IMG/VR virus record: IMGVR_UViG_3300031993_000021 | Source: a virus | Taxonomy: Duplodnaviria; Heunggongvirae; Uroviricota; Caudoviricetes | DNA: 64,000 bases | Strand: one strand, 5' to 3' | Part shown: in pieces, positions 1 through 64,000 of the stretch | How positions within the stretch are numbered: position 1 is the stretch's first letter | How the letters are laid out: each line of letters begins with the position of its first letter | The notes under the pieces: model-generated | What the model was told of the DNA's origin: nothing | Databases searched by the model: none | Seen by the model: the letters and a program-made list of their open reading frames with translations, nothing else | Position numbers and translations under genes: made by a program

Positions 1-52
1 CACGTTCTTTTTTTGTAGCAAGAATCAATACACAAAAAATACATACTAATTA

Positions 53-79
53 TTGACAAATACACAAAAAACTTATAAA
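53..79 (+). promoter_or_regulatory. possible sigma-A type promoter (TTGACA ... TATAAA) upstream of hicB-like gene
   Basis: TTGACA at 53-58 and TATAAA at 74-79; the spacer is short (15 nt), so this is weak. Confidence 0.2.
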
Positions 80-131
80 GAGATGGGGGCTTTGATAGCT
101 CCCAGCCCTTTTAAAAAATAGGAGGTAACAT

Positions 132-545
132 ATGGTTGTTGTATATCCGGTGATTTTTACAAAGACTAATGATGCAAAAGATACATACTTAATTGAGATA
201 CCTGATCTAAAAGGTATGACGGAAGGATATGGACTTGCTGATGCGATTAAAATGGCTAGAGATTACATTGGTTGCCATTGTTATGATAAAGCGGATGCTG
301 ATATGCCTGTGGCAAATTCGCTCAATGATGTGGATGTTTCAAAAGGTGAGTTCTTTGAAGATGGTGAGTCGGAAATATCGCTGGTTGACGTGGATGTGGA
401 CGGGTACAGAAAGAAAATGAGTAATAGGGCAGTAAGACGCAATGTTAGCATTCCATTTTGGCTCAATGAGGCAGCAGATAAACAGCATATTAATGTATCT
501 AAAGTGTTACAAGAAGCTCTTATGGAGAAATTAAACATGGCCTGA
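132..545 (+). CDS. HicB-family antitoxin-like protein with C-terminal ribbon-helix-helix
   Basis: N-terminal VYPVIFTK...YLIEIPDL...GYGLADAIKMARDYI matches the HicB/UPF0150 fold pattern. The C-terminus has an RHH-like SIPFWLNEAADKQHINVSKVLQEALMEKL. There is an AGGAGG RBS. No HicA gene is visible upstream. Confidence 0.5.
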   Translation: MVVVYPVIFTKTNDAKDTYLIEIPDLKGMTEGYGLADAIKMARDYIGCHCYDKADADMPVANSLNDVDVSKGEFFEDGESEISLVDVDVDGYRKKMSNRAVRRNVSIPFWLNEAADKQHINVSKVLQEALMEKLNMA

Positions 546-551
546 AAATAA

Positions 552-588
552 AAGAACGTGCAGCTTGATATGCCACACGTTCTTTTTT
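552..588. terminator. bidirectional rho-independent terminator
   Basis: AAGAACGTG ... CACGTTCTT stem followed by a T-run; A-run on the other side; sits between convergent genes. Confidence 0.55.
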
Positions 589-591
589 ATT

Positions 592-1725
592 TCAACCAAC
601 ATATTTTTTTTCAACCTTATTTGAAGCAATTATACTTGCTATGCTCAACTTGTCTTCATCAGATACAAAGCATCCCTGTGCACGTATAGGCTTGTTACCG
701 CCTTTTTTGATAAGCATATCGCCTTTACCAAAGAGCTTTTCTGCTCCGGTCTCGTCTAAGATGATACGGGATTCCATAGCGCTTGAAGTATTAAGGGCAA
801 TCCTGAAAGGAAAATTAGCCTTGATAAGACCTGTTACAACGTCGTGTCGTGGCGACTGTGTACCTAAAATCAGGTGTATACCACAACCCCTAGCTTTTTG
901 CGCGAGTCTTACGATATAGTCCTCAACTTCTCTGTTCTTTAAGATTAGATCAGCAAATTCGTCAATAATACATATCTTTCGAGATAGCCTATATCCTTTA
1001 GATTGATATTCGTCAATGTCGTCGCATCCATGTTCAGCAAGGAAAGAATACCTAGACTCCATAGAGTCGCACAGCTCAGCTAGAAGAGAATAAGCATCAT
1101 TTTCGTTGCTTACAAGATTGATAGGAGTATCTTTGTACTTTGTGTACTCAGTCCCCTTCATGTCAATAACGCTGATGATATTCCCTGTAATGTCGGGATT
1201 TGAGGGGGTAGAGTAGGTGTTGTGCATAAGCAGCGAAGCGATGATAGCGTGGATTGTTTCAGATTTACCGCTTCCTGTCGTTCCAGCAATGAGGATATGC
1301 GGAGCCTTGGCTATATCCGTATAGATAAGCTTACCGCTTAAATCTTGACCAAGGACTACAGAAGTCATGCTCGTGTTGTTATGAAAGTCTGACGTATAGA
1401 GTCTACCAAAGGGGATGACGTTAAACGCGCCTTGGCGCTCAATAACAATCGTATCAGCAGTTTGATAGTACGATACGTTATCGGAGCAAAGGGCAGCAGC
1501 TAACGTGGACTCAATAGCCTTCTTGGCGCGTAGGATCTTCCCGTTAAGAGTTACATCCAAGGGAAGGTTAAGAACGTACCTGACCACCTGTGCACTTTCC
1601 TTAACGTCATTGACCTTTAGGCCGTACTGCTCAAATATTCTGTTGATGTTCTCAATGTCCTGTGATTTACAAGGATAGCTATTGAATGTATAGCTAGTGT
1701 TTAGATTTAGTCCTCTGAATGCCAT
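592..1725 (-). CDS. FtsK/SpoIIIE-family DNA translocase-like ATPase
   Basis: Walker A GTTGSGKSE, Walker B IIDEFADL, Q-rich LILGTQSP motif; typical of conjugative or mobile element FtsK-like proteins. Confidence 0.7.
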   Translation of the reverse strand: MAFRGLNLNTSYTFNSYPCKSQDIENINRIFEQYGLKVNDVKESAQVVRYVLNLPLDVTLNGKILRAKKAIESTLAAALCSDNVSYYQTADTIVIERQGAFNVIPFGRLYTSDFHNNTSMTSVVLGQDLSGKLIYTDIAKAPHILIAGTTGSGKSETIHAIIASLLMHNTYSTPSNPDITGNIISVIDMKGTEYTKYKDTPINLVSNENDAYSLLAELCDSMESRYSFLAEHGCDDIDEYQSKGYRLSRKICIIDEFADLILKNREVEDYIVRLAQKARGCGIHLILGTQSPRHDVVTGLIKANFPFRIALNTSSAMESRIILDETGAEKLFGKGDMLIKKGGNKPIRAQGCFVSDEDKLSIASIIASNKVEKKYVG

Positions 1726-1743
1726 GTTTTAACCTTCTCTCAA

Positions 1744-1929
1744 TCATCTCTCATATACTACAAGCTCGCCCTCAGCGTCGCCGGAGTGCTTGCTATTCCA
1801 CCAGAATGCAACGTCTTCAAGAGTCTCGCATTCTTCCTCAACTCCCCAGTATGTTCTTGCTTCCTGTACCTGCTCGTCATCGAACTGTACCTCTTTGTCA
1901 TAATTTTTTGCAATGTACTTCATTTTCAA
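1744..1929 (-). CDS. hypothetical small acidic protein
   Basis: ORF tightly coupled to neighbours on the minus strand. Confidence 0.35.
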   Translation of the reverse strand: MKMKYIAKNYDKEVQFDDEQVQEARTYWGVEEECETLEDVAFWWNSKHSGDAEGELVVYER

Positions 1930-2183
1930 ATTCCTCCATTTTCTTCAACCGCCTCGCGGTTAATTTTCATATCATCCGGGTAAAAAATATCAAGCATAGC
2001 CTCAATAGGTTCATGCAACAGATCAGCAAGAAGGAAGAGAGTATCTATATCAACTCGGATAGATTCCTCCTTGACGCGCTTGTTGAAATTGCCTTGATTC
2101 AATCTATTCTCGGCGCAGAAATTCGCTAGGCTATTATAGCCATGCTTTTTAAGCACTGCGCGAAAGCGTTCTTTTCTACTCAT
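1926..2183 (-). CDS. XRE-like helix-turn-helix DNA-binding protein
   Basis: N-terminal KERFRAVLKKHGYNSLANFCAENRLNQGNFNKRV is HTH-like; overlapping stop/start with neighbours. Confidence 0.4.
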   Translation of the reverse strand: MSRKERFRAVLKKHGYNSLANFCAENRLNQGNFNKRVKEESIRVDIDTLFLLADLLHEPIEAMLDIFYPDDMKINREAVEENGGI

Positions 2184-2425
2184 TTAGTCACCTTCTCAGT
2201 CAAAACTCCGTCAATCACTTCAACGATAACATCACCGTCGAAGTGATTCTCTGCTTCTTCGTCAGGGTTAACAGACTCAAGCACATAGAACGCCTCGCGT
2301 CTTTTCTTGTCGTGGGCTGTAAGTCCTTCCCATGTGTTTTTGGCTGCAATAAGGGCAGCAGCTCTGTCGTTAAATTCTTCGGTGAACATGTCACCGCCAA
2401 CCATATCAATTAATACATATACCAT
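2180..2425 (-). CDS. hypothetical protein
   Basis: ORF in operon context. Confidence 0.35.
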   Translation of the reverse strand: MVYVLIDMVGGDMFTEEFNDRAAALIAAKNTWEGLTAHDKKRREAFYVLESVNPDEEAENHFDGDVIVEVIDGVLTEKVTK

Positions 2426-2492
2426 GATTATATCCTCTCATTCTTCAAAAATTTAATTATTCAACTAATTATATCAGCTTTTCGGCAGCAGG

Positions 2493-2765
2493 TTAACAAT
2501 TAATTGAATAGATGAAATTGTACATTTCCTCCATGTCACTAATGCAATCCGGTTCGCTAGTCAATGTTTTAAGATAATCAATAAGCTCAATGTAAGAATT
2601 CTGGTCAATGTCGGAGTTTTGTTGCGCCCATATTTTAAGTAAAGCATCCAAACTCTTCCCGTGTTCCTCAATTGATACCTGATCAAGTTCAGATCTCACT
2701 GTATCATTGACCGTGAAGAAGCATCTAACAAGTGATAGAAGTGTGTTATACCTTTGTCTGTTCAT
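2493..2765 (-). CDS. hypothetical protein
   Basis: ORF in operon context. Confidence 0.35.
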   Translation of the reverse strand: MNRQRYNTLLSLVRCFFTVNDTVRSELDQVSIEEHGKSLDALLKIWAQQNSDIDQNSYIELIDYLKTLTSEPDCISDMEEMYNFIYSINC

Positions 2766-2812
2766 GTCTATACCTCAATCAACTAGCCCCCCGAAGGGAG
2801 CTAGATTATATA

Positions 2813-4624
2813 TTAGCGTTGCCAGGTGTCAATAATTGGACATTCTCCAAGATCCTTATAGTAGTTAAGAACGTTTGGAAATAGAACATCGTAATTATAT
2901 GATTCTGTCATACGCTCATTTATGCGCCGATGTGTTACAGATTCAGGAAGCAGGGGCTTAATGCCTCTATATATTAAACAGTCCTTAGAATCTCTAATAA
3001 ATGCCGTGGAACACTTGCGCCCGTTCATAAGCTCAACATAATAGCCGCTATACTGCGCATATGTTCCGGACTTTATTCCGGTGACGATACCAGAACCGCC
3101 ATAAATATTATTTAAAATCCATCCGTCACACTGATATATTGTAATCTCATCACCGATTACAATAGATTCAATCTGTTCAGAGAGTGGAGCGGGGAAGTAA
3201 AAAGGCTCCTTTGTCTTAGACTCTTGAGCCTGTGCCTTGAGTTCCTTCGAAGCTGTCAATATCTCGGAAGTGTCTGAGAGAATATAAACATAACGTGCAT
3301 AGTCATAGCCTTGAGGATCAATGATTAACTGTAATTTGTCATTTAGATAAATGGCTACACATTTATTACAGTAAAATTTGACGCTCTCGCGCTGTTCAGT
3401 ATTGAGTTGATACAGCTCTTTGATTTCTTCAAGTCTGACATCCTCGGAAGCTGTGCCGCCCTGACGGGCTAAAAATTCAAAATCACATAGAAACATAGAA
3501 GTAAATCTTTCATATGCTTCCGGACTTGTGAAGCGCACAGCGCGAGTTATTAAAGCGTCATTGTAATGTGGACATTCTTTAATTGACTCGTTGAGTTCTT
3601 CCATGTTGCATTCTTTGCCACAACCGCCAACAAGCGAAGTAATATAAATGCGGTCAAGTTCGGGCAAATCTTCAATAATTGCATCGTTGTAAATAAGCTG
3701 TTCCGACTCTCTGATCCATTTTTCGTGTTTTTCAGATTCTATGCGGGCGCGTTCCTGTTCTTCTCTGTATGCCTTCAATGCTTCTTCTTGCTGTCTGATT
3801 TCCTCGGCTATCTCTGCATCGTATGCGGTGCGCTCTGTCTCGGTCATTTTCTCGCGGGGTTCAAAGTCGGCTGGCTTCTTCAATTCTATGTCGAGATAAT
3901 AGCCAACATCAAAATAGTCCGTCATTATGTCGCTGTTGTTATAGTTCCACTGATTAGCTATTTCAAAAATTTTACATACACGTTCATAAAATGCCGTTGT
4001 AAGCTCCCAATAGTATTTTCTACCTTTATAATTATGAGCAATATTTAGACTTGAAAGCTTCTTAATGTTATACATTAAATAGCTATTATATGCGTTTTCT
4101 TGTTCTTCGGGTGTCATGTGTTCCCATTCTGACATATACAGCCAACGATCCCCAATATATGCGTCACGGTCTACCTCAAGAGTAAAGGCGGACATGTTGA
4201 AGCGTTTTTTCGCTTCCTCGATGCTTACAAAGTCGGGTGAAGATGCTTTAATGGTTAAAGTAATGCCGGTAGTATATCCGCTGCGCCCACTGCGGACAGT
4301 TACACCCTTAACGCCTCGGCGCTTCAACTCTTCACGGATTACTTTGGCAAGGTCTGAGCCGCAGCAAATTAACTCTTTATGTCCAACGCCATCCATGTTA
4401 ATACAATCGGCAGCAGGAGCCACAACGGGAGCGGGTGCAAGGTCGCCAAGTGAACGCGCAAAGGTTAGACGGTCTGCGGTCTGTTTTGCATACCAGAATT
4501 TTTTAGCATTGTGCCACCTGAACCCCTGCGCCTTAACTGCTGCGAGTGTGTCGGCGCTCGGCTTAGCCTCAAAAATTAACTCGATTCCATTCTTTTCATT
4601 GTTCAAATTAACTGTAATATTCAT
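2813..4624 (-). CDS. large modular hypothetical protein (603 aa) with small N-terminal domain and central coiled-coil, mobile-element type
   Basis: Long ORF with an RBS; N-terminal about 60-aa domain; central charged coiled-coil region (EEIRQQEEALKAYREEQERARIESEKHEKW); Cys cluster GGCGKEC...ECPHY. Confidence 0.45.
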   Translation of the reverse strand: MNITVNLNNEKNGIELIFEAKPSADTLAAVKAQGFRWHNAKKFWYAKQTADRLTFARSLGDLAPAPVVAPAADCINMDGVGHKELICCGSDLAKVIREELKRRGVKGVTVRSGRSGYTTGITLTIKASSPDFVSIEEAKKRFNMSAFTLEVDRDAYIGDRWLYMSEWEHMTPEEQENAYNSYLMYNIKKLSSLNIAHNYKGRKYYWELTTAFYERVCKIFEIANQWNYNNSDIMTDYFDVGYYLDIELKKPADFEPREKMTETERTAYDAEIAEEIRQQEEALKAYREEQERARIESEKHEKWIRESEQLIYNDAIIEDLPELDRIYITSLVGGCGKECNMEELNESIKECPHYNDALITRAVRFTSPEAYERFTSMFLCDFEFLARQGGTASEDVRLEEIKELYQLNTEQRESVKFYCNKCVAIYLNDKLQLIIDPQGYDYARYVYILSDTSEILTASKELKAQAQESKTKEPFYFPAPLSEQIESIVIGDEITIYQCDGWILNNIYGGSGIVTGIKSGTYAQYSGYYVELMNGRKCSTAFIRDSKDCLIYRGIKPLLPESVTHRRINERMTESYNYDVLFPNVLNYYKDLGECPIIDTWQR

Positions 4625-4859
4625 GTTTTTAACCTCTCAAAAAATAATCTATTAACATGTATAGTATATTATACATTAAATAATTAGGCAAGTAATTATT
4701 TATTATTTTGTGGAATTTTTAAAAAAATTTTTTGAATGCTGCAAAGTTAGATAAAACAAGGAAATGAGATATATTGATAGCTTGATCAAGATAAAACAGA
4801 GTAGATATATTTATAAAAGGTGTGTACACTATATTTAACGGGTGTTTAGAGGTAAAAGA

Positions 4860-5552
4860 ATGAACATTGATAGAATGATTACTAATACTATAGAAGGATT
4901 CAAGGACGGACGCGCAACCGGCGCGGATGATTTAAGAACATTACTCGAATCGGATTATTTGACCGACGAAATAAAAGATTCTATATATAGAAGATTCACG
5001 GCAGACATAGAAGAATTTATAAATGATTATTTGACGCGAAGCGAGGACAAGAACGCAAGAAAAGGCATGATTTATTGTAACCTTGAAACATGGCAAGCGT
5101 GTTCTGATGATATAGGGAGATACTACTTTAAGCAAAATAAATATTTAGTTGAAAGTCACCGCAGGGGGGGAGCGTATCGCGAGGAACTTCTAATACTAGC
5201 GATGGAAGTATACGAACATTTTTGCAGACTATATCGGAAGCAGTTTTTTATTTACGATTGTGCTATGTTCCTAGGGATAACGCGCGAGACGATATACGAA
5301 TTAAGTAACAAATACTCTGACATGTTGAAAAAGGCGCACACCATGCAAGAATCTAGCATGCGCACTGCTTTAGCAAGTGGGCGATCCAACGTAACAGCAA
5401 TGGCAATTTTACTGAATCATGATTATGACTACACAAGAACGACTCAAGTCGTACATACAGTCGATAGAATTAAATCTGCGGACACACTTCCAACGTTGAA
5501 TATTGACGAAGAAACAAAATCTGACAGCTACCAGAATGAAGAAAAGCTTTGA
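4860..5552 (+). CDS. putative terminase small subunit (HTH, Terminase_2-like)
   Basis: GAGGT RBS then ATG at 4860; HTH FLGITRETIYELS; RSNVTAMAILLNHDYD resembles the TerS SxxSAxxxxxRLLxN motif; first gene of the long rightward operon; not adjacent to TerL. Confidence 0.35.
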   Translation: MNIDRMITNTIEGFKDGRATGADDLRTLLESDYLTDEIKDSIYRRFTADIEEFINDYLTRSEDKNARKGMIYCNLETWQACSDDIGRYYFKQNKYLVESHRRGGAYREELLILAMEVYEHFCRLYRKQFFIYDCAMFLGITRETIYELSNKYSDMLKKAHTMQESSMRTALASGRSNVTAMAILLNHDYDYTRTTQVVHTVDRIKSADTLPTLNIDEETKSDSYQNEEKL

Positions 5553-5776
5553 AAAGTGCATGGTTACTAGGTTTCACAGTATGAGTACATATGTTTACTA
5601 TTGCGCAAAATCATAATTTTACGAAAATCTGAACTAATGTTCAATCAATAGGGGGTAGGGGTTGCATACCGGACGCCCCCCAGGGGTAGGCTTAGCCCCT
5701 CAGTCACTCAAAATCCAAAAGTGGGTAATACAAATGGCTCAACCATGAGGGGTTACCCCAATTTTAAGGAGGAGAT

Positions 5777-6142
5777 ATGCCAAGCAAAAACACATCAGTA
5801 ATAAGTGCAAGGGTAAGGGATGATATAGCGGTGAAACTCGGAGAAATAGCGGAAAGAAAAGGAATCACCATTGCAAAGCTGATAGAAGACATGGTTGAGA
5901 AATATGAAACAGACGAAGAAAAAGGGGTTACCCCTCATGGTTATGGGCTTTTCGAGGAAATTGACACTCCATTAGGCATAAAACTTGAGAAACAGATGGA
6001 GAGATTAAGAGAAGGGGAGTATCCTGAACGGTTTATAAAGAATTTTGAAGATACGATTCTAAATGGAGTAAGGGAACAGATAGAGATGCTGCCGAAGAAA
6101 TTCAACTCAAAGAGAATGAAGAGTGATGATTGGGGGTGCTGA
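5777..6142 (+). CDS. ribbon-helix-helix domain protein
   Basis: SVISARVRDDIAVKLGEIAERKGITIAKLIEDMV is a CopG/Arc-like RHH; AGGAGG RBS. Confidence 0.45.
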   Translation: MPSKNTSVISARVRDDIAVKLGEIAERKGITIAKLIEDMVEKYETDEEKGVTPHGYGLFEEIDTPLGIKLEKQMERLREGEYPERFIKNFEDTILNGVREQIEMLPKKFNSKRMKSDDWGC

Positions 6143-6396
6143 GGATGCCTACTAAAGATTCCATGATAAAGACCGCGAGGATTACACAGGAAACATGGCG
6201 AAAGATGGAAGCATACATGGACAGGGAGGATGTGACTTTCTCAGGAGCGATAAGAAAGCTGGTTGATGAAGCGGATATTCCGAAGCAGAGAAGAGAGTTT
6301 GTTGATACGAAAGAGCTGGTAGACCTCTGTGAAAGGATGAATATCGAACCACAGACATTAATAGATGGGCTTGTAAGGGAGTTAAAGCGGGGATGA
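6130..6396 (+). CDS. ribbon-helix-helix domain protein
   Basis: TARITQETWRKMEAYMDREDVTFSGAIRKLVDEA RHH pattern. Confidence 0.4.
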   Translation: MGVLRMPTKDSMIKTARITQETWRKMEAYMDREDVTFSGAIRKLVDEADIPKQRREFVDTKELVDLCERMNIEPQTLIDGLVRELKRG

Positions 6397-6525
6397 GCAG
6401 TAGTAAGACACAGACAAGGACGATACGTATAAAGAATGAGACAGCGGACTTCTTTAGGGACAAGCCATTAAACAAAGTAGTTGAGAACGTGCATGACCTG
6501 GCGAAAAAGAAAGACATAGAGGTAT

Positions 6526-6903
6526 ATGAGAATGGGAAAATTGTTTTACTCGGTGGACGGTGAGCATTTTGAGGAGCTGGGGCATGTAACTGACATCGAG
6601 CTTTCAGATGAAGAGGAAGAGATAGCGGAGAGATATTTCGTGTCAGATTCGTTTGAAGCATCCATACCTAAATCAGAAAGTGACAAGTTATTCCGCAGTA
6701 TATTAGGTCAGAGCGCGTATAACTCGATGAAACTAAAGCAAGACGGATATTTAAGTCCTGAGAATGGGTGGTTTACACCGGGAGAGAGTTCAATTATAAG
6801 ACTTTCACAAGAGATTGTAGAGAAGATCAAAAAGAAAGAACGTGTGAGGTGGATGCATGACAAAGAAAGAGAAAGAAGCACTAAATCAGGCAGTGAAGAA
6901 TGA
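6526..6903 (+). CDS. hypothetical acidic protein
   Basis: ORF in operon. Confidence 0.35.
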   Translation: MRMGKLFYSVDGEHFEELGHVTDIELSDEEEEIAERYFVSDSFEASIPKSESDKLFRSILGQSAYNSMKLKQDGYLSPENGWFTPGESSIIRLSQEIVEKIKKKERVRWMHDKERERSTKSGSEE

Positions 6904-7048
6904 GTTCTTTGACCAGGAAGAGGACCAGATGCGAAAAGGTTATAGAGAGTTTGCAAGGCAGCTTCGTCTAGCACAGGAAGAGATGGGGCTTACACGGTAT
7001 GAGGCAATAATATTCCTGTCAACCTTGATAGGAAATAGCATGAAATAG
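6857..7048 (+). CDS. hypothetical protein
   Basis: small ORF in operon. Confidence 0.3.
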   Translation: MTKKEKEALNQAVKNEFFDQEEDQMRKGYREFARQLRLAQEEMGLTRYEAIIFLSTLIGNSMK

Positions 7049-7061
7049 AGGAGGGGAATGC

Positions 7062-7469
7062 ATGGACACAAGAACCATCAATGAGCATTATGCTGAGATA
7101 GGTGCTGAACTGATTAAGACAGAAGAAGCCCTTGAGAGCATAAGAAACAGTACTGCGACCATTATTTACCTGTCTAGTGAGCATAAAAAGACGGGAAGTG
7201 GGAAGGTTGTGAAAGCACAGTGTGAGAAAATCTCGGATAAGTACAAATGGGGGATACCGTGTGACTTCACGATAACGGTTTTTGAGCCAAACTGTGAAGG
7301 AATGACTGAGGAACAGATGAAGATGCTTATTTTCCATGAGCTTTTGCATGTAAAGATAAGCTACAAGGATGACGGAACGGAAGTTTTCGGCATTAATCCA
7401 CATGATCTAGAAGATTTTAAGTTGATTATTGACAGGTTTGGCACAGATTGGGCGGAGGTTAAGGAATGA
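7062..7469 (+). CDS. SprT-like / putative zinc metallopeptidase domain protein
   Basis: HExxH motif IFHELLHV within a SprT-like context; RBS GAGGAGG. Confidence 0.5.
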   Translation: MDTRTINEHYAEIGAELIKTEEALESIRNSTATIIYLSSEHKKTGSGKVVKAQCEKISDKYKWGIPCDFTITVFEPNCEGMTEEQMKMLIFHELLHVKISYKDDGTEVFGINPHDLEDFKLIIDRFGTDWAEVKE

Positions 7470-8416
7470 TAGCATTTGTTATTGGCATTATTGTTACTAT
7501 TGTGGCATTTATCGTACTGGGAATTGAATTTGGTGAATACGATTTTGTTTGGGGGCTTAAGAAAAGACAGGTATTTTCGCTTTTAGGGCTTATTATATGT
7601 CTTTTAGGCTTCATAAAGACGGTCCCGACAGGTTCAACCGGTATCGTGACAACATTTGGTCGGATTGAGAACATAACCTTGGATGCAGGCATACATTTCA
7701 TGGCACCTTGGAAGAAAGTAGTTAACATGGACAACCGTACACAGAAACAGTCCATAGAAATGCAGTGTTTTAGCTCTGATATTCAGGAAGTAAGCGTTAT
7801 CTACACTGTAAATTACCAGATAAACAAGGCAAATGCGCAGGAAATCTACAGAACGATAGGAAAAGAGTACTTTGACAAGATAGTTATGCCAAAAGCACTT
7901 GAGGCAGTAAAGTCAGTGTTTGCCAAGTATACAGCAGAGGCACTGGTTGCATCAAGAGCGGGGCTTTCAAAAGAGATTGAGGCGGTACTTGTTGATGATT
8001 TAAGCAAGCAGAACATCCAGATTACAGCCACATCTATTGAGAACATTGATTTTACTGATGCTTTCACAAATGCGGTCGAAGCAAAGCAGGTTGCTGAGCA
8101 GAATAAGTTAAAAGCGCAGACAGAGCAGGCACAGGCAACACTTGAAGCACAGGCACAGGCTGAAAGACAGGTAATAAAAGCCCAGGCTGATGCAGATGCA
8201 TCGATTCTTGCAGCAAAAGCAGATGCAGAGGTTGCAAAGATAAGTTCTGACAGTGCACTTTACCAAGGTGAGAAGGAAGCATCCATTTTGCAGAGGGTTG
8301 GAGAACAGCTTGCGAAGTATCCTGACCTTGTAAAGTACAAATACATTGAGGGTTGGGATGGAAAGATGCCGCAGACGATACTTGGAAACTCAGATGTGAT
8401 TATGGATATGAGGTGA
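7466..8416 (+). CDS. SPFH/band-7 (prohibitin/HflC-like) membrane protein
   Basis: Two N-terminal TM segments; band-7 core (GSTGIVTTFGRI...GIHFMAPW...); long Ala/Gln coiled-coil tail (AQTEQAQATLEAQAQAERQ). Confidence 0.7.
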   Translation: MIAFVIGIIVTIVAFIVLGIEFGEYDFVWGLKKRQVFSLLGLIICLLGFIKTVPTGSTGIVTTFGRIENITLDAGIHFMAPWKKVVNMDNRTQKQSIEMQCFSSDIQEVSVIYTVNYQINKANAQEIYRTIGKEYFDKIVMPKALEAVKSVFAKYTAEALVASRAGLSKEIEAVLVDDLSKQNIQITATSIENIDFTDAFTNAVEAKQVAEQNKLKAQTEQAQATLEAQAQAERQVIKAQADADASILAAKADAEVAKISSDSALYQGEKEASILQRVGEQLAKYPDLVKYKYIEGWDGKMPQTILGNSDVIMDMR

Positions 8417-8420
8417 ATAC

Positions 8421-8747
8421 ATGGACAAGATAAATCCTGATTACTACAAAGACAAAACAAGCCTTGAGTGCATAGATGCTATGAGAATTGTATTTGGGGA
8501 TGATGCGGTAGTAAGTTTTTGCATCTGTAACGCATTTACATACATTTGGCGCTGGAAATTTAAGAATGGCGAAGAGGACCTACATAAGGCTGACTGGTTT
8601 CTTCATGCACTGACAAGGTTAAATGCGGAATGCGTTGTGATTCCAGATGAATATTTATCCATGTCAGATAGAATGGCTAATTACATTTTTCATGAACTAG
8701 CTAAAATTGAGTCTGACAGGAGCAAAAACAATGGCAAAAGCGAATAA
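8421..8747 (+). CDS. DUF3310-family phage protein
   Basis: INPDYYK ... ECIDAMR ... NAFTYIWRWKFKNGEEDLHKADWFLHAL pattern. Confidence 0.5.
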   Translation: MDKINPDYYKDKTSLECIDAMRIVFGDDAVVSFCICNAFTYIWRWKFKNGEEDLHKADWFLHALTRLNAECVVIPDEYLSMSDRMANYIFHELAKIESDRSKNNGKSE

Positions 8748-8895
8748 ATGCGACAGATGTGGGAAATTTTTTGAATATCCTGATAAAAGAGAGTGCGAGA
8801 TAGTAAAGTTTGAACCGGGATATGTTCCGATATCGTATGACCTTTGTGATGAATGCTACATAAAGTTCATGGAGTGGCTTAAAAATGATGGATAA
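8731..8895 (+). CDS. small zinc-ribbon protein
   Basis: CDRCGKFF ... CDLCDECY; AGGAG RBS before the ATG at 8731. Confidence 0.4.
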   Translation: MAKANKCDRCGKFFEYPDKRECEIVKFEPGYVPISYDLCDECYIKFMEWLKNDG

Positions 8896-8959
8896 GGTCT
8901 TTTATATAGCATGTTTAGTAGTACTAATACTGCTTATCCTATTTAAGGATTAAAAGAGT

Positions 8960-10780
8960 TTGACGGTGCAAGGAACACCATTCTCTTACAAAATGGGTGG
9001 TTTAGAAAAGGATATTATGGCATCTAATGACCTTATTAGAGCTTTTGAAAGTTATAAAAACTATTATGACAGGCACGGAGCGGATGAATCTTTGGTAAAT
9101 GCCTGCATAGAAGCTGCTAAGACCGCGTTTTTTATTGAAAAGGATGAAAAATACGGTCTTGGCATCACATCCGCTACAAAAGACTATATAAACGAGATAG
9201 TAAAAACAAAAACAGGAGCAGGATTCTTTGATCTTGAGAGATATGCGATAGCCCATGATATTGAGTACTCGATAATCAATTCCGGATACGATGTCTACAG
9301 GCTAGAATCATTTTCAAGGTTTGAATCCTACATGCTCTACATTGAACGCGACAGGAGGCAGGAAAAGAGGTTTTATCTGCCAAGAAGGTGCACTCTTAAG
9401 GTAGTTGCGAATGATATGCAGCGCCTTGAGGATGATGAGCTTGATGTATATGGGCTTAGCTTGCCATCGAGAACGGGAAAGTCATCGATTTGTATCTTTT
9501 TCCTTTCGTGGGTAGGAGTAAGGAAGCCAAACAGTCATAACGCGATGGGCGGGCATTCAGGACAGCTGGCAAAGAGATTCTTTAGAGGGCTTGATAACAT
9601 AATCGAGACACCGGATTATCGATATGATGAGGTATTTCATCTTTGGAATCCGACATATCGAGCTGTATTGCAGGCAAAATCATCCGATCCAGCTGAATTT
9701 ACATTAAACCTTGGTTCACCTGATGAATTTGCGACATTTACCTGTCGAGGAGTAGACGGAACATGGACAGGTGCTATCGATGTATCGTCTGATGGCTATT
9801 TATACGTGGATGACCTTATCCGAGATAGAGAACATTCACTTAGTCCTTCGCGAGTAGAGAATACGTACCAGGAATACCAGAACAAGATGCTTGACCGTAT
9901 GAATGACGGTGCGAAGAAGATGCTTGTTGGTACTTTATGGACGGTAAATGATCCGCTTGAGCGTGAGAGAAAGCTTAATGATGGCAACCCAAGGGCGTTA
10001 TTTAGAAAGATACCTGCTCTTAACGAGAATGATGAGAGTAATTTCCAGTATACGACCAAGGGATTCTCTACTCAGTACTATAGGGATATGAGAGACAGAC
10101 TTGATAAGGCTGAATGGATGGCTAAATTCCAACAACAGCCTTTTGTTCGAGAAGGTCTTACGTATCCTATCGAGGAGCTTAGGTTCTTTGATGGTTTCTT
10201 ACCTGTTGGGAACTGTTCGACTATCGCGCATATAGACGTTGCATTTGGTGGCGGAGACAGGCTTTCAATGCCGATATGCAAGGATTTTGGCGAAGAGAAG
10301 AAGTATATCGTTGGTTGGATACATGACAGTCGTTCACCCGGATTTACAGTGCCAAGGGTTGTAGATGCGATTGATAGGTACTATATAACAAAGCTCTTTA
10401 TAGAGAAGAACTCAGGCGGACAGCTCTATGCAGAGAAAGTATCTGAAGAAATGAAGAACAGGGGCATAAACCATTGTAAGATTGAGCTTTATTCCGCGCC
10501 TAACAAGATTTCGAAAAATGACAAGATAAGCGGATATTCAGACTTTGTAAAGCGTAATTTCCTGTTCTTATCGCCTAAAAGCCGTGATTTTTACGAAGAA
10601 GATATAGATTATTACAAAGCAGATGCCGACTACCGCAAGGCACTAGATGAGATGACAACATTCAGTATTGAGGGAAAGGGAAGACAGTTTGATGATTCAC
10701 CGGATTCCATATCATCACTTGCGATGAAGATGGATAACAGGCGGTCAACAAAAGCAAGGATAATGAGTTCACCGATATGA
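8960..10780 (+). CDS. terL: terminase large subunit
   Basis: ATPase region (PSRTGKSS Walker A-like, LYVDDL Walker B); C-terminal RNaseH-like nuclease region (DVAFGGGDRLSM); position immediately upstream of portal. Start uncertain (TTG at 8960 or ATG at 9017). Confidence 0.65.
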   Translation: MTVQGTPFSYKMGGLEKDIMASNDLIRAFESYKNYYDRHGADESLVNACIEAAKTAFFIEKDEKYGLGITSATKDYINEIVKTKTGAGFFDLERYAIAHDIEYSIINSGYDVYRLESFSRFESYMLYIERDRRQEKRFYLPRRCTLKVVANDMQRLEDDELDVYGLSLPSRTGKSSICIFFLSWVGVRKPNSHNAMGGHSGQLAKRFFRGLDNIIETPDYRYDEVFHLWNPTYRAVLQAKSSDPAEFTLNLGSPDEFATFTCRGVDGTWTGAIDVSSDGYLYVDDLIRDREHSLSPSRVENTYQEYQNKMLDRMNDGAKKMLVGTLWTVNDPLERERKLNDGNPRALFRKIPALNENDESNFQYTTKGFSTQYYRDMRDRLDKAEWMAKFQQQPFVREGLTYPIEELRFFDGFLPVGNCSTIAHIDVAFGGGDRLSMPICKDFGEEKKYIVGWIHDSRSPGFTVPRVVDAIDRYYITKLFIEKNSGGQLYAEKVSEEMKNRGINHCKIELYSAPNKISKNDKISGYSDFVKRNFLFLSPKSRDFYEEDIDYYKADADYRKALDEMTTFSIEGKGRQFDDSPDSISSLAMKMDNRRSTKARIMSSPI

Positions 10781-11148
10781 GTTTGAATGAAAAAACGGTT
10801 GACGAAAAAACATTTAAAGAATGTTGTGACCTAATGCTAAGCGGTAGGATGCACCCAGATGTAGCAGCATATCTTACAGGATTATCAAGACCTACGTTTT
10901 ATAAGAGGGTGAACCAATATTATGATCCTGAAAGGTATGGGGAATTGCCTGAAGATTTCTTCTCTGGAAGAAAGAAGGTTTGGAAAGAGAACACTGGGTG
11001 GATAAAAGATAGTGTAGCAATAAAGAGATATCTTGAGAATCAAGAAATAAAGCAAAAACGTAAGATGGAGAGGCGCGAGAGATTGAAGGAAGAGTTGAGA
11101 AGGAATAAGGCTGTAAAAGCTGATAAACTTCCCAGATTGGAGGATTGA
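10777..11148 (+). CDS. hypothetical HTH protein
   Basis: AAYLTGLSRPTFYKRV HTH; overlapping start with terL stop. Confidence 0.35.
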   Translation: MSLNEKTVDEKTFKECCDLMLSGRMHPDVAAYLTGLSRPTFYKRVNQYYDPERYGELPEDFFSGRKKVWKENTGWIKDSVAIKRYLENQEIKQKRKMERRERLKEELRRNKAVKADKLPRLED

Positions 11149-11293
11149 TGGCAATTATATTCAAAACAGCTGTGAGCGTAGTTGCGCTTGCTATAATGGG
11201 ACTTCTTATAGCAGTGGGGACCAAAAGTGATGACACAGGAAAGATAGTTGCGAACACATTACTTCTCATCTATGGACTCTGTATCTTGGCTAT

Positions 11294-11716
11294 GTGGGTG
11301 TGATTATGAATAAGAGAAAATTGGACAAATACAATATCAATAAATTCAGATATAGGGAACTATGTGCATTTTGTCTTCAGTATCAGGACTGGAAAGATGA
11401 GCTGAGCAACAATGTCTATTTTTCAGCTATACAATATGATGGGGCAAAGCCAACTAACCATCAGACTTCTGATACTACAGCAAAACATGCCATAAGAATG
11501 CTTAAACTTAAGAGAAATTGTGAACTTATAGAGAAATGTGCAAAAGAAGCCACAGCAAAAACCGGTGGAGAGATATGGAGATACATCATAAAGAATGTCT
11601 GTTTTGAGGTTTCGTACAGATATATGAAAACATATGATGAGATTCCTATCGAGAGAGCGACATTTTTCTCTTATAAGAGGTATTTTTTCTATCTTTTAGA
11701 TCAGGAGAAAGATTAA
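11294..11716 (+). CDS. hypothetical protein
   Basis: ORF ending at a bidirectional terminator. Confidence 0.35.
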   Translation: MGVIMNKRKLDKYNINKFRYRELCAFCLQYQDWKDELSNNVYFSAIQYDGAKPTNHQTSDTTAKHAIRMLKLKRNCELIEKCAKEATAKTGGEIWRYIIKNVCFEVSYRYMKTYDEIPIERATFFSYKRYFFYLLDQEKD

Positions 11717-11745
11717 GGGCATCTGCAAATGCAGTGCCCTTTTTT
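11715..11745. terminator. bidirectional terminator hairpin
   Basis: GGGCATCTGCA / TGCAGTGCCC stem followed by TTTTTT; sits between convergent genes. Confidence 0.55.
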
Positions 11746-11747
11746 AA

Positions 11748-12065
11748 TTAAGCATAATTTGGTGGTGATACGCTAATCTTTTTAGTAGGATTCGTATTAT
11801 ATTTGGCATTTTTACGTATCCAATCCATCGTTTTTCCATTTTTTATAAATTTATTTTTTTCTGCATCGCTAAGATGAGCAGGAGCCACACCTTTTGCCTT
11901 GGCATATTCTTTAAGTCCCTTATAATCTATCTTCACCTTTGGAATTTGGCTCAAAGATATAGGCTGAGGCATGGTTTTTAGTATTTCATTGTATTTTTTA
12001 TAATTCATCATCTGACCATTCATAATTATATTTCTCCAAAATCTTAATAGCTGCATTGTCGGCAA
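11748..12065 (-). CDS. hypothetical protein (moron, partner of GNAT-like gene)
   Basis: minus-strand ORF overlapping the upstream GNAT-like ORF by 68 nt. Confidence 0.35.
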   Translation of the reverse strand: MPTMQLLRFWRNIIMNGQMMNYKKYNEILKTMPQPISLSQIPKVKIDYKGLKEYAKAKGVAPAHLSDAEKNKFIKNGKTMDWIRKNAKYNTNPTKKISVSPPNYA

Positions 12066-12543
12066 TCATAAAATGAAATTCGTGAAGAAAACCGATATGG
12101 TCCGCTCCAAAATATTCAATATACTGTTCAAGACGTTGTCTACTATTAGCAATGCCAAATATAGCACCACCAAAGTTGTAATAGATTGATCTTTGGATTG
12201 CAACAGCAAAAAGATGACCGCCGACTCCACCATATTTAGGAGATTCGACTATTTCTCGATTGTTATGAGGAGCGGCTACAATCCATGCAACATATAGTGC
12301 ACCAGACTCATCATCGGCTCCAACAGCAACAAGTCCTTGAATATCAACGGTCCCTTTAATTACTAAAGCGAAAATTTCATATTCATCAGCTAATTTTGCC
12401 CAATTAGTATACCAACCATTTTTCTTATTGTATTTATTTAAGAAACTTTTGCGACTAACCCTTAAAACTTCTGTTTCAACTAATTCCCCTGTCAATAAAT
12501 CTTTTAGGCAGGGTGTGAACATGTCAATATCTACTGTTATCAT
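11998..12543 (-). CDS. GNAT-fold acetyltransferase-like protein (moron)
   Basis: KYGGVGGHLFAVAIQ resembles GNAT motif A (R/QxxGxG/A); opposite strand to the structural operon; own AT-rich upstream region. Confidence 0.4.
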   Translation of the reverse strand: MITVDIDMFTPCLKDLLTGELVETEVLRVSRKSFLNKYNKKNGWYTNWAKLADEYEIFALVIKGTVDIQGLVAVGADDESGALYVAWIVAAPHNNREIVESPKYGGVGGHLFAVAIQRSIYYNFGGAIFGIANSRQRLEQYIEYFGADHIGFLHEFHFMIADNAAIKILEKYNYEWSDDEL

Positions 12544-12721
12544 GTAAAATCCTTCTTTGTTTGGTCTAATTTAAGTATAACAGATTAAACATTTTATTCA
12601 ATTGCACTAAGATTATAAAAATATTAAAAATGTAGACTTTTTTAGGTAACTTTGGATATAAAATGATAGTGTAAAATAGTTTAAGTGAAAACAGAGCCTA
12701 TAGGGCATAGAAAATACAGCA

Positions 12722-12748
12722 AGCTTTACCTTCGGGTAGGGCTTTTTT
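12722..12748 (+). terminator. hairpin (TTCG tetraloop) plus T-run upstream of portal gene
   Basis: CTTTACC TTCG GGTAGGG followed by TTTTTT. Confidence 0.35.
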
Positions 12749-12761
12749 ATATGGTGAAAAT

Positions 12762-14309
12762 ATGGGCGGTAGAAAAAAGATAATGACCGATGTACCGGTC
12801 GTTACTGCTGACAACATAATATCGATTATTCAAAAAGCAATCGGTGAGCATAGAGAAAACGCCGCTAAGATACAGGAATTGTTTGATTTCGAAGAAGGAT
12901 TTCAGCCGCTTCAGAGAGTAAAGATGTATCGAAGCGACATTGACATAGATGTGACTGATAACATTGCAAATGAGATTGTAGAGTTTAAGGTTGCTTTGAA
13001 CTATGGGAATCCCATTTCTTTTAAGAAGCGCGGTCCTGTAGATGGGATGATTGAAGCAATCCAGATGTGGAATGACCAGTATTTCCTTACGGATTCCGAT
13101 TCAAGCAATCAGGAACTTGCAAGAAACTTTGAGATTTGTGGTATCGGAAATGTATTTATAGATATAAACACCGATTATGAGGAAGGCGATTCCTATTATA
13201 CAAGGACAGTCTTAAATCCAAAGACTTCTTTTGTTATCTATTCATCATATTACTATGACCGTAGACCGATGGTAGGTGTAACCTTCCGAAGGGATGAAGA
13301 TAAAGTAATACATTATACGGCTTTTACAAAAGATTTTAGGTTTGAGATAAAAAATTGGATGATACTGAATCCCGGAGAAGAAAGAGATATTTGGGAACAT
13401 GAAAACAGGAGCGGCGAGGAAAATCCGCTTCATGCGATACCGATTATTGAGTATTTTAGAAGTTATGACAGGATGGGATGCTTTGAAAGACAGATTCCTG
13501 CCATGAACAACCTTAATCTTCTTGTTTCTGACTTCTCAAACGACGTGGACCAGAACACACAGGTAGTATGGTGGGCAAATGATTGTGAATTTGAAACCGT
13601 ACAGGTCGTTAATGACGATGGAACTATTACTGAGAAGATAAAACATCCAAAGTCGAATGAATGGCTTCAGACATTCACATCAAGGGATGGCAAGATACCA
13701 AAAGTTCAGCCACTTACTGTTAATTACGATTATGCAGGAATGCTGAACAACTATATCACTCAGAGAGCTTTGATACTCCAAAAGTGTAACGTGCCTCAGA
13801 GGAATGATAATTCCGGAGGAAGCACGGGCGTAGCCATGAGCGATGCGACAGGATGGAGTGCAGCTGATATTGCGGCTAATAAAGAAGAGATGATTATCTC
13901 TAAGAGCATCAGACAGGAGATAAAAGTCATCTGTGCTGCAATAAGAGAGAGTGAATGTCCTTTGGATAGCCCGCTCAGAAAAATAAAGCCATCTGATATT
14001 GAGCCAAGTATAAAGAGACAGAAGAATTATGAACTTTCAGTAAAGACAACGGCAATATCTAATCTGATTAACATTGGATTTAGCTTGGAAGATACGCTTG
14101 ATGCTGTTCCGTTATTCCCTGATCCAGCGCAGGTTATTGAGCGCAGTAAAGAGGGAGTAGAAGCATATCAGGAAACAAAGCTAAAACAGTCTGAAAAAAG
14201 TGAAGAAGACAATGCGACACCTGGTTCAGACGATCCGATTTACCAGATTGAAAACAGCCCAAATATAGATGGAATGAGCATGGATAATGGCGAAGAGGAT
14301 GAAGATTGA
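12762..14309 (+). CDS. portal protein (SPP1 gp6-like)
   Basis: 515 aa, position after TerL, acidic C-terminus; portal-like N-terminal region. Confidence 0.65.
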   Translation: MGGRKKIMTDVPVVTADNIISIIQKAIGEHRENAAKIQELFDFEEGFQPLQRVKMYRSDIDIDVTDNIANEIVEFKVALNYGNPISFKKRGPVDGMIEAIQMWNDQYFLTDSDSSNQELARNFEICGIGNVFIDINTDYEEGDSYYTRTVLNPKTSFVIYSSYYYDRRPMVGVTFRRDEDKVIHYTAFTKDFRFEIKNWMILNPGEERDIWEHENRSGEENPLHAIPIIEYFRSYDRMGCFERQIPAMNNLNLLVSDFSNDVDQNTQVVWWANDCEFETVQVVNDDGTITEKIKHPKSNEWLQTFTSRDGKIPKVQPLTVNYDYAGMLNNYITQRALILQKCNVPQRNDNSGGSTGVAMSDATGWSAADIAANKEEMIISKSIRQEIKVICAAIRESECPLDSPLRKIKPSDIEPSIKRQKNYELSVKTTAISNLINIGFSLEDTLDAVPLFPDPAQVIERSKEGVEAYQETKLKQSEKSEEDNATPGSDDPIYQIENSPNIDGMSMDNGEEDED

Positions 14310-14943
14310 TGAACTTAATATCTTAAACAGTGAGAATACGCTTGAAGAAGAATCTTTTGATTACAAAGATTACATGGAGCATTACTTTGATACCATGCAG
14401 ATAAGCGCAAGACAGAAAAGAGAGCGTATTGAAGAAGCGGAAGAAATATTTGATGCTATCTTGCTGTTTTTGATATGGTGTGAAGAGAATCCAGAGAACG
14501 TGCAAAGAGAAGATACTAAGCGCGAGATGGGAAATCTTTACAAAGAAGTCATCTTTCAGAATGTAGAGCCTGATGATTTCGTTGATACCTATGTTCTTTT
14601 TTTTATAAACAATCTTGTAGAGGTAACAACAGAAAACCAAGGTGATGAATACTTTACTTCTGTTGAAAGAGCCACAAAGATTGCTTGTAATGAAGCAAAT
14701 AGTGTTATCAATTACTCAGAGCTGCAAAAAGCTATTGAACAGGGATATACCTACAAACAATGGCATACAGAACTTGATGAGAAGGTACGTGTAACCCATC
14801 AGGACATGGAAGGTGTTACGATACCGATAAAACAGCCATTTGCTGTAGGTGGTTCTTTGATGATGATGCCACACGATATAACATTGGGAGCGGATGCGAA
14901 AGAGATAGTTAATTGTAGATGTTCCCTTACTTATCTTGATTAG
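14287..14943 (+). CDS. head morphogenesis protein (SPP1 gp7 / Mu F-like)
   Basis: VRVTHQDMEGV ... PHD ... NCRCSL motifs typical of the gp7/F family; overlaps the portal stop. Confidence 0.7.
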   Translation: MAKRMKIDELNILNSENTLEEESFDYKDYMEHYFDTMQISARQKRERIEEAEEIFDAILLFLIWCEENPENVQREDTKREMGNLYKEVIFQNVEPDDFVDTYVLFFINNLVEVTTENQGDEYFTSVERATKIACNEANSVINYSELQKAIEQGYTYKQWHTELDEKVRVTHQDMEGVTIPIKQPFAVGGSLMMMPHDITLGADAKEIVNCRCSLTYLD

Positions 14944-14956
14944 GGAAAAATTACGA

Positions 14957-14986
14957 AAGCTGTGATGTAGATCATGGCTTTTTTTG
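14957..14986 (+). terminator. rho-independent terminator after head morphogenesis gene
   Basis: AGCTGTGAT gtag ATCATGGCT stem followed by TTTTTTT. Confidence 0.5.
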
Positions 14987-15008
14987 TTGTCAAAAAGGAG
15001 AAAAAGTC

Positions 15009-15197
15009 ATGATTAAGAGTATTGCAGCGAATACCGCAGACGGTGTAGGACATCTTGCATGTGATGATGCAAATGACCTTCCAAATCTTCCGAGCTATGC
15101 GAAATCAAACAACTTAAAACAGGGAACAGATTGCATCGTGATAGATACTTCTGAGGTCTACATGATGAAATCGGATTTTTCATTTAAGAAAATCTAA
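15009..15197 (+). CDS. hypothetical small protein
   Basis: ORF with GGAGAAAAAG RBS. Confidence 0.3.
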   Translation: MIKSIAANTADGVGHLACDDANDLPNLPSYAKSNNLKQGTDCIVIDTSEVYMMKSDFSFKKI

Positions 15198-15208
15198 GGA
15201 GGAAAGCT

Positions 15209-17401
15209 ATGGATATAATTTCGTATGTACTTTCCAAACGCATTGCTGAAGGGGCGGTATCAGGCGTTAGTGGTATGTCTGTAGATGGACAGACTTTAAA
15301 TATAGAGCTTAACGATGGAACACATCTTGAGATGGAATTTCCTACACCGGAAGATGGTGTTTCTATAACTGACGTTAGTGTTGATTCAAGCAAGCATCTT
15401 ATCTGCACAATGTCAGACGGAACATCTATTGATGCGGGTGAAGTACCTACTGTTAAAGGTGATGATGGTGAGCCGGGAGCGGATGGAGAAGACGGAGAAT
15501 CTGCTTATGAGATTGCTGTTGATGAAGGATATGTTGGCACTAAGGAAGAGTGGCTTTCATCTTTAAAGGGCGATGATGGCTTTTCACCTGAGATAGTAGT
15601 TAAGACAAGCACATCTGAGCAGTACATCCTTACAATCACCACAAAGGAAGGTTCTTTTGACACGCCCAACTTAAAAGGCAGCGGAGCAGAAGCTTTAGCT
15701 GACCTTGATGATGTTCAGCTTACAAGCCTTACGACAGGTCAGATTCTTAAATGGGATGGGACCAAGTGGGTAAATGAAGATGGAATAGAGATTGATTCTC
15801 TTGGAGATATTAACGATGTTGATCTTGGAACGCTTGTGGACGGACAGGTTCTTTCATGGGATGCAACAAACAGTAAGTGGGTTAATGCAGATGCAGTAAA
15901 TCCCACACAGTTTGAAACCATGCCGACAGCATCAGAATATCCCCAGGCAGTGATTCAGTATATCGGAGCTGACACAGGTACATATAAGAGAGGATACTTC
16001 TACAGGTCAAATCCTTCTGTTGAGAGCGGAAGCGTTGTTTATACATGGGGACAGATTGATGTTCAGCCAAGTAACTCAGATTATGAGCAGCTTTCAAACC
16101 TTCCACAGATTGACAGTATAGAGATTATCGGCAATAAGTCACTTGATGACTTTGGAATACAGGGGAAAGTTCAGTTTTCTACTTTACCTGCTGCAACAGT
16201 TGAGAACGCTGGAAAGATTGTTCAGTACATCGGAACAACAACAGCGGCTCTTAAGAAGGGATACTTCTATCAGTCAGCATATGACGTTGAATCAGGTGAT
16301 TATGTCTGGGTGCAGGTAGATGTATCAAGCAACAGTGCTTTAGAAAGCAGATTAGATACTGTTGAGGATAACATAGGTGATATGTCAACTCTTGAAGTTG
16401 TTGGCGTAAGTGACCTTGTTGAGGCTGCAAATGCACTTAACGCAAAAGGGCTTAGCACAATCACATATGTTGAACCTAATTTAGTTCTTACATATGCCGA
16501 TGGTTCAGTTATCCGGTTTAACGTAAGGGATTCCATCCTGGATGAAACACAGATTGGTGAACTTGCAAACGTAACCGATACAGCGATAGCAAATGGTAAC
16601 GTTTTGCAGTATGACTCAGCAATCTTAGGATACAAACCTTATGATATCGGTGCTGCACTGACAGCGCTTTTAAATTCAGCAAAAGATTACACGGACCAGG
16701 AGATAGCAGGAGCAGTTCAGGACGATGCGTTTATCGTAGATGCAAAACCTGTTTGTAGTTATGATTCCGGAGCAGATGAATATATTGTTGTTTACTATCA
16801 GAACGGCGTTGTTCATACAACAACGGATACCACAGCAAGATTCTACTATAAAGTAAGCTCTGATCCGTATTGCACATCTTGGTTTGTAACAGGAGATCCT
16901 TCAGTAGATCCAGTTGAATTTACATATCTTCTTAGTACGCCTGATTTTGATGATTATGTCAATAAGAACACGGACGTAACATCAATATATACAACCGATA
17001 TGGTTGATAAGAGCAAGATTCCTAATGTAGCAGCTCTTGATGCTCTTATGGCAATAGTTAACACAGCACTTGCACTTAAGATTAATACATCAAGCATTGT
17101 TGATTCGCTTATTTCACAGGATGCAACAAAAGTCCTGTCGGCTAATCAGGGTTATGTGATAAGTGGTCTTATTGATGATAAGAATGACCAGATGCAGTTT
17201 ACGACAATGCCAAGTGCGGATTCAACTCTTGATGGTGTTGTTTATCAGTACGTAGGAACATCAAGTCAAGCATATACAAAAGGTGCTTTCTATACATGCA
17301 CTTACGATGAAGATAATGATACATGGTATTGGAAAGAAGTAGAGTTTGCCCCGGACATGGTTGCAATTACGACAGCCGAAGTTGATGCGCTTTGGGCATA
17401 A
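15209..17401 (+). CDS. tail fiber-like protein 1 (collagen-like G-X-Y tract, three internal repeats)
   Basis: GDDGEPGADGEDGES collagen-like triplets; three copies of the TMPxAS...QY(I/V)G...Y(K/T)(K/R)G(Y/A)FY module; acidic and Ser/Thr rich. Confidence 0.55.
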   Translation: MDIISYVLSKRIAEGAVSGVSGMSVDGQTLNIELNDGTHLEMEFPTPEDGVSITDVSVDSSKHLICTMSDGTSIDAGEVPTVKGDDGEPGADGEDGESAYEIAVDEGYVGTKEEWLSSLKGDDGFSPEIVVKTSTSEQYILTITTKEGSFDTPNLKGSGAEALADLDDVQLTSLTTGQILKWDGTKWVNEDGIEIDSLGDINDVDLGTLVDGQVLSWDATNSKWVNADAVNPTQFETMPTASEYPQAVIQYIGADTGTYKRGYFYRSNPSVESGSVVYTWGQIDVQPSNSDYEQLSNLPQIDSIEIIGNKSLDDFGIQGKVQFSTLPAATVENAGKIVQYIGTTTAALKKGYFYQSAYDVESGDYVWVQVDVSSNSALESRLDTVEDNIGDMSTLEVVGVSDLVEAANALNAKGLSTITYVEPNLVLTYADGSVIRFNVRDSILDETQIGELANVTDTAIANGNVLQYDSAILGYKPYDIGAALTALLNSAKDYTDQEIAGAVQDDAFIVDAKPVCSYDSGADEYIVVYYQNGVVHTTTDTTARFYYKVSSDPYCTSWFVTGDPSVDPVEFTYLLSTPDFDDYVNKNTDVTSIYTTDMVDKSKIPNVAALDALMAIVNTALALKINTSSIVDSLISQDATKVLSANQGYVISGLIDDKNDQMQFTTMPSADSTLDGVVYQYVGTSSQAYTKGAFYTCTYDEDNDTWYWKEVEFAPDMVAITTAEVDALWA

Positions 17402-17412
17402 GGAGATAAAAA

Positions 17413-19122
17413 ATGAGCTTAAAATATGCTGATGAGACAACTTTACAGGAAATGGTCGTAAAGACTAAACAACATGTTGAGTCAGTTCGTTCTACGCTAG
17501 ACTTAGCTAAACAGAACAAGATGGAATTAGCCACAATGCCGCAAGCCTCAGAGGATTATCTGGGGCTTGTAGTTATTTATACAGGTGTTACTAATTCCAC
17601 ATACACACACGGATATATTTACGAATGTGTTTCTGATGGTGGAGATCCCGCTACATATTCTTGGCAGCAGATTACCGTTCAGGATAGTGTGCAGGTTGAT
17701 GGTACTACTATTGTCAAAGACAGTCAGACAGATATTATCTCGGCAGCTGTTGCTACAAACAATACTGTTGGCGTAGTTAAGAGCGGTGATGGAACAAGTA
17801 TCGCGGCAAACGGTGGAGTAGATGTAACAGATAGGCTGAGAGAAGAGTATGTTGATGATCCTGGAAGCACCGTTCAAGACGTGGGCAGATTTGCTTTAAA
17901 TACAACTGAACACGGCGATTATAAGAAGGGCGGTATTTATCAGCTTGTAAGTACTCAGGTTACTCCTGTGGGAACAGAAAATCCCAGTGATGAGGGCTGG
18001 TATGAATATGACAGCACAAATCAGGAATATGAGTTATCTGAAGATGTTACAGTAGATGTTCAAAAGACATACTACACAATCGCATGGGTTTTAGTAAGCG
18101 CCAATTCAACAGAGTTTGATAGCGATGATTTTGATGTGGTCGGTGATAATGTAAGCCTTGACGTGTCTCAGAGAACATTCACAGGAACAAGAGATGAGTG
18201 GGATACATTAAGTAGCTCAGAAAAAGCACTCTACAAGCAAGTTGCACTTACTGATGATGAGGTTGCTTCACACGCTGATACCGATAATGAAATTGCAGAT
18301 ATGAATAATATCTTAGGTGCGAAGAATCTTTTGCCTGTAACAATGGTTTCGCAAGTTTTATCCGGAATTACATTTACTGTGGATGCTTCAAGCGGAGTAA
18401 TAAGCGTAAGTGGAAGCAATTCTGGAAGTCCTTTTAGTGATGTTCTTGGAATAACTACACTAACTCCTGGAACATATAAAGTGACAACAGGACAGACACC
18501 TGAGTTAAATGCACAGATTGGAATAGCTATAACGGATGCTTCTTCTGGAACAATTATAGCGCGTAGTTGGAATGGAACTGAAGTTTTTACAATTTCTTCA
18601 AACACTCAAGTGAGATTTCATATAGAAGTAAATGTTACAGGAGCAATCACTTCAACAGTCGTTTATCCAATGTGTAGACCTTTATCAATTAAAGATGAGA
18701 AATATGTGCCATATGCACCGACTAACCGAGCGTTGACTTTGCGAGTTAGCAGTTTTGAAAAAAAGTTTAATACTCAAGTTAGTATGACCGTCCAACCAAA
18801 TACGACATATTTTAATGCCGCTTCGTCTCAAAGTTGCGCAGCATTAAAAATCGGTTATCTTGTTGTGATGAACTTAGTTTTATCAGTTAAAGATAACGTG
18901 ACGGTTCCTGCTGGCACATTAGCATGCACTATTACCAATGTTGGAGCAATAAGCGCTAACAGCTCGATTTTCCTCGGAGGTAATGGTACATCAAACATCA
19001 CAAGGTTAATGCTTAGGAGAAATCAATCAAATTCCGATAATCTTGATGTTTACTTTATCGATTCTTATAGTAATAGTTCAATGAGAGCATCGCTTGTATT
19101 TATGGTCAATACTATTGTTTGA
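17413..19122 (+). CDS. tail fiber / receptor-binding protein 2
   Basis: Shares the TMPQASE...Y.HGYIYEC module with fiber 1. Shares the central NNILGAKNLLP...GITFTVDASSGVISVSG and VYPMCRPLSIKDEKYVPYAPTN blocks with fiber 3. Confidence 0.55.
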   Translation: MSLKYADETTLQEMVVKTKQHVESVRSTLDLAKQNKMELATMPQASEDYLGLVVIYTGVTNSTYTHGYIYECVSDGGDPATYSWQQITVQDSVQVDGTTIVKDSQTDIISAAVATNNTVGVVKSGDGTSIAANGGVDVTDRLREEYVDDPGSTVQDVGRFALNTTEHGDYKKGGIYQLVSTQVTPVGTENPSDEGWYEYDSTNQEYELSEDVTVDVQKTYYTIAWVLVSANSTEFDSDDFDVVGDNVSLDVSQRTFTGTRDEWDTLSSSEKALYKQVALTDDEVASHADTDNEIADMNNILGAKNLLPVTMVSQVLSGITFTVDASSGVISVSGSNSGSPFSDVLGITTLTPGTYKVTTGQTPELNAQIGIAITDASSGTIIARSWNGTEVFTISSNTQVRFHIEVNVTGAITSTVVYPMCRPLSIKDEKYVPYAPTNRALTLRVSSFEKKFNTQVSMTVQPNTTYFNAASSQSCAALKIGYLVVMNLVLSVKDNVTVPAGTLACTITNVGAISANSSIFLGGNGTSNITRLMLRRNQSNSDNLDVYFIDSYSNSSMRASLVFMVNTIV

Positions 19123-19172
19123 TTGATGCATTTTATAAACATTGAGACCACGAGTTTAGGAAGGAGAGAACA

Positions 19173-20696
19173 GTGGGATTATATGAAAATACACAAGATG
19201 GATTAAAACTTATAGCGGGTTCGACTCTATATGCAGATTTAGCTGTGGGTTCGATTATACCTTTTGGTGGTTCTGTGATACCTACATCTTTCCTTCTTTG
19301 TGATGGAAGTGCTATAAGTAGAACAGGATATGCAGAGCTGTTTGCAGCTATAGGAACAGCATTTGGCACAGGTGATGGAAGTACAACGTTTAATCTTCCT
19401 GATCTAAGAGAGTCCGTACCAAAGGGTGCAGGAGAGACAGGACAGACAGTTGGCGCTCATGTAAAGAGCGGTGGTCTTGCTGTCGGTGAGTTCTTGGATG
19501 ATAGAATACAAGACCATACGCATGAGCTTTCAGAAACACCTAATTTTTCTTATTTAACTGGTGAGGGAAACTATAAAGTTGTTCCTGTTTCTAGTGGTTC
19601 TACTCCAACTGGTACAGTCTCAAACACTTATAGATATGGTGCTACCACCGAAGTCAAATCAGTAGGTGTCAACTACATCATCAAAGCAAAACCGGTTGCA
19701 GTTCCAGCTGATTTCATCGATGCAGCAGAAGATTATATCGATGGAAAGTTAGCTGATAAGCAGTCAACATACGCAGCTGATTCTACAAAATGGGATGCAG
19801 CACCTACCACAGGAAGCACAAAGCCTGTCATAAGTGATGGAATAAAGACACAGTTTGATTTAGTACATAATGAGCTTTCTGATGTAAATAATATCCTTGG
19901 TTCAAAGAATATCCTGCCAAACAGTGCTACAACACAGGTAATAAATGGTATCACATATACTGTTGCAGCTGATGGTAGTGTAAATGTAAACGGAACAGCT
20001 ACGGCTGATTCTATTTTGCATATTATTCCTGGAACGATAGGAAAGCTTAGCAATATATTCTCCAAGGGTGGAAATTATATTATCTCCGCAGGAACAACAG
20101 GAACAGGAGTTGATGTTTTCTTTGGTCTTGAGTACACAGGCACAACTTGGGATATTGGAGAATGGCTTAAATATACAACGCAGCTCTCAAAGGAAATATA
20201 TATTGACGGAACGAAATTAAATAACAGTTCATCCTATATAGAGAGCTATATAAAGGTAAATAGCGGAACTACAGTAAGTAACATCAAAGTATATCCTATG
20301 CTTAGACCGTCGTCGGTTAGGGATGATACATATGTTCCTTATAGCAAGACGAATTATGAACTTACTGAGGAAAATAAAGAACTTAGTTCGGAAATTAGCA
20401 ATTTTGCGCACACCGTGTCTGGCAATAAAGTTGATATAACACCATATAATTCAAGCTCTAATGCTTATACAGCGCAATCAGATGGATATTTATATCTAAA
20501 TAATCAGAACAACCCTAACTTGACAATATTGGTATATATCAATGACTCAGCGGGTTATTCAATCGGTGGATGTAGACATTTTTCGGGCGGAACAACGTTC
20601 CAAATAACATCCTTATATGTCAAAAAAGGACTTAAGCTTTACAGAGCCGATGGTTCAAGTGCAGGCGTTGCATGGTTTTTCCCGCTTGAATCCTAA
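19173..20696 (+). CDS. tail fiber / receptor-binding protein 3 with switchable C-terminus
   Basis: Homologous central domain to fiber 2 (NNILGSKNILP...GITYTVAADGSVNVNG, VYPMLRPSSVRDDTYVPYSKTN). The last 100 codons lie inside an apparent invertible segment. Confidence 0.6.
   Translation: MGLYENTQDGLKLIAGSTLYADLAVGSIIPFGGSVIPTSFLLCDGSAISRTGYAELFAAIGTAFGTGDGSTTFNLPDLRESVPKGAGETGQTVGAHVKSGGLAVGEFLDDRIQDHTHELSETPNFSYLTGEGNYKVVPVSSGSTPTGTVSNTYRYGATTEVKSVGVNYIIKAKPVAVPADFIDAAEDYIDGKLADKQSTYAADSTKWDAAPTTGSTKPVISDGIKTQFDLVHNELSDVNNILGSKNILPNSATTQVINGITYTVAADGSVNVNGTATADSILHIIPGTIGKLSNIFSKGGNYIISAGTTGTGVDVFFGLEYTGTTWDIGEWLKYTTQLSKEIYIDGTKLNNSSSYIESYIKVNSGTTVSNIKVYPMLRPSSVRDDTYVPYSKTNYELTEENKELSSEISNFAHTVSGNKVDITPYNSSSNAYTAQSDGYLYLNNQNNPNLTILVYINDSAGYSIGGCRHFSGGTTFQITSLYVKKGLKLYRADGSSAGVAWFFPLES
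20396..20411. repeat. left inverted repeat / putative recombinase crossover site (tAGCAATTTtGCGcAC)
   Basis: 14/16 nt identical to the reverse complement of 21072-21087; lies in frame within the fiber 3 codons ...S N F A... Confidence 0.45.
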
Positions 20697-20780
20697 ATTA
20701 ATAGAGTTCCTTTAATCGAATTTCGACGATAAATTTGCTATAAACAAAAATATTTAATAAGTAAACGAATTTGTTTAGCT

Positions 20781-21089
20781 TTAGATAGGCATAAGCGGAT
20801 AGAAGTAAGCTGTTCTATGGTCAGTTGTTCCGCCCAATTTAACTTTTAAGCCCTTTCGGATAAAGAGTGCTAAATAGGGTGTTGAATATAAGCCTGCATT
20901 TGGCGGTGAACTTACATTCAATACATCACGATTTGTATTTTCAATTTGCAACCAAGCATAACGACCTTGTGCATTATCAAACGTTATTGTAACGTAACCA
21001 TCACAAGGAATTTCGTGCCAATAACTGTCTGTCCAACTTGTGAACCCCGTTGTATCGAGCTTGTAAGATTGGTTCGCTAAATTGCTATA
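20781..21089 (-). other. silent alternative tail-fiber C-terminal cassette (102 codons, no start codon, no RBS)
   Basis: Minus-strand frame open from just after a stop at 21090-92 to the stop at 20781-83. It encodes YSNLANQSYKLDTTGF...CDGYVTITFDNAQ...LFIRKGLKVKLGGTTDHRTAYFYPLMPI, homologous to the fiber 3 C-terminus ...SDGYLYL...LYVKKGLKLYRADGSSAGVAWFFPLES. Confidence 0.55.
21072..21087. repeat. right inverted repeat / putative crossover site
   Basis: Reverse complement TATAGCAATTTAGCGAA matches 20396-20411; in frame with the cassette codons Y S N L A. Confidence 0.45.
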
Positions 21090-21291
21090 TTACGAAGATC
21101 TTAACTTGCTGGTAAGAGAATATATTATCTTTTAAAACGCAAAAAACGCTTATTTTAGGGAAAAGCTAACTTGCTTTTAATTTGCTGATATACCATTAGT
21201 AGGTATAAACAGTAACGCTGATGCTACGTGCAAAGGCTGTTGGTTTTTTAGATACATAAAGAATCTAAAATAGGAACTCAAATGATTTGAG

Positions 21292-22332
21292 TTGTTATTG
21301 AAAGAAATTAAACCTCCTGTCAATATAATGGCAGGAGGTGATTTTGTGGAAGAAGTAATAAACAAAATTGTAAATGCGATGGATGATTTAACTCCGGAGC
21401 AGATAAGGAAATTAAAGAATGTATTGGTTATAAATCTCAGCAACCGATATGAACAAAAGAACGAGGTTTGTACAAGCTTAAGTAGTTGGGAGATGCTATT
21501 AAATAATTATCTTGGCTGTAAAAAGCTTGAAAACTGTTCTAACGGTACGCTAAAGAACTATCAGAGAATTGTAAGGATTATGTATTCTCAGATAGGAAAA
21601 GATATTAGGGATATAACAGCTAATGATCTTAGATTGTTTATGGCAAGATACATTGAGCAGCGAAAGATTTCTACACGATATTCTGAGACGATAAGGCTTA
21701 CGCTTTGTGCGTTTTTTCAATGGTGTCAGAATGAGGAAATCATAACTGCGAACCCGGCTAGAAAGTTGCAAAGAATAAAGATTCCTAAAATGCTTAGAAA
21801 GCCCTACACAGCAGAGGAAAGGCTAAGGCTTACAAGAGCTGCTAAAAATATAAGGGACATAGCAATAATGGAAGTACTTTATAGTACAGCTGCTAGACTG
21901 GGTGAGATTTTAGCATTGAATATAGACGATATCAAATTTATTGGAAATAAAGCTGAAATCATCATCTACGGGCAAAAAGGCAAGGCAGAAAGAAAGGTAT
22001 ATCTTTCAGAAGAAAGTGTCTACTTTCTGAGAAGATACTTGGAATCAAGAACTGATAATGATCCAGCACTTTTTGTTTCTTTGCGTAAACCGCATAAGAG
22101 GATTGATGAAAGAGCTGTTCAGCGAATGATAAAGGATATAGGTGAAAGATGTGGAATTAAGGCACATCCTCACAAGTTTAGAAGAACACTCTTAACAGAC
22201 ATGAGTAAGCGTGGAGCAAGTATTCAGGATATTAAGGAATACGCCGGTCATGCAAAGATTGAAACGACTATGCTTTATGTTTCTGTTAATGAAGAATCGG
22301 TCAAAGCCGCATTTGATAGATTTATAAGTTGA
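21292..22332 (+). CDS. tyrosine recombinase (XerC/D / Rci-like), candidate fiber invertase
   Basis: N-terminal SAM-like core-binding domain; catalytic residues R (AARLGE), HxxR (HPHKFRRT) and Y (TTMLYVSV). Sits immediately next to the invertible fiber segment. The phage also carries a separate serine integrase. Confidence 0.7.
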   Translation: MLLKEIKPPVNIMAGGDFVEEVINKIVNAMDDLTPEQIRKLKNVLVINLSNRYEQKNEVCTSLSSWEMLLNNYLGCKKLENCSNGTLKNYQRIVRIMYSQIGKDIRDITANDLRLFMARYIEQRKISTRYSETIRLTLCAFFQWCQNEEIITANPARKLQRIKIPKMLRKPYTAEERLRLTRAAKNIRDIAIMEVLYSTAARLGEILALNIDDIKFIGNKAEIIIYGQKGKAERKVYLSEESVYFLRRYLESRTDNDPALFVSLRKPHKRIDERAVQRMIKDIGERCGIKAHPHKFRRTLLTDMSKRGASIQDIKEYAGHAKIETTMLYVSVNEESVKAAFDRFIS

Positions 22333-22432
22333 AAATACTAAAATATAGGCTTTTAGAAGCTGTCCGAGAGGATGGCTTATTTTGCGTGTATTTTTTTATA
22401 AACATTTATGAGAAGACGAAAGGAGAAGTATT

Positions 22433-22930
22433 ATGTTTAGACTTGTTGAAATCACAAGGAGTGCGGATAATGAAACTCAGGCACTAAGAGAGTATGCATC
22501 AGAGGTAGAAGCAAGTGGAGAATTGCATTACAGGCTTGGAACAGCAATGAAAGATGAAAACACTCAGGTAAAACTTCTTCTCTTGCTTAATAATATCGGT
22601 GAGGTTGTAGAAAGCGGAAGCCATTTTAAGACTCATGAAGTTGAAGAAGTAGTTGAAACTGAGAATGGCGAAACGGAGACAATCACCACTGAAGTAGAGT
22701 ATGAGGTTAGCCCAAGACTTATCGACGTAAAGGTAACAGACAGTGAAGTTGGTAATATTGCCAAATACGATACAAACCTCGATGTAGTAGCAAACTATCA
22801 TAGCAAGCTTGGTTCTGCTAAGAAAAACGCAGATGTAAAAGCAATTATGCTTAGAGGTATCGATGGCAAAGGAAACCAGCTTGAGTATACATATTGGGTT
22901 AGACCGGCAACCGTACCTAGTGAATCATAA
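22433..22930 (+). CDS. hypothetical acidic protein
   Basis: ORF with AGGAGAAG RBS. Confidence 0.35.
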   Translation: MFRLVEITRSADNETQALREYASEVEASGELHYRLGTAMKDENTQVKLLLLLNNIGEVVESGSHFKTHEVEEVVETENGETETITTEVEYEVSPRLIDVKVTDSEVGNIAKYDTNLDVVANYHSKLGSAKKNADVKAIMLRGIDGKGNQLEYTYWVRPATVPSES

Positions 22931-22943
22931 ATGAGGGCAGAAT

Positions 22944-23282
22944 ATGTTTACAACGGGACAGATTTGGGGCTTTTTAGTTGTACTTATAGGACTTATCCTT
23001 ACGATATTAAACATCATAGAGAAAGCAATCCTTCTTAAAGCAAGGTCGAAAGAACCACAGGCAAAATTAGAGAGCAGGATAGTGGCTCTTGAAACATGGA
23101 GATTAGAAGTGAACCAGAGACTTGATAAGGACGAAGAACACTTTGACAAGATTGATGAAGGAAACAAGGTGACGCAGCAGGCGCTTCTTGCGTTAATGGA
23201 TGCTGCCTTGTCGGATGATGGAAGCAAGGGTGAACTTAAATCAGCAAGAAAAGACTTATATGAATATCTGTCAAAGAAATAG
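22944..23282 (+). CDS. BhlA/UviB-like holin-type membrane protein
   Basis: Single N-terminal TM (IWGFLVVLIGLILTILNII) followed by coiled coil, as in BhlA-family proteins. Confidence 0.35.
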   Translation: MFTTGQIWGFLVVLIGLILTILNIIEKAILLKARSKEPQAKLESRIVALETWRLEVNQRLDKDEEHFDKIDEGNKVTQQALLALMDAALSDDGSKGELKSARKDLYEYLSKK

Positions 23283-23294
23283 AAAGGAGACACT

Positions 23295-23495
23295 ATGAAA
23301 CTTAGTGATTTTTTGGCTGCCTTAAAGAGTCCTAATGTGCAGGTTGTTGTAACTGACTTGCAGGATGTTGAAATATGTAAGATTTTTGCAACGTCTTACA
23401 CAGCACTTGATGAATCAGTAAGTGAAAGGACTATCAATAGATGGACCATTAACAGTGCAACGAATATAGGAATTGTGCTGAATGACGCAACATAA
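23295..23495 (+). CDS. hypothetical small protein
   Basis: ORF with AGGAGA RBS. Confidence 0.3.
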   Translation: MKLSDFLAALKSPNVQVVVTDLQDVEICKIFATSYTALDESVSERTINRWTINSATNIGIVLNDAT

Positions 23496-23612
23496 AACAT
23501 TGGACTTCGGTTCTAAATATGCTAGAATAGCATGGATGCTACCAAAAGCGGTAGGCGGTTGGCTCTTTGCCAGGTAAAACCTGAGAACTCCCTTGTTAAA
23601 AGGAGGTGTTTC

Positions 23613-23759
23613 ATGGGAAATCTGCTATGGAGCTTTGATGCTAAGACTATTGCTTATAACTTTGAGTATGGACTTAGTGATAATGGGGGCAATAATCTTC
23701 GTTATCGCAGTCATCTTAAAGTTCAAGAGATAAATTTTTCCATCAAAAAAGACCGCTGA
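23613..23759 (+). CDS. hypothetical small protein
   Basis: AAGGAGG RBS 7 nt upstream of the ATG at 23613. Confidence 0.3.
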   Translation: MGNLLWSFDAKTIAYNFEYGLSDNGGNNLRYRSHLKVQEINFSIKKDR

Positions 23760-24228
23760 ACACTTTGGACGAGTAGGAAGCGATCTTTTTTGATTGCAAC
23801 TATAAACCAGAGCTAACCGTCTATCGGTAGCATCTTTCTATAACATAATAACATAAATTAACCAAATAGCAAAATCTTTCCATAATGTTTGCAAACCAAA
23901 CTATCCCCCCATGATTGGTTTGCTCCTCCTCTAGGACATCTATGTTTCATCGCATAGGTGTCTTTTTTGTCTGCTAGGCAAAACGATTTCCTCTTACTAG
24001 GGCGTATGGTGGTCAAACATCATGCGCTCTTTTTCTTTATCTGCCAGGGTGAAGAACGCATTACAAAACCTCCGGGTGTGTATCTGTCAAAGGATATGCA
24101 CCTTATCTACGCTCAGATTTATTCTGGGCGTTTTTTATTGTCATAAAAAGAACCTGAGAGAACAGTAAACACGCCATGAGGTTAGAGAAAACCCCAACAA
24201 AAAACACGAAAAGGAGAACACAGAAGAT

Positions 24229-24879
24229 ATGAAGAACAAAGTCAGAACCAACGAATTGTTACCTATTAACTTGCAGTTTTTTGCCGAGGATGCAGCTGAA
24301 GGGGCAGATGAAAGCTCTGTATCGACGGACGGAGAAGGAAAATCTGAACCTGATGAAGGCGAACCATCCAAGAGTTATGAGGATGCGTTAAGTGAGATAG
24401 CAGCAGCTAAGGCAGAAGCTAAAAAGCTAAAGGCAGAAAGGGACGCAGCGCTTAAAAAGACGGGTGAAATTTCCAAACAGCTAAGAGCAAAGATGTCTGA
24501 GGATGAACTTAAGGCAGAACAGGATGCACAGGCTAAAGAGGAAAAAGAAGCTCATATCAAAGAGCTTGAGCAGTACAAGGCAGAGAATGAAGCACTTAAA
24601 CGCTATAGGCTTCAGGGCATGTCTGATGATCTTGCTACTAAGGCTGCAAAAGCTGAGATAGAGGGTGACATGGATGCACTTGCTGATGTTCAGAAACAGC
24701 ATACACAGTCTCTTATCAAAGCAAAAGAAGCTGAATGGAAAGCATCACGTCCACGCGTAAACGTTGGCGATGATGAAGATTCTTCAATGACAAAGGAAGA
24801 GATTTTAGCAATTCAGGACAGAAACGAACGTACACAGGCAATTGCTTCTCATCTTTCTTTGTTTACAAAAAAAGCATAA
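24229..24879 (+). CDS. scaffolding protein
   Basis: Acidic, Ala/Lys/Glu-rich coiled coil (AAAKAEAKKLKAERDAALKK); immediately upstream of the capsid gene. Confidence 0.55.
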   Translation: MKNKVRTNELLPINLQFFAEDAAEGADESSVSTDGEGKSEPDEGEPSKSYEDALSEIAAAKAEAKKLKAERDAALKKTGEISKQLRAKMSEDELKAEQDAQAKEEKEAHIKELEQYKAENEALKRYRLQGMSDDLATKAAKAEIEGDMDALADVQKQHTQSLIKAKEAEWKASRPRVNVGDDEDSSMTKEEILAIQDRNERTQAIASHLSLFTKKA

Positions 24880-24892
24880 AGGAGAAGAAAAA

Positions 24893-26065
24893 ATGGCAGC
24901 TGAAACTAATCTTATTAAGAAAGCCGACCTTGCTAAGGCAAGAGAGCTAGAGTTCGTTTATCGCTTCACCGACAGTATTAAGAAGCTCGTTGAGGCACTT
25001 GGAGTAACCAGAAAAGAAGCAAAGGTTGCAGGTACATACCTTAAGGCTTATAAGGCAACAGGTACTCTTCAGGATGGACTTGTTGCTGAGGGCGATATCA
25101 TTCCTCTTAGCCACTATAAGACTGTTCCTGTTAACTTCGGTGAGATTCCTTTCAAGAAATGGAGAAAGGCTACATCTGCTGAAGCTATCATCGAGAAAGG
25201 TTACAATCAGGCAGTTACAATGACTACTGATGAAATGCTCAAGGATGCTCAGAAGGGTATCAAGAAGTATTTCTTCAACTTCCTTTCACAGGGTACAGGA
25301 CTTGCATCCGGAACAACATTTCAGGCAACACTTGCAGCTATCTGGGGACAGTTACAGGTTCTCTTTGAGGATACAGAGATTGAGGCTGTATACTTCATGA
25401 ACCCTCTTGATGTTGCAGATTATCTTGGCTCTGCACAGATTACTGTTCAGCAGGTATTCGGAATGTCTTATGTTGAGAACTTCCTTGGACTTGGAACAGT
25501 TATTCTCAACTCAAATATTCCGAAGGGAACTATCTACGGAACAGCTAAGGAGAACTTGGTTCTTTACTTTGTTCCTGTAAACGGCGCTGATCTTGACGAA
25601 GTATTTGAGTTCACATCTGATGAGCTTGGCTACATCGGAATCCATGAGCTTCCTGATTACAAGACAATGACAGCTGAGGATGTTGTTGTATCAGGTATCG
25701 TTCTCTTTGCTGAGAGAATCGATGGTATTGTTGTTGGTGAGATTGGTGCTACTGTAGCACCTACAATCACAACTCCTGATGTTACAATTGATCCTACAAC
25801 ACATGTAGGAACATACACAATTCCTGTTGGCGGAAGAGACACTATCCATATTAAGGTTGCACCTTCCGGAACAGAGTTTACTGTTACATCTTCTGATACA
25901 TCTGAGGCAAAACTTAAGGTTGAGGATGGACTTCAGAATAATGACATTATCATTACAGGTATCGATAGCACAACTTCTGGTGGCACAGATACTCCTGTTA
26001 GAATTACATGCACTGCTGGCAGCACATCAATTTACATCGATGTAACTGTTTCAGCTAGTGCTTGA
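24893..26065 (+). CDS. major capsid protein with C-terminal bacterial Ig-like (Big_2-type) decoration domain
   Basis: GGAGAAGAAAAA RBS then ATG at 24893; capsid-like core; C-terminal Thr/Ser-rich beta-sandwich (TYTIPVGGRDTIHIKVAPSGTEFTVTSSDTSEAKLKV ... ITCTAGSTSIYIDVTVSA). Confidence 0.6.
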   Translation: MAAETNLIKKADLAKARELEFVYRFTDSIKKLVEALGVTRKEAKVAGTYLKAYKATGTLQDGLVAEGDIIPLSHYKTVPVNFGEIPFKKWRKATSAEAIIEKGYNQAVTMTTDEMLKDAQKGIKKYFFNFLSQGTGLASGTTFQATLAAIWGQLQVLFEDTEIEAVYFMNPLDVADYLGSAQITVQQVFGMSYVENFLGLGTVILNSNIPKGTIYGTAKENLVLYFVPVNGADLDEVFEFTSDELGYIGIHELPDYKTMTAEDVVVSGIVLFAERIDGIVVGEIGATVAPTITTPDVTIDPTTHVGTYTIPVGGRDTIHIKVAPSGTEFTVTSSDTSEAKLKVEDGLQNNDIIITGIDSTTSGGTDTPVRITCTAGSTSIYIDVTVSASA

Positions 26066-26085
26066 TAGAAAGAAGGGGAAGGCGT

Positions 26086-26436
26086 ATGCAGTATGAAGTA
26101 ATTAGATATTTTACTGATGCGCAGGATAACGAGTATGCTTACCGCGAGGGTGATATTTACCCTCGCGAGGGCTATACCGTTTCAGATGCGCGTATAAAGG
26201 ATCTGCTTAGCGGAAACAACTTTCAGAGAGTACCACTTATCAAGCGTGTGACAAACTCAAACGTTAAGAAAGAGAAGAAAGTTGAAGAAGCTAAGGAATA
26301 CACAGCTGAAGACATCATGAAGATGCCTTATATGAAGCTTAAATCTGTTGCAAGACAGAATAATGTCGATGTTAAGGATAGAGAAGCTGTTGAAATAAGA
26401 AATGAACTTATTGAGAAGTTGGGGTTAGGAACATGA
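26086..26436 (+). CDS. hypothetical head protein
   Basis: RBS GAAGGGGAAGG; ORF in the head module. Confidence 0.35.
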   Translation: MQYEVIRYFTDAQDNEYAYREGDIYPREGYTVSDARIKDLLSGNNFQRVPLIKRVTNSNVKKEKKVEEAKEYTAEDIMKMPYMKLKSVARQNNVDVKDREAVEIRNELIEKLGLGT

Positions 26437-26774
26437 CAAAGAACGAGATGCTTGATGAGATTTTCGAAAACTTAAAAGTGGAGATAAATGCGGATGATTC
26501 TCAATCTGACAAGGTAAATGAAACTCTTTTAAGATTGAAAGTCGAAGGAGCATATCGCGATGTCAAAAGGGCGAGGAATTATCCAAGTCACTATGCCGAA
26601 GCATGGGTTGAAAATGACATGCTAAATTATTATACCAACATAGAGGCAGTAGCCAGATATGACTACAATAAGGTAGGAGCTGAAGGGCAGTCTACGTATA
26701 GTGCTGACGGGACAAGCATTCAGTATCTTAGCAGAGACAGTCTTTTCAGGGGAGTATATCCTATCTCAAGATAA
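26433..26774 (+). CDS. putative head-tail connector (gp6-like)
   Basis: size and position; overlapping start. Confidence 0.35.
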   Translation: MTKNEMLDEIFENLKVEINADDSQSDKVNETLLRLKVEGAYRDVKRARNYPSHYAEAWVENDMLNYYTNIEAVARYDYNKVGAEGQSTYSADGTSIQYLSRDSLFRGVYPISR

Positions 26775-26785
26775 GGAGGGCGTTA

Positions 26786-27219
26786 TGAGAGTTGCAAGAC
26801 GAATAAAGCAGCGTATGTATTATGCACTTCTTATAGGAAAAGAACCTATCTATGAACGGGATGATAATGGAAATATCATATATAGAATTCATGCTGGCGA
26901 GAGAATTCCTGTAGAAACAGGTGAATTTAAGGATAAATATTCTGAGCCAATAATGTTCTTTAATTCAATCTCAGGACAGCTTACGGAAAATGAGTTACAG
27001 GCATTTGGAACGCAGAACATGGCAGATGCAAAGATGACTTACAAAAGAGGGCAGTATCCATTCAGAACCGGTACACTTATTTGGAAACAATCTGAGATTA
27101 AGTATATCGATGATGAGATAGATCCGTCATCTGCGGATTTTAGGGTTATGGGTGTTATGAATGAAGGACAGCTCTTTTGGAAGGCAATGATGCAAGCGGT
27201 ATCTAATAATGAAGGTTGA
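26786..27219 (+). CDS. putative head closure / head-tail joining protein
   Basis: AAGGAGGG RBS; position. Confidence 0.35.
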
Positions 27220-27775
27220 GCTATATCTTAATGAAAAAAGTGTAAATCATGCCATAGGACAGATAAAAGCATATCGCGACAGCTTGGCTGCAAAGAACGA
27301 ACAGTTTGTTTATGAACTGCTTAATATCGGTATAAATGTAGCTAAAGAAAGAGCGAGCCACAATGGATATGGACAGTATATTACTTTTTATAAAGAAGGG
27401 ACGGGCGGAATTACTACTATAGGTTATCTTGTAGGTGAAGATACTCAAAAGATAGTTACGCAGTGGCAATATGATAAAAAAGGTTCAATAAAAACTGCTG
27501 CAATCAGCCCTATTCTTTTTGCTGAATTTGGTAGCGCCAACTATGCAAGAGTTCCTTTTGACATAGATGGAGTTGGACAAGGTACTTTCCCCGGACAGAC
27601 ACATGCTTATGATGGTTCATGGTGGGTTAAGAAATTAGATCCAAGCACAGGAGAATATGTATGGACAAAGTGGAGCGGTGTAACGCCGACTCAGCCGATG
27701 TATCATGCAGAAATGAAAATGTATGAGCAGATTTACAACGTAGCGAGAAAGGTGTTTAGGACAGATGGTAGATGA
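27209..27775 (+). CDS. putative tail completion / neck protein
   Basis: position between the connector genes and the major tail gene. Confidence 0.3.
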   Translation: MKVELYLNEKSVNHAIGQIKAYRDSLAAKNEQFVYELLNIGINVAKERASHNGYGQYITFYKEGTGGITTIGYLVGEDTQKIVTQWQYDKKGSIKTAAISPILFAEFGSANYARVPFDIDGVGQGTFPGQTHAYDGSWWVKKLDPSTGEYVWTKWSGVTPTQPMYHAEMKMYEQIYNVARKVFRTDGR

Positions 27776-28202
27776 AACATGGTATGACAAGATTGAATCT
27801 TATATATTGACCATTCTTAAGTACGAGCTTGTACAGAAGTCTTCAGCGCCATTTCCGAAACTTACCTGTACTACTTCTAATCAGGAAGAATCGCTTGAAC
27901 TTGTTGGCGATTTCCCAACCATGTACGTACATATGTTATCTCCGTATGAAATTGGAAGGGATCTTACTAATGACAATGTAAATGGTATTAGTTGCACTTT
28001 TGAGCTTACTGTTTATTCAGATAAGTCAGAAAAAGAGTGCAGACAAATCATAACCGCAGGCATTCAGCAGATGAAGAAACTGCATTTTAATGTCGAAACG
28101 TTTCCTGATCCAAGAACATCAGACAAAAAGTATATTGCAATTACAAGGCTTAACAGAGTGATTGCAAGCGGTGATAAGGAATTAGTGCCGCAAGATGAAT
28201 GA
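27765..28202 (+). CDS. putative tail completion protein
   Basis: position; overlapping start. Confidence 0.3.
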   Translation: MVDETWYDKIESYILTILKYELVQKSSAPFPKLTCTTSNQEESLELVGDFPTMYVHMLSPYEIGRDLTNDNVNGISCTFELTVYSDKSEKECRQIITAGIQQMKKLHFNVETFPDPRTSDKKYIAITRLNRVIASGDKELVPQDE

Positions 28203-28234
28203 TTTAGCTCACATGAGCTTTTCATAGAAAAACA

Positions 28235-28258
28235 AAGAGAGGAGTAATCCTCTTTTTT
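28235..28258 (+). terminator. hairpin plus T-run between head-tail joining genes and major tail gene (attenuator?)
   Basis: AAGAGAGGA gtaa TCCTCTTTTTT. Confidence 0.35.
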
Positions 28259-28287
28259 AATGCCATTTTTGGCAGAAAGGAGAAAAT

Positions 28288-28773
28288 ATGGCAGTTCAAG
28301 AGGCAGGTCTGTCCACATTAGGAGTTAAATTTGGATACGCCGTTGAGACTGTTGCGGGAACACAGCCCTCAGCATTTACACAGCTTGAAAGATGTAATGC
28401 AATTGCTGGTATCGAGTTGTCTACAGAGACTATCGACGCTTCAGCTCTTGAAGATTACATCACCAAATATATCGCAGGTAGACAGGATTCAGGCGGTGAG
28501 TGGACAATCACATTCAACTACACAGCTGAAGTAGCAACACAGCTTCAGACAATGATCTCAGCTTATAACACAGCAAAGGCATCTAACCTTAAGACATGGT
28601 TTGAGGTTTGGATTCCTAATGCAACTAATGGTTTCTATGTAGTTGCACAGCCCCCTCAGAGACTTCCTATGCCGGAGTTCTCACAGAATGAGCTTCTGAC
28701 AATCGAAGTTGGATTCGCTGTTGAGGATTACAAGGGTGAGCTTACAGCAATTGAGCCGACAGCGGCGGGGTAA
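28288..28773 (+). CDS. major tail protein
   Basis: 161 aa, strong RBS AAAGGAGAAAAT; position upstream of the chaperone pair and tape measure. Confidence 0.6.
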   Translation: MAVQEAGLSTLGVKFGYAVETVAGTQPSAFTQLERCNAIAGIELSTETIDASALEDYITKYIAGRQDSGGEWTITFNYTAEVATQLQTMISAYNTAKASNLKTWFEVWIPNATNGFYVVAQPPQRLPMPEFSQNELLTIEVGFAVEDYKGELTAIEPTAAG

Positions 28774-29105
28774 ATAGCTCTGGTGGAAGTGGCAATCAGA
28801 GCGGTAACTCTAGTCAGACCACTGGTTATCTTGATGCAACAGCACTCGGCGCAATGTCTGATTCTGATATTCTTACTCTTGCAACACAGAGAGGTTACAC
28901 AATAGGAGCAGATTCGGATACAACTGAAGAGATCATAAATGACTTCCTGGATGAGCAGGAACTTAAGTATCCGTTTACTCAGGCGGAACTTGAAGAACTT
29001 ACGGTTAATGAAATCGAGGCTATTGCAACAGCAAGAGGTTACACGATAACCGAGACACTTAAAGCAGACATTATTACTGAGTTTTTGTCTATACAAAATG
29101 CTTGA
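28763..29105 (+). CDS. -1 frame extension of major tail protein (Gly/Ser linker plus two HeH/LEM-like repeats)
   Basis: The -1 frame is open from 28745 through the MTP stop. It encodes GVNSSGGSGNQSGNSSQTTGYLDATALGAMSDSDILTLATQRGYTIG... No RBS precedes the first ATG at 28854. GGGG-TAA slip site at 28767-28773. Confidence 0.45.
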
Positions 29106-29113
29106 CGGAACAT

Positions 29114-29140
29114 GGGGCGGCTTTCGGGCTGCCCCTTTCC
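29114..29140 (+). terminator. hairpin after the MTP extension ORF
   Basis: GGGGCGGC tttcgg GCTGCCCC followed by TTT. Confidence 0.4.
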
Positions 29141-29173
29141 CTTTAAGCATTTAGGGGAAAGGAAAAGGATTAT

Positions 29174-29566
29174 ATGAGAACTTTTTTGATTAATAACAAA
29201 CGATATGTAGCAAAAGAATTTACTTTCGGTGCAGTAAGACAGCTTGAAGGTTATGGGCTTTCGCTTACTGATGTACAGAATAAGCCAATGACTCTCGCAG
29301 CTGCTTATCTTGCATTCTGTGCAGGTATCAATATGGATGCAGCTGATAATGAGATTCAGGAGCATGTTATCAAAGGCGGAAATCTTGATGGTATTTTTGA
29401 AGCTGTCACAGAGGCTATGAATGAATCACGTTTTTTTCAGGCGCTCAACAAAAAGGCAGAGGCGGAGGAAGTTCAGGATATTCCGGAAACACCAGTAGTT
29501 CCGATTCAGGAAATTCCTGTTCAGCCAGTGACAATAACACCGGTAGGAGAGACATTCGTTCAGTAA
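29174..29566 (+). CDS. tail assembly chaperone (gpG-like)
   Basis: 130 aa between the major tail and tape measure genes; acidic C-terminus. Confidence 0.55.
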   Translation: MRTFLINNKRYVAKEFTFGAVRQLEGYGLSLTDVQNKPMTLAAAYLAFCAGINMDAADNEIQEHVIKGGNLDGIFEAVTEAMNESRFFQALNKKAEAEEVQDIPETPVVPIQEIPVQPVTITPVGETFVQ

Positions 29567-29616
29567 AATATAAAACTCTTACCGAAGAATATGAGAAAGA
29601 ACTTTTACCTTCAGTA

Positions 29617-29970
29617 TTGGCTTTGGGATATTCATATTGGGATTTTTGGAATATGAATCCAAGGATATTAGAACCGATACTTGAGGGATATAAACTTAAA
29701 CGAAAGATAATAGATGAGAATCAATGGCTTTTGGGCGGATACATTTTCGAAGCTGTATCTATTGCTATTGGAAATATGGCAAAGAAAAAAGGTCAAAAGC
29801 CAAATAACTATTTTGAAGAAATCAAAAAGCCAGCATTGCAAACAGTTAGCTCAAATAACGGAGAACTAACTGAAGAAGAAAAGCAAAAGAGGCTTGATCG
29901 TCTTGTAGCAGGACTAAGAATAAAGCAGGCAAACTTTGAATTGGCAAAACAGCAAAAGAAAGGGCAGTGA
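29617..29970 (+). CDS. tail assembly chaperone -1 frameshift product region (gpGT-like)
   Basis: The -1 frame relative to 29174..29566 is open from about 29521, overlapping its 3' end. No ATG start (TTG at 29617) and no RBS. Confidence 0.45.
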   Translation: MALGYSYWDFWNMNPRILEPILEGYKLKRKIIDENQWLLGGYIFEAVSIAIGNMAKKKGQKPNNYFEEIKKPALQTVSSNNGELTEEEKQKRLDRLVAGLRIKQANFELAKQQKKGQ

Positions 29971-29991
29971 TTTAGGTCGCTGTCCTTTTCT

Positions 29992-32900
29992 ATGGGGATG
30001 AATACTATGAATGTAGATTCATTAAACATACAAATTAAATCAAGCGCAACTGATGCTAAAAATTCTATAAATGGTCTTGTCGATTCTCTTAAATCATTAA
30101 ATAGGCAACTTGGCTTAAAAGAAGGCACCAAATTTGTAAATACAATCAATGCTATGTCAAGTGCTATTGAAACCCTTACGAAAAATGTCAATGGAATGGG
30201 TAACATGGCATCCGGCTTAGATAAAGCAACTGAAAGTGCTGAAGGTGTTTCAAAGGCAACGCAGAATGCGACAGATAATACCAAACAATTGCTTGCTGTT
30301 GTAGATAAGGTATCTAAAGAGTTTGGTGATTATTCCAAAATGGTTGATAGAGCATTTCAATTGGATACTCATCAAGCGTTCGATTCAAAGCCTTTCGCAG
30401 ATGTAACAAAAAAGACAGAAAAGCTGCTTCCCGCGACTACACGAGTTACAGAACAGATAGAGAAGTTAGTTAAAGATTTTAATGCTATAAATCCTACTCA
30501 TTTTGATAACATGGAGGAAGGTGCGAAAAAAGCCGTAGTACCGATTGAGGAACTGCTTAATTCTATTAGGAATTACAAGAAAGTTATTTCGGAAACAGAG
30601 AGTGGAAAACGTGCATTTGATCTTAAATTATACAATGATGCAGTAGTAGGGCTAAATAAAGCAAAAAAAGCTGTTGATGAGTATAAGAAATCACTTATTG
30701 GAGCAGAAGAAGCAACTAACACTTTGTCCGAAAAGATGACATCGCTTAATACAAAAACAGCGGTATCATCTATTCCAAAAGATTTTAAAGAAGTATATGA
30801 AAATGCATTAAAATCAGCTCAGGCTGCGGAAGAGTTAGCAAAAGGAACGCATAAAGCAAAAAGCGAGATTGAACAGCTGCTTGAAAAGTACAGGGAATAT
30901 AAAAAGCTTATTTCCGAAATGGAAAGCGGAAAAAGACCTTTTGATGAAAATGAGTATAATGCAGCGGTTAAAGGCTACAACCAGGCTAAAAATGCAATCG
31001 AGGAATACAAGAAATCTCTTACTAAAGTACCTGATAAGCCAAAGGCATTTTCTTTTGCACAAGACCTTTTACCTCGGCTTGTTGTGCTTGAAAAGGAATT
31101 TGATAACATTGCAGGCAAATTAAACATGTTGGCGGGCAAAGGCGTTGCATTATTTAAACTAATGGTTACACCGCTTAAGCTTGCGGCAAAGGAATATGTT
31201 GAAAAATTCGAGAATTTAAAATCAGCAGTAGAAGGTTTTCGTGACCATATAATATCAAGTTTAAAAAGAGTATCGCAATTTTGGGCTAGAACGATGCGCA
31301 CATTTACCTTTATGCTTGTCAGAAAAGCAATTACAGCAATTATTTCTGAGGTAAATAATGCTATAAAATCTTTAGCTCAGTTTTCAAATGCAATGGGAAC
31401 TCAGTTTAATCAGAGTATTTCTAATCTTGTTGCTGATTTCCAGTATTTAGGTCGCTCTATTGTAAGTGTTTTCGCGCCTTTGTTAGAGACAATCACACCT
31501 ATTATTGATGCCATTGTTGAGAAGATTGCAACGCTTCTTTCATATATAGGTATGTTATTTGCTGTATTAGGTGGAAAATCATCTTTTACAAAAGCAAAGA
31601 AAGAAATGGTTAATTATGGAGCAGCCGCTGGCAAAGCTGCTAAATCCGTTAGTACTCTGACAATGGGAATAGATGAACTTAATATTCTTTCAGAGAACAA
31701 AGGTGGTGGCGGTGGAGATGGTGCTTCTAATCCGCTTTCAGGATGGGAAGAAATTGATATTCCGGATGGCGTTAAGCACATTGCCAATATGCTTAAGAAA
31801 ATGTGGGATGATTTTATGCGTCCTATTAAAGCCGCCTGGGAAAAGATGAAGGACTACTTCAAAAAAGCATGGACTTATATGCTTAACCAGGCAAAGAAGC
31901 TCGGTAAATCTATCTGGGATGCGTTTATTGAAGTATGGAACGAACCTAAAACCATTGAAATGATCGCTAATATTTTTGGAATTATAGCTGATTTGATGTT
32001 TGTTATTGGCAATCTTTGCAAAAATTTTAGAGAATCTTGGGATGAAGTGGTTGATGGTGCTACCAGAGGAGTTCATATATTTAGGGGTATCCGAGACATT
32101 TTTGCTGTTCTTATTGAACATGTAAGAAATGTAACGAAATATATGATTTATTGGTCGGACAGCATTACCTTTGATCCATTACTTGACAGTATTATCAAGT
32201 TACTTCATTCGTTCTATGACTTGGCTGATTTTATTGGCGGTGTATTTGAAGATGTAATGAAAAGAGTTGTTCTTAAATACATCAAATGGATGATTGAAGA
32301 GGGAATACCTCATCTAAATCACAAGATAGCAGAGATAATTGATGCATTTGATTTTGAAAAGATTCGTCAGGATTTAGTGCCTCTAGAAGATGCATTTGAA
32401 CGATTACTTGAGCATATACATACAGGTGTTACTGATGCATTAGGAAATCTCGGTTTACAAATTGCTGAATTTACAAATTCAGAAGAGTTTACAGATTTCC
32501 TACAAAGACTTGCCGATATCATGGATATGTTTTCCTCGGAAGATGTTGAAAAGATATTGACTGGAATAGGCATGGGAATTTTAGGAGTAGCTGATGGATT
32601 AGTACAGTTTGTAAATTCTGATCTATTCATGTCGTTTCTTGAGAAGCTTGATGAGTGGCTTGAAAATGCCACGGCAGAAGATATTGCTACCTTACTTCAA
32701 AGAATTGCCTTTGCTATTGGATTATTTAAGTTCGGTGCTTTTGCAGGCGAAGGATTTGCAGGATTCCTTAGATTTGCAATGATGCTGAAATCTTGGACAA
32801 ATCTAAACACTATTGCAGAGGGGTTAACAGCAACAGGAGCAGGAGCTTCTACAGCGGCAGGAGGATTTGCAGCTCTCGCTGAACCTGCTCTTTTAGTGGC

Positions 32901-34989
32901 TGCGGTATTGGCATTAGTTGTAGCTGCAATTTATTCATTGGTTAGTTCATATGGCGGATTAATCGGAACACTTGATGAACTAAAGAAAAGATTCAGCGAC
33001 TTAAAACAAAAGATGGTCGAGTACGCAGAACAAAAAGGTTTGTTTGATGCAGTGGATAGGCTTAAAGAAACCTTTGGTAAATTGCTTGAAAAGCTTGGCG
33101 ATTTAAAGGATTTCTGGGACATTCTTTTGACTATAGCGTTCAAGGTTGAAGAGGTCTTTGGAAAAAGACTTGTTAATGCAATCAAGATTCTTGTATTTAT
33201 TGTTGAACGTTTCATCAATCATATCAATAATCTGATTGATATCCTTGGTGGCGTATCAACAATGATTAAAGGTGTTATCTCAGCAATACAAGGTGTTCTT
33301 ACCCTAGATTTCGATAAAGCTAGTGAAGGTCTTGATAAGATAGGTGAAGGCTTTAAAAGGGCAGGAAAAGCGGCTGTTAATGATTTTGTTGATACGATGC
33401 TTCCTCAATGGGATGCAGTCAAGGATAAGATTACGAAAAAAGCTTCTGGTACATTAAGTGCTAGTTTAGCTGGAATTCCTGATCTTACAAAAGCAACTGC
33501 TCAAGCAACTGGAACGGCTATTGCTGATAATGAGGCAGCTTCATATACAGCAGCTATTCAAGCGTTACAACCATCATTAGAAACATCTAATGCAATGATG
33601 GTTGCGGGTGTGCTTAAGAGTGTAGAAAAAGCAGATTATGCATCGGCAGGAAACACATTTGCAACCGGACAATACACTGCTTACACAGATAGCATAAATA
33701 ATACAGATTTTGCTTCGCTTGGAACACTTTGGAATACGATGACTGGTGATGCGTTAAAGAATTCAAGCTCTGTATTCAATGATGCTAACACAGAAACATC
33801 CGAAGCAGGTGCGGCACAGTTTAGTGATGCTTATATGAATTATATGAACAATACAAGCACACTAGGACAAGGCATGTCTGATTATGGTCAAACAGTTGGG
33901 CAGACCTTTATCGAATCAGCTAATGCTGGGCTTTTGGATAATATGGGCTTAACAAAAGATGTTATCGGCAAGTGGTTTGATATTATTCAGGAAACTATGG
34001 ATGACAATATGTCAAGGGTTTTGAATTCGGGATTCTTTGAGAAATTCATTAAAACCTTCGAATCAGGATTAAGCCCAGATAGATTCAAAATCATAGGAAC
34101 ATCAATAACGATTGCGATTGCGCTTGGTGTAAATCAGGGCATGTACGCAATGAATACTGTGCTTAGTAATATCTTCATGTCTATGACACAGACAATCAAT
34201 ACATATATTGTTATGCTAAGCACAAATATTCAAACAATGCTAATGCCTATGTTTGCAACCGTCTTTGCTTCATTTATTACTTGGTTCGATGAAGCCATGA
34301 GCATGTGGTGGAATGAAAAAGTGGTATTCTGGTTCACTGCATCAAAATGGGATGAAGAGATATTCACACCGCTTGCAGAGAATATTCATGGACACTTTGA
34401 ACTTTTCACTACATGGTGGGATACATCAATGAATGCATGGTGGGAAGATCAAGTAGCACCTTGGTTTGAAGAACAAAGATGGACGGATGAATTCAATCAT
34501 ATTCTTGATGCGGCTAAAGCGGTATTTACTTTGATTGAGGAACATATTCAGCAACACATGGAAGCAGCTCAAGAAATAGTAGAACATTCTTGTGATAGCA
34601 TGAAAGAAGCTATAAAGAGTGTCATGGATGAGATTGATGAGCTTATTGAAAAGTTGAATGAAGTTCCCAGTGAAGTTTCTTTCCATGCACCATATGGTTT
34701 TGCAAGCGGTGGTTTTCCTTCAACCGGTTCGTTATTCTTTGCAAATGAAGCAGGACCAGAACTTGTTGGTACTATTCATGGAAATACTGCTGTTGCAAAC
34801 AATAATGAGATTACAGGAATTAGGGAAGCGGTACTTGCAAGCGGAAATCAAGAATCAGAACTTTTAGCTAGACTTATCACGATAACGCAGGCACTTCTTG
34901 ATAAAGAGCCTGTCGTTATTGATGATAGGGATATAGCAAGAATGGCTACAAGCGGTCAAGGTAGGCTTGGAATGAATATAATAACTTGA
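29992..34989 (+). CDS. tail tape measure protein (1665 aa)
   Basis: Very long alpha-helical/coiled-coil protein with internal repeats (ESGKRxFD..YN.AV.G.N.AK.A.EEYKKSL x2), TM stretches and a Gly-rich segment. Position after the chaperones. Confidence 0.8.
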   Translation: MGMNTMNVDSLNIQIKSSATDAKNSINGLVDSLKSLNRQLGLKEGTKFVNTINAMSSAIETLTKNVNGMGNMASGLDKATESAEGVSKATQNATDNTKQLLAVVDKVSKEFGDYSKMVDRAFQLDTHQAFDSKPFADVTKKTEKLLPATTRVTEQIEKLVKDFNAINPTHFDNMEEGAKKAVVPIEELLNSIRNYKKVISETESGKRAFDLKLYNDAVVGLNKAKKAVDEYKKSLIGAEEATNTLSEKMTSLNTKTAVSSIPKDFKEVYENALKSAQAAEELAKGTHKAKSEIEQLLEKYREYKKLISEMESGKRPFDENEYNAAVKGYNQAKNAIEEYKKSLTKVPDKPKAFSFAQDLLPRLVVLEKEFDNIAGKLNMLAGKGVALFKLMVTPLKLAAKEYVEKFENLKSAVEGFRDHIISSLKRVSQFWARTMRTFTFMLVRKAITAIISEVNNAIKSLAQFSNAMGTQFNQSISNLVADFQYLGRSIVSVFAPLLETITPIIDAIVEKIATLLSYIGMLFAVLGGKSSFTKAKKEMVNYGAAAGKAAKSVSTLTMGIDELNILSENKGGGGGDGASNPLSGWEEIDIPDGVKHIANMLKKMWDDFMRPIKAAWEKMKDYFKKAWTYMLNQAKKLGKSIWDAFIEVWNEPKTIEMIANIFGIIADLMFVIGNLCKNFRESWDEVVDGATRGVHIFRGIRDIFAVLIEHVRNVTKYMIYWSDSITFDPLLDSIIKLLHSFYDLADFIGGVFEDVMKRVVLKYIKWMIEEGIPHLNHKIAEIIDAFDFEKIRQDLVPLEDAFERLLEHIHTGVTDALGNLGLQIAEFTNSEEFTDFLQRLADIMDMFSSEDVEKILTGIGMGILGVADGLVQFVNSDLFMSFLEKLDEWLENATAEDIATLLQRIAFAIGLFKFGAFAGEGFAGFLRFAMMLKSWTNLNTIAEGLTATGAGASTAAGGFAALAEPALLVAAVLALVVAAIYSLVSSYGGLIGTLDELKKRFSDLKQKMVEYAEQKGLFDAVDRLKETFGKLLEKLGDLKDFWDILLTIAFKVEEVFGKRLVNAIKILVFIVERFINHINNLIDILGGVSTMIKGVISAIQGVLTLDFDKASEGLDKIGEGFKRAGKAAVNDFVDTMLPQWDAVKDKITKKASGTLSASLAGIPDLTKATAQATGTAIADNEAASYTAAIQALQPSLETSNAMMVAGVLKSVEKADYASAGNTFATGQYTAYTDSINNTDFASLGTLWNTMTGDALKNSSSVFNDANTETSEAGAAQFSDAYMNYMNNTSTLGQGMSDYGQTVGQTFIESANAGLLDNMGLTKDVIGKWFDIIQETMDDNMSRVLNSGFFEKFIKTFESGLSPDRFKIIGTSITIAIALGVNQGMYAMNTVLSNIFMSMTQTINTYIVMLSTNIQTMLMPMFATVFASFITWFDEAMSMWWNEKVVFWFTASKWDEEIFTPLAENIHGHFELFTTWWDTSMNAWWEDQVAPWFEEQRWTDEFNHILDAAKAVFTLIEEHIQQHMEAAQEIVEHSCDSMKEAIKSVMDEIDELIEKLNEVPSEVSFHAPYGFASGGFPSTGSLFFANEAGPELVGTIHGNTAVANNNEITGIREAVLASGNQESELLARLITITQALLDKEPVVIDDRDIARMATSGQGRLGMNIIT

Positions 34990-34995
34990 TTTAAA

Positions 34996-35030
34996 GGTGG
35001 ATGTCTGTCAAAGGGCATCCACTTATTTTA
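34996..35030 (+). terminator. hairpin plus T-run after tape measure gene
   Basis: GGTGGATG ... CATCCAC followed by TTATTTTATT. Confidence 0.35.
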
Positions 35031-35043
35031 TTGGAGGTGTGAG

Positions 35044-35427
35044 ATGGCATTTCTAGAAGTTAATGGAGTTGAATTACCGTGTCCAAGTGTAGGACTTGAG
35101 ATTATCTTAAGTGATGCTGTTAATTCAGGTCGAAATGCTAACGCAGAGGTTATTGCAGAAAAGGTGGGCAAGACAAACCTTAAATACAATAACCTTATGT
35201 GGAAATGGCTTACACCTGATGAATGGCACCTTATATGTGATTTATTTTCAAATTTCTTTGTTACTGCAAAAGTATGGAGTCCGCTTAAAAATGATTTTGT
35301 AATGCTTAAGATGTATCCGGGCGATAGATCAGCGCAGGTATATTGGCTTGATGAAGACCATACTAAACCAATGAACTTTATGGATTGTAAGGTCAATATC
35401 ATTGATTGTGGACTTGTAGAACGATGA
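35044..35427 (+). CDS. putative tail protein (small, after TMP)
   Basis: RBS GGAGGTG; position. Confidence 0.35.
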   Translation: MAFLEVNGVELPCPSVGLEIILSDAVNSGRNANAEVIAEKVGKTNLKYNNLMWKWLTPDEWHLICDLFSNFFVTAKVWSPLKNDFVMLKMYPGDRSAQVYWLDEDHTKPMNFMDCKVNIIDCGLVER

Positions 35428-35437
35428 GGGCTAACAG

Positions 35438-37681
35438 ATGCAAGCAGTAAGTTCAGCATATAGAGCAGAGCAAAAAGAATATTTACGAGAAGAAGGATAT
35501 ATTTGGGTATATCTAGGCGTTATTTCCAAAGAAGCTCAGTCATATGGTAAAGCTAATGGAACATTTACGATGTATTCTTCACCTCAACTTGTTACTTCGA
35601 CTGTAAATTTCGAGGGATATTATGCTATTCCAGAAGAAAATTTTATAAAAGCAGATGGCACACAGTATTTTTTGCCAAGAAATAAGAACTCTGTAGCTTT
35701 ATATCAAGGTATAGTAACTCAGGAGATGTGCGACGCAGTTACTTTTACATTTGGAAAATACACTCACCTTGACATCAAGGGGCTTACTATTGATTTTGGT
35801 GAGTTTTATCCTACAAGTTTTGATATAACCAATGGGACATATACATATTCATATACCAATGACAAGCCTGGCGAATGGGTTACAGAAGATATTTTTAGAG
35901 ACACAGATCATATAACAATAACTCCACATGCAATAGTAGGAGGGCAGAAGAGATTAAGAATATTATCAATTCTATTTGGTATTGGACTTATGTTTGATAA
36001 TAATTCGCTTATTGCGACGTCATGGAAATCCGAATGCTCACATATTTCAAATGAACTACCCACAAAATCTTTTTCATTTTCCATTGATAATATAAGCAAA
36101 AAGTTTGCTGCTGATGATCCTAATTCATATCTTGCTTTCCTTGAAGAACAGCAGGAAGTTGAGTTTGAATATGGACGAAATCTTTCCGATGGGACGCTTT
36201 ATACAATTCCTGGTGGAAAATTAAGGCTTAAAACATGGTCAAGTGATGATATGCAGGCAAATTTCAATGCAGTAGGATTTCTTGATTATACAGAAACAAA
36301 GTACTACAAAGGCAAGTATTATCCTAATGGGATTTCGTTTTATGACCTTGCTGTTGAAGTATGTCAGGATGCAGGGATAGACAATTATAGAATTGATAAT
36401 TACTTGCAGACAATGCATACAAAGAATCCTTTACCTGTAGAGAAGCATAAGAACTTATTGCAGCTTATAGCAAATGCAGCTCGTTCAATCATGCGAGAAA
36501 CAAGAGATGGTGGTATAGAGATAAAGAGTTCGTTTACGCCGGATATCGTAAGTGTAACAACAAATGGTCAAACTATTTATTCAAATGCTGGAAATGTAGT
36601 TGACGCGGACATTACAGTAAGTGATTATGCAACGTCTGAGAAAGATTTTTCACGTATAGATGGTTTGCATTATTTCTTGCCTAGAACATCAAGTACATAT
36701 GCGGCTACTGGCTTTATTTCATCTCATGTTTCGGATGCGGATGGAGAATTTATAACAAAACCTGAGATAACTATAGAATGGGAAACTGCTTGGACATTCT
36801 TTGGAATGAGCATGGCATTTTATAACGTTAAACCAAACAGTCTTACAATCTATGCTTATCATTACAACGACCTTGTAAGTACTAAAGAATATGATGAACT
36901 TGATTATATGACTGCTATTGAAGATGCATTCATGGATATAAGCAAACTTCGTATCGTATTTAATAGCACAAGTCCATATCAAAGAATTCATCTTTCACAT
37001 ATGGCTTTTGGAGATATTACAGATTACGTCATTGATTATTCAGATATGACAGCATCACCAACAGCCTCCGTGGCAGAAAAGATAAAGAATGTAAACGTTA
37101 CATATTATGAATACAGTTACGGAAGTTCACAAAAGAAGATAAGTTCAACAATGGCTATAGCAGGGACTAACATTGTCACATTCAACAATCCTGCACATAA
37201 CTACTCATTAAGCTATGCAGGCGGTCAGACGGGAACTCTTACTATTATAAATAGCGGTGCTTATTATGTTGAATTTACTTCTACAATTGCAGCGGAAGTA
37301 AACATAAATGGTATTGAATTTGTTGTATCGACGAAAGAATTAACTCAGGAAGTAAGACAGATAGGAACAGATAAGACAGCTTCTAATATGCTCATTGATA
37401 ATGCAACAGACGCACAGAATGAAGCAGAGTGGCTTGCAGAATATTTTGCAAACGATATTGATTATGTCATTTCATATCGAGGTGAGCCTGCATTAGATCC
37501 TGATGACCTTATCTATACAGAAAATAAGAGCATTGAAAGAAATCTTGTCAGGATAACAAGTACACAGATTGATACAAGTACCGGAATGAGCATGGCTTGT
37601 AAATTAACTGCAAGACGAGTAAGCTACGTACTTCCCGCGGTCGTAAGTTCTGCAATAGCTGGCGAAAGTGCTGTGCATTAA
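35438..37681 (+). CDS. putative distal tail / baseplate protein (747 aa)
   Basis: position immediately after the TMP region; large beta-rich protein. Confidence 0.4.
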   Translation: MQAVSSAYRAEQKEYLREEGYIWVYLGVISKEAQSYGKANGTFTMYSSPQLVTSTVNFEGYYAIPEENFIKADGTQYFLPRNKNSVALYQGIVTQEMCDAVTFTFGKYTHLDIKGLTIDFGEFYPTSFDITNGTYTYSYTNDKPGEWVTEDIFRDTDHITITPHAIVGGQKRLRILSILFGIGLMFDNNSLIATSWKSECSHISNELPTKSFSFSIDNISKKFAADDPNSYLAFLEEQQEVEFEYGRNLSDGTLYTIPGGKLRLKTWSSDDMQANFNAVGFLDYTETKYYKGKYYPNGISFYDLAVEVCQDAGIDNYRIDNYLQTMHTKNPLPVEKHKNLLQLIANAARSIMRETRDGGIEIKSSFTPDIVSVTTNGQTIYSNAGNVVDADITVSDYATSEKDFSRIDGLHYFLPRTSSTYAATGFISSHVSDADGEFITKPEITIEWETAWTFFGMSMAFYNVKPNSLTIYAYHYNDLVSTKEYDELDYMTAIEDAFMDISKLRIVFNSTSPYQRIHLSHMAFGDITDYVIDYSDMTASPTASVAEKIKNVNVTYYEYSYGSSQKKISSTMAIAGTNIVTFNNPAHNYSLSYAGGQTGTLTIINSGAYYVEFTSTIAAEVNINGIEFVVSTKELTQEVRQIGTDKTASNMLIDNATDAQNEAEWLAEYFANDIDYVISYRGEPALDPDDLIYTENKSIERNLVRITSTQIDTSTGMSMACKLTARRVSYVLPAVVSSAIAGESAVH

Positions 37682-37690
37682 GGAGGCAAT

Positions 37691-39142
37691 ATGGCATATT
37701 CTAAACACGTATGGAGAAAAGGTGAGATAATCAGTGCCGAGAATCTTAACAATATTGAGAATGGTATTGCTAATGAAGAATCAAGAGCAATTGGAACGGA
37801 AGAAATCTTAGATGACAAGATTGATTCGAATAAAACAATTTCCGATGATGCTATCTCGACCGAAACAATAAGAGCTACTGAGGCAGAGAGTGAATTGTCA
37901 GAAAGAATCAATTCTTTGAATACAGACTTTACACTTCTAAAAAATTATGTTGATTCAAAAATGGCATCAACATATAAGGCGAGTGGTTCTATCTATTTTG
38001 CTGAGTTACCTGAACTAAGTGCAAATTATGTCGGAAACGTATATAACATAAAAGATGACTTTGTAACAACATCTGATTTCTATGAAGGTGCCGGTTATTC
38101 ATATGTTGCAGGTACTAATGTAACAATAATAGAAATTGATGTAGATTCATATCATGTTAGACAGGTAGACCAAGATGAAAATCCTAACGAATTAGGGTTG
38201 TATGAGTATGACAGCCAGACAGATACATATTTCCTTACTGAAGATACATCCCCTGTAAGCGGGAAAACATATTACAGTAAGTTAACTGAGATTGAATATT
38301 ATTATGATGTAATGGCATCTTCCATAGACACATCTCAGTTTGTAAAATATACAGACATTGCAACTAATAGCAAGGTGGGAATTTGTAAGCCTGATGGAAA
38401 CAGCATTATAATGAATGACCGTGGAACATTTTATTACAACATAAGAAATCCGCGTGATGCAACTAGTATTATAAGTAATTTATCCCTTGCTGTTCATCAT
38501 GCAGAGCTTGCAAGATATGGCTTTAATATTGGTGATTGGTTCAACGGAACAAATTATAGATACTTTATTGCTGGTTACAATACATTTCGCGGTAATCGTT
38601 CTGGTGCAGCTGATCCGGCAAGTTCAATTTGTTCAGATGTTGACCATATTGTTCTTATTTTCTCAGTAGGTCAGATGAAATGGCATGATTCTGGAACATC
38701 CGTAATGGATGTAGGATATGCAGGTTCAGATTATCAGGATTATTTAGAGACAACTGTTCTTGATAATGTTAAGTCGGACATGTTAGAGCTTTTTGACGGA
38801 GAAACAGGACTTGAGTATTTAAGAGATATAACCAAGTATTATCGAGGAAATGATGCTGAAACATCTCTTACAAGAGTACGTCATCAATATATCTGCGCTC
38901 TTACTGAAAGACAGATATTTGGCTCAACAATTTATTCTAAAGATCCTTTACAGACTGGTGAAGCATATTCACAGCTTGAAATATTCCAGAAATATCTGCC
39001 AGTAATGAGCCTTGAAGGTGGTTTTTGGCTTAGAGATATTGCATCAGAAACAACAGCTTGTTGCATCAATGATACCGGACTTCCAGGAACAGATACATTT
39101 GATAGCTTGAGAAACGGTGCAGCAATGATTCTATTTAGATAA
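37691..39142 (+). CDS. putative tail fiber / upper baseplate protein
   Basis: N-terminal W..GEIISAENLNNIENGI motif, as in siphovirus fiber/baseplate proteins; AAGGAGG RBS. Confidence 0.4.
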   Translation: MAYSKHVWRKGEIISAENLNNIENGIANEESRAIGTEEILDDKIDSNKTISDDAISTETIRATEAESELSERINSLNTDFTLLKNYVDSKMASTYKASGSIYFAELPELSANYVGNVYNIKDDFVTTSDFYEGAGYSYVAGTNVTIIEIDVDSYHVRQVDQDENPNELGLYEYDSQTDTYFLTEDTSPVSGKTYYSKLTEIEYYYDVMASSIDTSQFVKYTDIATNSKVGICKPDGNSIIMNDRGTFYYNIRNPRDATSIISNLSLAVHHAELARYGFNIGDWFNGTNYRYFIAGYNTFRGNRSGAADPASSICSDVDHIVLIFSVGQMKWHDSGTSVMDVGYAGSDYQDYLETTVLDNVKSDMLELFDGETGLEYLRDITKYYRGNDAETSLTRVRHQYICALTERQIFGSTIYSKDPLQTGEAYSQLEIFQKYLPVMSLEGGFWLRDIASETTACCINDTGLPGTDTFDSLRNGAAMILFR

Positions 39143-39151
39143 GGAGTTATT

Positions 39152-39616
39152 ATGGCTTGGACAACACCTAAAACTGATTGGAAAGCAGAATATAGTAATA
39201 TTGAGATTTATTTGGGCGATTTCTTCAATGTTGAAGATTATAACCGTATCAAGAATAATCTTCAGTACATTGATGATAGAGCTAAAGAATTATTTTATGG
39301 GCTTCCGGTATTAAACCTTGGTGCTGACAAGCATTTCCCGATACCAGGAAGCCCTAATTTTAATAACGATAATATTTTTGCAGATGAGATAAATGCTATT
39401 GAGAATGGATTACAAGGGATACAGGATGTCATAGCCTTATTTGATTATGGAACAGCGAAGTTATTTTATGAGAATGGAGCATTTATTGATTACAACGAAC
39501 TTAATAGGATAGAAAGTGCTTTGCTTGATTTACATGAGCATATCGAAAGTTCTATCGCAGGTAAGATGAGGCTTTCTTTCAGGCTTGGACAGACTGGAAG
39601 TACAATAAAAGTTTAA
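39152..39616 (+). CDS. putative tail fiber-associated protein (XkdW-like)
   Basis: position; N-terminal W..P.TDW...Y..IE..N motif. Confidence 0.3.
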   Translation: MAWTTPKTDWKAEYSNIEIYLGDFFNVEDYNRIKNNLQYIDDRAKELFYGLPVLNLGADKHFPIPGSPNFNNDNIFADEINAIENGLQGIQDVIALFDYGTAKLFYENGAFIDYNELNRIESALLDLHEHIESSIAGKMRLSFRLGQTGSTIKV

Positions 39617-39630
39617 GGGAAAGGAAGGTA

Positions 39631-39867
39631 ATGGATATGGACAAACTTACAAGCAGAAAATTTTGGATCTGTGTAGCAGCGTTCTTGGCAAGTGTAGCAA
39701 CGTCAATTTCAGGAATTTCCACAAGTAATCAGACGGTTACTATTATCGGAACGGTTTGCGGAATTTTCTCAGCAGCTATCTATGCATTTTGTGAAGCATG
39801 GGTTGATGCAAAATCGCTTGATGTTGATATAAGCAAGATGCCTTTAGATGAAGATGAGGATGAGTAA
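39631..39867 (+). CDS. holin
   Basis: 78 aa with two TM helices (FWICVAAFLASVATSI; TIIGTVCGIFSAAIYAF) and an acidic C-terminus; immediately upstream of the endolysin. Confidence 0.6.
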   Translation: MDMDKLTSRKFWICVAAFLASVATSISGISTSNQTVTIIGTVCGIFSAAIYAFCEAWVDAKSLDVDISKMPLDEDEDE

Positions 39868-40574
39868 TGAATACGGTAGACAAGGTGCTTAAGATTGCAT
39901 CCGATGAGGTTGGTTATTTGGAAAAATCGAAAGTTGCCTATCAAAAGAATCCGGATATTATCTATGAAAAGACTGCGGGAGCAGGAAATGACAATATAAC
40001 TAAGTATGGTTATGAGATGAATAAGATATATCCTGCCACAATGGATAAGTTCTCTCTTTGGTGTGATGCATTTGTAGATTGGTGCTTTTATAAGGCTTAT
40101 GGTGTAGCAACTGCAAAATCTTTATTAAATGGTGGCTTTGATGATTATACCGTTGCTTCATGCAAAATGTACGAGAAGTACGGTGCACTTGATAAAACAC
40201 CGAAGATAGGAGATCAGGTCTTTTATACTAAAAATGGTAAATCAAGTGGATGCTACCATACAGGTATTGTTTATAACGTAGATTTGGAGTTTTTCTACAC
40301 TATAGAAGGAAATACATCCAACGCTAATGCTGTTGTAAGAAATGGTGGCGGTGTTTCAAAAAAGAAATACAAGAAAAGCAGTTATATAGGCAAAGTGCTG
40401 TTCGGACATCCCAAATATGATTCTTTGCAAACTAAGACTATTGATGAAATTGCACTTGAAGTCATTGCAGGAAAATGGGGCAATGGAGCAGAAAGGAAGA
40501 AGCGTTTAACCGAAGCGGGATATAATTATGAAATTGTTAAGAAAGCGGTCAATAAATTATATGACAAGAGATAA
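39867..40574 (+). CDS. endolysin: CHAP domain peptidase/amidase with C-terminal CW_7 cell-wall-binding repeat
   Basis: CHAP catalytic Cys (WCDAFVDWCF) and His (GCYHTGIV); C-terminal GKWGNGAERKKRLTEAGYNYEIVKKAVNKLY matches the Cpl-7 (CW_7) motif. Confidence 0.7.
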   Translation: MNTVDKVLKIASDEVGYLEKSKVAYQKNPDIIYEKTAGAGNDNITKYGYEMNKIYPATMDKFSLWCDAFVDWCFYKAYGVATAKSLLNGGFDDYTVASCKMYEKYGALDKTPKIGDQVFYTKNGKSSGCYHTGIVYNVDLEFFYTIEGNTSNANAVVRNGGGVSKKKYKKSSYIGKVLFGHPKYDSLQTKTIDEIALEVIAGKWGNGAERKKRLTEAGYNYEIVKKAVNKLYDKR

Positions 40575-40625
40575 AAATAAATGTATAATAAATTAGAAGT
40601 AATACTGAAAGGATAAGTTTTAATT

Positions 40626-40952
40626 ATGAAAAGTGCAGCGGATAACTTGAAGAATGAATTGGGGATTGATATAGACAAGCCAATTCCTGCCTCTTTCAAT
40701 GTGCCTTATTATGTTCATCAAGATGATATGAACAGACAGGAACAGAGCCATAAAATAGAAAGCAACTGGAAAAACGCAATCATTTGTGGACTTATCTTTG
40801 TCTATGTTATTACTATCTTTGGCTTTCTTATTTATGAATCAAACAAGCCAAGCACTCCGGTTACTGTCACGCAGACTACACCAAGTGGGAATAATAGTTC
40901 TTATATAGGCAGAGACAATATGAGTGTAAACACACCCGAAGCGACGGAATAA
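40626..40952 (+). CDS. hypothetical membrane protein
   Basis: one TM helix (AIICGLIFVYVITIFGFLIY). Confidence 0.35.
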   Translation: MKSAADNLKNELGIDIDKPIPASFNVPYYVHQDDMNRQEQSHKIESNWKNAIICGLIFVYVITIFGFLIYESNKPSTPVTVTQTTPSGNNSSYIGRDNMSVNTPEATE

Positions 40953-40970
40953 TATATAGCTAGTTTTTTA

Positions 40971-40999
40971 GGGAGTTCCTAATAGGAACTTCCTTTTTT
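40971..40999 (+). terminator. rho-independent terminator after lysis cassette
   Basis: GGGAGTTCCT aat AGGAACTTCC followed by TTTTTTG. Confidence 0.55.
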
Positions 41000-41031
41000 G
41001 TTGCCTTTTTTGAGGCAGAAAGGAGAAATAT

Positions 41032-41760
41032 ATGTCACTAAAAACTGATTATAAAGATGATATATTCAGCGGTGATCGTAAATATACCCAAGTAGACAAT
41101 GGTGATGGTACTATATCATTTACTGATGTAACAGAATATGACCAGGTTGGAGACATATTTGGTGCGACTCAGATAAATGAGATTGATGGAAAGATAAATG
41201 GGCATGATACAAGTATTTCTACCATTAATTCAAGCATATCTACCATAAATACAAATATAAACAATCTTAATAGCGAACTTACAGCAAGTGGAACTAAGTT
41301 TTATTTCGATTACAAAAATGGCAAGTGGGGGTGGAATTCAAGCCCTGCGCGGGGTGCCGGTACATTTCACCCTTTTAAGCAATACAGTGCAGCTGGCTCA
41401 TATTCTATAGATGCACTGTTTCATGTAGGTGGTTCAGAGAATGGTAAGGCAAGTACACAGTTGACACTTCCAAGAATGACAGATGATGGTGTTTTATCTC
41501 TTACACAATCTATCTTGTCAGGCTATCGTGGACAAACAACTGCGGTAGATAATAACACACACGGTTATATTACCTTTACCAATAATACGAGAGGCACGAG
41601 TATAGCTTATGGTAGAGATGGAAATTATCAATATTCAGTATCGATAAGTGGATATAATTTAACCTATTATGCTGGGGATATAATAACAGTTTACTGTGAA
41701 GCACAGCAGAAATCTTCTTGGCATGCATATGCTTATTTTGCTTATTCGCTTTCGGCATAA
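41032..41760 (+). CDS. hypothetical fiber-like protein (moron)
   Basis: AGGAGAAATATATG RBS; Ser/Thr/Asn-rich repeats SISTINSSISTINTNINNLNSEL. Confidence 0.35.
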   Translation: MSLKTDYKDDIFSGDRKYTQVDNGDGTISFTDVTEYDQVGDIFGATQINEIDGKINGHDTSISTINSSISTINTNINNLNSELTASGTKFYFDYKNGKWGWNSSPARGAGTFHPFKQYSAAGSYSIDALFHVGGSENGKASTQLTLPRMTDDGVLSLTQSILSGYRGQTTAVDNNTHGYITFTNNTRGTSIAYGRDGNYQYSVSISGYNLTYYAGDIITVYCEAQQKSSWHAYAYFAYSLSA

Positions 41761-41776
41761 TTTTATCGAGGATAAA

Positions 41777-42016
41777 ATGAAATATAACGAACATAAAATA
41801 CAGGATATGAAAAGATCAGATATAGAGAAGATTGTAAATGAATATGTTATTGGATTTAAGGCAAAGCGTAATCGCAAGTTGCTTTTGCTTAGATGGTGCG
41901 ACGGACTAACTTTCGAGGAATTAGCAGAAGAACTGGACATGTCAGTAAGTCAAGTAAAGAAGATAACATATGAATATGAAAAGGTTTTATGCAAACATTT
42001 ACGGGTAGAGGATTAA
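41777..42016 (+). CDS. sigma-70 region-4-like HTH protein
   Basis: GAGGAT RBS; LLLLRWCDGLTFEELAEELDMSVSQVKKI matches the region 4 / LuxR-type HTH. Confidence 0.4.
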   Translation: MKYNEHKIQDMKRSDIEKIVNEYVIGFKAKRNRKLLLLRWCDGLTFEELAEELDMSVSQVKKITYEYEKVLCKHLRVED

Positions 42017-42045
42017 ACCTCTACCCGCTTTTTATTTGTTCTTTG
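42013..42045. terminator. bidirectional terminator
   Basis: CGGGTAGAGG attaaa CCTCTACCCG followed by TTTTTATTT; sits between convergent genes. Confidence 0.55.
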
Positions 42046-42865
42046 TTATTTCATCAAAGATTTTCTGAATTTCGTCCTTGGGAATATTCGGAATAGATGA
42101 TTTAATGATATCTATTGATACGCCATTCTTATATAAGTTTTCAGCTATTTTTTTGCAAGCTTTAAGCTCAACTTGGTCTAATACATCACACATGGTACTA
42201 CCTCCTTCCACGAGTTCTCCTTGTATACTCTCAAATCTATCATCATCAGTTAGAACAGAGAGAATTTTCAGGAGTGGATCTGGATACTCTATTTTTTCTG
42301 TTATTTCTGCAACTTTGCTTTTATCATGCATAAATTTTGCAAGAATCTTAAAGTCACTATGAAATAGATTATCGATTTCTTCATTGGACATATGAGCAAT
42401 ATCAAATACGTTTATATGATAATCGCTAACATATTTATCTAGGCATTTTGGAATGTCTAATCTTTCTTTAAGACTTCTTGGTGCACTCCAAGGCTTTTCG
42501 CCATAATACAATACTATTGTTATTACCGGATATCTGCTTGGATTGTCTTTGTCTAAGAGTTGGCTTCTGTATGAAGCGCCATCATAACCAATTACTCTCA
42601 AGACCATATCATTGTCTATTTTCGTTTGATTTTCAATGCCGATAATTGAAAAAATGACATCTTCTTTTACCCATCTTTTTGCAATATCACGTTCTTGCTC
42701 ATGGAGCTTGCTGTCATCAGCTTTATATTGCGATTTCGTAGGTAGGTCTAATAATTCATCTTCTTTGATTGTTTGATTTCCTCCAAAGAGAGTTCCGTTG
42801 ATAATATCGGCAAATATCTTGTTTATCTCTTCAAAGTGTTTTTCTGCAATGTCTTTAGTTCCCAT
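42032..42865 (-). CDS. Rpn-family (YhgA-like) PD-(D/E)xK recombination-promoting nuclease / putative transposase
   Basis: The pattern ...IFSIIGIENQTKIDNDMVLRVIGYDGASY ... PVITIVLYYGEKPW matches the Rpn/Transposase_31 core. Confidence 0.5.
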   Translation of the reverse strand: MGTKDIAEKHFEEINKIFADIINGTLFGGNQTIKEDELLDLPTKSQYKADDSKLHEQERDIAKRWVKEDVIFSIIGIENQTKIDNDMVLRVIGYDGASYRSQLLDKDNPSRYPVITIVLYYGEKPWSAPRSLKERLDIPKCLDKYVSDYHINVFDIAHMSNEEIDNLFHSDFKILAKFMHDKSKVAEITEKIEYPDPLLKILSVLTDDDRFESIQGELVEGGSTMCDVLDQVELKACKKIAENLYKNGVSIDIIKSSIPNIPKDEIQKIFDEITKNK

Positions 42866-43047
42866 TAAATCCCCTTGTAAAACTTAGTGAATGTCACAAT
42901 ATATTAGACATTCTGTAATTTCATAATAGCAGAAAGAGGGTAAAAGTCAAATTAACAAAATAATACTTTTTTAATACTTTATTCATACTATTACCGTATT
43001 TTACGCGGTTTTCACACTCTTTAAAATGTTATTAGAGGGTAAAGGTT

Positions 43048-43443
43048 ATGGCTTACAAGCATTTCAATAATAATCCGAGGCATAAGCATAATGTGGGTGA
43101 CTGCGTGATAAGAGCTGTATCCAAAGCATTACATATTTCATGGGAAACAGCCTACATCGATATGGTAATGCAAGGCTATTTAATGGCTGATATGCCATCA
43201 TCAAACGCGGTCCTTAACTCATACTTGCGTACAAAAGGATTTACAAAGCATACATTACCTGATACTTGCCCTGATTGTTATAGTTTTGAGGATTTTGCAA
43301 TAGATAACCCTCAAGGAACTTTTATTCTTGGAACCGGTACACATGTTGCAGCTTGCATTGATGGAATAATCTATGATGCATGGGATTCTTCTGATTGTGT
43401 GCCTATCTACTATTATGAAAGGGAAAATTATGAATTATCCTAA
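43048..43443 (+). CDS. hypothetical protein, possible papain-like Cys/His peptidase
   Basis: GDCVIRA (Cys) and GTGTHVAACIDGIIYDAWD (His/Asp) arrangement. Confidence 0.25.
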   Translation: MAYKHFNNNPRHKHNVGDCVIRAVSKALHISWETAYIDMVMQGYLMADMPSSNAVLNSYLRTKGFTKHTLPDTCPDCYSFEDFAIDNPQGTFILGTGTHVAACIDGIIYDAWDSSDCVPIYYYERENYELS

Positions 43444-43867
43444 TTATCCGAGTTATTATCAGAACTATCCAAATTATCAGCAACAGTATCAACAGCCTAT
43501 TCAGGTATCTCAGCCCACTCAGTCTATACAGAACATGCAGAATCAGATTCTTGCATGGGTAAGCAGTGAAGAGGAAGGAACAAACTTTCCTTTAAGCCCT
43601 GGGCAGAGTATTTTCCTAATGAACCAGAAAGAACCTTATTTATATATGAAGTCTGTAGACCAGCTTGGTAAGACTACCTTTATCAAGAAGAGACTTATTG
43701 ATGAGAGCGATAATCCTGAAAACAAGATTGATCTTAAGGACTATATAAAAAGGGAAGAGTTAGAGAATCTAATCACGGACAAGATACAGAAAGAGGTTGA
43801 GAAACGAGTATCCCAGATTTCATTTAAACCCACAAAGAAGAAAGTAGTTGAAGATGATGAGGAATAA
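43430..43867 (+). CDS. Q/N/Y-rich low-complexity protein
   Basis: N-terminal NYPNYPSYYQNYPNYQQQYQQPIQ; GGGAAAATTATG RBS. Confidence 0.4.
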   Translation: MNYPNYPSYYQNYPNYQQQYQQPIQVSQPTQSIQNMQNQILAWVSSEEEGTNFPLSPGQSIFLMNQKEPYLYMKSVDQLGKTTFIKKRLIDESDNPENKIDLKDYIKREELENLITDKIQKEVEKRVSQISFKPTKKKVVEDDEE

Positions 43868-43870
43868 TAT

Positions 43871-44176
43871 ATGAATCCATTTTTTAATCCAATGATGATG
43901 GCAAGGATGAATCCTATGCAGAATATCATGAATGTGATGCAACAGGTTCGGCAGATTAAGCAGAATCCTAATCAGCTTGCAAGTCTTTTACAGCAAAGAG
44001 GAATGATAAGCAATGAGCAGATGAGTGATATTCAGAACATGGGTAATAACTATGAGCAGATAGGGCGGTATCTAATGAACAATGGGAAAATGCCGACTAA
44101 TGTTCAGCAATATCAAGGGCAAGTAGAACAGGTTCAGAATATGATGAATCAAGGTTTTAATGCGCATAAAACATAA
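43871..44176 (+). CDS. M/Q/N-rich low-complexity protein
   Basis: MNPFFNPMMMARMNPMQNIMNVMQQVRQIKQNPNQ... Confidence 0.4.
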   Translation: MNPFFNPMMMARMNPMQNIMNVMQQVRQIKQNPNQLASLLQQRGMISNEQMSDIQNMGNNYEQIGRYLMNNGKMPTNVQQYQGQVEQVQNMMNQGFNAHKT

Positions 44177-44201
44177 ATATCTTAATGAAAGGAGTTCTAT
44201 T

Positions 44202-45074
44202 ATGAACGATGAGTCAATGGTAATGCCGGTTGCTCCTGCATATGGTGGCGGTGGCTTTGGCGGCGGTTTTGGCTATGGAAGTGACTTTTGGCTTATTCTT
44301 ATCATCTTATTTGCTTTCGGCGGATGGGGTGGAGGATTTGGCGGTTTTGGTGCTAATAGCTTTGCAGCTGATGGTGCTATGCTTTATCCTTGGATGAATC
44401 AGGCTGAAATCACAACAAATGGATTCCAGAATCAGGCTACTAACACAGCTATCAATGGCTTGCAGAACTCTGTAACATCCGGATTTGGTGATGTACAGCT
44501 TGGTATTGCAGGCATCAATCAGAATATCTGTCAGACAGGTAGCGGAATAACACAGGCTGTCAATAATGGCTTTGCACAGGCTGAGATTGCAAACAACACA
44601 AGACAGATTGCAAATCTTCAGCAGGCATTCGCTAATCAGACAGCTATGAATCAGGGCTTTAGCGGTTTACAGACACAGCTTGCTACATGTTGCTGTGACA
44701 ATAGGGCAGGACTTGCAGACCTTAAGTACACAGTTGCAACAGAGGCTTGCGCAGATAGATCAGCAGTCAATGATGCTCTTAGAGACGTTCTTGCTGCTAA
44801 TACTGCATCAACTCAGAGAATCCTTGACCAGATGTGCCAGGATAAGATTGATGCTAAGAATGAGAAGATTGTTGAGCTTCAGAATCAGCTTACAATGGCT
44901 GAGCTTAGAGCTAATAACAATCAGCAGACTCAGACACTTCTTACAGACAATCTTGCACAGACAAATGCTCTTGAACAGTATCTTGCACCTGTTCCCAGAC
45001 CTGCTTATATTGTTCAGAATCCTAATTGCTGCACAAATACATGCGCGTACAATTGCGGATGCGGCGTAGGCTGA
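44202..45074 (+). CDS. Gly-rich membrane protein with Cys-rich C-terminus
   Basis: AAAGGAG RBS; GGGGFGGGFGYG and WGGGFGGFG flank a TM helix; the C-terminus is NPNCCTNTCAYNCGCGVG. Confidence 0.45.
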   Translation: MNDESMVMPVAPAYGGGGFGGGFGYGSDFWLILIILFAFGGWGGGFGGFGANSFAADGAMLYPWMNQAEITTNGFQNQATNTAINGLQNSVTSGFGDVQLGIAGINQNICQTGSGITQAVNNGFAQAEIANNTRQIANLQQAFANQTAMNQGFSGLQTQLATCCCDNRAGLADLKYTVATEACADRSAVNDALRDVLAANTASTQRILDQMCQDKIDAKNEKIVELQNQLTMAELRANNNQQTQTLLTDNLAQTNALEQYLAPVPRPAYIVQNPNCCTNTCAYNCGCGVG

Positions 45075-45089
45075 TAAGGAGGTATAGCT

Positions 45090-45566
45090 ATGGCTGAGTA
45101 TGTATACAATGCAGTTCAGGAAGTACAGCCGAATCAAAATGTATTATTGCAGAGCAGTATTCCTTGTGGAAAAGGCTATGTATATCATAGGGAAGGCTCA
45201 GGCATTCTTACTCTTAAAGGCGTAGTAAACAATCCTTCAGCGTGTTTTGCACGTTATCAGGCTACGTTTAATGGAAATATAGCAGTTCCTTCAGACGGAA
45301 CAGTTGGTCCAATAGCGATTGCTTTAGCAATTAATGGAGAACCAATCCAGTCATCTAAAGCAATAGTTACTCCCGCAGCGGTTGCAGCAGATCCGCCAAC
45401 AACTGCAAACTTTTTCAATGTAACATCTACGGCAATCATCACTGTACCTAAAGGATGTTGCTTTACATTATCAATAGAAAATGATAGTGAAGGAGCTACG
45501 GCAGCGGATGCAGCAACAGCTATACTTGTACAGAATGCAAATCTTACTATTACCAGGATTGCATGA
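45090..45566 (+). CDS. hypothetical beta-rich protein with CC motif (spore-appendage/exosporium-like?)
   Basis: AAGGAGG RBS; Ala/Thr/Val-rich; PKGCCF motif. Confidence 0.35.
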   Translation: MAEYVYNAVQEVQPNQNVLLQSSIPCGKGYVYHREGSGILTLKGVVNNPSACFARYQATFNGNIAVPSDGTVGPIAIALAINGEPIQSSKAIVTPAAVAADPPTTANFFNVTSTAIITVPKGCCFTLSIENDSEGATAADAATAILVQNANLTITRIA

Positions 45567-45577
45567 AAGGAGCGCAG

Positions 45578-46006
45578 ATGAAAGTATATGACCAGATAAG
45601 AGATATGCTGTGCGATGAGCTTGAAGGGATTGCGAAGAAGAAAGAGCTTACTACTAATAGCCTGGAAGTCCTTTATAAAGGCGTAGATATTCTTAAAGAT
45701 ATCTCAACCATCGAAGCTATGGAGCAGGAATACGGCAGCTCACATGATAGTGGATATTCTGGTGGTTATTATGGAAGAATGCCTTATTACATGTATGATG
45801 ACGGTATGGGCGGTCATGGTAATTCTTATGGCAGAGGTCGTAATGCTAGACGCGATTCTATGGGAAGATATTCAAGTGAGGGAAGATCATATGATTATGA
45901 CTACTCAGGCGATACCAAAGAAGAATTGCAGAGGCTTATGAACTCAGCTCAGAATGACAGAGAAAGAGAAGCTATTAGAAAAGCACTCGACAGCATGAAT
46001 AGATAA
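45578..46006 (+). CDS. Gly/Tyr/Arg-rich low-complexity protein
   Basis: AAAGGAG RBS; SGYSGGYYGRMPYYMYDDGMGGHGNSYGRGRN. Confidence 0.4.
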   Translation: MKVYDQIRDMLCDELEGIAKKKELTTNSLEVLYKGVDILKDISTIEAMEQEYGSSHDSGYSGGYYGRMPYYMYDDGMGGHGNSYGRGRNARRDSMGRYSSEGRSYDYDYSGDTKEELQRLMNSAQNDREREAIRKALDSMNR

Positions 46007-46017
46007 TATAAAAGAAG

Positions 46018-46046
46018 GGATAGCTATATCGGCTATCCCTATTTTC
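46018..46046 (+). terminator. rho-independent terminator
   Basis: GGGATAGC tatatcg GCTATCCC followed by TATTTT. Confidence 0.6.
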
Positions 46047-46147
46047 TATCAAATTGTGTATAATGTAGATATTATCTAGCATGGAGAGTTTTTATATACA
46101 TTACACCCTTGGATAAAATCAAGGCTAAACAGTCTATAAAAAAATAA

Positions 46148-47497
46148 TCATAAAAATTTCCAAAGAATATCTACTCTGTCATTATATAGCTCAACCCTTG
46201 AAATAAGCGCATCTACAACTTTACGCTTGTCTTCGGTTGTGCCATTTTCAAAAGTTTCTTTGGCGATTTTTAGTGTATCAACTATATGTTTTTTTACAGC
46301 TTTCTTTGGCTTTTGACTTATTTTCTGTAAGGCTGCTTTTTTTGATTTCAGGTCCTTGATTTTCTTGGCAAGTTCTTCAACATCATCACCGCAGATTGCA
46401 TATAGATCAATAAGTCGCTTAACCTGTTTGTCTATTTTTTCAATCTCGGCTGAATTATCAACTATAGGAGTATCATCTTCTTTGATTTTAATCTTATCAG
46501 CATCCAATTTAAGGATTTCAGAAATAACAATATTATCTATTTCTTCTTCTTTTTTGGGTGTAAGCTCACATTTATGGTCAATCTTATTTAATTGTCCAGA
46601 ATCAAGTCTTCCACATCTATAATAGCCAAATTTTTTTGACTTATAAGTGGTTGAACATGATCTGACTCTACTTCCACAATAACCACAAAAAATCATTCCG
46701 GTTAGTAGATGCTTTCCAGTAGGTGTTTTTCCACCTTTTTTTCGTTCATCAAGCATTGTTTGTACCTTTTCAAATGTTTCCAAATCAATAATTGGTTCAT
46801 GCTGTCCTTTATACTCACCAATCATACCTATATATACAGGATTGCTTAAGATTTTTCTAACTGTTCCAACATAATTCCATGAGGTATATCGTGTAGTGTA
46901 ATGTTGCTGTAGGAAACGAGTTATATCACGGATGCTATTTCCATTTAGATACATATTGAAAATAAGTTTTACTTGCTCGGATTCGGTATTTATATGTAAT
47001 TTACCATCTTTATAATCGTAGCCTATTGGATTATAGTAACCTCCATGCCAAAGACCTTTTCTTTTTCTTCCTTCCTTACCCATTTTCATTCGTTCTTTAA
47101 TTTGTGAGCGCTCAAGCTGAGCAAATGCAGAAAGAATGCCGACCATCGCGATGCCCAGCGCGGTTGACGTATCAAATGATTCTTCAATAGAAACGAAACT
47201 ACAACCATGAGGGGCAAAAACATCTTGTATAAGATATAAAGTGTCTTTTTGGGACCTTGATAAACGGTCTAGTTTATTAACCAAAACTATATCGTATGCG
47301 TCAATTTCTTCAATGAGATTTTGTAGAGCAGGACGTTCAAGACTACCACCTGAGAATCCGGGATCTTTATATATTTTTACTAAGTTCCAATCTTTTGAAC
47401 TACAATAAGCTTTTATTCTTTTTTCTTGTTCAGACAAAGAATAGCCTTTATCTGCCTGTCGGTCTGTGCTTACGCGCAGATATGCTGCAATATTCAA
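46148..47497 (-). CDS. int: large serine recombinase (phage integrase, TP901-1/phiC31 class)
   Basis: N-terminal resolvase domain (AAYLRVSTDRQ with catalytic Ser; LVNKLDRLSRS); recombinase domain; zinc ribbon (CGYCGSR ... CGRLD); C-terminal coiled coil. Confidence 0.85.
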   Translation of the reverse strand: MNIAAYLRVSTDRQADKGYSLSEQEKRIKAYCSSKDWNLVKIYKDPGFSGGSLERPALQNLIEEIDAYDIVLVNKLDRLSRSQKDTLYLIQDVFAPHGCSFVSIEESFDTSTALGIAMVGILSAFAQLERSQIKERMKMGKEGRKRKGLWHGGYYNPIGYDYKDGKLHINTESEQVKLIFNMYLNGNSIRDITRFLQQHYTTRYTSWNYVGTVRKILSNPVYIGMIGEYKGQHEPIIDLETFEKVQTMLDERKKGGKTPTGKHLLTGMIFCGYCGSRVRSCSTTYKSKKFGYYRCGRLDSGQLNKIDHKCELTPKKEEEIDNIVISEILKLDADKIKIKEDDTPIVDNSAEIEKIDKQVKRLIDLYAICGDDVEELAKKIKDLKSKKAALQKISQKPKKAVKKHIVDTLKIAKETFENGTTEDKRKVVDALISRVELYNDRVDILWKFL

Positions 47498-47500
47498 AAT

Positions 47501-47845
47501 TTACTTCCTTTCGTTACTGTGAATCATTCTAACAAAGTTAATAATATCTTCCTTGCGGGCATCAGATAATTCTCTAAACATCGATATCAATTCGGTTTCC
47601 TTTATGTCTTTTGCCTTATTATCTGTGGGAACATCACTGTTTAATTGATTTACAATATCATCCGCAGAGACATTCATTACCTGGGCAACTTTATTGATGG
47701 TCTTGATAGTGGGTATAATACTCGAATCTCTTTCTAATAATGAGATATAGGGTGCACTCAAGCCACTTAAAGCTGCAAAACGTCTTATTGACATTTCTTC
47801 TTCACTAGATAAGCGGAAGTTCTTGATTATCTCACCTAATGTCAT
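47501..47845 (-). CDS. cI-like XRE-family repressor
   Basis: HTH LSGLSAPYISLLERD; divergent from the cro-like gene across an operator-rich AT region. Confidence 0.65.
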   Translation of the reverse strand: MTLGEIIKNFRLSSEEEMSIRRFAALSGLSAPYISLLERDSSIIPTIKTINKVAQVMNVSADDIVNQLNSDVPTDNKAKDIKETELISMFRELSDARKEDIINFVRMIHSNERK

Positions 47846-47916
47846 AGCTCTTTCCTCCTAAAAATATAATTGTTCAGATAAATAATAACACAAATGTCTA
47901 ATATGTTCAACATAAA

Positions 47917-47934
47917 TGTATAATATATTATACA
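47917..47934. promoter_or_regulatory. perfect 18-bp palindrome TGTATAATATATTATACA (putative operator), with related half-site copy at 47974-47992
   Basis: Exact reverse-complement symmetry; lies in the cI/cro intergenic region; repeated AATGTC(T/G)AATAT boxes nearby. Confidence 0.5.
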
Positions 47935-48017
47935 CGAAATGTCGAATATATTATTGATTATATTATGTTATAGTGTATAATATATTTAACACGTTCAAAA
48001 CAGTGGGAGGGAGAAAA

Positions 48018-48209
48018 ATGGAATATAAAATAAGGGAATTACGAAAGGGAAAAGGCTGGTCGCAAGGGGAACTCGCAAAAAGAGCAGGTATCTCAAGAGC
48101 TAATATTGCTCGGCTTGAAGGAAAAAAAGATGTTGTGACAACGACAGATACATTAAAGGCAATTTCAGATGCACTTGAGGTGCCTATGGATTCTCTTTTT
48201 TTGTCTTAA
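48018..48209 (+). CDS. Cro-like XRE-family HTH regulator
   Basis: GGGAGGGAG RBS; KGWSQGELAKRAGISRANIARLE HTH. Confidence 0.65.
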   Translation: MEYKIRELRKGKGWSQGELAKRAGISRANIARLEGKKDVVTTTDTLKAISDALEVPMDSLFLS

Positions 48210-48254
48210 TATGTCTAGTATACTATACACCTTTAGGTGTAGTGGCACTGAGGG

Positions 48255-48926
48255 ATGAGTATGAATAAAGAAATTGTTTACTTGAGAAAAGATGATGCAT
48301 TTACAGACAGCTTGGTTATTGCAGAGGCAACAAACAATCAACACGAGTCACTTATAAGATTGATTAGGCAACATCAAGAGAGATTAGAAAAGTTCGGGAA
48401 GATTGAATTTTCCGATTTGAAATCGGAAAAAAGAGGTAGACCGAAAAAGTATTGTCTACTTAATGAACCACAAGCAACATTGCTCATATCTTTTCTTGAT
48501 AATTCGGATATTGTTGCAGATTTCAAGGTCGAACTTGTTAAGAAGTTTTTCGAGATGCGAAAATTCATTGCTGAAAGACATACAAAAGAATGGATTGAAA
48601 CTCGTCGGCAGGGCAAATTAGCAAGAAAAGACGAAACGGATGAGATAAAGAAATTTATTGAATATGCAATAGCACAGGGCAGTAATCATTCTTCGTGGTA
48701 TTATAAGGCTTTTTCTGAACTAGCAGATAAGATGTGTGGGATAAAGCCAAAGCATAGAGATGATGCGACAACGATGCAATTAAACAATCTTGCTATTTTT
48801 GAAAATATTATTCTTCAGATTATTAAACACGATTTGAAAGAAGGGATTCCATATAAACAGATTTATCAGAATTGTAAAGACCGATGCAATATGGCTAGAG
48901 ATATCGCGATGATTAGCAGTTATTGA
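48255..48926 (+). CDS. phage regulatory protein Rha-family antirepressor
   Basis: N-terminal VYLRKDDAFTDSLVIAEATNNQHESLIRLIRQH matches the Phage_pRha pattern. Confidence 0.55.
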   Translation: MSMNKEIVYLRKDDAFTDSLVIAEATNNQHESLIRLIRQHQERLEKFGKIEFSDLKSEKRGRPKKYCLLNEPQATLLISFLDNSDIVADFKVELVKKFFEMRKFIAERHTKEWIETRRQGKLARKDETDEIKKFIEYAIAQGSNHSSWYYKAFSELADKMCGIKPKHRDDATTMQLNNLAIFENIILQIIKHDLKEGIPYKQIYQNCKDRCNMARDIAMISSY

Positions 48927-49052
48927 GGTAGATTATGACAAAAATGAAGGTTCGGAATCTTAATCTTAATAGGGAAGAGATAGATATAACGAAGCTTAAG
49001 ATACCAAGTAATAGTGCTTTTTACGATGTAATAAAAACATTGGAGGGGAAAT

Positions 49053-49274
49053 ATGCTCGGAATGATCGACAGGATACATATAAAAAAAGGCAGGTCAAGT
49101 AGAAAGGGCAGTTATGGCTTCATAAGTGCTTATGATGGGGAAACTTATTGGTTTAAGTATAGGGAAGAAGATGATTTAAAGGTTGGCGATGAGGTTAGTT
49201 TCACGGGAGGATTTAATGATAAAGGATACGTTGCGAGATACGTTAAGAAAATTGGCGAAGAAGATAGATTTTGA
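49053..49274 (+). CDS. hypothetical small protein
   Basis: GGAGGGG RBS. Confidence 0.3.
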   Translation: MLGMIDRIHIKKGRSSRKGSYGFISAYDGETYWFKYREEDDLKVGDEVSFTGGFNDKGYVARYVKKIGEEDRF

Positions 49275-49815
49275 GATTCTTGCCTATACGGTATTAATGG
49301 TTGTTCTTTTATATTTGGCGTTTTGGTTTTTATCAATTGATGTTGAAAATGTTCAGATAGAAGAGACTAGGTATATTGAACAAAGCAACAAAAGAAGCTT
49401 GATAGAACCAAAGGCTGCGATAGTTCAAAATGATTGCGTTGAACTTGACATAGACGATGCTCAACTTCTTATGAAACTTGCATGGAGTGAAGCAGGGAAT
49501 CAGGGAATTGAAGGACAGCTCGCAATAATGAATGTAGTTATGAACCGGGTTAACGATGAGAATTTTCCTAATACAGTTAAGGGAGTTATATATCAGAAAC
49601 TTGGAGATTGCTATCAATTTTCAGTAGCAGGGAATGGAGTTCTTAATAAGGCTCAACCCACAGAAGAAACACATCAAGCATTGGCAGAATTAGAGGGTGG
49701 AAGAGATATTTCGCAGGGGGCGCTTTTCTTTGAAGCAATGTCGAGTGGGAATAGCTGGCATAAAAGGAATAAGGAGTTTATTTTCGAAGATTACGGACAA
49801 AGATTTTATAAATAA
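49183..49815 (+). CDS. SleB/CwlJ-like cell-wall hydrolase domain protein (membrane-anchored)
   Basis: Hydrolase_2 pattern AIMNVVMNRVNDENFPNTVKGVIYQ ... QF ... GALFF; one TM helix. The true start is probably an internal Met (around 49297). Confidence 0.5.
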   Translation: MAMRLVSREDLMIKDTLRDTLRKLAKKIDFEILAYTVLMVVLLYLAFWFLSIDVENVQIEETRYIEQSNKRSLIEPKAAIVQNDCVELDIDDAQLLMKLAWSEAGNQGIEGQLAIMNVVMNRVNDENFPNTVKGVIYQKLGDCYQFSVAGNGVLNKAQPTEETHQALAELEGGRDISQGALFFEAMSSGNSWHKRNKEFIFEDYGQRFYK

Positions 49816-49905
49816 GAGAGAGCCACATAGATTGCTCTACGTGGCTTGGTAAAAACATGACTTCAATCATATTTTCGCCTTCTATTATGGCAGAAAGGTC
49901 ATATC

Positions 49906-50133
49906 GTGTCAAATACTAAAGACTGGTTTCAAGACGTTTATTCAAATAATAAGGAAACTATCAAAAAGCTTACAAAGATTGCTGCTAAAAAGAACATGAC
50001 TTTAAGGCTTTCTATACATCCGGATGGAGAAGTGTTTTTTACAGCAAGTAATGAAGAAGTTCTAAAAACAATCATCAATAATTCAAATTCAATTACATAT
50101 ACAAAGTACGATTTAAACGAAAAAAACGACTAA
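49906..50133 (+). CDS. hypothetical protein
   Basis: ORF. Confidence 0.3.
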   Translation: MSNTKDWFQDVYSNNKETIKKLTKIAAKKNMTLRLSIHPDGEVFFTASNEEVLKTIINNSNSITYTKYDLNEKND

Positions 50134-50219
50134 GCGGCAACTTAATCGTTTTGAATAAAGAGTTGGAAAAATCTCCCTAATTCCAACTCCAATAATAACA
50201 CAAATTGGAGGAAAAAGAA

Positions 50220-50873
50220 ATGGCAAAGAAAACAGAGAGCGTAGTAGCAGAAATCAGACCTTTGGATATTAAGAAGGTAAACATTAAGATTGTGGGTGAT
50301 AGCCCGCTTATTGTTCACGCATGGGATGAGAAAACCAAGAGAGAAATGCTTGAAAAGCAGATGAAGATTACAAAAACAAAAAGTAAAGACGCAAGAGATC
50401 CTTATAGGGATTTTGTAAACAGTATGTATTGGCTTACAAAAAAACCAGAGCCTACACCTGAATCTTTTGAAGAAGCAGTTAAAGACGGAGCAAAGTGGGG
50501 ATTTCCTGTTTGCGCTGTTAAGCAAAGTGCAAATTCATCCGCATATAGGCTTGGATGGGTAAAAAATCAGATGGAACTTAGGGGTTCATATTTCCTTGAA
50601 ACTGAATTTGGAAATATGTTTGAAATTCAAGGATGCATTCCTGAAATCAGAGAAGATATGGTAAGAATTTCAGGAGGAACGGCTGATATAAGATACAGAG
50701 CGGAATTTAAGAATTGGTATGCAGAAATGACATTAAATTACAATGCATCCGGCAATCTTACTCTTGAACAGATACTTAATTGCATCAATGCTGGCGGATA
50801 TTGTTGTGGACTTGGCGAATGGAGACCTGAAAAAGATGGTGATTATGGAAGATACCATATAGAAACCATTTAA
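50220..50873 (+). CDS. hypothetical protein (early region)
   Basis: GGAGGAAAAAGAAATG RBS. Confidence 0.35.
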   Translation: MAKKTESVVAEIRPLDIKKVNIKIVGDSPLIVHAWDEKTKREMLEKQMKITKTKSKDARDPYRDFVNSMYWLTKKPEPTPESFEEAVKDGAKWGFPVCAVKQSANSSAYRLGWVKNQMELRGSYFLETEFGNMFEIQGCIPEIREDMVRISGGTADIRYRAEFKNWYAEMTLNYNASGNLTLEQILNCINAGGYCCGLGEWRPEKDGDYGRYHIETI

Positions 50874-51200
50874 AATATGGCAGGCGCGTTATGGCGCGGT
50901 GAGTTTTGGTGAGGTCGTGTCAGGTAAGTTTTGGCTTGGTATGGCAGGCGAGGTACGGTTAGGTGCGGTACGTTCGGGTTATGCATGGTGAGGTCAGTTT
51001 GGGCGAGGTATGGCAGGTACGGCATGGTAAGTTTTGTTTAGGTGGTGTCAGGTGTGTTACGGTGAGGCGAGGTATGCTATGGCAGTTGGGGTACGTTGTG
51101 TCACGGTTAGTATAGGCATGTTAAGCAAAGGTATGTTTTGGCAGTTGTGGCGAGTTTAGGTGAGTTTTGGCTTGGCAGGCAAATTCAAAGGAGGGGAATA

Positions 51201-51662
51201 ATGGTCTACTCATGGAAAAACTTTAACTATTCAGTTGATGCCAATGTAGTTGGAAAAGAATTTGAGAAAATTGAAAAGAAATACGGTGCGTTAACAAATG
51301 AAAACGTGCTAAAAAGTGCCGAATCAGAAAAGTCACCTATTCATAACATTTTTGAATGGGATGATGCATTAGCTGCTCATAATTACCGACTACAGCAGGC
51401 AACAAAGCTTATATGTAATCTTACCTGCGAAGTTGAGAAGGATGAAGAAATAAGAGAAGTAAGAGCATATTTTGATGTATCAGAAGGAAAGAAAGGCACA
51501 TTCATAAACGTCAATTCAGCATTTAAGAATGTTGACACAAGAGAGATTGTATTAAAAAGAGCGTATGCAGAATTAAAGGCTTTTGAAAATAAATATAAGG
51601 AGTTAACTGAACTGTCTGCACTTTTTAATGCAATCGATGAACTGGTAGAGAAAGGAGCTTAA
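51201..51662 (+). CDS. hypothetical protein
   Basis: AAAGGAGGGG RBS then ATG at 51201. Confidence 0.35.
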   Translation: MVYSWKNFNYSVDANVVGKEFEKIEKKYGALTNENVLKSAESEKSPIHNIFEWDDALAAHNYRLQQATKLICNLTCEVEKDEEIREVRAYFDVSEGKKGTFINVNSAFKNVDTREIVLKRAYAELKAFENKYKELTELSALFNAIDELVEKGA

Positions 51663-51665
51663 GCT

Positions 51666-52442
51666 ATGGCGACAACAGACAAGAAGTATCTAGTATCGGT
51701 ACATGAGGGAATTTCTGAGAGCTTAGAAAAGCAGGTTTCTGCACTTCCATCTGATTTTAACAAGCAGAGATTTGTCCAAAACTGTATGACGGTCTTGCAG
51801 GATGGGCAGGGGGATTTCTCAAAGTGCGAACCATCAACAGTTGTAAGAACACTTCTCAAGGGGGCATTCCTTGGCTTGGATTTTTTTGCCGGTGAGTGTT
51901 ATGCGATTCCTTATGGGGATAAATGTAGTTTTCAGACGGATTACAAAGGCGAGATCAAGTTAGCAAAGAAGTATTCAAGCAATCCTATCAAAGACATTTA
52001 TGCGAAGGTTGTTCGCGAGGGAGATGAGTTTGAGGAAGTGATTGAAAATGGACAACAGAAATTAAACTTCAAGCCCAAGGCATTTAATGATGGTGAGATA
52101 ATCGGAGCATTTGCGGTTTGTCTATATAAAGATGGCTCAATGATCTACGACACTATGAGCAAAAAAGAGATTGAACATACAAGGCAGACATTCTCTAAGG
52201 CAGCAAATAGTAAGGCTTGGAAAGATGCTTATGGAGAAATGTGCAAAAAGACAGTTCTTAGAAGGCTGTGCAAACTCATAGACCTTAATTTTGACAATAA
52301 CGAACAATTTAAGGCGTTTGAAGATGGTGGAGCTTTTGATGTTAAGGGAACAGAGCCTAAAGAGGTTGAAAAGGCTGTGGATATTATGAGCGACGTTATA
52401 GATGTTGAAGGAACAGTTATTGAGGAGCCGGTAAATGAATGA
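51666..52442 (+). CDS. recT: RecT-family single-strand annealing protein
   Basis: FVQNCMTVL ... GAFLGLDFFAGECYAIPYG ... YKGEIKLAKK core typical of RecT. Confidence 0.65.
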   Translation: MATTDKKYLVSVHEGISESLEKQVSALPSDFNKQRFVQNCMTVLQDGQGDFSKCEPSTVVRTLLKGAFLGLDFFAGECYAIPYGDKCSFQTDYKGEIKLAKKYSSNPIKDIYAKVVREGDEFEEVIENGQQKLNFKPKAFNDGEIIGAFAVCLYKDGSMIYDTMSKKEIEHTRQTFSKAANSKAWKDAYGEMCKKTVLRRLCKLIDLNFDNNEQFKAFEDGGAFDVKGTEPKEVEKAVDIMSDVIDVEGTVIEEPVNE

Positions 52443-53280
52443 TTTTGTTCTTGATGAATCAACATATTATTCGTTAGAAGCTGATATGAAATGGTGTTCA
52501 GCATCGCAATTCAAGGATTTTTGTGGAAGTCCTATTTTACCTGGTTGTGAAGCAAGGGCTATGGCGAAACTTAAGGGAGAATATAAATCTGAGGTCACGA
52601 ATGCTTTACTTATTGGCAGCATTTTGGATTGCTTGTGGGAAAACGATGATCCTGAATACATAGCAGCAAGGTTTCCTGAATGTGTAAGTACAAGAGGGGC
52701 AACAAAAGGACAACTAAAAAGCGAGTTTCAATCAGCAATTACAATGTATCAGCGAACCTTGAGAGAAAAGAAGTTCTGTCAATACATGAGTGGGGACAAA
52801 CAAACAATCATGACCGGAGTAATAGCTGACCTTCCATTCAAGATAAAGATTGATTCTTACATTGAAGGGAAAGCAATAGTGGACCTAAAGACTACCAGAA
52901 CGCTTGATAGAGATTTTAGGATTTTTATTCCGGATAGTGGGGAAAAGCTTACTTGGTATAAAGCTTTTGGATATGATATACAGCTTGCGGTTTATAGGGA
53001 GATAGTAAGGCAGAACACAGGAGATTCATTAAGAGGTTACCTTGCGGCGGTGGACAAAGAGAAGCACCCGATATGTGACATTATAGAGCTTCCTTCAAAG
53101 ATGCTTGATGAAGCACTTGAATATGTAAAAAGGAATTGCAAAAAGATAATCATGCTTAAGAACGGGGAGATTGAGCCTATTAGATGTGAGCATTCAGCTT
53201 GTGATTATTGTAGGGATACTCATCAATGCGAAGTTTTAAGCGCTGATGAATTTGAAACACATGAAATACAGGGGGTGTAA
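52435..53280 (+). CDS. PD-(D/E)xK exonuclease (Cas4/RecB-like) with C-terminal Cys cluster
   Basis: IDSYIEGKAIVDLKTT contains D...E.K; C-terminal CEHSACDYCRDTHQC; coupled to recT. Confidence 0.55.
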   Translation: MNDFVLDESTYYSLEADMKWCSASQFKDFCGSPILPGCEARAMAKLKGEYKSEVTNALLIGSILDCLWENDDPEYIAARFPECVSTRGATKGQLKSEFQSAITMYQRTLREKKFCQYMSGDKQTIMTGVIADLPFKIKIDSYIEGKAIVDLKTTRTLDRDFRIFIPDSGEKLTWYKAFGYDIQLAVYREIVRQNTGDSLRGYLAAVDKEKHPICDIIELPSKMLDEALEYVKRNCKKIIMLKNGEIEPIRCEHSACDYCRDTHQCEVLSADEFETHEIQGV

Positions 53281-53631
53281 ATGCCAAAAAGAAAATCAAT
53301 CATAACTAAGTGGATGGATTACTGTATGATATGCTCCAGCCCGAATGTAGAGTTACATCACGGATTGTATGGTTCTAAGCATAAATTAGCAGATGAAGAT
53401 TTGTTGCTTATGCCACTCTGCCCAGATCATCACAATTCCTCAAAGAAGAGTGTTCATCATGACAAAGAAATGAAGATACTTAGTCAGCAAATATCTCAAC
53501 TTGCCTGGGAACGTAAATACCTTGCTGACAAATTAGCATCAGATGAAAATCTCGGACATCAATCTTCAGAGGATTGGATGGATGAAGCAAGAGAAGCATT
53601 TAGACAAAGGTATGGGGAGAGCTGGTTGTGA
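53281..53631 (+). CDS. hypothetical Cys/His-rich protein (possible HNH-like)
   Basis: CMICSSPNVELHHG ... LCPDHHNSSKKSVHH. Confidence 0.3.
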   Translation: MPKRKSIITKWMDYCMICSSPNVELHHGLYGSKHKLADEDLLLMPLCPDHHNSSKKSVHHDKEMKILSQQISQLAWERKYLADKLASDENLGHQSSEDWMDEAREAFRQRYGESWL

Positions 53632-53987
53632 TATTTGGAATAAAAACAAAAAAAGATAAGAGAATCGAAGAATTAGATAAGAAAATTGAAGCATTAGAAA
53701 AGTGTAATGATGCGCTTATTTATTCCCTTACACTTAAACCACATATGGTTGAGACGGGTTTGAGAGATATACAAGTTTATGAATGCTCAACTGTTTTGGA
53801 AGATGGGGAACCTGTTGAATGGGCAAAAGAAAGAATTGCAATAGAGTTTAGATTCATGATACATGACGATATTTTCTTCGACATTACTACAGATAGAAAT
53901 ACAGGGAAGAATATTCTGCATGGAAGAATTGGAGTTTCAAGAAGATTAGGAGGGGAGAGCAATGCCAATAAACGAGATGAGACTTAA
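53628..53987 (+). CDS. hypothetical protein
   Basis: ORF. Confidence 0.3.
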   Translation: MIFGIKTKKDKRIEELDKKIEALEKCNDALIYSLTLKPHMVETGLRDIQVYECSTVLEDGEPVEWAKERIAIEFRFMIHDDIFFDITTDRNTGKNILHGRIGVSRRLGGESNANKRDET

Positions 53988-54136
53988 TGCAACAGTAGTA
54001 CTTAATAACATCAAGACACATAACTTTTCGATTCAGGATTATCCGTTGTCCGAGTTTGAATCAGAAATCGTACAAAAAGCAATTGAAAGATATATAGATG
54101 ATCTTAAGTTTGAACAGGAATTAAAGGTGCATTGAT

Positions 54137-54583
54137 ATGCTGCAATTTGAGATTTCAGAGAACTGCATAATGCCAAAGGTTGTTATTGAAGGGAATTACT
54201 ATGGGAGCAAGACGTTTCCTAGCCTTAATAATCTATTGGCTGAGTATGGTAGGCATCCAAAAGGCGGAGGGGCGATGAAACGAAAGTTTGAAAAGATTTG
54301 TTGCGATGAAATCCGGATGCAATTGCCTGGATATGCAGCGAAGAATCCTATCGTACTTCATTACAGATTTTTTGAGCCGCTTGATGGACATTACAGAGAT
54401 AATATGAACATTTTCTCGATGGCAGATAAATGTTTTGAGGATGCGCTTCAGGTATGCAAGGTGATACCAAACGACAATCCAAAGTTCATGCTTAATACGA
54501 CACATGATTTCTTTTATCTGCCTGAGAGATATGGAGAACCATATTTTGAGGTTTATATCGAGGAAATAAATGATAGCAATTAA
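54137..54583 (+). CDS. rusA: RusA-like Holliday junction resolvase
   Basis: FPSLNN ... HYRDNMNIFSMADKCFEDALQ matches the RusA Asp/Asn catalytic region. Confidence 0.45.
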   Translation: MLQFEISENCIMPKVVIEGNYYGSKTFPSLNNLLAEYGRHPKGGGAMKRKFEKICCDEIRMQLPGYAAKNPIVLHYRFFEPLDGHYRDNMNIFSMADKCFEDALQVCKVIPNDNPKFMLNTTHDFFYLPERYGEPYFEVYIEEINDSN

Positions 54584-54758
54584 GGGAATGACAATGCCTG
54601 AGAACTGCGCATATTGTCCGTGCCTATATACGGATTATCAAGGATGGCATTGTGGGACAAAAGAGGGAAAGGATAAAAAGATATGCCAAGATAGTCTTTA
54701 TTTCTCGCAAAGACCGAGTTGGTGTCCTTTGGTAGAGATTGATAATGGGAAAACATGA
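54570..54758 (+). CDS. small Cys-rich protein
   Basis: CAYCPC ... WHCGTKEGKDKKICQ ... WC. Confidence 0.3.
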   Translation: MIAIKGMTMPENCAYCPCLYTDYQGWHCGTKEGKDKKICQDSLYFSQRPSWCPLVEIDNGKT

Positions 54759-55236
54759 TATTAGTGAGCTTAGGCAGTTGCAGAAGTTACCGCTCGATGA
54801 AAAGGTTGAGCGGACAAAAGTAAGGATAAAACAATGGGTAGAACATTACGGTATAGATCATGTATATGTTTCGTTCTCAGGAGGGAAAGATTCAAGCGTT
54901 TTAATGGATATTGCCAGGAAGATGTATCCGGATATTAAAGCAGTTTTTCTTGATACATCACTAGAATTTCCTGAACTTAGGGATTTTGTTAAACGATATG
55001 ACAACGTGGAATACATAAAGCCAAAGATGAACTTTAGGCAAGTGATAGAAAAGTATGGTTATCCTGTAATAAGCAAAGAAGTTTCTGAATGCGTATACGG
55101 AGCAAGAAAATACTTGACAAGCTTGTTACAGGAAATGAACCTTGACAGAACAGAACAGAACAGAACAGAACAGAACAGAACAGAACAGAACAGAACAGAA
55201 CAGAACAGAACATCCTTATTCACAATTCTATCGTAA
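54739..55236 (+). CDS. PAPS reductase-like PP-loop ATPase, N-terminal fragment ending in the (TEQNR)n tract
   Basis: SFSGGKDSSV PP-loop; runs into the CAGAA repeat and terminates 26 nt after it. Confidence 0.55.
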   Translation: MIMGKHDISELRQLQKLPLDEKVERTKVRIKQWVEHYGIDHVYVSFSGGKDSSVLMDIARKMYPDIKAVFLDTSLEFPELRDFVKRYDNVEYIKPKMNFRQVIEKYGYPVISKEVSECVYGARKYLTSLLQEMNLDRTEQNRTEQNRTEQNRTEQNRTSLFTILS

Positions 55237-56119
55237 GATATGCGGAAGTGGCGAGTATGCACGAACCACTGACCAGGGGGGTACGATAACAAGTTTAGAA
55301 AAGTCAGTGGATTGGGAATCTATAGCAAAGATTATGGAAAAGAGAGGAATGGGGAGCGGTGGTTCAGTCCAGAGATTAGCAATAATGATGGGAATATTGG
55401 ACTCGAACAACCAGATAAAGGCAAGTATCCCTAGCAAGGATAGAAGTAATTACTCGCAGGTGCGATACAAATTCCTTTTGACTGCTCCATTTGATATATC
55501 AAACGTCTGTTGTACGGTGTTTAAGAAAAGTATAAGCCATTCGTATAACAGAAAGAATAAGATGCATCCGATGCTGGCAAGCATGGCATCTGAAAGCAGA
55601 TTAAGAACACAGAAGTGGCTTGATAATGGCTGTAATGGATTTGATTTAAAGGAGCCTGTCAGCAATCCGATGGCATTTTGGAATGATTCAGATGTGCTTC
55701 TGTACATAAAGAGAAATGGGCTTGAGATTGCAAATGTATATGGAGATATTGTTCCTGATTATAAAGGTATGAATCAATGCTGCGGGCAATGTTCACTTTT
55801 TGAGGAAACAAATCTGACAACGACAGGATGTTTAAGAACGGGATGTATCGCATGTGGGTTTGGATTGCACTTAGAGAAAAGTCCTAACAGATTAGAGCTA
55901 ATTGATAGAGTAAGTAAGCCTGCGATAAGGGATTTTATCTTGAGGGGAGGAGCATTTGATGAGAATGGATTATGGAAACCAGATAATAGGGGGCTAGGAT
56001 TTTGGTTTGTATATTCATGGATCAATGTTCATGGTGGTTTTAATATCTATATTCCTGAAAAGGAACGCTATGAAAGAGAGTACGGAACAGAACTAACAAA
56101 AAAACTTCTTTTGGCTTGA
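55142..56119 (+). CDS. PAPS reductase / DUF3440-like C-terminal fragment (frame +1 relative to N-terminal fragment)
   Basis: Starts inside the CAGAA tract (TTG). It continues with the Cys-rich CGQCSLFEE ... GCLRTGCIACGF domain. Together the two fragments are about 460 aa, the typical full length. Confidence 0.5.
   Translation: MTEQNRTEQNRTEQNRTEQNRTEHPYSQFYRKICGSGEYARTTDQGGTITSLEKSVDWESIAKIMEKRGMGSGGSVQRLAIMMGILDSNNQIKASIPSKDRSNYSQVRYKFLLTAPFDISNVCCTVFKKSISHSYNRKNKMHPMLASMASESRLRTQKWLDNGCNGFDLKEPVSNPMAFWNDSDVLLYIKRNGLEIANVYGDIVPDYKGMNQCCGQCSLFEETNLTTTGCLRTGCIACGFGLHLEKSPNRLELIDRVSKPAIRDFILRGGAFDENGLWKPDNRGLGFWFVYSWINVHGGFNIYIPEKERYEREYGTELTKKLLLA
55146..55210. repeat. 13 x CAGAA pentanucleotide tandem repeat inside coding sequence
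   Basis: Direct reading of cagaacagaac...; it encodes (TEQNR)4 and splits the gene into two frames. Confidence 0.9.
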
Positions 56120-56155
56120 AGGAATTATCACAGACAGACTGAAAGCCATTATAAT

Positions 56156-56283
56156 CTGCGGTGGAGGAATAGGTAGACGCAACTTGTAGGGGCAAAGAAT
56201 AGGTGGAAGTCCTATTGCTTTAGAATTTGAAGTCCACACGACCTAAAGAAAATTCATGTAAGGTGCAAATCCTTACCCGCAGA
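56156..56283 (+). other. tRNA-like structured element A (about 128 nt)
   Basis: Termini CTGCGGT ... CCCGCAG can pair like an acceptor stem. Internal box GGAGGAATAGGTAGACGC. 3' hairpin GTAAGG TGCAAAT CCTTAC. Confidence 0.25.
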
Positions 56284-56326
56284 ATCGCCAGAAATGGCGG
56301 TCATAGGCAAATCTTCTTTCTTAGTG

Positions 56327-56450
56327 CTGTGGTGGCAGGAATAGGTAAACGCGGACAACATAAGTCTGTGGTCGAAAAGCGTACTATTGACGAGTAGTAG
56401 AAGCTATTCATAAACGAACCACATTGTAGAGTGCAAATCTCTACCCACAG
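56327..56450 (+). other. tRNA-like structured element B (paralog of A)
   Basis: CTGTGGT ... CCCACAG termini; box GGCAGGAATAGGTAAACGC; hairpin GTAGAG TGCAAAT CTCTAC. Confidence 0.25.
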
Positions 56451-56486
56451 CATCACCGAGAGGTGAACCCCATTTAATCGCATGGT

Positions 56487-56556
56487 AGTGCGTTAGCTTA
56501 AGCCGGTTCAGAGCGCTTGGTAACAAGAAATACAGGTTCAAATCCTGTGCGCACTA
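56487..56556 (+). ncRNA. tRNA-like element C (70 nt), possible degenerate or atypical tRNA
   Basis: Acceptor pairing AGTGCGT / GCGCACT. Canonical T-arm ACAGG TTCAAAT CCTGT. D and anticodon arms cannot be folded canonically by eye. Confidence 0.25.
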
Positions 56557-56572
56557 TTAAGGAGGTACGAAT

Positions 56573-56719
56573 ATGGCTGATATTAAACAAGAATGTCCTT
56601 GGATGGTAGATATGTGGGGAATCCCTATATGCAGACTGAATGTACTTCCGTGTGAAAGAGTGCCACAAAATCTCTGTGACCAAAAAAAGGAAACAAATAA
56701 AAATGATTGTAAAACCTAA
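56573..56719 (+). CDS. small Cys-rich protein (48 aa)
   Basis: TAAGGAGG RBS 7 nt upstream; below the ORF-track length cutoff. Confidence 0.35.
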   Translation: MADIKQECPWMVDMWGIPICRLNVLPCERVPQNLCDQKKETNKNDCKT

Positions 56720-56915
56720 AAGAAATACTATTATAAATTTTCATTGTAAGGATACGAAATGCATGGTGTCACTCACTCCACAGCAGAAATATAAAGCATA
56801 TATCAACATGGATAAGTATCAAGTAGAGCTTGTTCATCACAATTTTTACATAACACTTCCTTACGATGAGTACATTAAGTATTTCAGAGAAGAATCAGAG
56901 AAAGGGAGTACATGA
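56703..56915 (+). CDS. hypothetical protein
   Basis: ATG at 56703 preceded by AAAAAGGAAACA; the ORF track start at 56640 is probably too early. Confidence 0.35.
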   Translation: MIVKPKRNTIINFHCKDTKCMVSLTPQQKYKAYINMDKYQVELVHHNFYITLPYDEYIKYFREESEKGST

Positions 56916-57139
56916 TTTGCGAGAACTGTCAGAAAGAAATAACCGGATTATACATTCGCTACAAAGGACATACTTTTTGTAGGTGTGACAACGATGCTTG
57001 CATTAAGGAGTGGCTATATGACCAAACAGACGGTGAATGCGAGTATGGGACAATTTTTGAGGGAGAAGAGATAACACTTTCTCCTAGTTGGACGGAAGAT
57101 TATCTAAATACACTTGGAATGAGCAAGAAAGACTTTTAG
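56912..57139 (+). CDS. small Cys-rich protein
   Basis: CENCQKE ... CRCDNDAC ... CEYG. Confidence 0.3.
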   Translation: MICENCQKEITGLYIRYKGHTFCRCDNDACIKEWLYDQTDGECEYGTIFEGEEITLSPSWTEDYLNTLGMSKKDF

Positions 57140-57150
57140 GAGGGGAAAAT

Positions 57151-57360
57151 ATGGATGCTCAAAAATGTAATGACAGGTTATTTGAATCAAACAAGCGTCT
57201 TTCTGCGTTTAGGGGAAGATATTACAACGCTAGACAATCTATTGTCGAAGAAATGAACAGTAGACCTTATGACAGCAAGATAAGATACGGGTTAAAGATG
57301 GCTTTGGATATATTAGACGGGCAGTTGGACAATGGGAAAAATAATCAGCTTCAGGCATAG
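57151..57360 (+). CDS. hypothetical protein
   Basis: GGAGGGGAAAAT RBS. Confidence 0.3.
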   Translation: MDAQKCNDRLFESNKRLSAFRGRYYNARQSIVEEMNSRPYDSKIRYGLKMALDILDGQLDNGKNNQLQA

Positions 57361-57517
57361 AACATTTGTTGAATACGAAGTGGCAGAGCTTATGTGTCTT
57401 AAATGCAAGCACAGATGGATAGGCGTTTATCCAACAACTCTTTTGCTTAAAGACATTGAATGTACCTGTGGTAAGAAAGGCTATGTCATAAATACAGGGC
57501 AATCATTAGATATCTAA
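57332..57517 (+). CDS. hypothetical small protein
   Basis: ORF; Cys pairs CLKC ... CTCG. Confidence 0.3.
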   Translation: MGKIISFRHRTFVEYEVAELMCLKCKHRWIGVYPTTLLLKDIECTCGKKGYVINTGQSLDI

Positions 57518-57533
57518 AAGAAGGAGATATGGA

Positions 57534-57743
57534 ATGAATAGATGTATTGTCGATAACCAGACTAATGAACTTATAGCATACATTTCAGATACTCATGAGA
57601 ATATCGTGAAAGATGGATATGAAATCATTGAGTATGGATGTAATGAACCCATTTTTACTGATATAGACGGACGGATTTATGTAAAAGACAATGCGTTCAC
57701 TATTGATCTTAATGAGGGGGAAGACAATGTTCGAAAAATTTGA
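57534..57743 (+). CDS. hypothetical protein
   Basis: AAGGAGAT RBS. Confidence 0.3.
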   Translation: MNRCIVDNQTNELIAYISDTHENIVKDGYEIIEYGCNEPIFTDIDGRIYVKDNAFTIDLNEGEDNVRKI

Positions 57744-57897
57744 GATTGGATGGCTTTTAATGAATTGGATAATAATGCAGGCATTGACGATGCTTTTTCA
57801 TGAATTTAATTGGAAACAGAAAATACTTCTTCCTTTAGTTGTCATTGCATTTTTAGCGCTTTTAATTATCGCAATAAAACTTATAACGGGGGAATGA
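57727..57897 (+). CDS. small membrane protein
   Basis: GAGGGGGAAGACAATG RBS; two TM segments. Confidence 0.3.
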   Translation: MFEKFEIGWLLMNWIIMQALTMLFHEFNWKQKILLPLVVIAFLALLIIAIKLITGE

Positions 57898-57898
57898 T

Positions 57899-58723
57899 AT
57901 GGGTGATGTAAAGTGGATTTCGATTTCTACAGATATTTTCAATAACGAAAAAATGTGCGCTATCGAAAGCCTTCCTGATGGACATACTATTGAGCTTGTT
58001 TGGCTAAAACTTCTTTGTTTAGCAGGAACTTGTAATGAAAGTGGATTTTTGATGGTTAATAAAGATATTCCATACACAGAAGAAATGATGGCGAAATATT
58101 TCCGTATGGATGTTGGAATCATACAAAGAGCATTAGAAACGTTTGAAAACTTACGCATGATTGAGATAGTTGACAACATTTATATGGTGTCAAATTGGTC
58201 AAAATATCAAAATATTTCTGAACTTGAACATATAAAAACACTCAATAAAATACGTCAACAGCGGTATAGAGACAAGAAAAAGCTTGAACTAAAAGAGAGT
58301 AACGTAACGAATGACGTAACGACAGACGTTACTAATAACGAATTTTGCTCTATATGTAATATGTATTATTTAGATGTTTATAAAGAGATTATTAATTACT
58401 TAAATATAAAAACTAATAAAGATTATAGATATACAACTAAGAAGTATCAGAGATTAATTCATGCTAGATGTGAGGAAAACTATAGCATTGATGATTTTAA
58501 GAAGGTAATCGATGTTAAGACGGATCAATGGCTTAAGGACGATAAGATGAATAGATACCTTAAACCAGAAACTCTTTTTGCGGCATCGCACTTTGATAGT
58601 TACTTAAATGAATATGTTGAACCACCTAAATCAAAATATGCTGATGCTCTTGAACGAATGAACAAGCACATGGAAGAGAGAACGAAGGAAATCGGGGATG
58701 TAGATGTGGGGGACTTTTACTAA
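57899..58723 (+). CDS. phage replisome organizer / DnaD-like replication initiation protein
   Basis: N-terminal WISISTDIFNNEKM ... LVWLKLLCLAG ... GFLMVN matches the phage replisome-organizer N-terminal family; C-terminal DnaD-like region. Confidence 0.55.
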   Translation: MGDVKWISISTDIFNNEKMCAIESLPDGHTIELVWLKLLCLAGTCNESGFLMVNKDIPYTEEMMAKYFRMDVGIIQRALETFENLRMIEIVDNIYMVSNWSKYQNISELEHIKTLNKIRQQRYRDKKKLELKESNVTNDVTTDVTNNEFCSICNMYYLDVYKEIINYLNIKTNKDYRYTTKKYQRLIHARCEENYSIDDFKKVIDVKTDQWLKDDKMNRYLKPETLFAASHFDSYLNEYVEPPKSKYADALERMNKHMEERTKEIGDVDVGDFY

Positions 58724-59403
58724 TGGGATGTGAAAAGTGTGGAGGAAGAGGCTGGATACTCTACAAGAAAGATGGGATTGATTTTGCTAAACCTTGTGAG
58801 TGTCAGGAAGTAATGAAAGCCAAGAGCAGACTTGATGCTAGTGGTATTTCAGAAGAATTTCACAAAAAGGGGTTTAAGAACTTTAATGACAGGGAAAAAG
58901 AAGTTCTAAGGAACGCCAGGAAGAAAGCAATTGAATACTGCAAGAACTACCCTGAGATAAGTAAGACGAATCATAACTCAATCATATTTATGGGACAGGT
59001 CGGAAGTGGCAAGACACACTTATCAATGGCTATCTGTAACAATCTCATGGATTATCACAAGGTCGGCGTGATATACATGCCCTACAGGGATGAGATAACC
59101 AAGATAAAGCAAACGATAAAGGATGAGATCAATTACCAAAACGCGCTGAATAGATTTAAGACTTGCCCGGCGCTTATGATTGATGACCTGCTTAAAGGAA
59201 AGAATACAGAGGCGGATGTGAATATCCTGTTTGAGATTATAAATTACCGGTATCTAAACATGTTGCCGATAATCGTAAGCACAGAAAGGACCAAGGATGA
59301 GCTGCTTGATTTTGACGAAGGCGTTATGTCAAGGGTTCTTGAGATGACAAAGGATTATCAGATAGAAATCATAGGCGAGGAATACAATTATAGGCTTTTG
59401 TAG
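58723..59403 (+). CDS. dnaC: DnaC/IstB-like helicase loader ATPase with N-terminal zinc finger
   Basis: CEKCGGRGW ... CEC; Walker A GQVGSGKTHL; Walker B LMIDDL. Confidence 0.65.
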   Translation: MGCEKCGGRGWILYKKDGIDFAKPCECQEVMKAKSRLDASGISEEFHKKGFKNFNDREKEVLRNARKKAIEYCKNYPEISKTNHNSIIFMGQVGSGKTHLSMAICNNLMDYHKVGVIYMPYRDEITKIKQTIKDEINYQNALNRFKTCPALMIDDLLKGKNTEADVNILFEIINYRYLNMLPIIVSTERTKDELLDFDEGVMSRVLEMTKDYQIEIIGEEYNYRLL

Positions 59404-59411
59404 GAGGAGCG

Positions 59412-59702
59412 ATGGCTAAGTGTATTTATCCAAGATGTTACTCATGTACGCTTGAATACTGCGTAAAAGATACGAAGGCACCAAAGAAAGAGCGTAAGCA
59501 GAAAGACAGGACAGCATATCAGCAAAAGTATTACCAGAAAAACAAAGACAAAGCCAAGGAACGATACAACGCTCAGACGCAATATGTCAGATGGGTTGAT
59601 GTAAAGAAGGCTATAAACGCAATAAAGAAAGATATCGGGATAGTCAATTATGAAATTATTATGGGGGAGGTAGAGAAATTGGAAAGGGTTAAGTATTCAT
59701 AG
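59412..59702 (+). CDS. hypothetical basic protein
   Basis: ORF with GGAGGAG RBS. Confidence 0.3.
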   Translation: MAKCIYPRCYSCTLEYCVKDTKAPKKERKQKDRTAYQQKYYQKNKDKAKERYNAQTQYVRWVDVKKAINAIKKDIGIVNYEIIMGEVEKLERVKYS

Positions 59703-59720
59703 CAGGAAAGGAGAATCTTA

Positions 59721-60005
59721 ATGTTTAATGTTTCTTTAAACGAGCAGGAGACAACTATCCATTTCATGAGAACTGAAGGATATGCAACTATCTACACAAC
59801 AGACCGCACTTCAATGACAAAACTTGATAGACTTTGCAGAAAATCTCCTGATTATTACCAGCTGATCCGTGAAAATACCATAAACGGTGAAGTATGCGGG
59901 AAAACATACCGGCTTATGGATAAGAGATTTGTTTCTCTAAGGAGCAAGAAAAAGAGCTTATCTGAAAATCAAAGGAAAGCATTTGCTGAGAGAAATAAAA
60001 ATTAG
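59721..60005 (+). CDS. hypothetical protein
   Basis: AAGGAGAAT RBS. Confidence 0.3.
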   Translation: MFNVSLNEQETTIHFMRTEGYATIYTTDRTSMTKLDRLCRKSPDYYQLIRENTINGEVCGKTYRLMDKRFVSLRSKKKSLSENQRKAFAERNKN

Positions 60006-60141
60006 CGTGATTTTTCTCGAATGGAACAGCGAATTCTAAAATTAAATTGCTTTATTGGATAAATGTTCAAGCGTGACACCTTATGGTTGTAAATTGACGT
60101 TTATCTGGAAGAAAAACGATTTTTTTATGAAAGGGAGAATC

Positions 60142-60303
60142 ATGAAGGCGGAAAAGCGAAAGGTATGTGGTACATGCAAGTTTAGTAAATCAGAAGTTCC
60201 TTTTGGAGAGTTTTACTGCGACAACGAAGAATCTGATTGCTATCAATGTGAGTGTATGTATGACGACTACTGCATTGATTATGAGGGGGAAGAAGAAAGA
60301 TGA
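60142..60303 (+). CDS. small Cys-rich protein
   Basis: AAAGGGAG RBS; CGTCKF ... CDNEESDCYQCEC. Confidence 0.3.
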   Translation: MKAEKRKVCGTCKFSKSEVPFGEFYCDNEESDCYQCECMYDDYCIDYEGEEER

Positions 60304-60379
60304 ATGATTATGAACAACTTAGTTTTATAGATACAAGTTGTCCAAAAATGCCAGAAAAATTTAAAGGGCAAGATAAAAA

Positions 60380-61234
60380 GTGGGGGGTATAACAAAGAAT
60401 GTACCTAGAGAGTGGACGGAACAAGAAATTGAATGGTGTTTAAAGCTTAAACAGGACGGATTTACCATATCGGATATTGCACAAAGTATCGATAGAGACG
60501 TGACAAGTGTATCAATAAAGTTAAAGAGACTTACAAAGAAAAATGATACCTATAATGCAGAACATTTATTACAAAAATATCAAATGAATGATGAGTTTTA
60601 TGAAAAGATAAAACCAAGTTGTGTATTAGATGTTTATTGTGGTGTAAAGCAATATTGGCGGAATAAATGTAAATGTGTTGATAATGATAAAAATACGAAA
60701 ATAGAATCCGATTATCATATGGACGCATTAAAATTTGTCTGTCAAGAATATTTAAGAGGAAATAAATACGATATTGTTGATCTTGATCCATATGGAAGCG
60801 CATATGACCTATTTGATTTAGCAATTAAGATGGCTAAGAAAGGGCTAGTAATAACATATGGTGAGCTTGGACATAAAAGATGGAAAAGACTTGATTATGT
60901 TAGAAATGTCTATGGAATAGATAGAATAGAAGATTTTACACTTGAAACTTTGATTTTAAAAACTCAGGAAATTGCAAGGCATAATCATAAAGAATTAATT
61001 ATATGGAAAAAGGGGACTTGGCGGAATATTGCAAGAGTTTATTTCTTCATTAAACCTTACAAGACAACTGAGCAATGGGAAGGGAATGCCATAAAAGATT
61101 TTCCAGAAGATATAAATGATTATTTTATAGAGAATACGGTTATTGATGATGGAGGTCAATATTTAGTTCCGCTTGATGCTGTAAGAGAAGGGCTAGAGCA
61201 TTATTATTATCAGGATTTAATGGAAGATAAATGA
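60380..61234 (+). CDS. hypothetical protein with N-terminal HTH
   Basis: GFTISDIAQSIDRDVTSVSIKLKRL HTH; the downstream DLDPYGS motif is noted but not diagnostic. Confidence 0.35.
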   Translation: MGGITKNVPREWTEQEIEWCLKLKQDGFTISDIAQSIDRDVTSVSIKLKRLTKKNDTYNAEHLLQKYQMNDEFYEKIKPSCVLDVYCGVKQYWRNKCKCVDNDKNTKIESDYHMDALKFVCQEYLRGNKYDIVDLDPYGSAYDLFDLAIKMAKKGLVITYGELGHKRWKRLDYVRNVYGIDRIEDFTLETLILKTQEIARHNHKELIIWKKGTWRNIARVYFFIKPYKTTEQWEGNAIKDFPEDINDYFIENTVIDDGGQYLVPLDAVREGLEHYYYQDLMEDK

Positions 61235-61299
61235 AGTATGAAGGCGAAGAAGAAAAACTATAACAAAATATATCTTTGTTTTCATTGTAAAGGAGAGAT

Positions 61300-61620
61300 A
61301 TGCGGAAAATAAATATACTTGGCACACAATATGAAGTAATTAAACAGACGGAAAAAGAGAACCCAAAACTAAAAGATGCAAATGGATTATGCGAACCATA
61401 TACAAGGCAGATTATACATACAGAACTTAAACCAGGCATAGATGTCTTTGACAATATTGAAGCATTCAATAGAAAGACGCTTAGGCATGAAATTATCCAT
61501 GCATTCTTTGTTGAGAGTGGATTAACTGAATATACAGAAGATGAAGTATTGGTTGAGTGGATAGCAGTGCAATTTCCAAAAATTTCTCAGGCTATGAAGG
61601 ATTTGGAGGTAGAAAAATGA
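61300..61620 (+). CDS. hypothetical protein
   Basis: ORF. Confidence 0.3.
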   Translation: MRKINILGTQYEVIKQTEKENPKLKDANGLCEPYTRQIIHTELKPGIDVFDNIEAFNRKTLRHEIIHAFFVESGLTEYTEDEVLVEWIAVQFPKISQAMKDLEVEK

Positions 61621-61844
61621 CGCGAGAAGAAGCGGCAGAAATAATTCTTAATACAGCTTTTTTTGGAAAATCACAAGAAAATATAGATGATGCAATTGAT
61701 ATTGCGGCTAGATGTACTAAAGCTTGGGATGTTTTTCTAGAAAAACTTCCTCAAATGGCTAATTATGAAAGTGATGATGGGCAGGAATTAGTGATGTTAT
61801 ATGATGTCATGCAATTAATTAAAGACGTTTTAGAGGGGGAATGA
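61617..61844 (+). CDS. small MTREEA-family protein (paralog of 62988..63368)
   Basis: ATG at 61617 overlapping the upstream stop; shares the MTREEA N-terminus with the 62988 ORF. Confidence 0.35.
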   Translation: MTREEAAEIILNTAFFGKSQENIDDAIDIAARCTKAWDVFLEKLPQMANYESDDGQELVMLYDVMQLIKDVLEGE

Positions 61845-61847
61845 CAT

Positions 61848-62099
61848 ATGAATCATATAGAAGCTAGTTACGAAAAACAGACTGGTCATTGGATGCTTAA
61901 GCAAAGGGATAAGTGTATTGATGTATGTTGCTCTGTTTGTGGGTATGCAAGGGTTGAAGAATATGCCTATAACTATACGACAGACCAATTAGATAAGCAG
62001 GATATTCAAAAGTTTTATAAAGAAAGCAATATGAATTTTTGCGAAAACTGTGGCGCAAAGATGGAAATAGACAAACTAAAGGAGGATAAAAATGAATAA
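61848..62099 (+). CDS. small zinc-ribbon protein
   Basis: CCSVCGYARVE ... CENCGAKMEID. Confidence 0.35.
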   Translation: MNHIEASYEKQTGHWMLKQRDKCIDVCCSVCGYARVEEYAYNYTTDQLDKQDIQKFYKESNMNFCENCGAKMEIDKLKEDKNE

Positions 62100-62266
62100 A
62101 GACCAAAAAACTGCAATTAAAGCTATGTTATATGCTTTTGATAAATATGGAGCCAAAGATTATGCAGTTCAACCTATATACCTAATATTAAAAATGATCC
62201 TGAATATACGATGAGTTTTGGTGAAGCTTACAACATATGTCAGGACATGATAAGCGAGGTGGAGGA

Positions 62267-62809
62267 ATGACAAAAGAAGAACGATTAGAATGGCTAAAAT
62301 GTATTGAAAAAGACATATATGTTAGTTCTTTAGAATCAACTTTCGCAGATGATTCCAAGAGCTGTGCAATACATTCAATCATAGAGGAATTAGAGCAAGA
62401 GCCAACTACTAAGAATGATTTAGGAGTTGATTGTATATCAAGAGAAGATGCGCTTATGTGTCTGACAGGAATGTTTGAAAACAGGGAATATGAGCCATCG
62501 GAACTTATAAAGATATTTGCAAGAAGAATTAAAACATTGCCCTCAGTAACACCACAAGAGCCTCAAGACTTTAAGTGGTGTACAGATTGTAGAGAGCACG
62601 ACCAAGAAAAGCATTGTTGCCACAGATGGAGCAAAGTCATTAGAGATACTATTGAGGAAATGAAGCAAGAGCTAAGAAAAGGTTATTTATCCATTGATGA
62701 TGTAATGTCAGTATTTGATGATTTTATGTGTGGTGAAGTGGATGAAGATGGCACAGAAACATTTTTGAAAATGCTAAAAGACAAGGCAGAAAGTGAGGAT
62801 AAGAAATGA
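62267..62809 (+). CDS. hypothetical protein with Cys/His cluster
   Basis: GGAGGAATG RBS; CTDCREHDQEKHCCHRW. Confidence 0.3.
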   Translation: MTKEERLEWLKCIEKDIYVSSLESTFADDSKSCAIHSIIEELEQEPTTKNDLGVDCISREDALMCLTGMFENREYEPSELIKIFARRIKTLPSVTPQEPQDFKWCTDCREHDQEKHCCHRWSKVIRDTIEEMKQELRKGYLSIDDVMSVFDDFMCGEVDEDGTETFLKMLKDKAESEDKK

Positions 62810-62991
62810 CGAGAGTTGAAGAAAATAAAATGGCAATTGGGGTAATGGTGGAAAAAGCAGAATGTAAGCCAACAGGAACGTATGAGGAAATGATGACATT
62901 TCAGCTTGGCACGATTGCTACTATGCTTGCAGATATATCCAAAAGCCTTGCGGTAATTGCTGACAAGGCAGAAAGCGAGGATAAGGAATGA
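62806..62991 (+). CDS. hypothetical small protein
   Basis: Overlapping start; C-terminal DKAESEDKE repeats the preceding gene's C-terminus. Confidence 0.3.
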   Translation: MTRVEENKMAIGVMVEKAECKPTGTYEEMMTFQLGTIATMLADISKSLAVIADKAESEDKE

Positions 62992-63368
62992 CAAGAGAAG
63001 AAGCAAAAAAAATAATTGAAAATCGTTTCGACATTATGGATTATTGCGAAAGCAGTGCATTAGGTGAAGCTCTTGATATTGCAATCCAAGAATTAGAACA
63101 AGAACCTTGCGAGGATGTGGATGAAGCATTGCGGATATTAGATGCAATCAACACAAGCGGTAGATTAGATTATGGAGATTACTGTGAATTATTTGATGCA
63201 ATTTCAGCAATTCAGCCAAAGCAAAAGATCGGGCGATGGGAAAGATATATTGTTGATAGTGGCTTTAACGCAAATTGGAAATGTTCAATATGCGGGTGTA
63301 ATGTCTTTTCAGATTATGTGAGTTATAGATTTTGTCCGAGTTGCGGAGCAAAGATGTGGATAAAGTAA
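62988..63368 (+). CDS. small MTREEA-family zinc-ribbon protein
   Basis: MTREEAKKIIEN ...; C-terminal CSICGC ... CPSCGAKMW. Confidence 0.35.
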   Translation: MTREEAKKIIENRFDIMDYCESSALGEALDIAIQELEQEPCEDVDEALRILDAINTSGRLDYGDYCELFDAISAIQPKQKIGRWERYIVDSGFNANWKCSICGCNVFSDYVSYRFCPSCGAKMWIK

Positions 63369-63586
63369 TGACAAAGGATGAAGCCCGGAGACAACTTACT
63401 TGTTGGACAAATCCTATGATGCAACATCAAGCACTTGGCATAGCAATACAAACATTAAAAGACATGGCAACTATTGAAAAAGTAATTGTAAATTATCGTG
63501 ATGGACTCATAGGAGAAGATATAGCATTGCAGTTAATAGGGGAGGTTATAGATGAAGGAAACAAGGCTAACGCCACAGATGAATAG
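63368..63586 (+). CDS. hypothetical small protein
   Basis: ATG overlapping the upstream stop (TAATG). Confidence 0.3.
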   Translation: MTKDEARRQLTCWTNPMMQHQALGIAIQTLKDMATIEKVIVNYRDGLIGEDIALQLIGEVIDEGNKANATDE

Positions 63587-63950
63587 GAATGAGCTTATTG
63601 AAAATCTTAAAACAATGGTTTTTGGGGAACAGGCTTTTGAAAGATTTAATGCTAAAGAAAGAGAAACACTTGATGTAGCTATAAAAACTCTCGAAGAGAC
63701 ATATGCTATAGAGACTTGTAATCTTGATCTTGCATCTGAGAATGAAATTTTATTAGAGCAGATTGAAAAGCTTAAATCGCCAAGAGAAGTAATATATGAA
63801 GGCGATGGATATGCTGATGGTGAAATGGTATACGATATGGCAAGATGTCCAAACTGTGATTTTTGTTATGAAGAAAGCGATACTATATGGGGATTACCAT
63901 ATTGTCCGAACTGTGGGCAGGCTTTGAAGTGGGATGAGGTGGAAGAATGA
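63552..63950 (+). CDS. small zinc-ribbon protein
   Basis: CPNCDFCYEE ... CPNCGQALKW. Confidence 0.35.
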   Translation: MKETRLTPQMNRNELIENLKTMVFGEQAFERFNAKERETLDVAIKTLEETYAIETCNLDLASENEILLEQIEKLKSPREVIYEGDGYADGEMVYDMARCPNCDFCYEESDTIWGLPYCPNCGQALKWDEVEE

Positions 63951-64000
63951 GTTTAGTTAAAATAGATGGAATGTACATTAATCCTGATAAAGTATACAGG

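What the first reader, a model, noticed from the sequence alone, without database searches (positions are those of the whole stretch)
56120..56572. About 400-nt noncoding block of three tandem tRNA-like modules upstream of a small-gene cluster
No ORF covers this region. It contains two paralogous modules of about 125 nt, at 56156..56283 and 56327..56450. Each is framed by 7-nt terminal inverted repeats, CTGCGGT...CCCGCAG and CTGTGGT...CCCACAG. Each has a conserved GG(A/C)GGAATAGGTA(G/A)ACGC box and a 3' hairpin with a GTGCAAATC loop. A third element of 70 nt, at 56487..56556, has acceptor-like pairing and a canonical T-arm (ACAGG TTCAAAT CCTGT), but I cannot fold its D and anticodon arms. Candidates are degenerate or atypical phage tRNAs, a structured ncRNA family, or an iteron-type replication origin. 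The block lies between the PAPS-reductase gene and the DnaD/DnaC replication genes.
Basis: seen in the sequence. Interest (0 to 1): 0.55.

Follow-up and report, generated by a model that had tools for sequence, protein, structure and literature searches.

The report
Phage tRNA-shaped RNAs carrying swappable domains
The block holds two members of a large, unannotated family of phage RNAs built on a leucine-tRNA-like frame, in which the anticodon arm is replaced by an interchangeable folded domain, followed by a third tRNA-like gene that has no anticodon loop; what these RNAs do is not known.

Summary
Window 56155-56284 and 56326-56452 (+ strand) are paralogous RNA genes. Position 56487-56556 is a tRNA-like gene (Rfam tRNA, 44.6 bits) whose anticodon arm is a 4-bp stem capped by a GUAA tetraloop.

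The two long modules are not tRNAs: ARAGORN and Rfam both miss them. A BLAST search also found members, unannotated in the cases I inspected, in cultured phages (Leuconostoc LN34, Bacillus Grass, Enterococcus EFDG1).

The architecture is a 7-bp terminal stem, a tRNA-Leu-type D arm, a 44-150-nt variable folded domain, a conserved U, and a 6-bp T stem with loop UGCAAAU. Covariation in the two stems is very strong: 97% of cells are paired, with 374 double changes against 98 in shuffles. My covariance model scores the window modules at 75 and 63 bits.

Members lie on the same strand as nearby tRNA genes (238 of 238). The variable domain falls into 139 unrelated types among 192 sequences. Near-identical relatives of this phage carry different cassettes at the same site.

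Best explanation: tRNA-scaffolded trans-acting RNAs matured like tRNAs. The function is inferred, not shown. An iteron-type origin is rejected.

The parts
56155..56284 (+). Module 1, a tRNA-Leu-framed RNA. Terminal stem 56155-56161 with 56277-56283. U8 G9 at 56162-56163. D arm 56164-56180, with an A11-G24 mismatch. Variable domain 56181-56254, which contains an internal T-arm-like hairpin AAUAGG-UGGAAGU-CCUAUU. C-A-U at 56255-56257. T stem 56258-56263 with 56271-56276, and loop UGCAAAU at 56264-56270. Unpaired A at 56284.
   Evidence: Covariance model R1 gives 75.0 bits, E 2e-17, over the full model length. The exact family pattern matches. Stems are 7/7 and 6/6 paired. The variable domain shares its motifs with the L055 type.
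56286..56299 (+). Small hairpin CGCCA-GAAA-UGGCG, starting 2 nt after module 1.
   Evidence: Read directly from the sequence. Kept in relatives L223 and L224 with loop GGAA. It is not a general feature of the family.
56326..56452 (+). Module 2, a tRNA-Leu-framed RNA. Terminal stem 56326-56332 with 56445-56451. D arm 56335-56352, with one extra A. Variable domain 56353-56425, which begins with the hairpin CGGAC-AACAUAA-GUCUG. T stem 56426-56431 with 56439-56444, and loop UGCAAAU at 56432-56438. A at 56452.
   Evidence: R1 gives 63.0 bits, E 3e-14. The exact family pattern matches. Stems are 7/7 and 6/6 paired. Folding z-score is -2.8. Nearly identical in L223, one difference in the variable domain.
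56453..56466 (+). Small hairpin UCACC-GAGA-GGUGA, directly after module 2.
   Evidence: Read directly from the sequence. In L223 and L224 the stem is kept and the loop is UUAU.
56487..56556 (+). Element 3, a tRNA-like gene without an anticodon loop. Acceptor stem 56487-56493 with 56549-56555. D arm 56496-56514. Four-pair stem plus GUAA tetraloop 56516-56527. T arm 56532-56548 with loop UUCAAAU. Discriminator A at 56556. The Shine-Dalgarno sequence AAGGAGG of the next gene begins 3 nt later.
   Evidence: Rfam RF00005 gives 44.6 bits against a gathering score of 29, E 3e-06. The minimum-free-energy fold is a cloverleaf. ARAGORN does not call it and R1 does not match it. It is conserved in L223 and L224 with three substitutions, none in a stem, and the loop becomes GAAA.

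Best explanation
Modules 1 and 2 are genes for stable, trans-acting RNAs of a widespread phage and prophage family. I describe them as tRNA-Leu-framed RNAs with a variable insert.

The RNA keeps the upper half and elbow of a leucine tRNA. This comprises a 7-bp acceptor-like stem stacked on a 6-bp T stem, U8, a D arm GCG-GAAUAGGUAGA-CGC with G18 G19, a near-invariant U at the position of U48, and a T loop UGCAAAU. The anticodon arm and variable arm are replaced by a folded domain of 44-150 nt. That domain differs from type to type and can be exchanged as a cassette.

Inferred mechanism. The RNAs are transcribed together with neighbouring tRNA genes or with the flanking operon. The tRNA-like frame lets the host tRNA-maturation enzymes cut them out: RNase P at the 5' end, and RNase Z or exonucleases at the 3' end. 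The frame then gives them tRNA-like stability. The variable domain is the working part and gives each RNA its own specificity for a protein, RNA or ligand that is still unknown. A tandem array such as the one in this window therefore delivers several specificities at once.

Element 3 is a separate tRNA-derived RNA whose anticodon loop has been replaced by a tetraloop. It cannot decode. It probably acts as a further frame-only RNA or as a processing signal just ahead of the next gene's ribosome-binding site.

Shown here: family membership, RNA-level structure, transcribed strand, association with tRNA genes, diversity of the cassettes, and selection on the structure of the cassettes. Not shown: expression in this phage, processing by RNase P or RNase Z, and any target.
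For: Family and structure.
- One pattern recovers at least 120 viral loci and 100 genome loci, where about 0.03 would be expected by chance by my own estimate.
- On 90 distinct members, 97.4% of stem cells are paired. There are 374 double-sided changes against 98 +/- 10 in shuffles, and slid controls give 34-44% paired.
- The D stem covaries too: GAG/CUC in phage LN34 against GCG/CGC in most members.
- G-U pairs outnumber A-C pairs 96 to 22, which places the RNA on the + strand.
- Model R1 hits the window only at the two modules, at 75 and 63 bits. Family members score 32-93 bits.

tRNA-Leu origin.
- The only genuine tRNA that R1 matches, among those of phages EFDG1, Grass and T4, is EFDG1 tRNA-Leu-TAA (24.5 bits).
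- tRNA-Leu genes are closest to the D-arm consensus, with a minimum of 1 edit.

Link to the tRNA pathway.
- 77 of 220 loci have an ARAGORN-called tRNA within 1 kb, and all 238 such tRNAs are on the same strand as the element.
- Members lie inside the tRNA clusters of EFDG1 and Grass.
- Tandem arrays with spacers of 5 to 18 nt occur in L050 (5 nt) and L011 (18 nt).

An independent gene.
- In eight Listeria sensu lato species, conservation starts and stops exactly at the terminal stem.
- An invariant TTGCAT box and a TG-TAT(T/C/A)AT box lie upstream, and a covarying hairpin followed by a T run lies downstream.

The variable domain is functional.
- 192 sequences fall into 139 unrelated types.
- Within a type, the closing helix covaries while the loops are invariant: 6 of 7 pairs show double changes in one type, and 4 of 9 plus 1 more in a second helix in another.
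- Module 1's domain shares GUAGGGG, a GG-UGGAAGU-CC hairpin and an ACACGNCCUA loop with a type found on 17 other contigs.

Cassette behaviour.
- L023 and L083 share the flank and frame but not the middle. L022 and L092 share only the element.
- L223 and L224, whose PAPS reductase is 89-96% identical to the window's, carry other cassettes. L224 carries a third module.
Against: There is no expression or processing data for any member.

The base before the stem pairs with the 'discriminator' in 64% of members. That is unlike tRNA precursors, and it could hinder RNase P, RNase Z and CCA addition.

The acceptor-plus-T stack is 13 bp, where tRNAs have 12. CCA is almost never encoded (4 of 192).

In this window, the only promoter-like site would start transcription inside the terminal stem (TATAAT ends at 56155). 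No terminator follows, so the modules here must be read through from upstream.

No conserved protein partner is encoded nearby. No antisense target above chance exists in the window.

The strict conservation of the D-loop and T-loop sequences was partly imposed by my search pattern.
Confidence: 0.5

Rival explanations
1. The conserved frame is itself the working part. The RNA is a decoy or sponge for a host factor that recognises the tRNA-Leu elbow and acceptor. Candidates are leucyl-tRNA synthetase, which by established knowledge does not read the anticodon in bacteria, or a tRNA-targeting defence enzyme. The insert would only tune stability or be tolerated.
For: The 24 frame bases required by the pattern are exactly conserved across very different phages and hosts, while the stems vary freely. 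The frame resembles tRNA-Leu. The unpaired base after the stem is A in 48% of members and in both window modules; A73 is the main LeuRS identity element according to the literature, which I cite from memory. The Listeria chromosomal copy lies next to azlC/azlD, a branched-chain amino-acid exporter.
Against: A mere stuffer should shrink and drift. Instead, the inserts keep covarying helices and invariant loops within each type, and identical inserts occur in unrelated phages. The discriminator is not conserved and is often paired. No CCA is encoded.
Confidence: 0.2
2. The modules are cis-acting processing or stabilising signals, in the manner of tRNA punctuation. Cleavage by tRNA enzymes would cut the polycistronic transcript, setting the 3' end of the upstream message and the 5' end of the downstream one.
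For: Members lie between operons, on the same strand as the flanking genes. Typical sites are between a late regulator and the terminase genes, or at the end of an operon. In the window, element 3 ends 2 nt before the Shine-Dalgarno sequence of the next gene. No promoter or terminator of its own is evident in the window.
Against: A processing signal needs neither a 44-150-nt conserved insert nor many insert types. The Listeria copy appears to be a stand-alone unit, with promoter-like boxes upstream and a covarying terminator hairpin downstream, and no downstream gene on that strand. Arrays of two to five modules would be redundant.
Confidence: 0.12
3. The modules are tRNA-Leu genes interrupted by an intron. 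After splicing they would give an ordinary tRNA.
For: The 5' part closely resembles the tRNA-Leu acceptor and D arm. Introns in tRNA-Leu are known in bacteria. Other tRNA genes in these loci carry inserts in the anticodon loop (L028 and L112).
Against: Nothing that could form the 3' half of an anticodon stem or a class-II variable arm lies ahead of the T stem. There is only a helix strand and C-A-U. Inserts of 44-150 nt are too short for group I introns. No Rfam intron or ribozyme family matches. The 139 unrelated inserts share no catalytic core.
Confidence: 0.03
4. The modules are decaying tRNA pseudogenes with no function.
For: There is no anticodon. ARAGORN and Rfam reject modules 1 and 2. 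The D stems of both window modules have a defect: an A-G mismatch in one and an extra A in the other.
Against: All 13 stem pairs are intact in both modules. Covariation across hundreds of members is massive. The Listeria copy is conserved across eight species.
Confidence: 0.03
5. The block acts at the DNA level, as an iteron-type origin, a packaging site or a recombination site.
For: It consists of direct repeats in a non-coding gap about 1.3 kb upstream of the replication genes. In many phages the family lies just upstream of the terminase genes.
Against: The repeats differ by compensatory changes and tolerate G-U pairs on one strand only. The cassettes differ between near-identical phages. 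Members occur within tRNA clusters and as a chromosomal gene. No short identical iterons are present.
Confidence: 0.02

Closest known systems
Class II bacterial tRNA-Leu
   Same: A 7-bp terminal stem abutting the T stem. U8 G9. The D arm GCGGAAU(A/U)GGUAGACGC with G18 G19. A15 and a conserved U at the U48 position. A 7-nt T loop with U54...A58 and C56. Location and orientation within tRNA gene clusters.
   Different: There is no anticodon arm and no class-II variable arm; a 44-150-nt unrelated folded domain stands in their place. The T stem has 6 bp, giving a 13-bp stack. The T loop has G where U55 would be. The discriminator varies and is often paired. ARAGORN and Rfam's tRNA model do not recognise the modules.
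Phage T4 stable RNAs species 1 and 2 (rnaC, rnaD)
   Same: They are 119-139 nt RNAs annotated as 'small, stable RNA', encoded at the end of a phage tRNA cluster on the same strand. rnaC ends in a T arm. That their function is still unknown is from my memory.
   Different: There is no sequence or model similarity; R1 finds nothing in the T4 region. They have no tRNA-Leu D arm. They are not known to come in many cassette types.
RNase P-processed phage immunity RNAs (P1/P7 C4, P4 CI)
   Same: From the literature, cited from memory: these are small phage RNAs with a tRNA-like stem, released by RNase P, whose variable loops set specificity.
   Different: Rfam's library, which should include the C4 family (from memory), gives no match. 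No complementary target above chance exists in the window. The size and the elbow structure also differ.
Bacterial Y-RNA-like YrlA and tmRNA (tRNA-mimicking ncRNAs)
   Same: They reuse the tRNA D-loop/T-loop elbow inside a larger non-coding RNA.
   Different: In YrlA the RNA ends lie at the Ro-binding stem and the acceptor-like stem is closed (from memory of PMC4201824, which was listed but which I did not read), so the topology is permuted relative to this family. tmRNA has no D stem and carries a reading frame. ARAGORN finds no tmRNA, and Rfam matches neither family.
Engineered 'tRNA scaffold' for recombinant RNA expression
   Same: From the literature, cited from memory: an RNA of interest replaces the anticodon arm of a tRNA. 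The chimera is then processed and stabilised by the cell's tRNA machinery. This is the same design as proposed here.
   Different: That design is man-made. Here the design is natural, derived from tRNA-Leu, and its processing has not been tested.

Membership tests
tRNA-Leu-framed variable-insert RNA family (defined here; model R1) | A 7-bp terminal stem directly abutting a 6-bp T stem | tested here: met
   Module 1: 7/7 and 6/6 pairs. Module 2: 7/7 (8 with the flanking T-A) and 6/6. In the family, 95% and 99% of cells are paired, with covariation.
tRNA-Leu-framed variable-insert RNA family (defined here; model R1) | D box U-G-GCGGAAUAGGUA(G/A)ACGC and T loop UGCAAAU | tested here: met
   Both modules match the exact pattern, with 0 matches in 100 shuffles. 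Deviations: C11 to A in module 1, and one inserted A in module 2.
tRNA-Leu-framed variable-insert RNA family (defined here; model R1) | Covariance-model score within the range of family members | tested here: met
   75.0 and 63.0 bits (E 2e-17 and 3e-14), against 32-93 bits for the members in 100 loci.
tRNA-Leu-framed variable-insert RNA family (defined here; model R1) | Conserved U (and usually C-A-U) immediately 5' of the T stem | tested here: met
   Module 1 has CAU and module 2 has AUU. In the family, U is present in 98% and A at position -2 in 85%.
tRNA-Leu-framed variable-insert RNA family (defined here; model R1) | Membership of element 3 (56487-56556) | tested here: not met
   R1 gives no match at E <= 1. 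Element 3 is a different tRNA-derived RNA.
Canonical tRNA (Rfam RF00005 / ARAGORN) | Detected by tRNA gene finders | tested here: not met
   Modules 1 and 2: no ARAGORN call and no RF00005 match even at E <= 10. Element 3: RF00005 at 44.6 bits, but no ARAGORN call.
Canonical tRNA (Rfam RF00005 / ARAGORN) | A 5-bp anticodon stem with a 7-nt loop carrying U33 and an anticodon | tested here: not met
   Module 1 has no such arm. Module 2 has a hairpin CGGAC-AACAUAA-GUCUG, but with A at position 33 and followed by 60 more nt. Element 3 has a 4-bp stem and a GUAA tetraloop.
Canonical tRNA (Rfam RF00005 / ARAGORN) | Aminoacylation and CCA end | not testable with these tools
   CCA is not encoded in the window modules and is encoded in only 4 of 192 family members. 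Charging needs a biochemical assay.
Intron-containing tRNA-Leu | Removing the insert leaves an anticodon arm and a class-II variable arm | tested here: not met
   Only a helix strand plus C-A-U precedes the T stem. No intron or ribozyme family matches.
T4 rnaC/rnaD stable RNAs | Sequence or structure similarity to T4 species 1 and 2 RNAs | tested here: not met
   R1 finds nothing in T4 68000-76000. Inspection of the sequences shows no shared D box or T loop.
Iteron-type replication origin | Several short, near-identical direct repeats that bind an initiator, conserved among close relatives | tested here: not met
   The repeats are 125-130-nt units, 77% identical, with compensatory differences. 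Relatives L223 and L224 carry different units.
Y-RNA-like (YrlA), tmRNA, C4 antisense RNA | Match to the curated Rfam model | tested here: not met
   No such match in the window at gathering thresholds, nor in 56050-56650 at E <= 10. ARAGORN finds no tmRNA.

The most novel reading that the evidence does not exclude
Phages of Bacillota and neighbouring lineages may carry a modular 'adaptor RNA' system. A universal tRNA-Leu-derived frame would dock onto a shared partner, either the host tRNA machinery or an as-yet unidentified protein. Over a hundred interchangeable structured domains would each recognise a different target, for example host immune sensors or RNA-binding proteins. Phages would shuffle and stack these cassettes in arrays, much as they shuffle anti-defence genes.
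Probability: 0.2. Interest if true: 0.85.

Novelty: new variant of a known kind. Interest (0 to 1): 0.68.

Why it matters
tRNA-like non-coding RNAs in phage tRNA clusters have been known since T4's species 1 and 2 RNAs, and their function, as far as I know, is still unexplained.

This block leads to a much larger and better-defined case. The family is missing from Rfam 15 and is unannotated in the three GenBank phage records I inspected (LN34, Grass, EFDG1). It is present in cultured phages of Leuconostoc, Bacillus, Enterococcus, Listeria and Lactobacillus, so genetics and biochemistry are immediately possible.

The family has an unusual two-part design: a strictly conserved tRNA-Leu frame and a highly diverse, exchangeable folded domain that is itself under selection. 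If the frame really serves as a natural 'tRNA scaffold', this would be the natural counterpart of a widely used RNA-engineering trick. It would also point to a large, unexplored set of phage RNA effectors.

In practical terms, these genes are missed by tRNA finders and left blank in annotations. A covariance model would fix that.

Tried and rejected
- BLASTN of the 500-nt block against GenBank phages found no match. The cassettes are too diverse; only a spliced frame query works.
- Searching viral contigs for relatives of the PAPS reductase found none. An exact-protein look-up returned only an identical contig. Relatives came from the large protein search plus contig look-ups. The more distant ones (L225-L229) have no RNA block after the gene.
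- An exact search for element 3's D arm in viral contigs gave 0 hits, so element 3 has no known relatives beyond L223 and L224.
- Antisense-target search: the longest complementarities of modules 1, 2 and 3 to the window are 10-14 nt, within the range of shuffled controls.
- T4 rnaC and rnaD as family members: rejected.
- Rfam at permissive thresholds, on the window block and on the shortest member (LN34), gave only chance-level hits.
- Conserved protein neighbour: clustering of flanking ORFs gives only positional neighbours (terminase, HNH, portal, ArpU-like regulator), with no candidate partner.
- Seven full-text literature searches, including searches for the motif sequences themselves, found no description of this family. 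A 2023 catalogue of 10,006 candidate viral structured RNAs (PMC10690425) may contain it, but its main text does not describe it.
- GNRA loops as a selected feature of the spacer hairpins and of element 3: not supported. The substitutions that keep GNRA fall at the free N position, and one hairpin loses the motif.
- The promoter and terminator scanner did not flag the Listeria signals that I read by eye. Those signals rest on the alignment.
- The weak Pfam TRM (tRNA methyltransferase) hit of ORF 60380-61234 is below the family cut-off. PHROGs, over a different stretch of the protein, calls it a D5-like regulator. I dropped it as a lead.
Full report
WHAT IS IN THE WINDOW

The 453-nt gap lies between the PAPS-reductase gene (which ends at 56119) and the next gene (ATG at 56573). 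It holds three co-oriented RNA-like units on the + strand.

Modules 1 and 2 are paralogs. Each has:
- a 7-bp terminal stem: TCTGCGG/CCGCAGA in module 1 and GCTGTGG/CCACAGC in module 2;
- a box GG(A/C)(A)GGAATAGGTA(G/A)ACGC;
- about 75 nt with no similarity between the two modules;
- a 6-bp hairpin with loop TGCAAAT.

The stem differences between the two modules are compensatory: C-G becomes T-A in the terminal stem, and AAGG/CCTT becomes AGAG/CTCT in the hairpin. The family pattern matches exactly twice in the 64 kb and never in 100 shuffles.

ARAGORN finds no tRNA anywhere in the window. Rfam finds one, at 56487-56556 (RF00005, 44.6 bits). Even at E <= 10, Rfam reports nothing for modules 1 and 2.

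Element 3 folds as a cloverleaf at minimum free energy. Its anticodon arm, however, is CUUG-GUAA-CAAG, which is 5 nt too short and has no anticodon.

Short hairpins follow modules 1 and 2, at 56286-56299 and 56453-56466. Gene callers placed no gene in the gap on an identical ENA contig or on two related contigs.

A LARGE FAMILY

The pattern GGAATAGGTARACGC-N70-100-GTGCAAATC has 24 specified bases. By my estimate it should match about 0.03 times by chance in IMG/VR.

From 192 distinct sequences, the architecture is as follows:
- a 7-bp terminal stem;
- U8 G9;
- a 3-bp D stem G10 C11 G12 / C G C, closing the loop GAAUAGGUAGA;
- a purine- and A/U-rich linker;
- a variable domain closed by a long-range helix;
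- Y-A-U, with U in 98% of members;
- a 6-bp T stem and the loop UGCAAAU;
- the 3' strand of the terminal stem with no spacer, so that the two helices give 13 stacked pairs.

Total length was 117-147 nt in the pattern-limited sample. Once the gap limit is lifted, lengths run from 96 nt (Leuconostoc phage LN34) to 204 nt (Enterococcus phage EFDG1).

On 90 distinct members, 97.4% of stem cells are standard pairs. Twelve of 16 pairs show double-sided changes. There are 374 such cells against 98 +/- 10 in shuffles, and sliding the partner columns drops pairing to 34-44%. The three D-stem pairs are invariant in that sample, so they say nothing there. In LN34, however, the D stem is GAG/CUC instead of GCG/CGC.

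G-U pairs outnumber A-C pairs 96 to 22, so the structure is read on the strand given here.

A covariance model built from 49 members with short inserts (R1) scores module 1 at 75.0 bits and module 2 at 63.0 bits. It hits nothing else in the window. Family members in 100 loci score 32-93 bits.

None of 22 loci that I scanned gave an Rfam hit on the element at gathering thresholds. The shortest member gave none at E <= 10. ARAGORN does not call the elements either.

DERIVED FROM tRNA-Leu AND KEPT WITH THE tRNA GENES

The D arm is the bacterial tRNA-Leu D arm with one change. For comparison, E. coli tRNA-Leu reads GUGGCGGAAUUGGUAGACGC; I cite that sequence from memory.

Among ARAGORN-called tRNAs in the loci, tRNA-Leu is closest to the consensus, with a minimum of 1 edit. 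Among all the tRNAs of EFDG1, Grass and T4, R1 weakly matches only EFDG1 tRNA-Leu-TAA (24.5 bits, E 3e-4).

The conserved positions correspond to the tertiary contacts of the tRNA core: U8-A14, A15-U48, and G18 G19 with the T loop. This correspondence is an inference from established tRNA structure.

In 77 of 220 loci there is an ARAGORN-called tRNA within 1 kb, and all 238 such tRNAs lie on the element's strand. In EFDG1 and in Bacillus phage Grass the element sits inside the annotated tRNA cluster and carries no annotation. In one locus it begins 14 nt after a ROOL RNA.

In temperate phages and prophages the usual site is between an ArpU-like late regulator and the HNH, small-terminase, large-terminase and portal genes, all on the same strand. 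In my experience this is also where such phages keep their tRNA genes; I did not test that point.

Hosts are mostly Bacillota: Listeria, Paenibacillus, Bacillus, Weissella, Leuconostoc, Levilactobacillus, Enterococcus and many Clostridia. There are also Saccharibacteria and other Patescibacteria, and a few MAGs labelled Gammaproteobacteria, Alphaproteobacteria, Bacteroidales, Fusobacterium and one archaeon.

AN INDEPENDENT GENE IN LISTERIA

In eight Listeria sensu lato species, one copy lies downstream of ORFs I read as azlC and azlD (no domain search was run), in a non-phage context.

The alignment shows near-perfect identity from the first to the last base of the terminal stem, with divergent flanks. 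There are two exceptions. Upstream lies an invariant CTTGCAT box and, about 17 nt later, a TG-n-TAT(T/C/A)AT box. Downstream lies a hairpin that covaries between species (GACTAGCG/CGCTAGTC, GATTAGCG/CGCTAATC, GGCTAGCG/CGCTAGCC, GACTAGTG/CACTAGTC), followed by a T run.

I read this as promoter, roughly 20-nt leader, RNA, terminator. The consensus scanner did not flag either signal, so this reading rests on the alignment alone.

THE VARIABLE DOMAIN IS DIVERSE, SELECTED AND EXCHANGEABLE

The 192 inserts fall into 139 clusters with no detectable similarity between clusters.

Within a cluster the insert is conserved and structured. In one five-member type, 6 of the 7 pairs of the closing helix show double-sided changes, while the stretches CGAAUAAGGGUU and GAGUAACCCCGAAAAAC and the loop CCAGCUCAUA are invariant. 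In a four-member type, 4 of 9 pairs of one helix and 1 pair of another do the same.

The 5' linker is more complementary to its own insert than to other inserts (z = -3.7 to -5.8). Many inserts contain extra T-arm-like hairpins, such as GGUUCGAAUCC or GG-UGGAAGU-CC.

Module 1's insert shares three motifs with a type found on 17 other viral contigs: GUAGGGG, a GG-UGGAAGU-CC hairpin whose stem differs, and an ACACGNCCUA loop. UAGG(G) can pair with (C)CCUA in both.

Cassette exchange is visible directly:
- L023 and L083 are 93% identical through the upstream flank and the first 28 nt of the element. They are unrelated across the insert, and 94% identical again over the 3' frame.
- L022 and L092 share only the element, at 95% identity.
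- The window's own relatives show the same thing. L223 (PAPS reductase 89% identical) keeps the flanks, the terminal stem TCTGCGG/CCGCAGA, module 2, both spacer hairpins and element 3. In place of module 1, however, it has a 162-nt member with a different D arm, insert and T stem.
- L224 (96% identical) has that member, an extra 106-nt member in front of it, and a different cassette in place of module 2.

Tandem arrays also occur elsewhere: three units with 5-nt spacers in L050, two in L011 and at least four in L061.

ELEMENT 3

Element 3 is conserved in L223 and L224 with three substitutions, none of them in a stem. The tetraloop changes from GUAA to GAAA. That substitution falls at the free position of GNRA, so it is compatible with selection for a tetraloop but does not prove it.

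I found no other relatives, and R1 does not match it. It ends 2 nt before the AAGGAGG of the next gene.

HOW IT MOST LIKELY WORKS

Shown here:
- these are RNA genes with a tRNA-like upper half and elbow;
- they are kept with tRNA genes and read in the same direction;
- both the frame and the insert are under selection;
- the insert is modular.

Inferred: the frame makes the transcript a substrate for RNase P and for 3' maturation, and makes it as stable as a tRNA. The insert is the effector and gives each RNA its own target. This is the same logic as the engineered tRNA scaffold for recombinant RNAs.

I give the full mechanism a probability of 0.5. I give family membership and RNA-level structure more than 0.9.

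Several points count against it. There is no expression data. The stack has 13 bp rather than 12. The base before the stem pairs with the 'discriminator' in 64% of members. In this window there is no promoter or terminator of the block's own, and the one promoter-like site would start transcription inside the stem. No partner has been found.

The rivals are:
- a frame-centred decoy for a factor that binds tRNA-Leu (0.2);
- a cis-acting processing signal (0.12);
- an intron-bearing tRNA-Leu (0.03);
- dead pseudogenes (0.03);
- a DNA-level element such as an origin (0.02).

COMPARISON WITH KNOWN SYSTEMS AND NOVELTY

The nearest relative by descent is tRNA-Leu. The modules fail the defining tests for a tRNA: they have no anticodon arm and gene finders do not detect them.

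The nearest analogues by kind are T4 rnaC and rnaD, which are stable RNAs at the end of the tRNA cluster. They are not members of this family.

C4/CI-type RNase-P-processed immunity RNAs, YrlA and tmRNA all differ in topology, and Rfam matches none of them here.

Seven literature searches found no description of the family. It may be among the 10,006 unnamed candidates of PMC10690425.

I therefore rate it a new variant of a known kind (tRNA-like ncRNA). It is widespread, it is present in cultured phages, and it can be tested directly.

Noticed in passing
window 54739-55236 and 55142-56119: The PAPS-reductase gene is split into two overlapping ORFs in different frames. The N-terminal piece carries the Pfam PAPS_reduct domain. 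The closest relatives (95-97% identical) encode one fused 444-aa protein, while more distant relatives again have two ORFs, one of them with a 253-nt gap between the halves (L225). This could be a frameshift, a sequencing error or a genuine two-gene form.
   Followed up: partly
L028 10227-10371 and L112 1687-1831: Two 145-nt tRNA genes that ARAGORN missed. At least L112 looks like tRNA-Lys(UUU) with an insert of about 70 nt in the anticodon loop. The inserts share GGAAAGCAAGGGCC and GGGCAGUAC, so they may be a small conserved intron or an inserted RNA domain.
   Followed up: no
L012 1133-1236, L043 3334-3450, L045 8693-8778, L076 597-724: Further over-long tRNA-like genes (86-128 nt) with ordinary GGUUCGAAUCC T loops and ordinary D arms, also uncalled by ARAGORN. 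Some carry an internal second T arm. Insert-bearing tRNA-like genes may therefore not be limited to the tRNA-Leu frame.
   Followed up: no
L024 667-1248 and 1262-1385: A full-length ROOL RNA (Rfam, 260.7 bits) is followed 14 nt later by a family member on the same strand. Large ornate RNAs and these tRNA-framed RNAs thus share phage 'RNA gene' neighbourhoods.
   Followed up: no
L132 4544-4674 (and L140, L153, L162, L170, L174, L188, L196): A chromosomal, apparently non-prophage copy of the family is conserved almost base for base in eight Listeria sensu lato species. It lies downstream of ORFs I read as azlC/azlD (a branched-chain amino-acid exporter), with promoter-like boxes of its own and a covarying terminator hairpin.
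   Followed up: partly
window 56150-56155: A perfect TATAAT lies 17 nt after ATCACA, and its last T is the first base of module 1's terminal stem. If this promoter were used, transcription would start inside the stem. The same sequence is present in L223 and L224.
   Followed up: no
window 56195-56216: Module 1 contains an internal near-copy of its own D box (AAGAATAGGTGGAAGT against AGGAATAGGTAGACGC) and of its T arm (AGGTGGAAGTCCT against AGGTGCAAATCCT). This suggests partial internal duplication, or a second T-loop module within the insert.
   Followed up: partly
window 60380-61234: This 284-aa ORF has a sub-threshold Pfam hit to tRNA N2,N2-dimethylguanosine methyltransferase (TRM, E 6.6e-5, residues 112-156). 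PHROGs, over a different stretch of the protein, calls it a D5-like transcriptional regulator. The hit is probably not related to the RNAs.
   Followed up: partly
L223 5794-6540 and 1314-1886; L227-L228 about 4848-5180: Relatives of this phage carry HNH or NUMOD4 homing-endonuclease-like genes inserted at various points of the same early region. None of the window ORFs I scanned in this region matched an HNH or NUMOD4 family, consistent with a recombination-prone, mosaic region.
   Followed up: no
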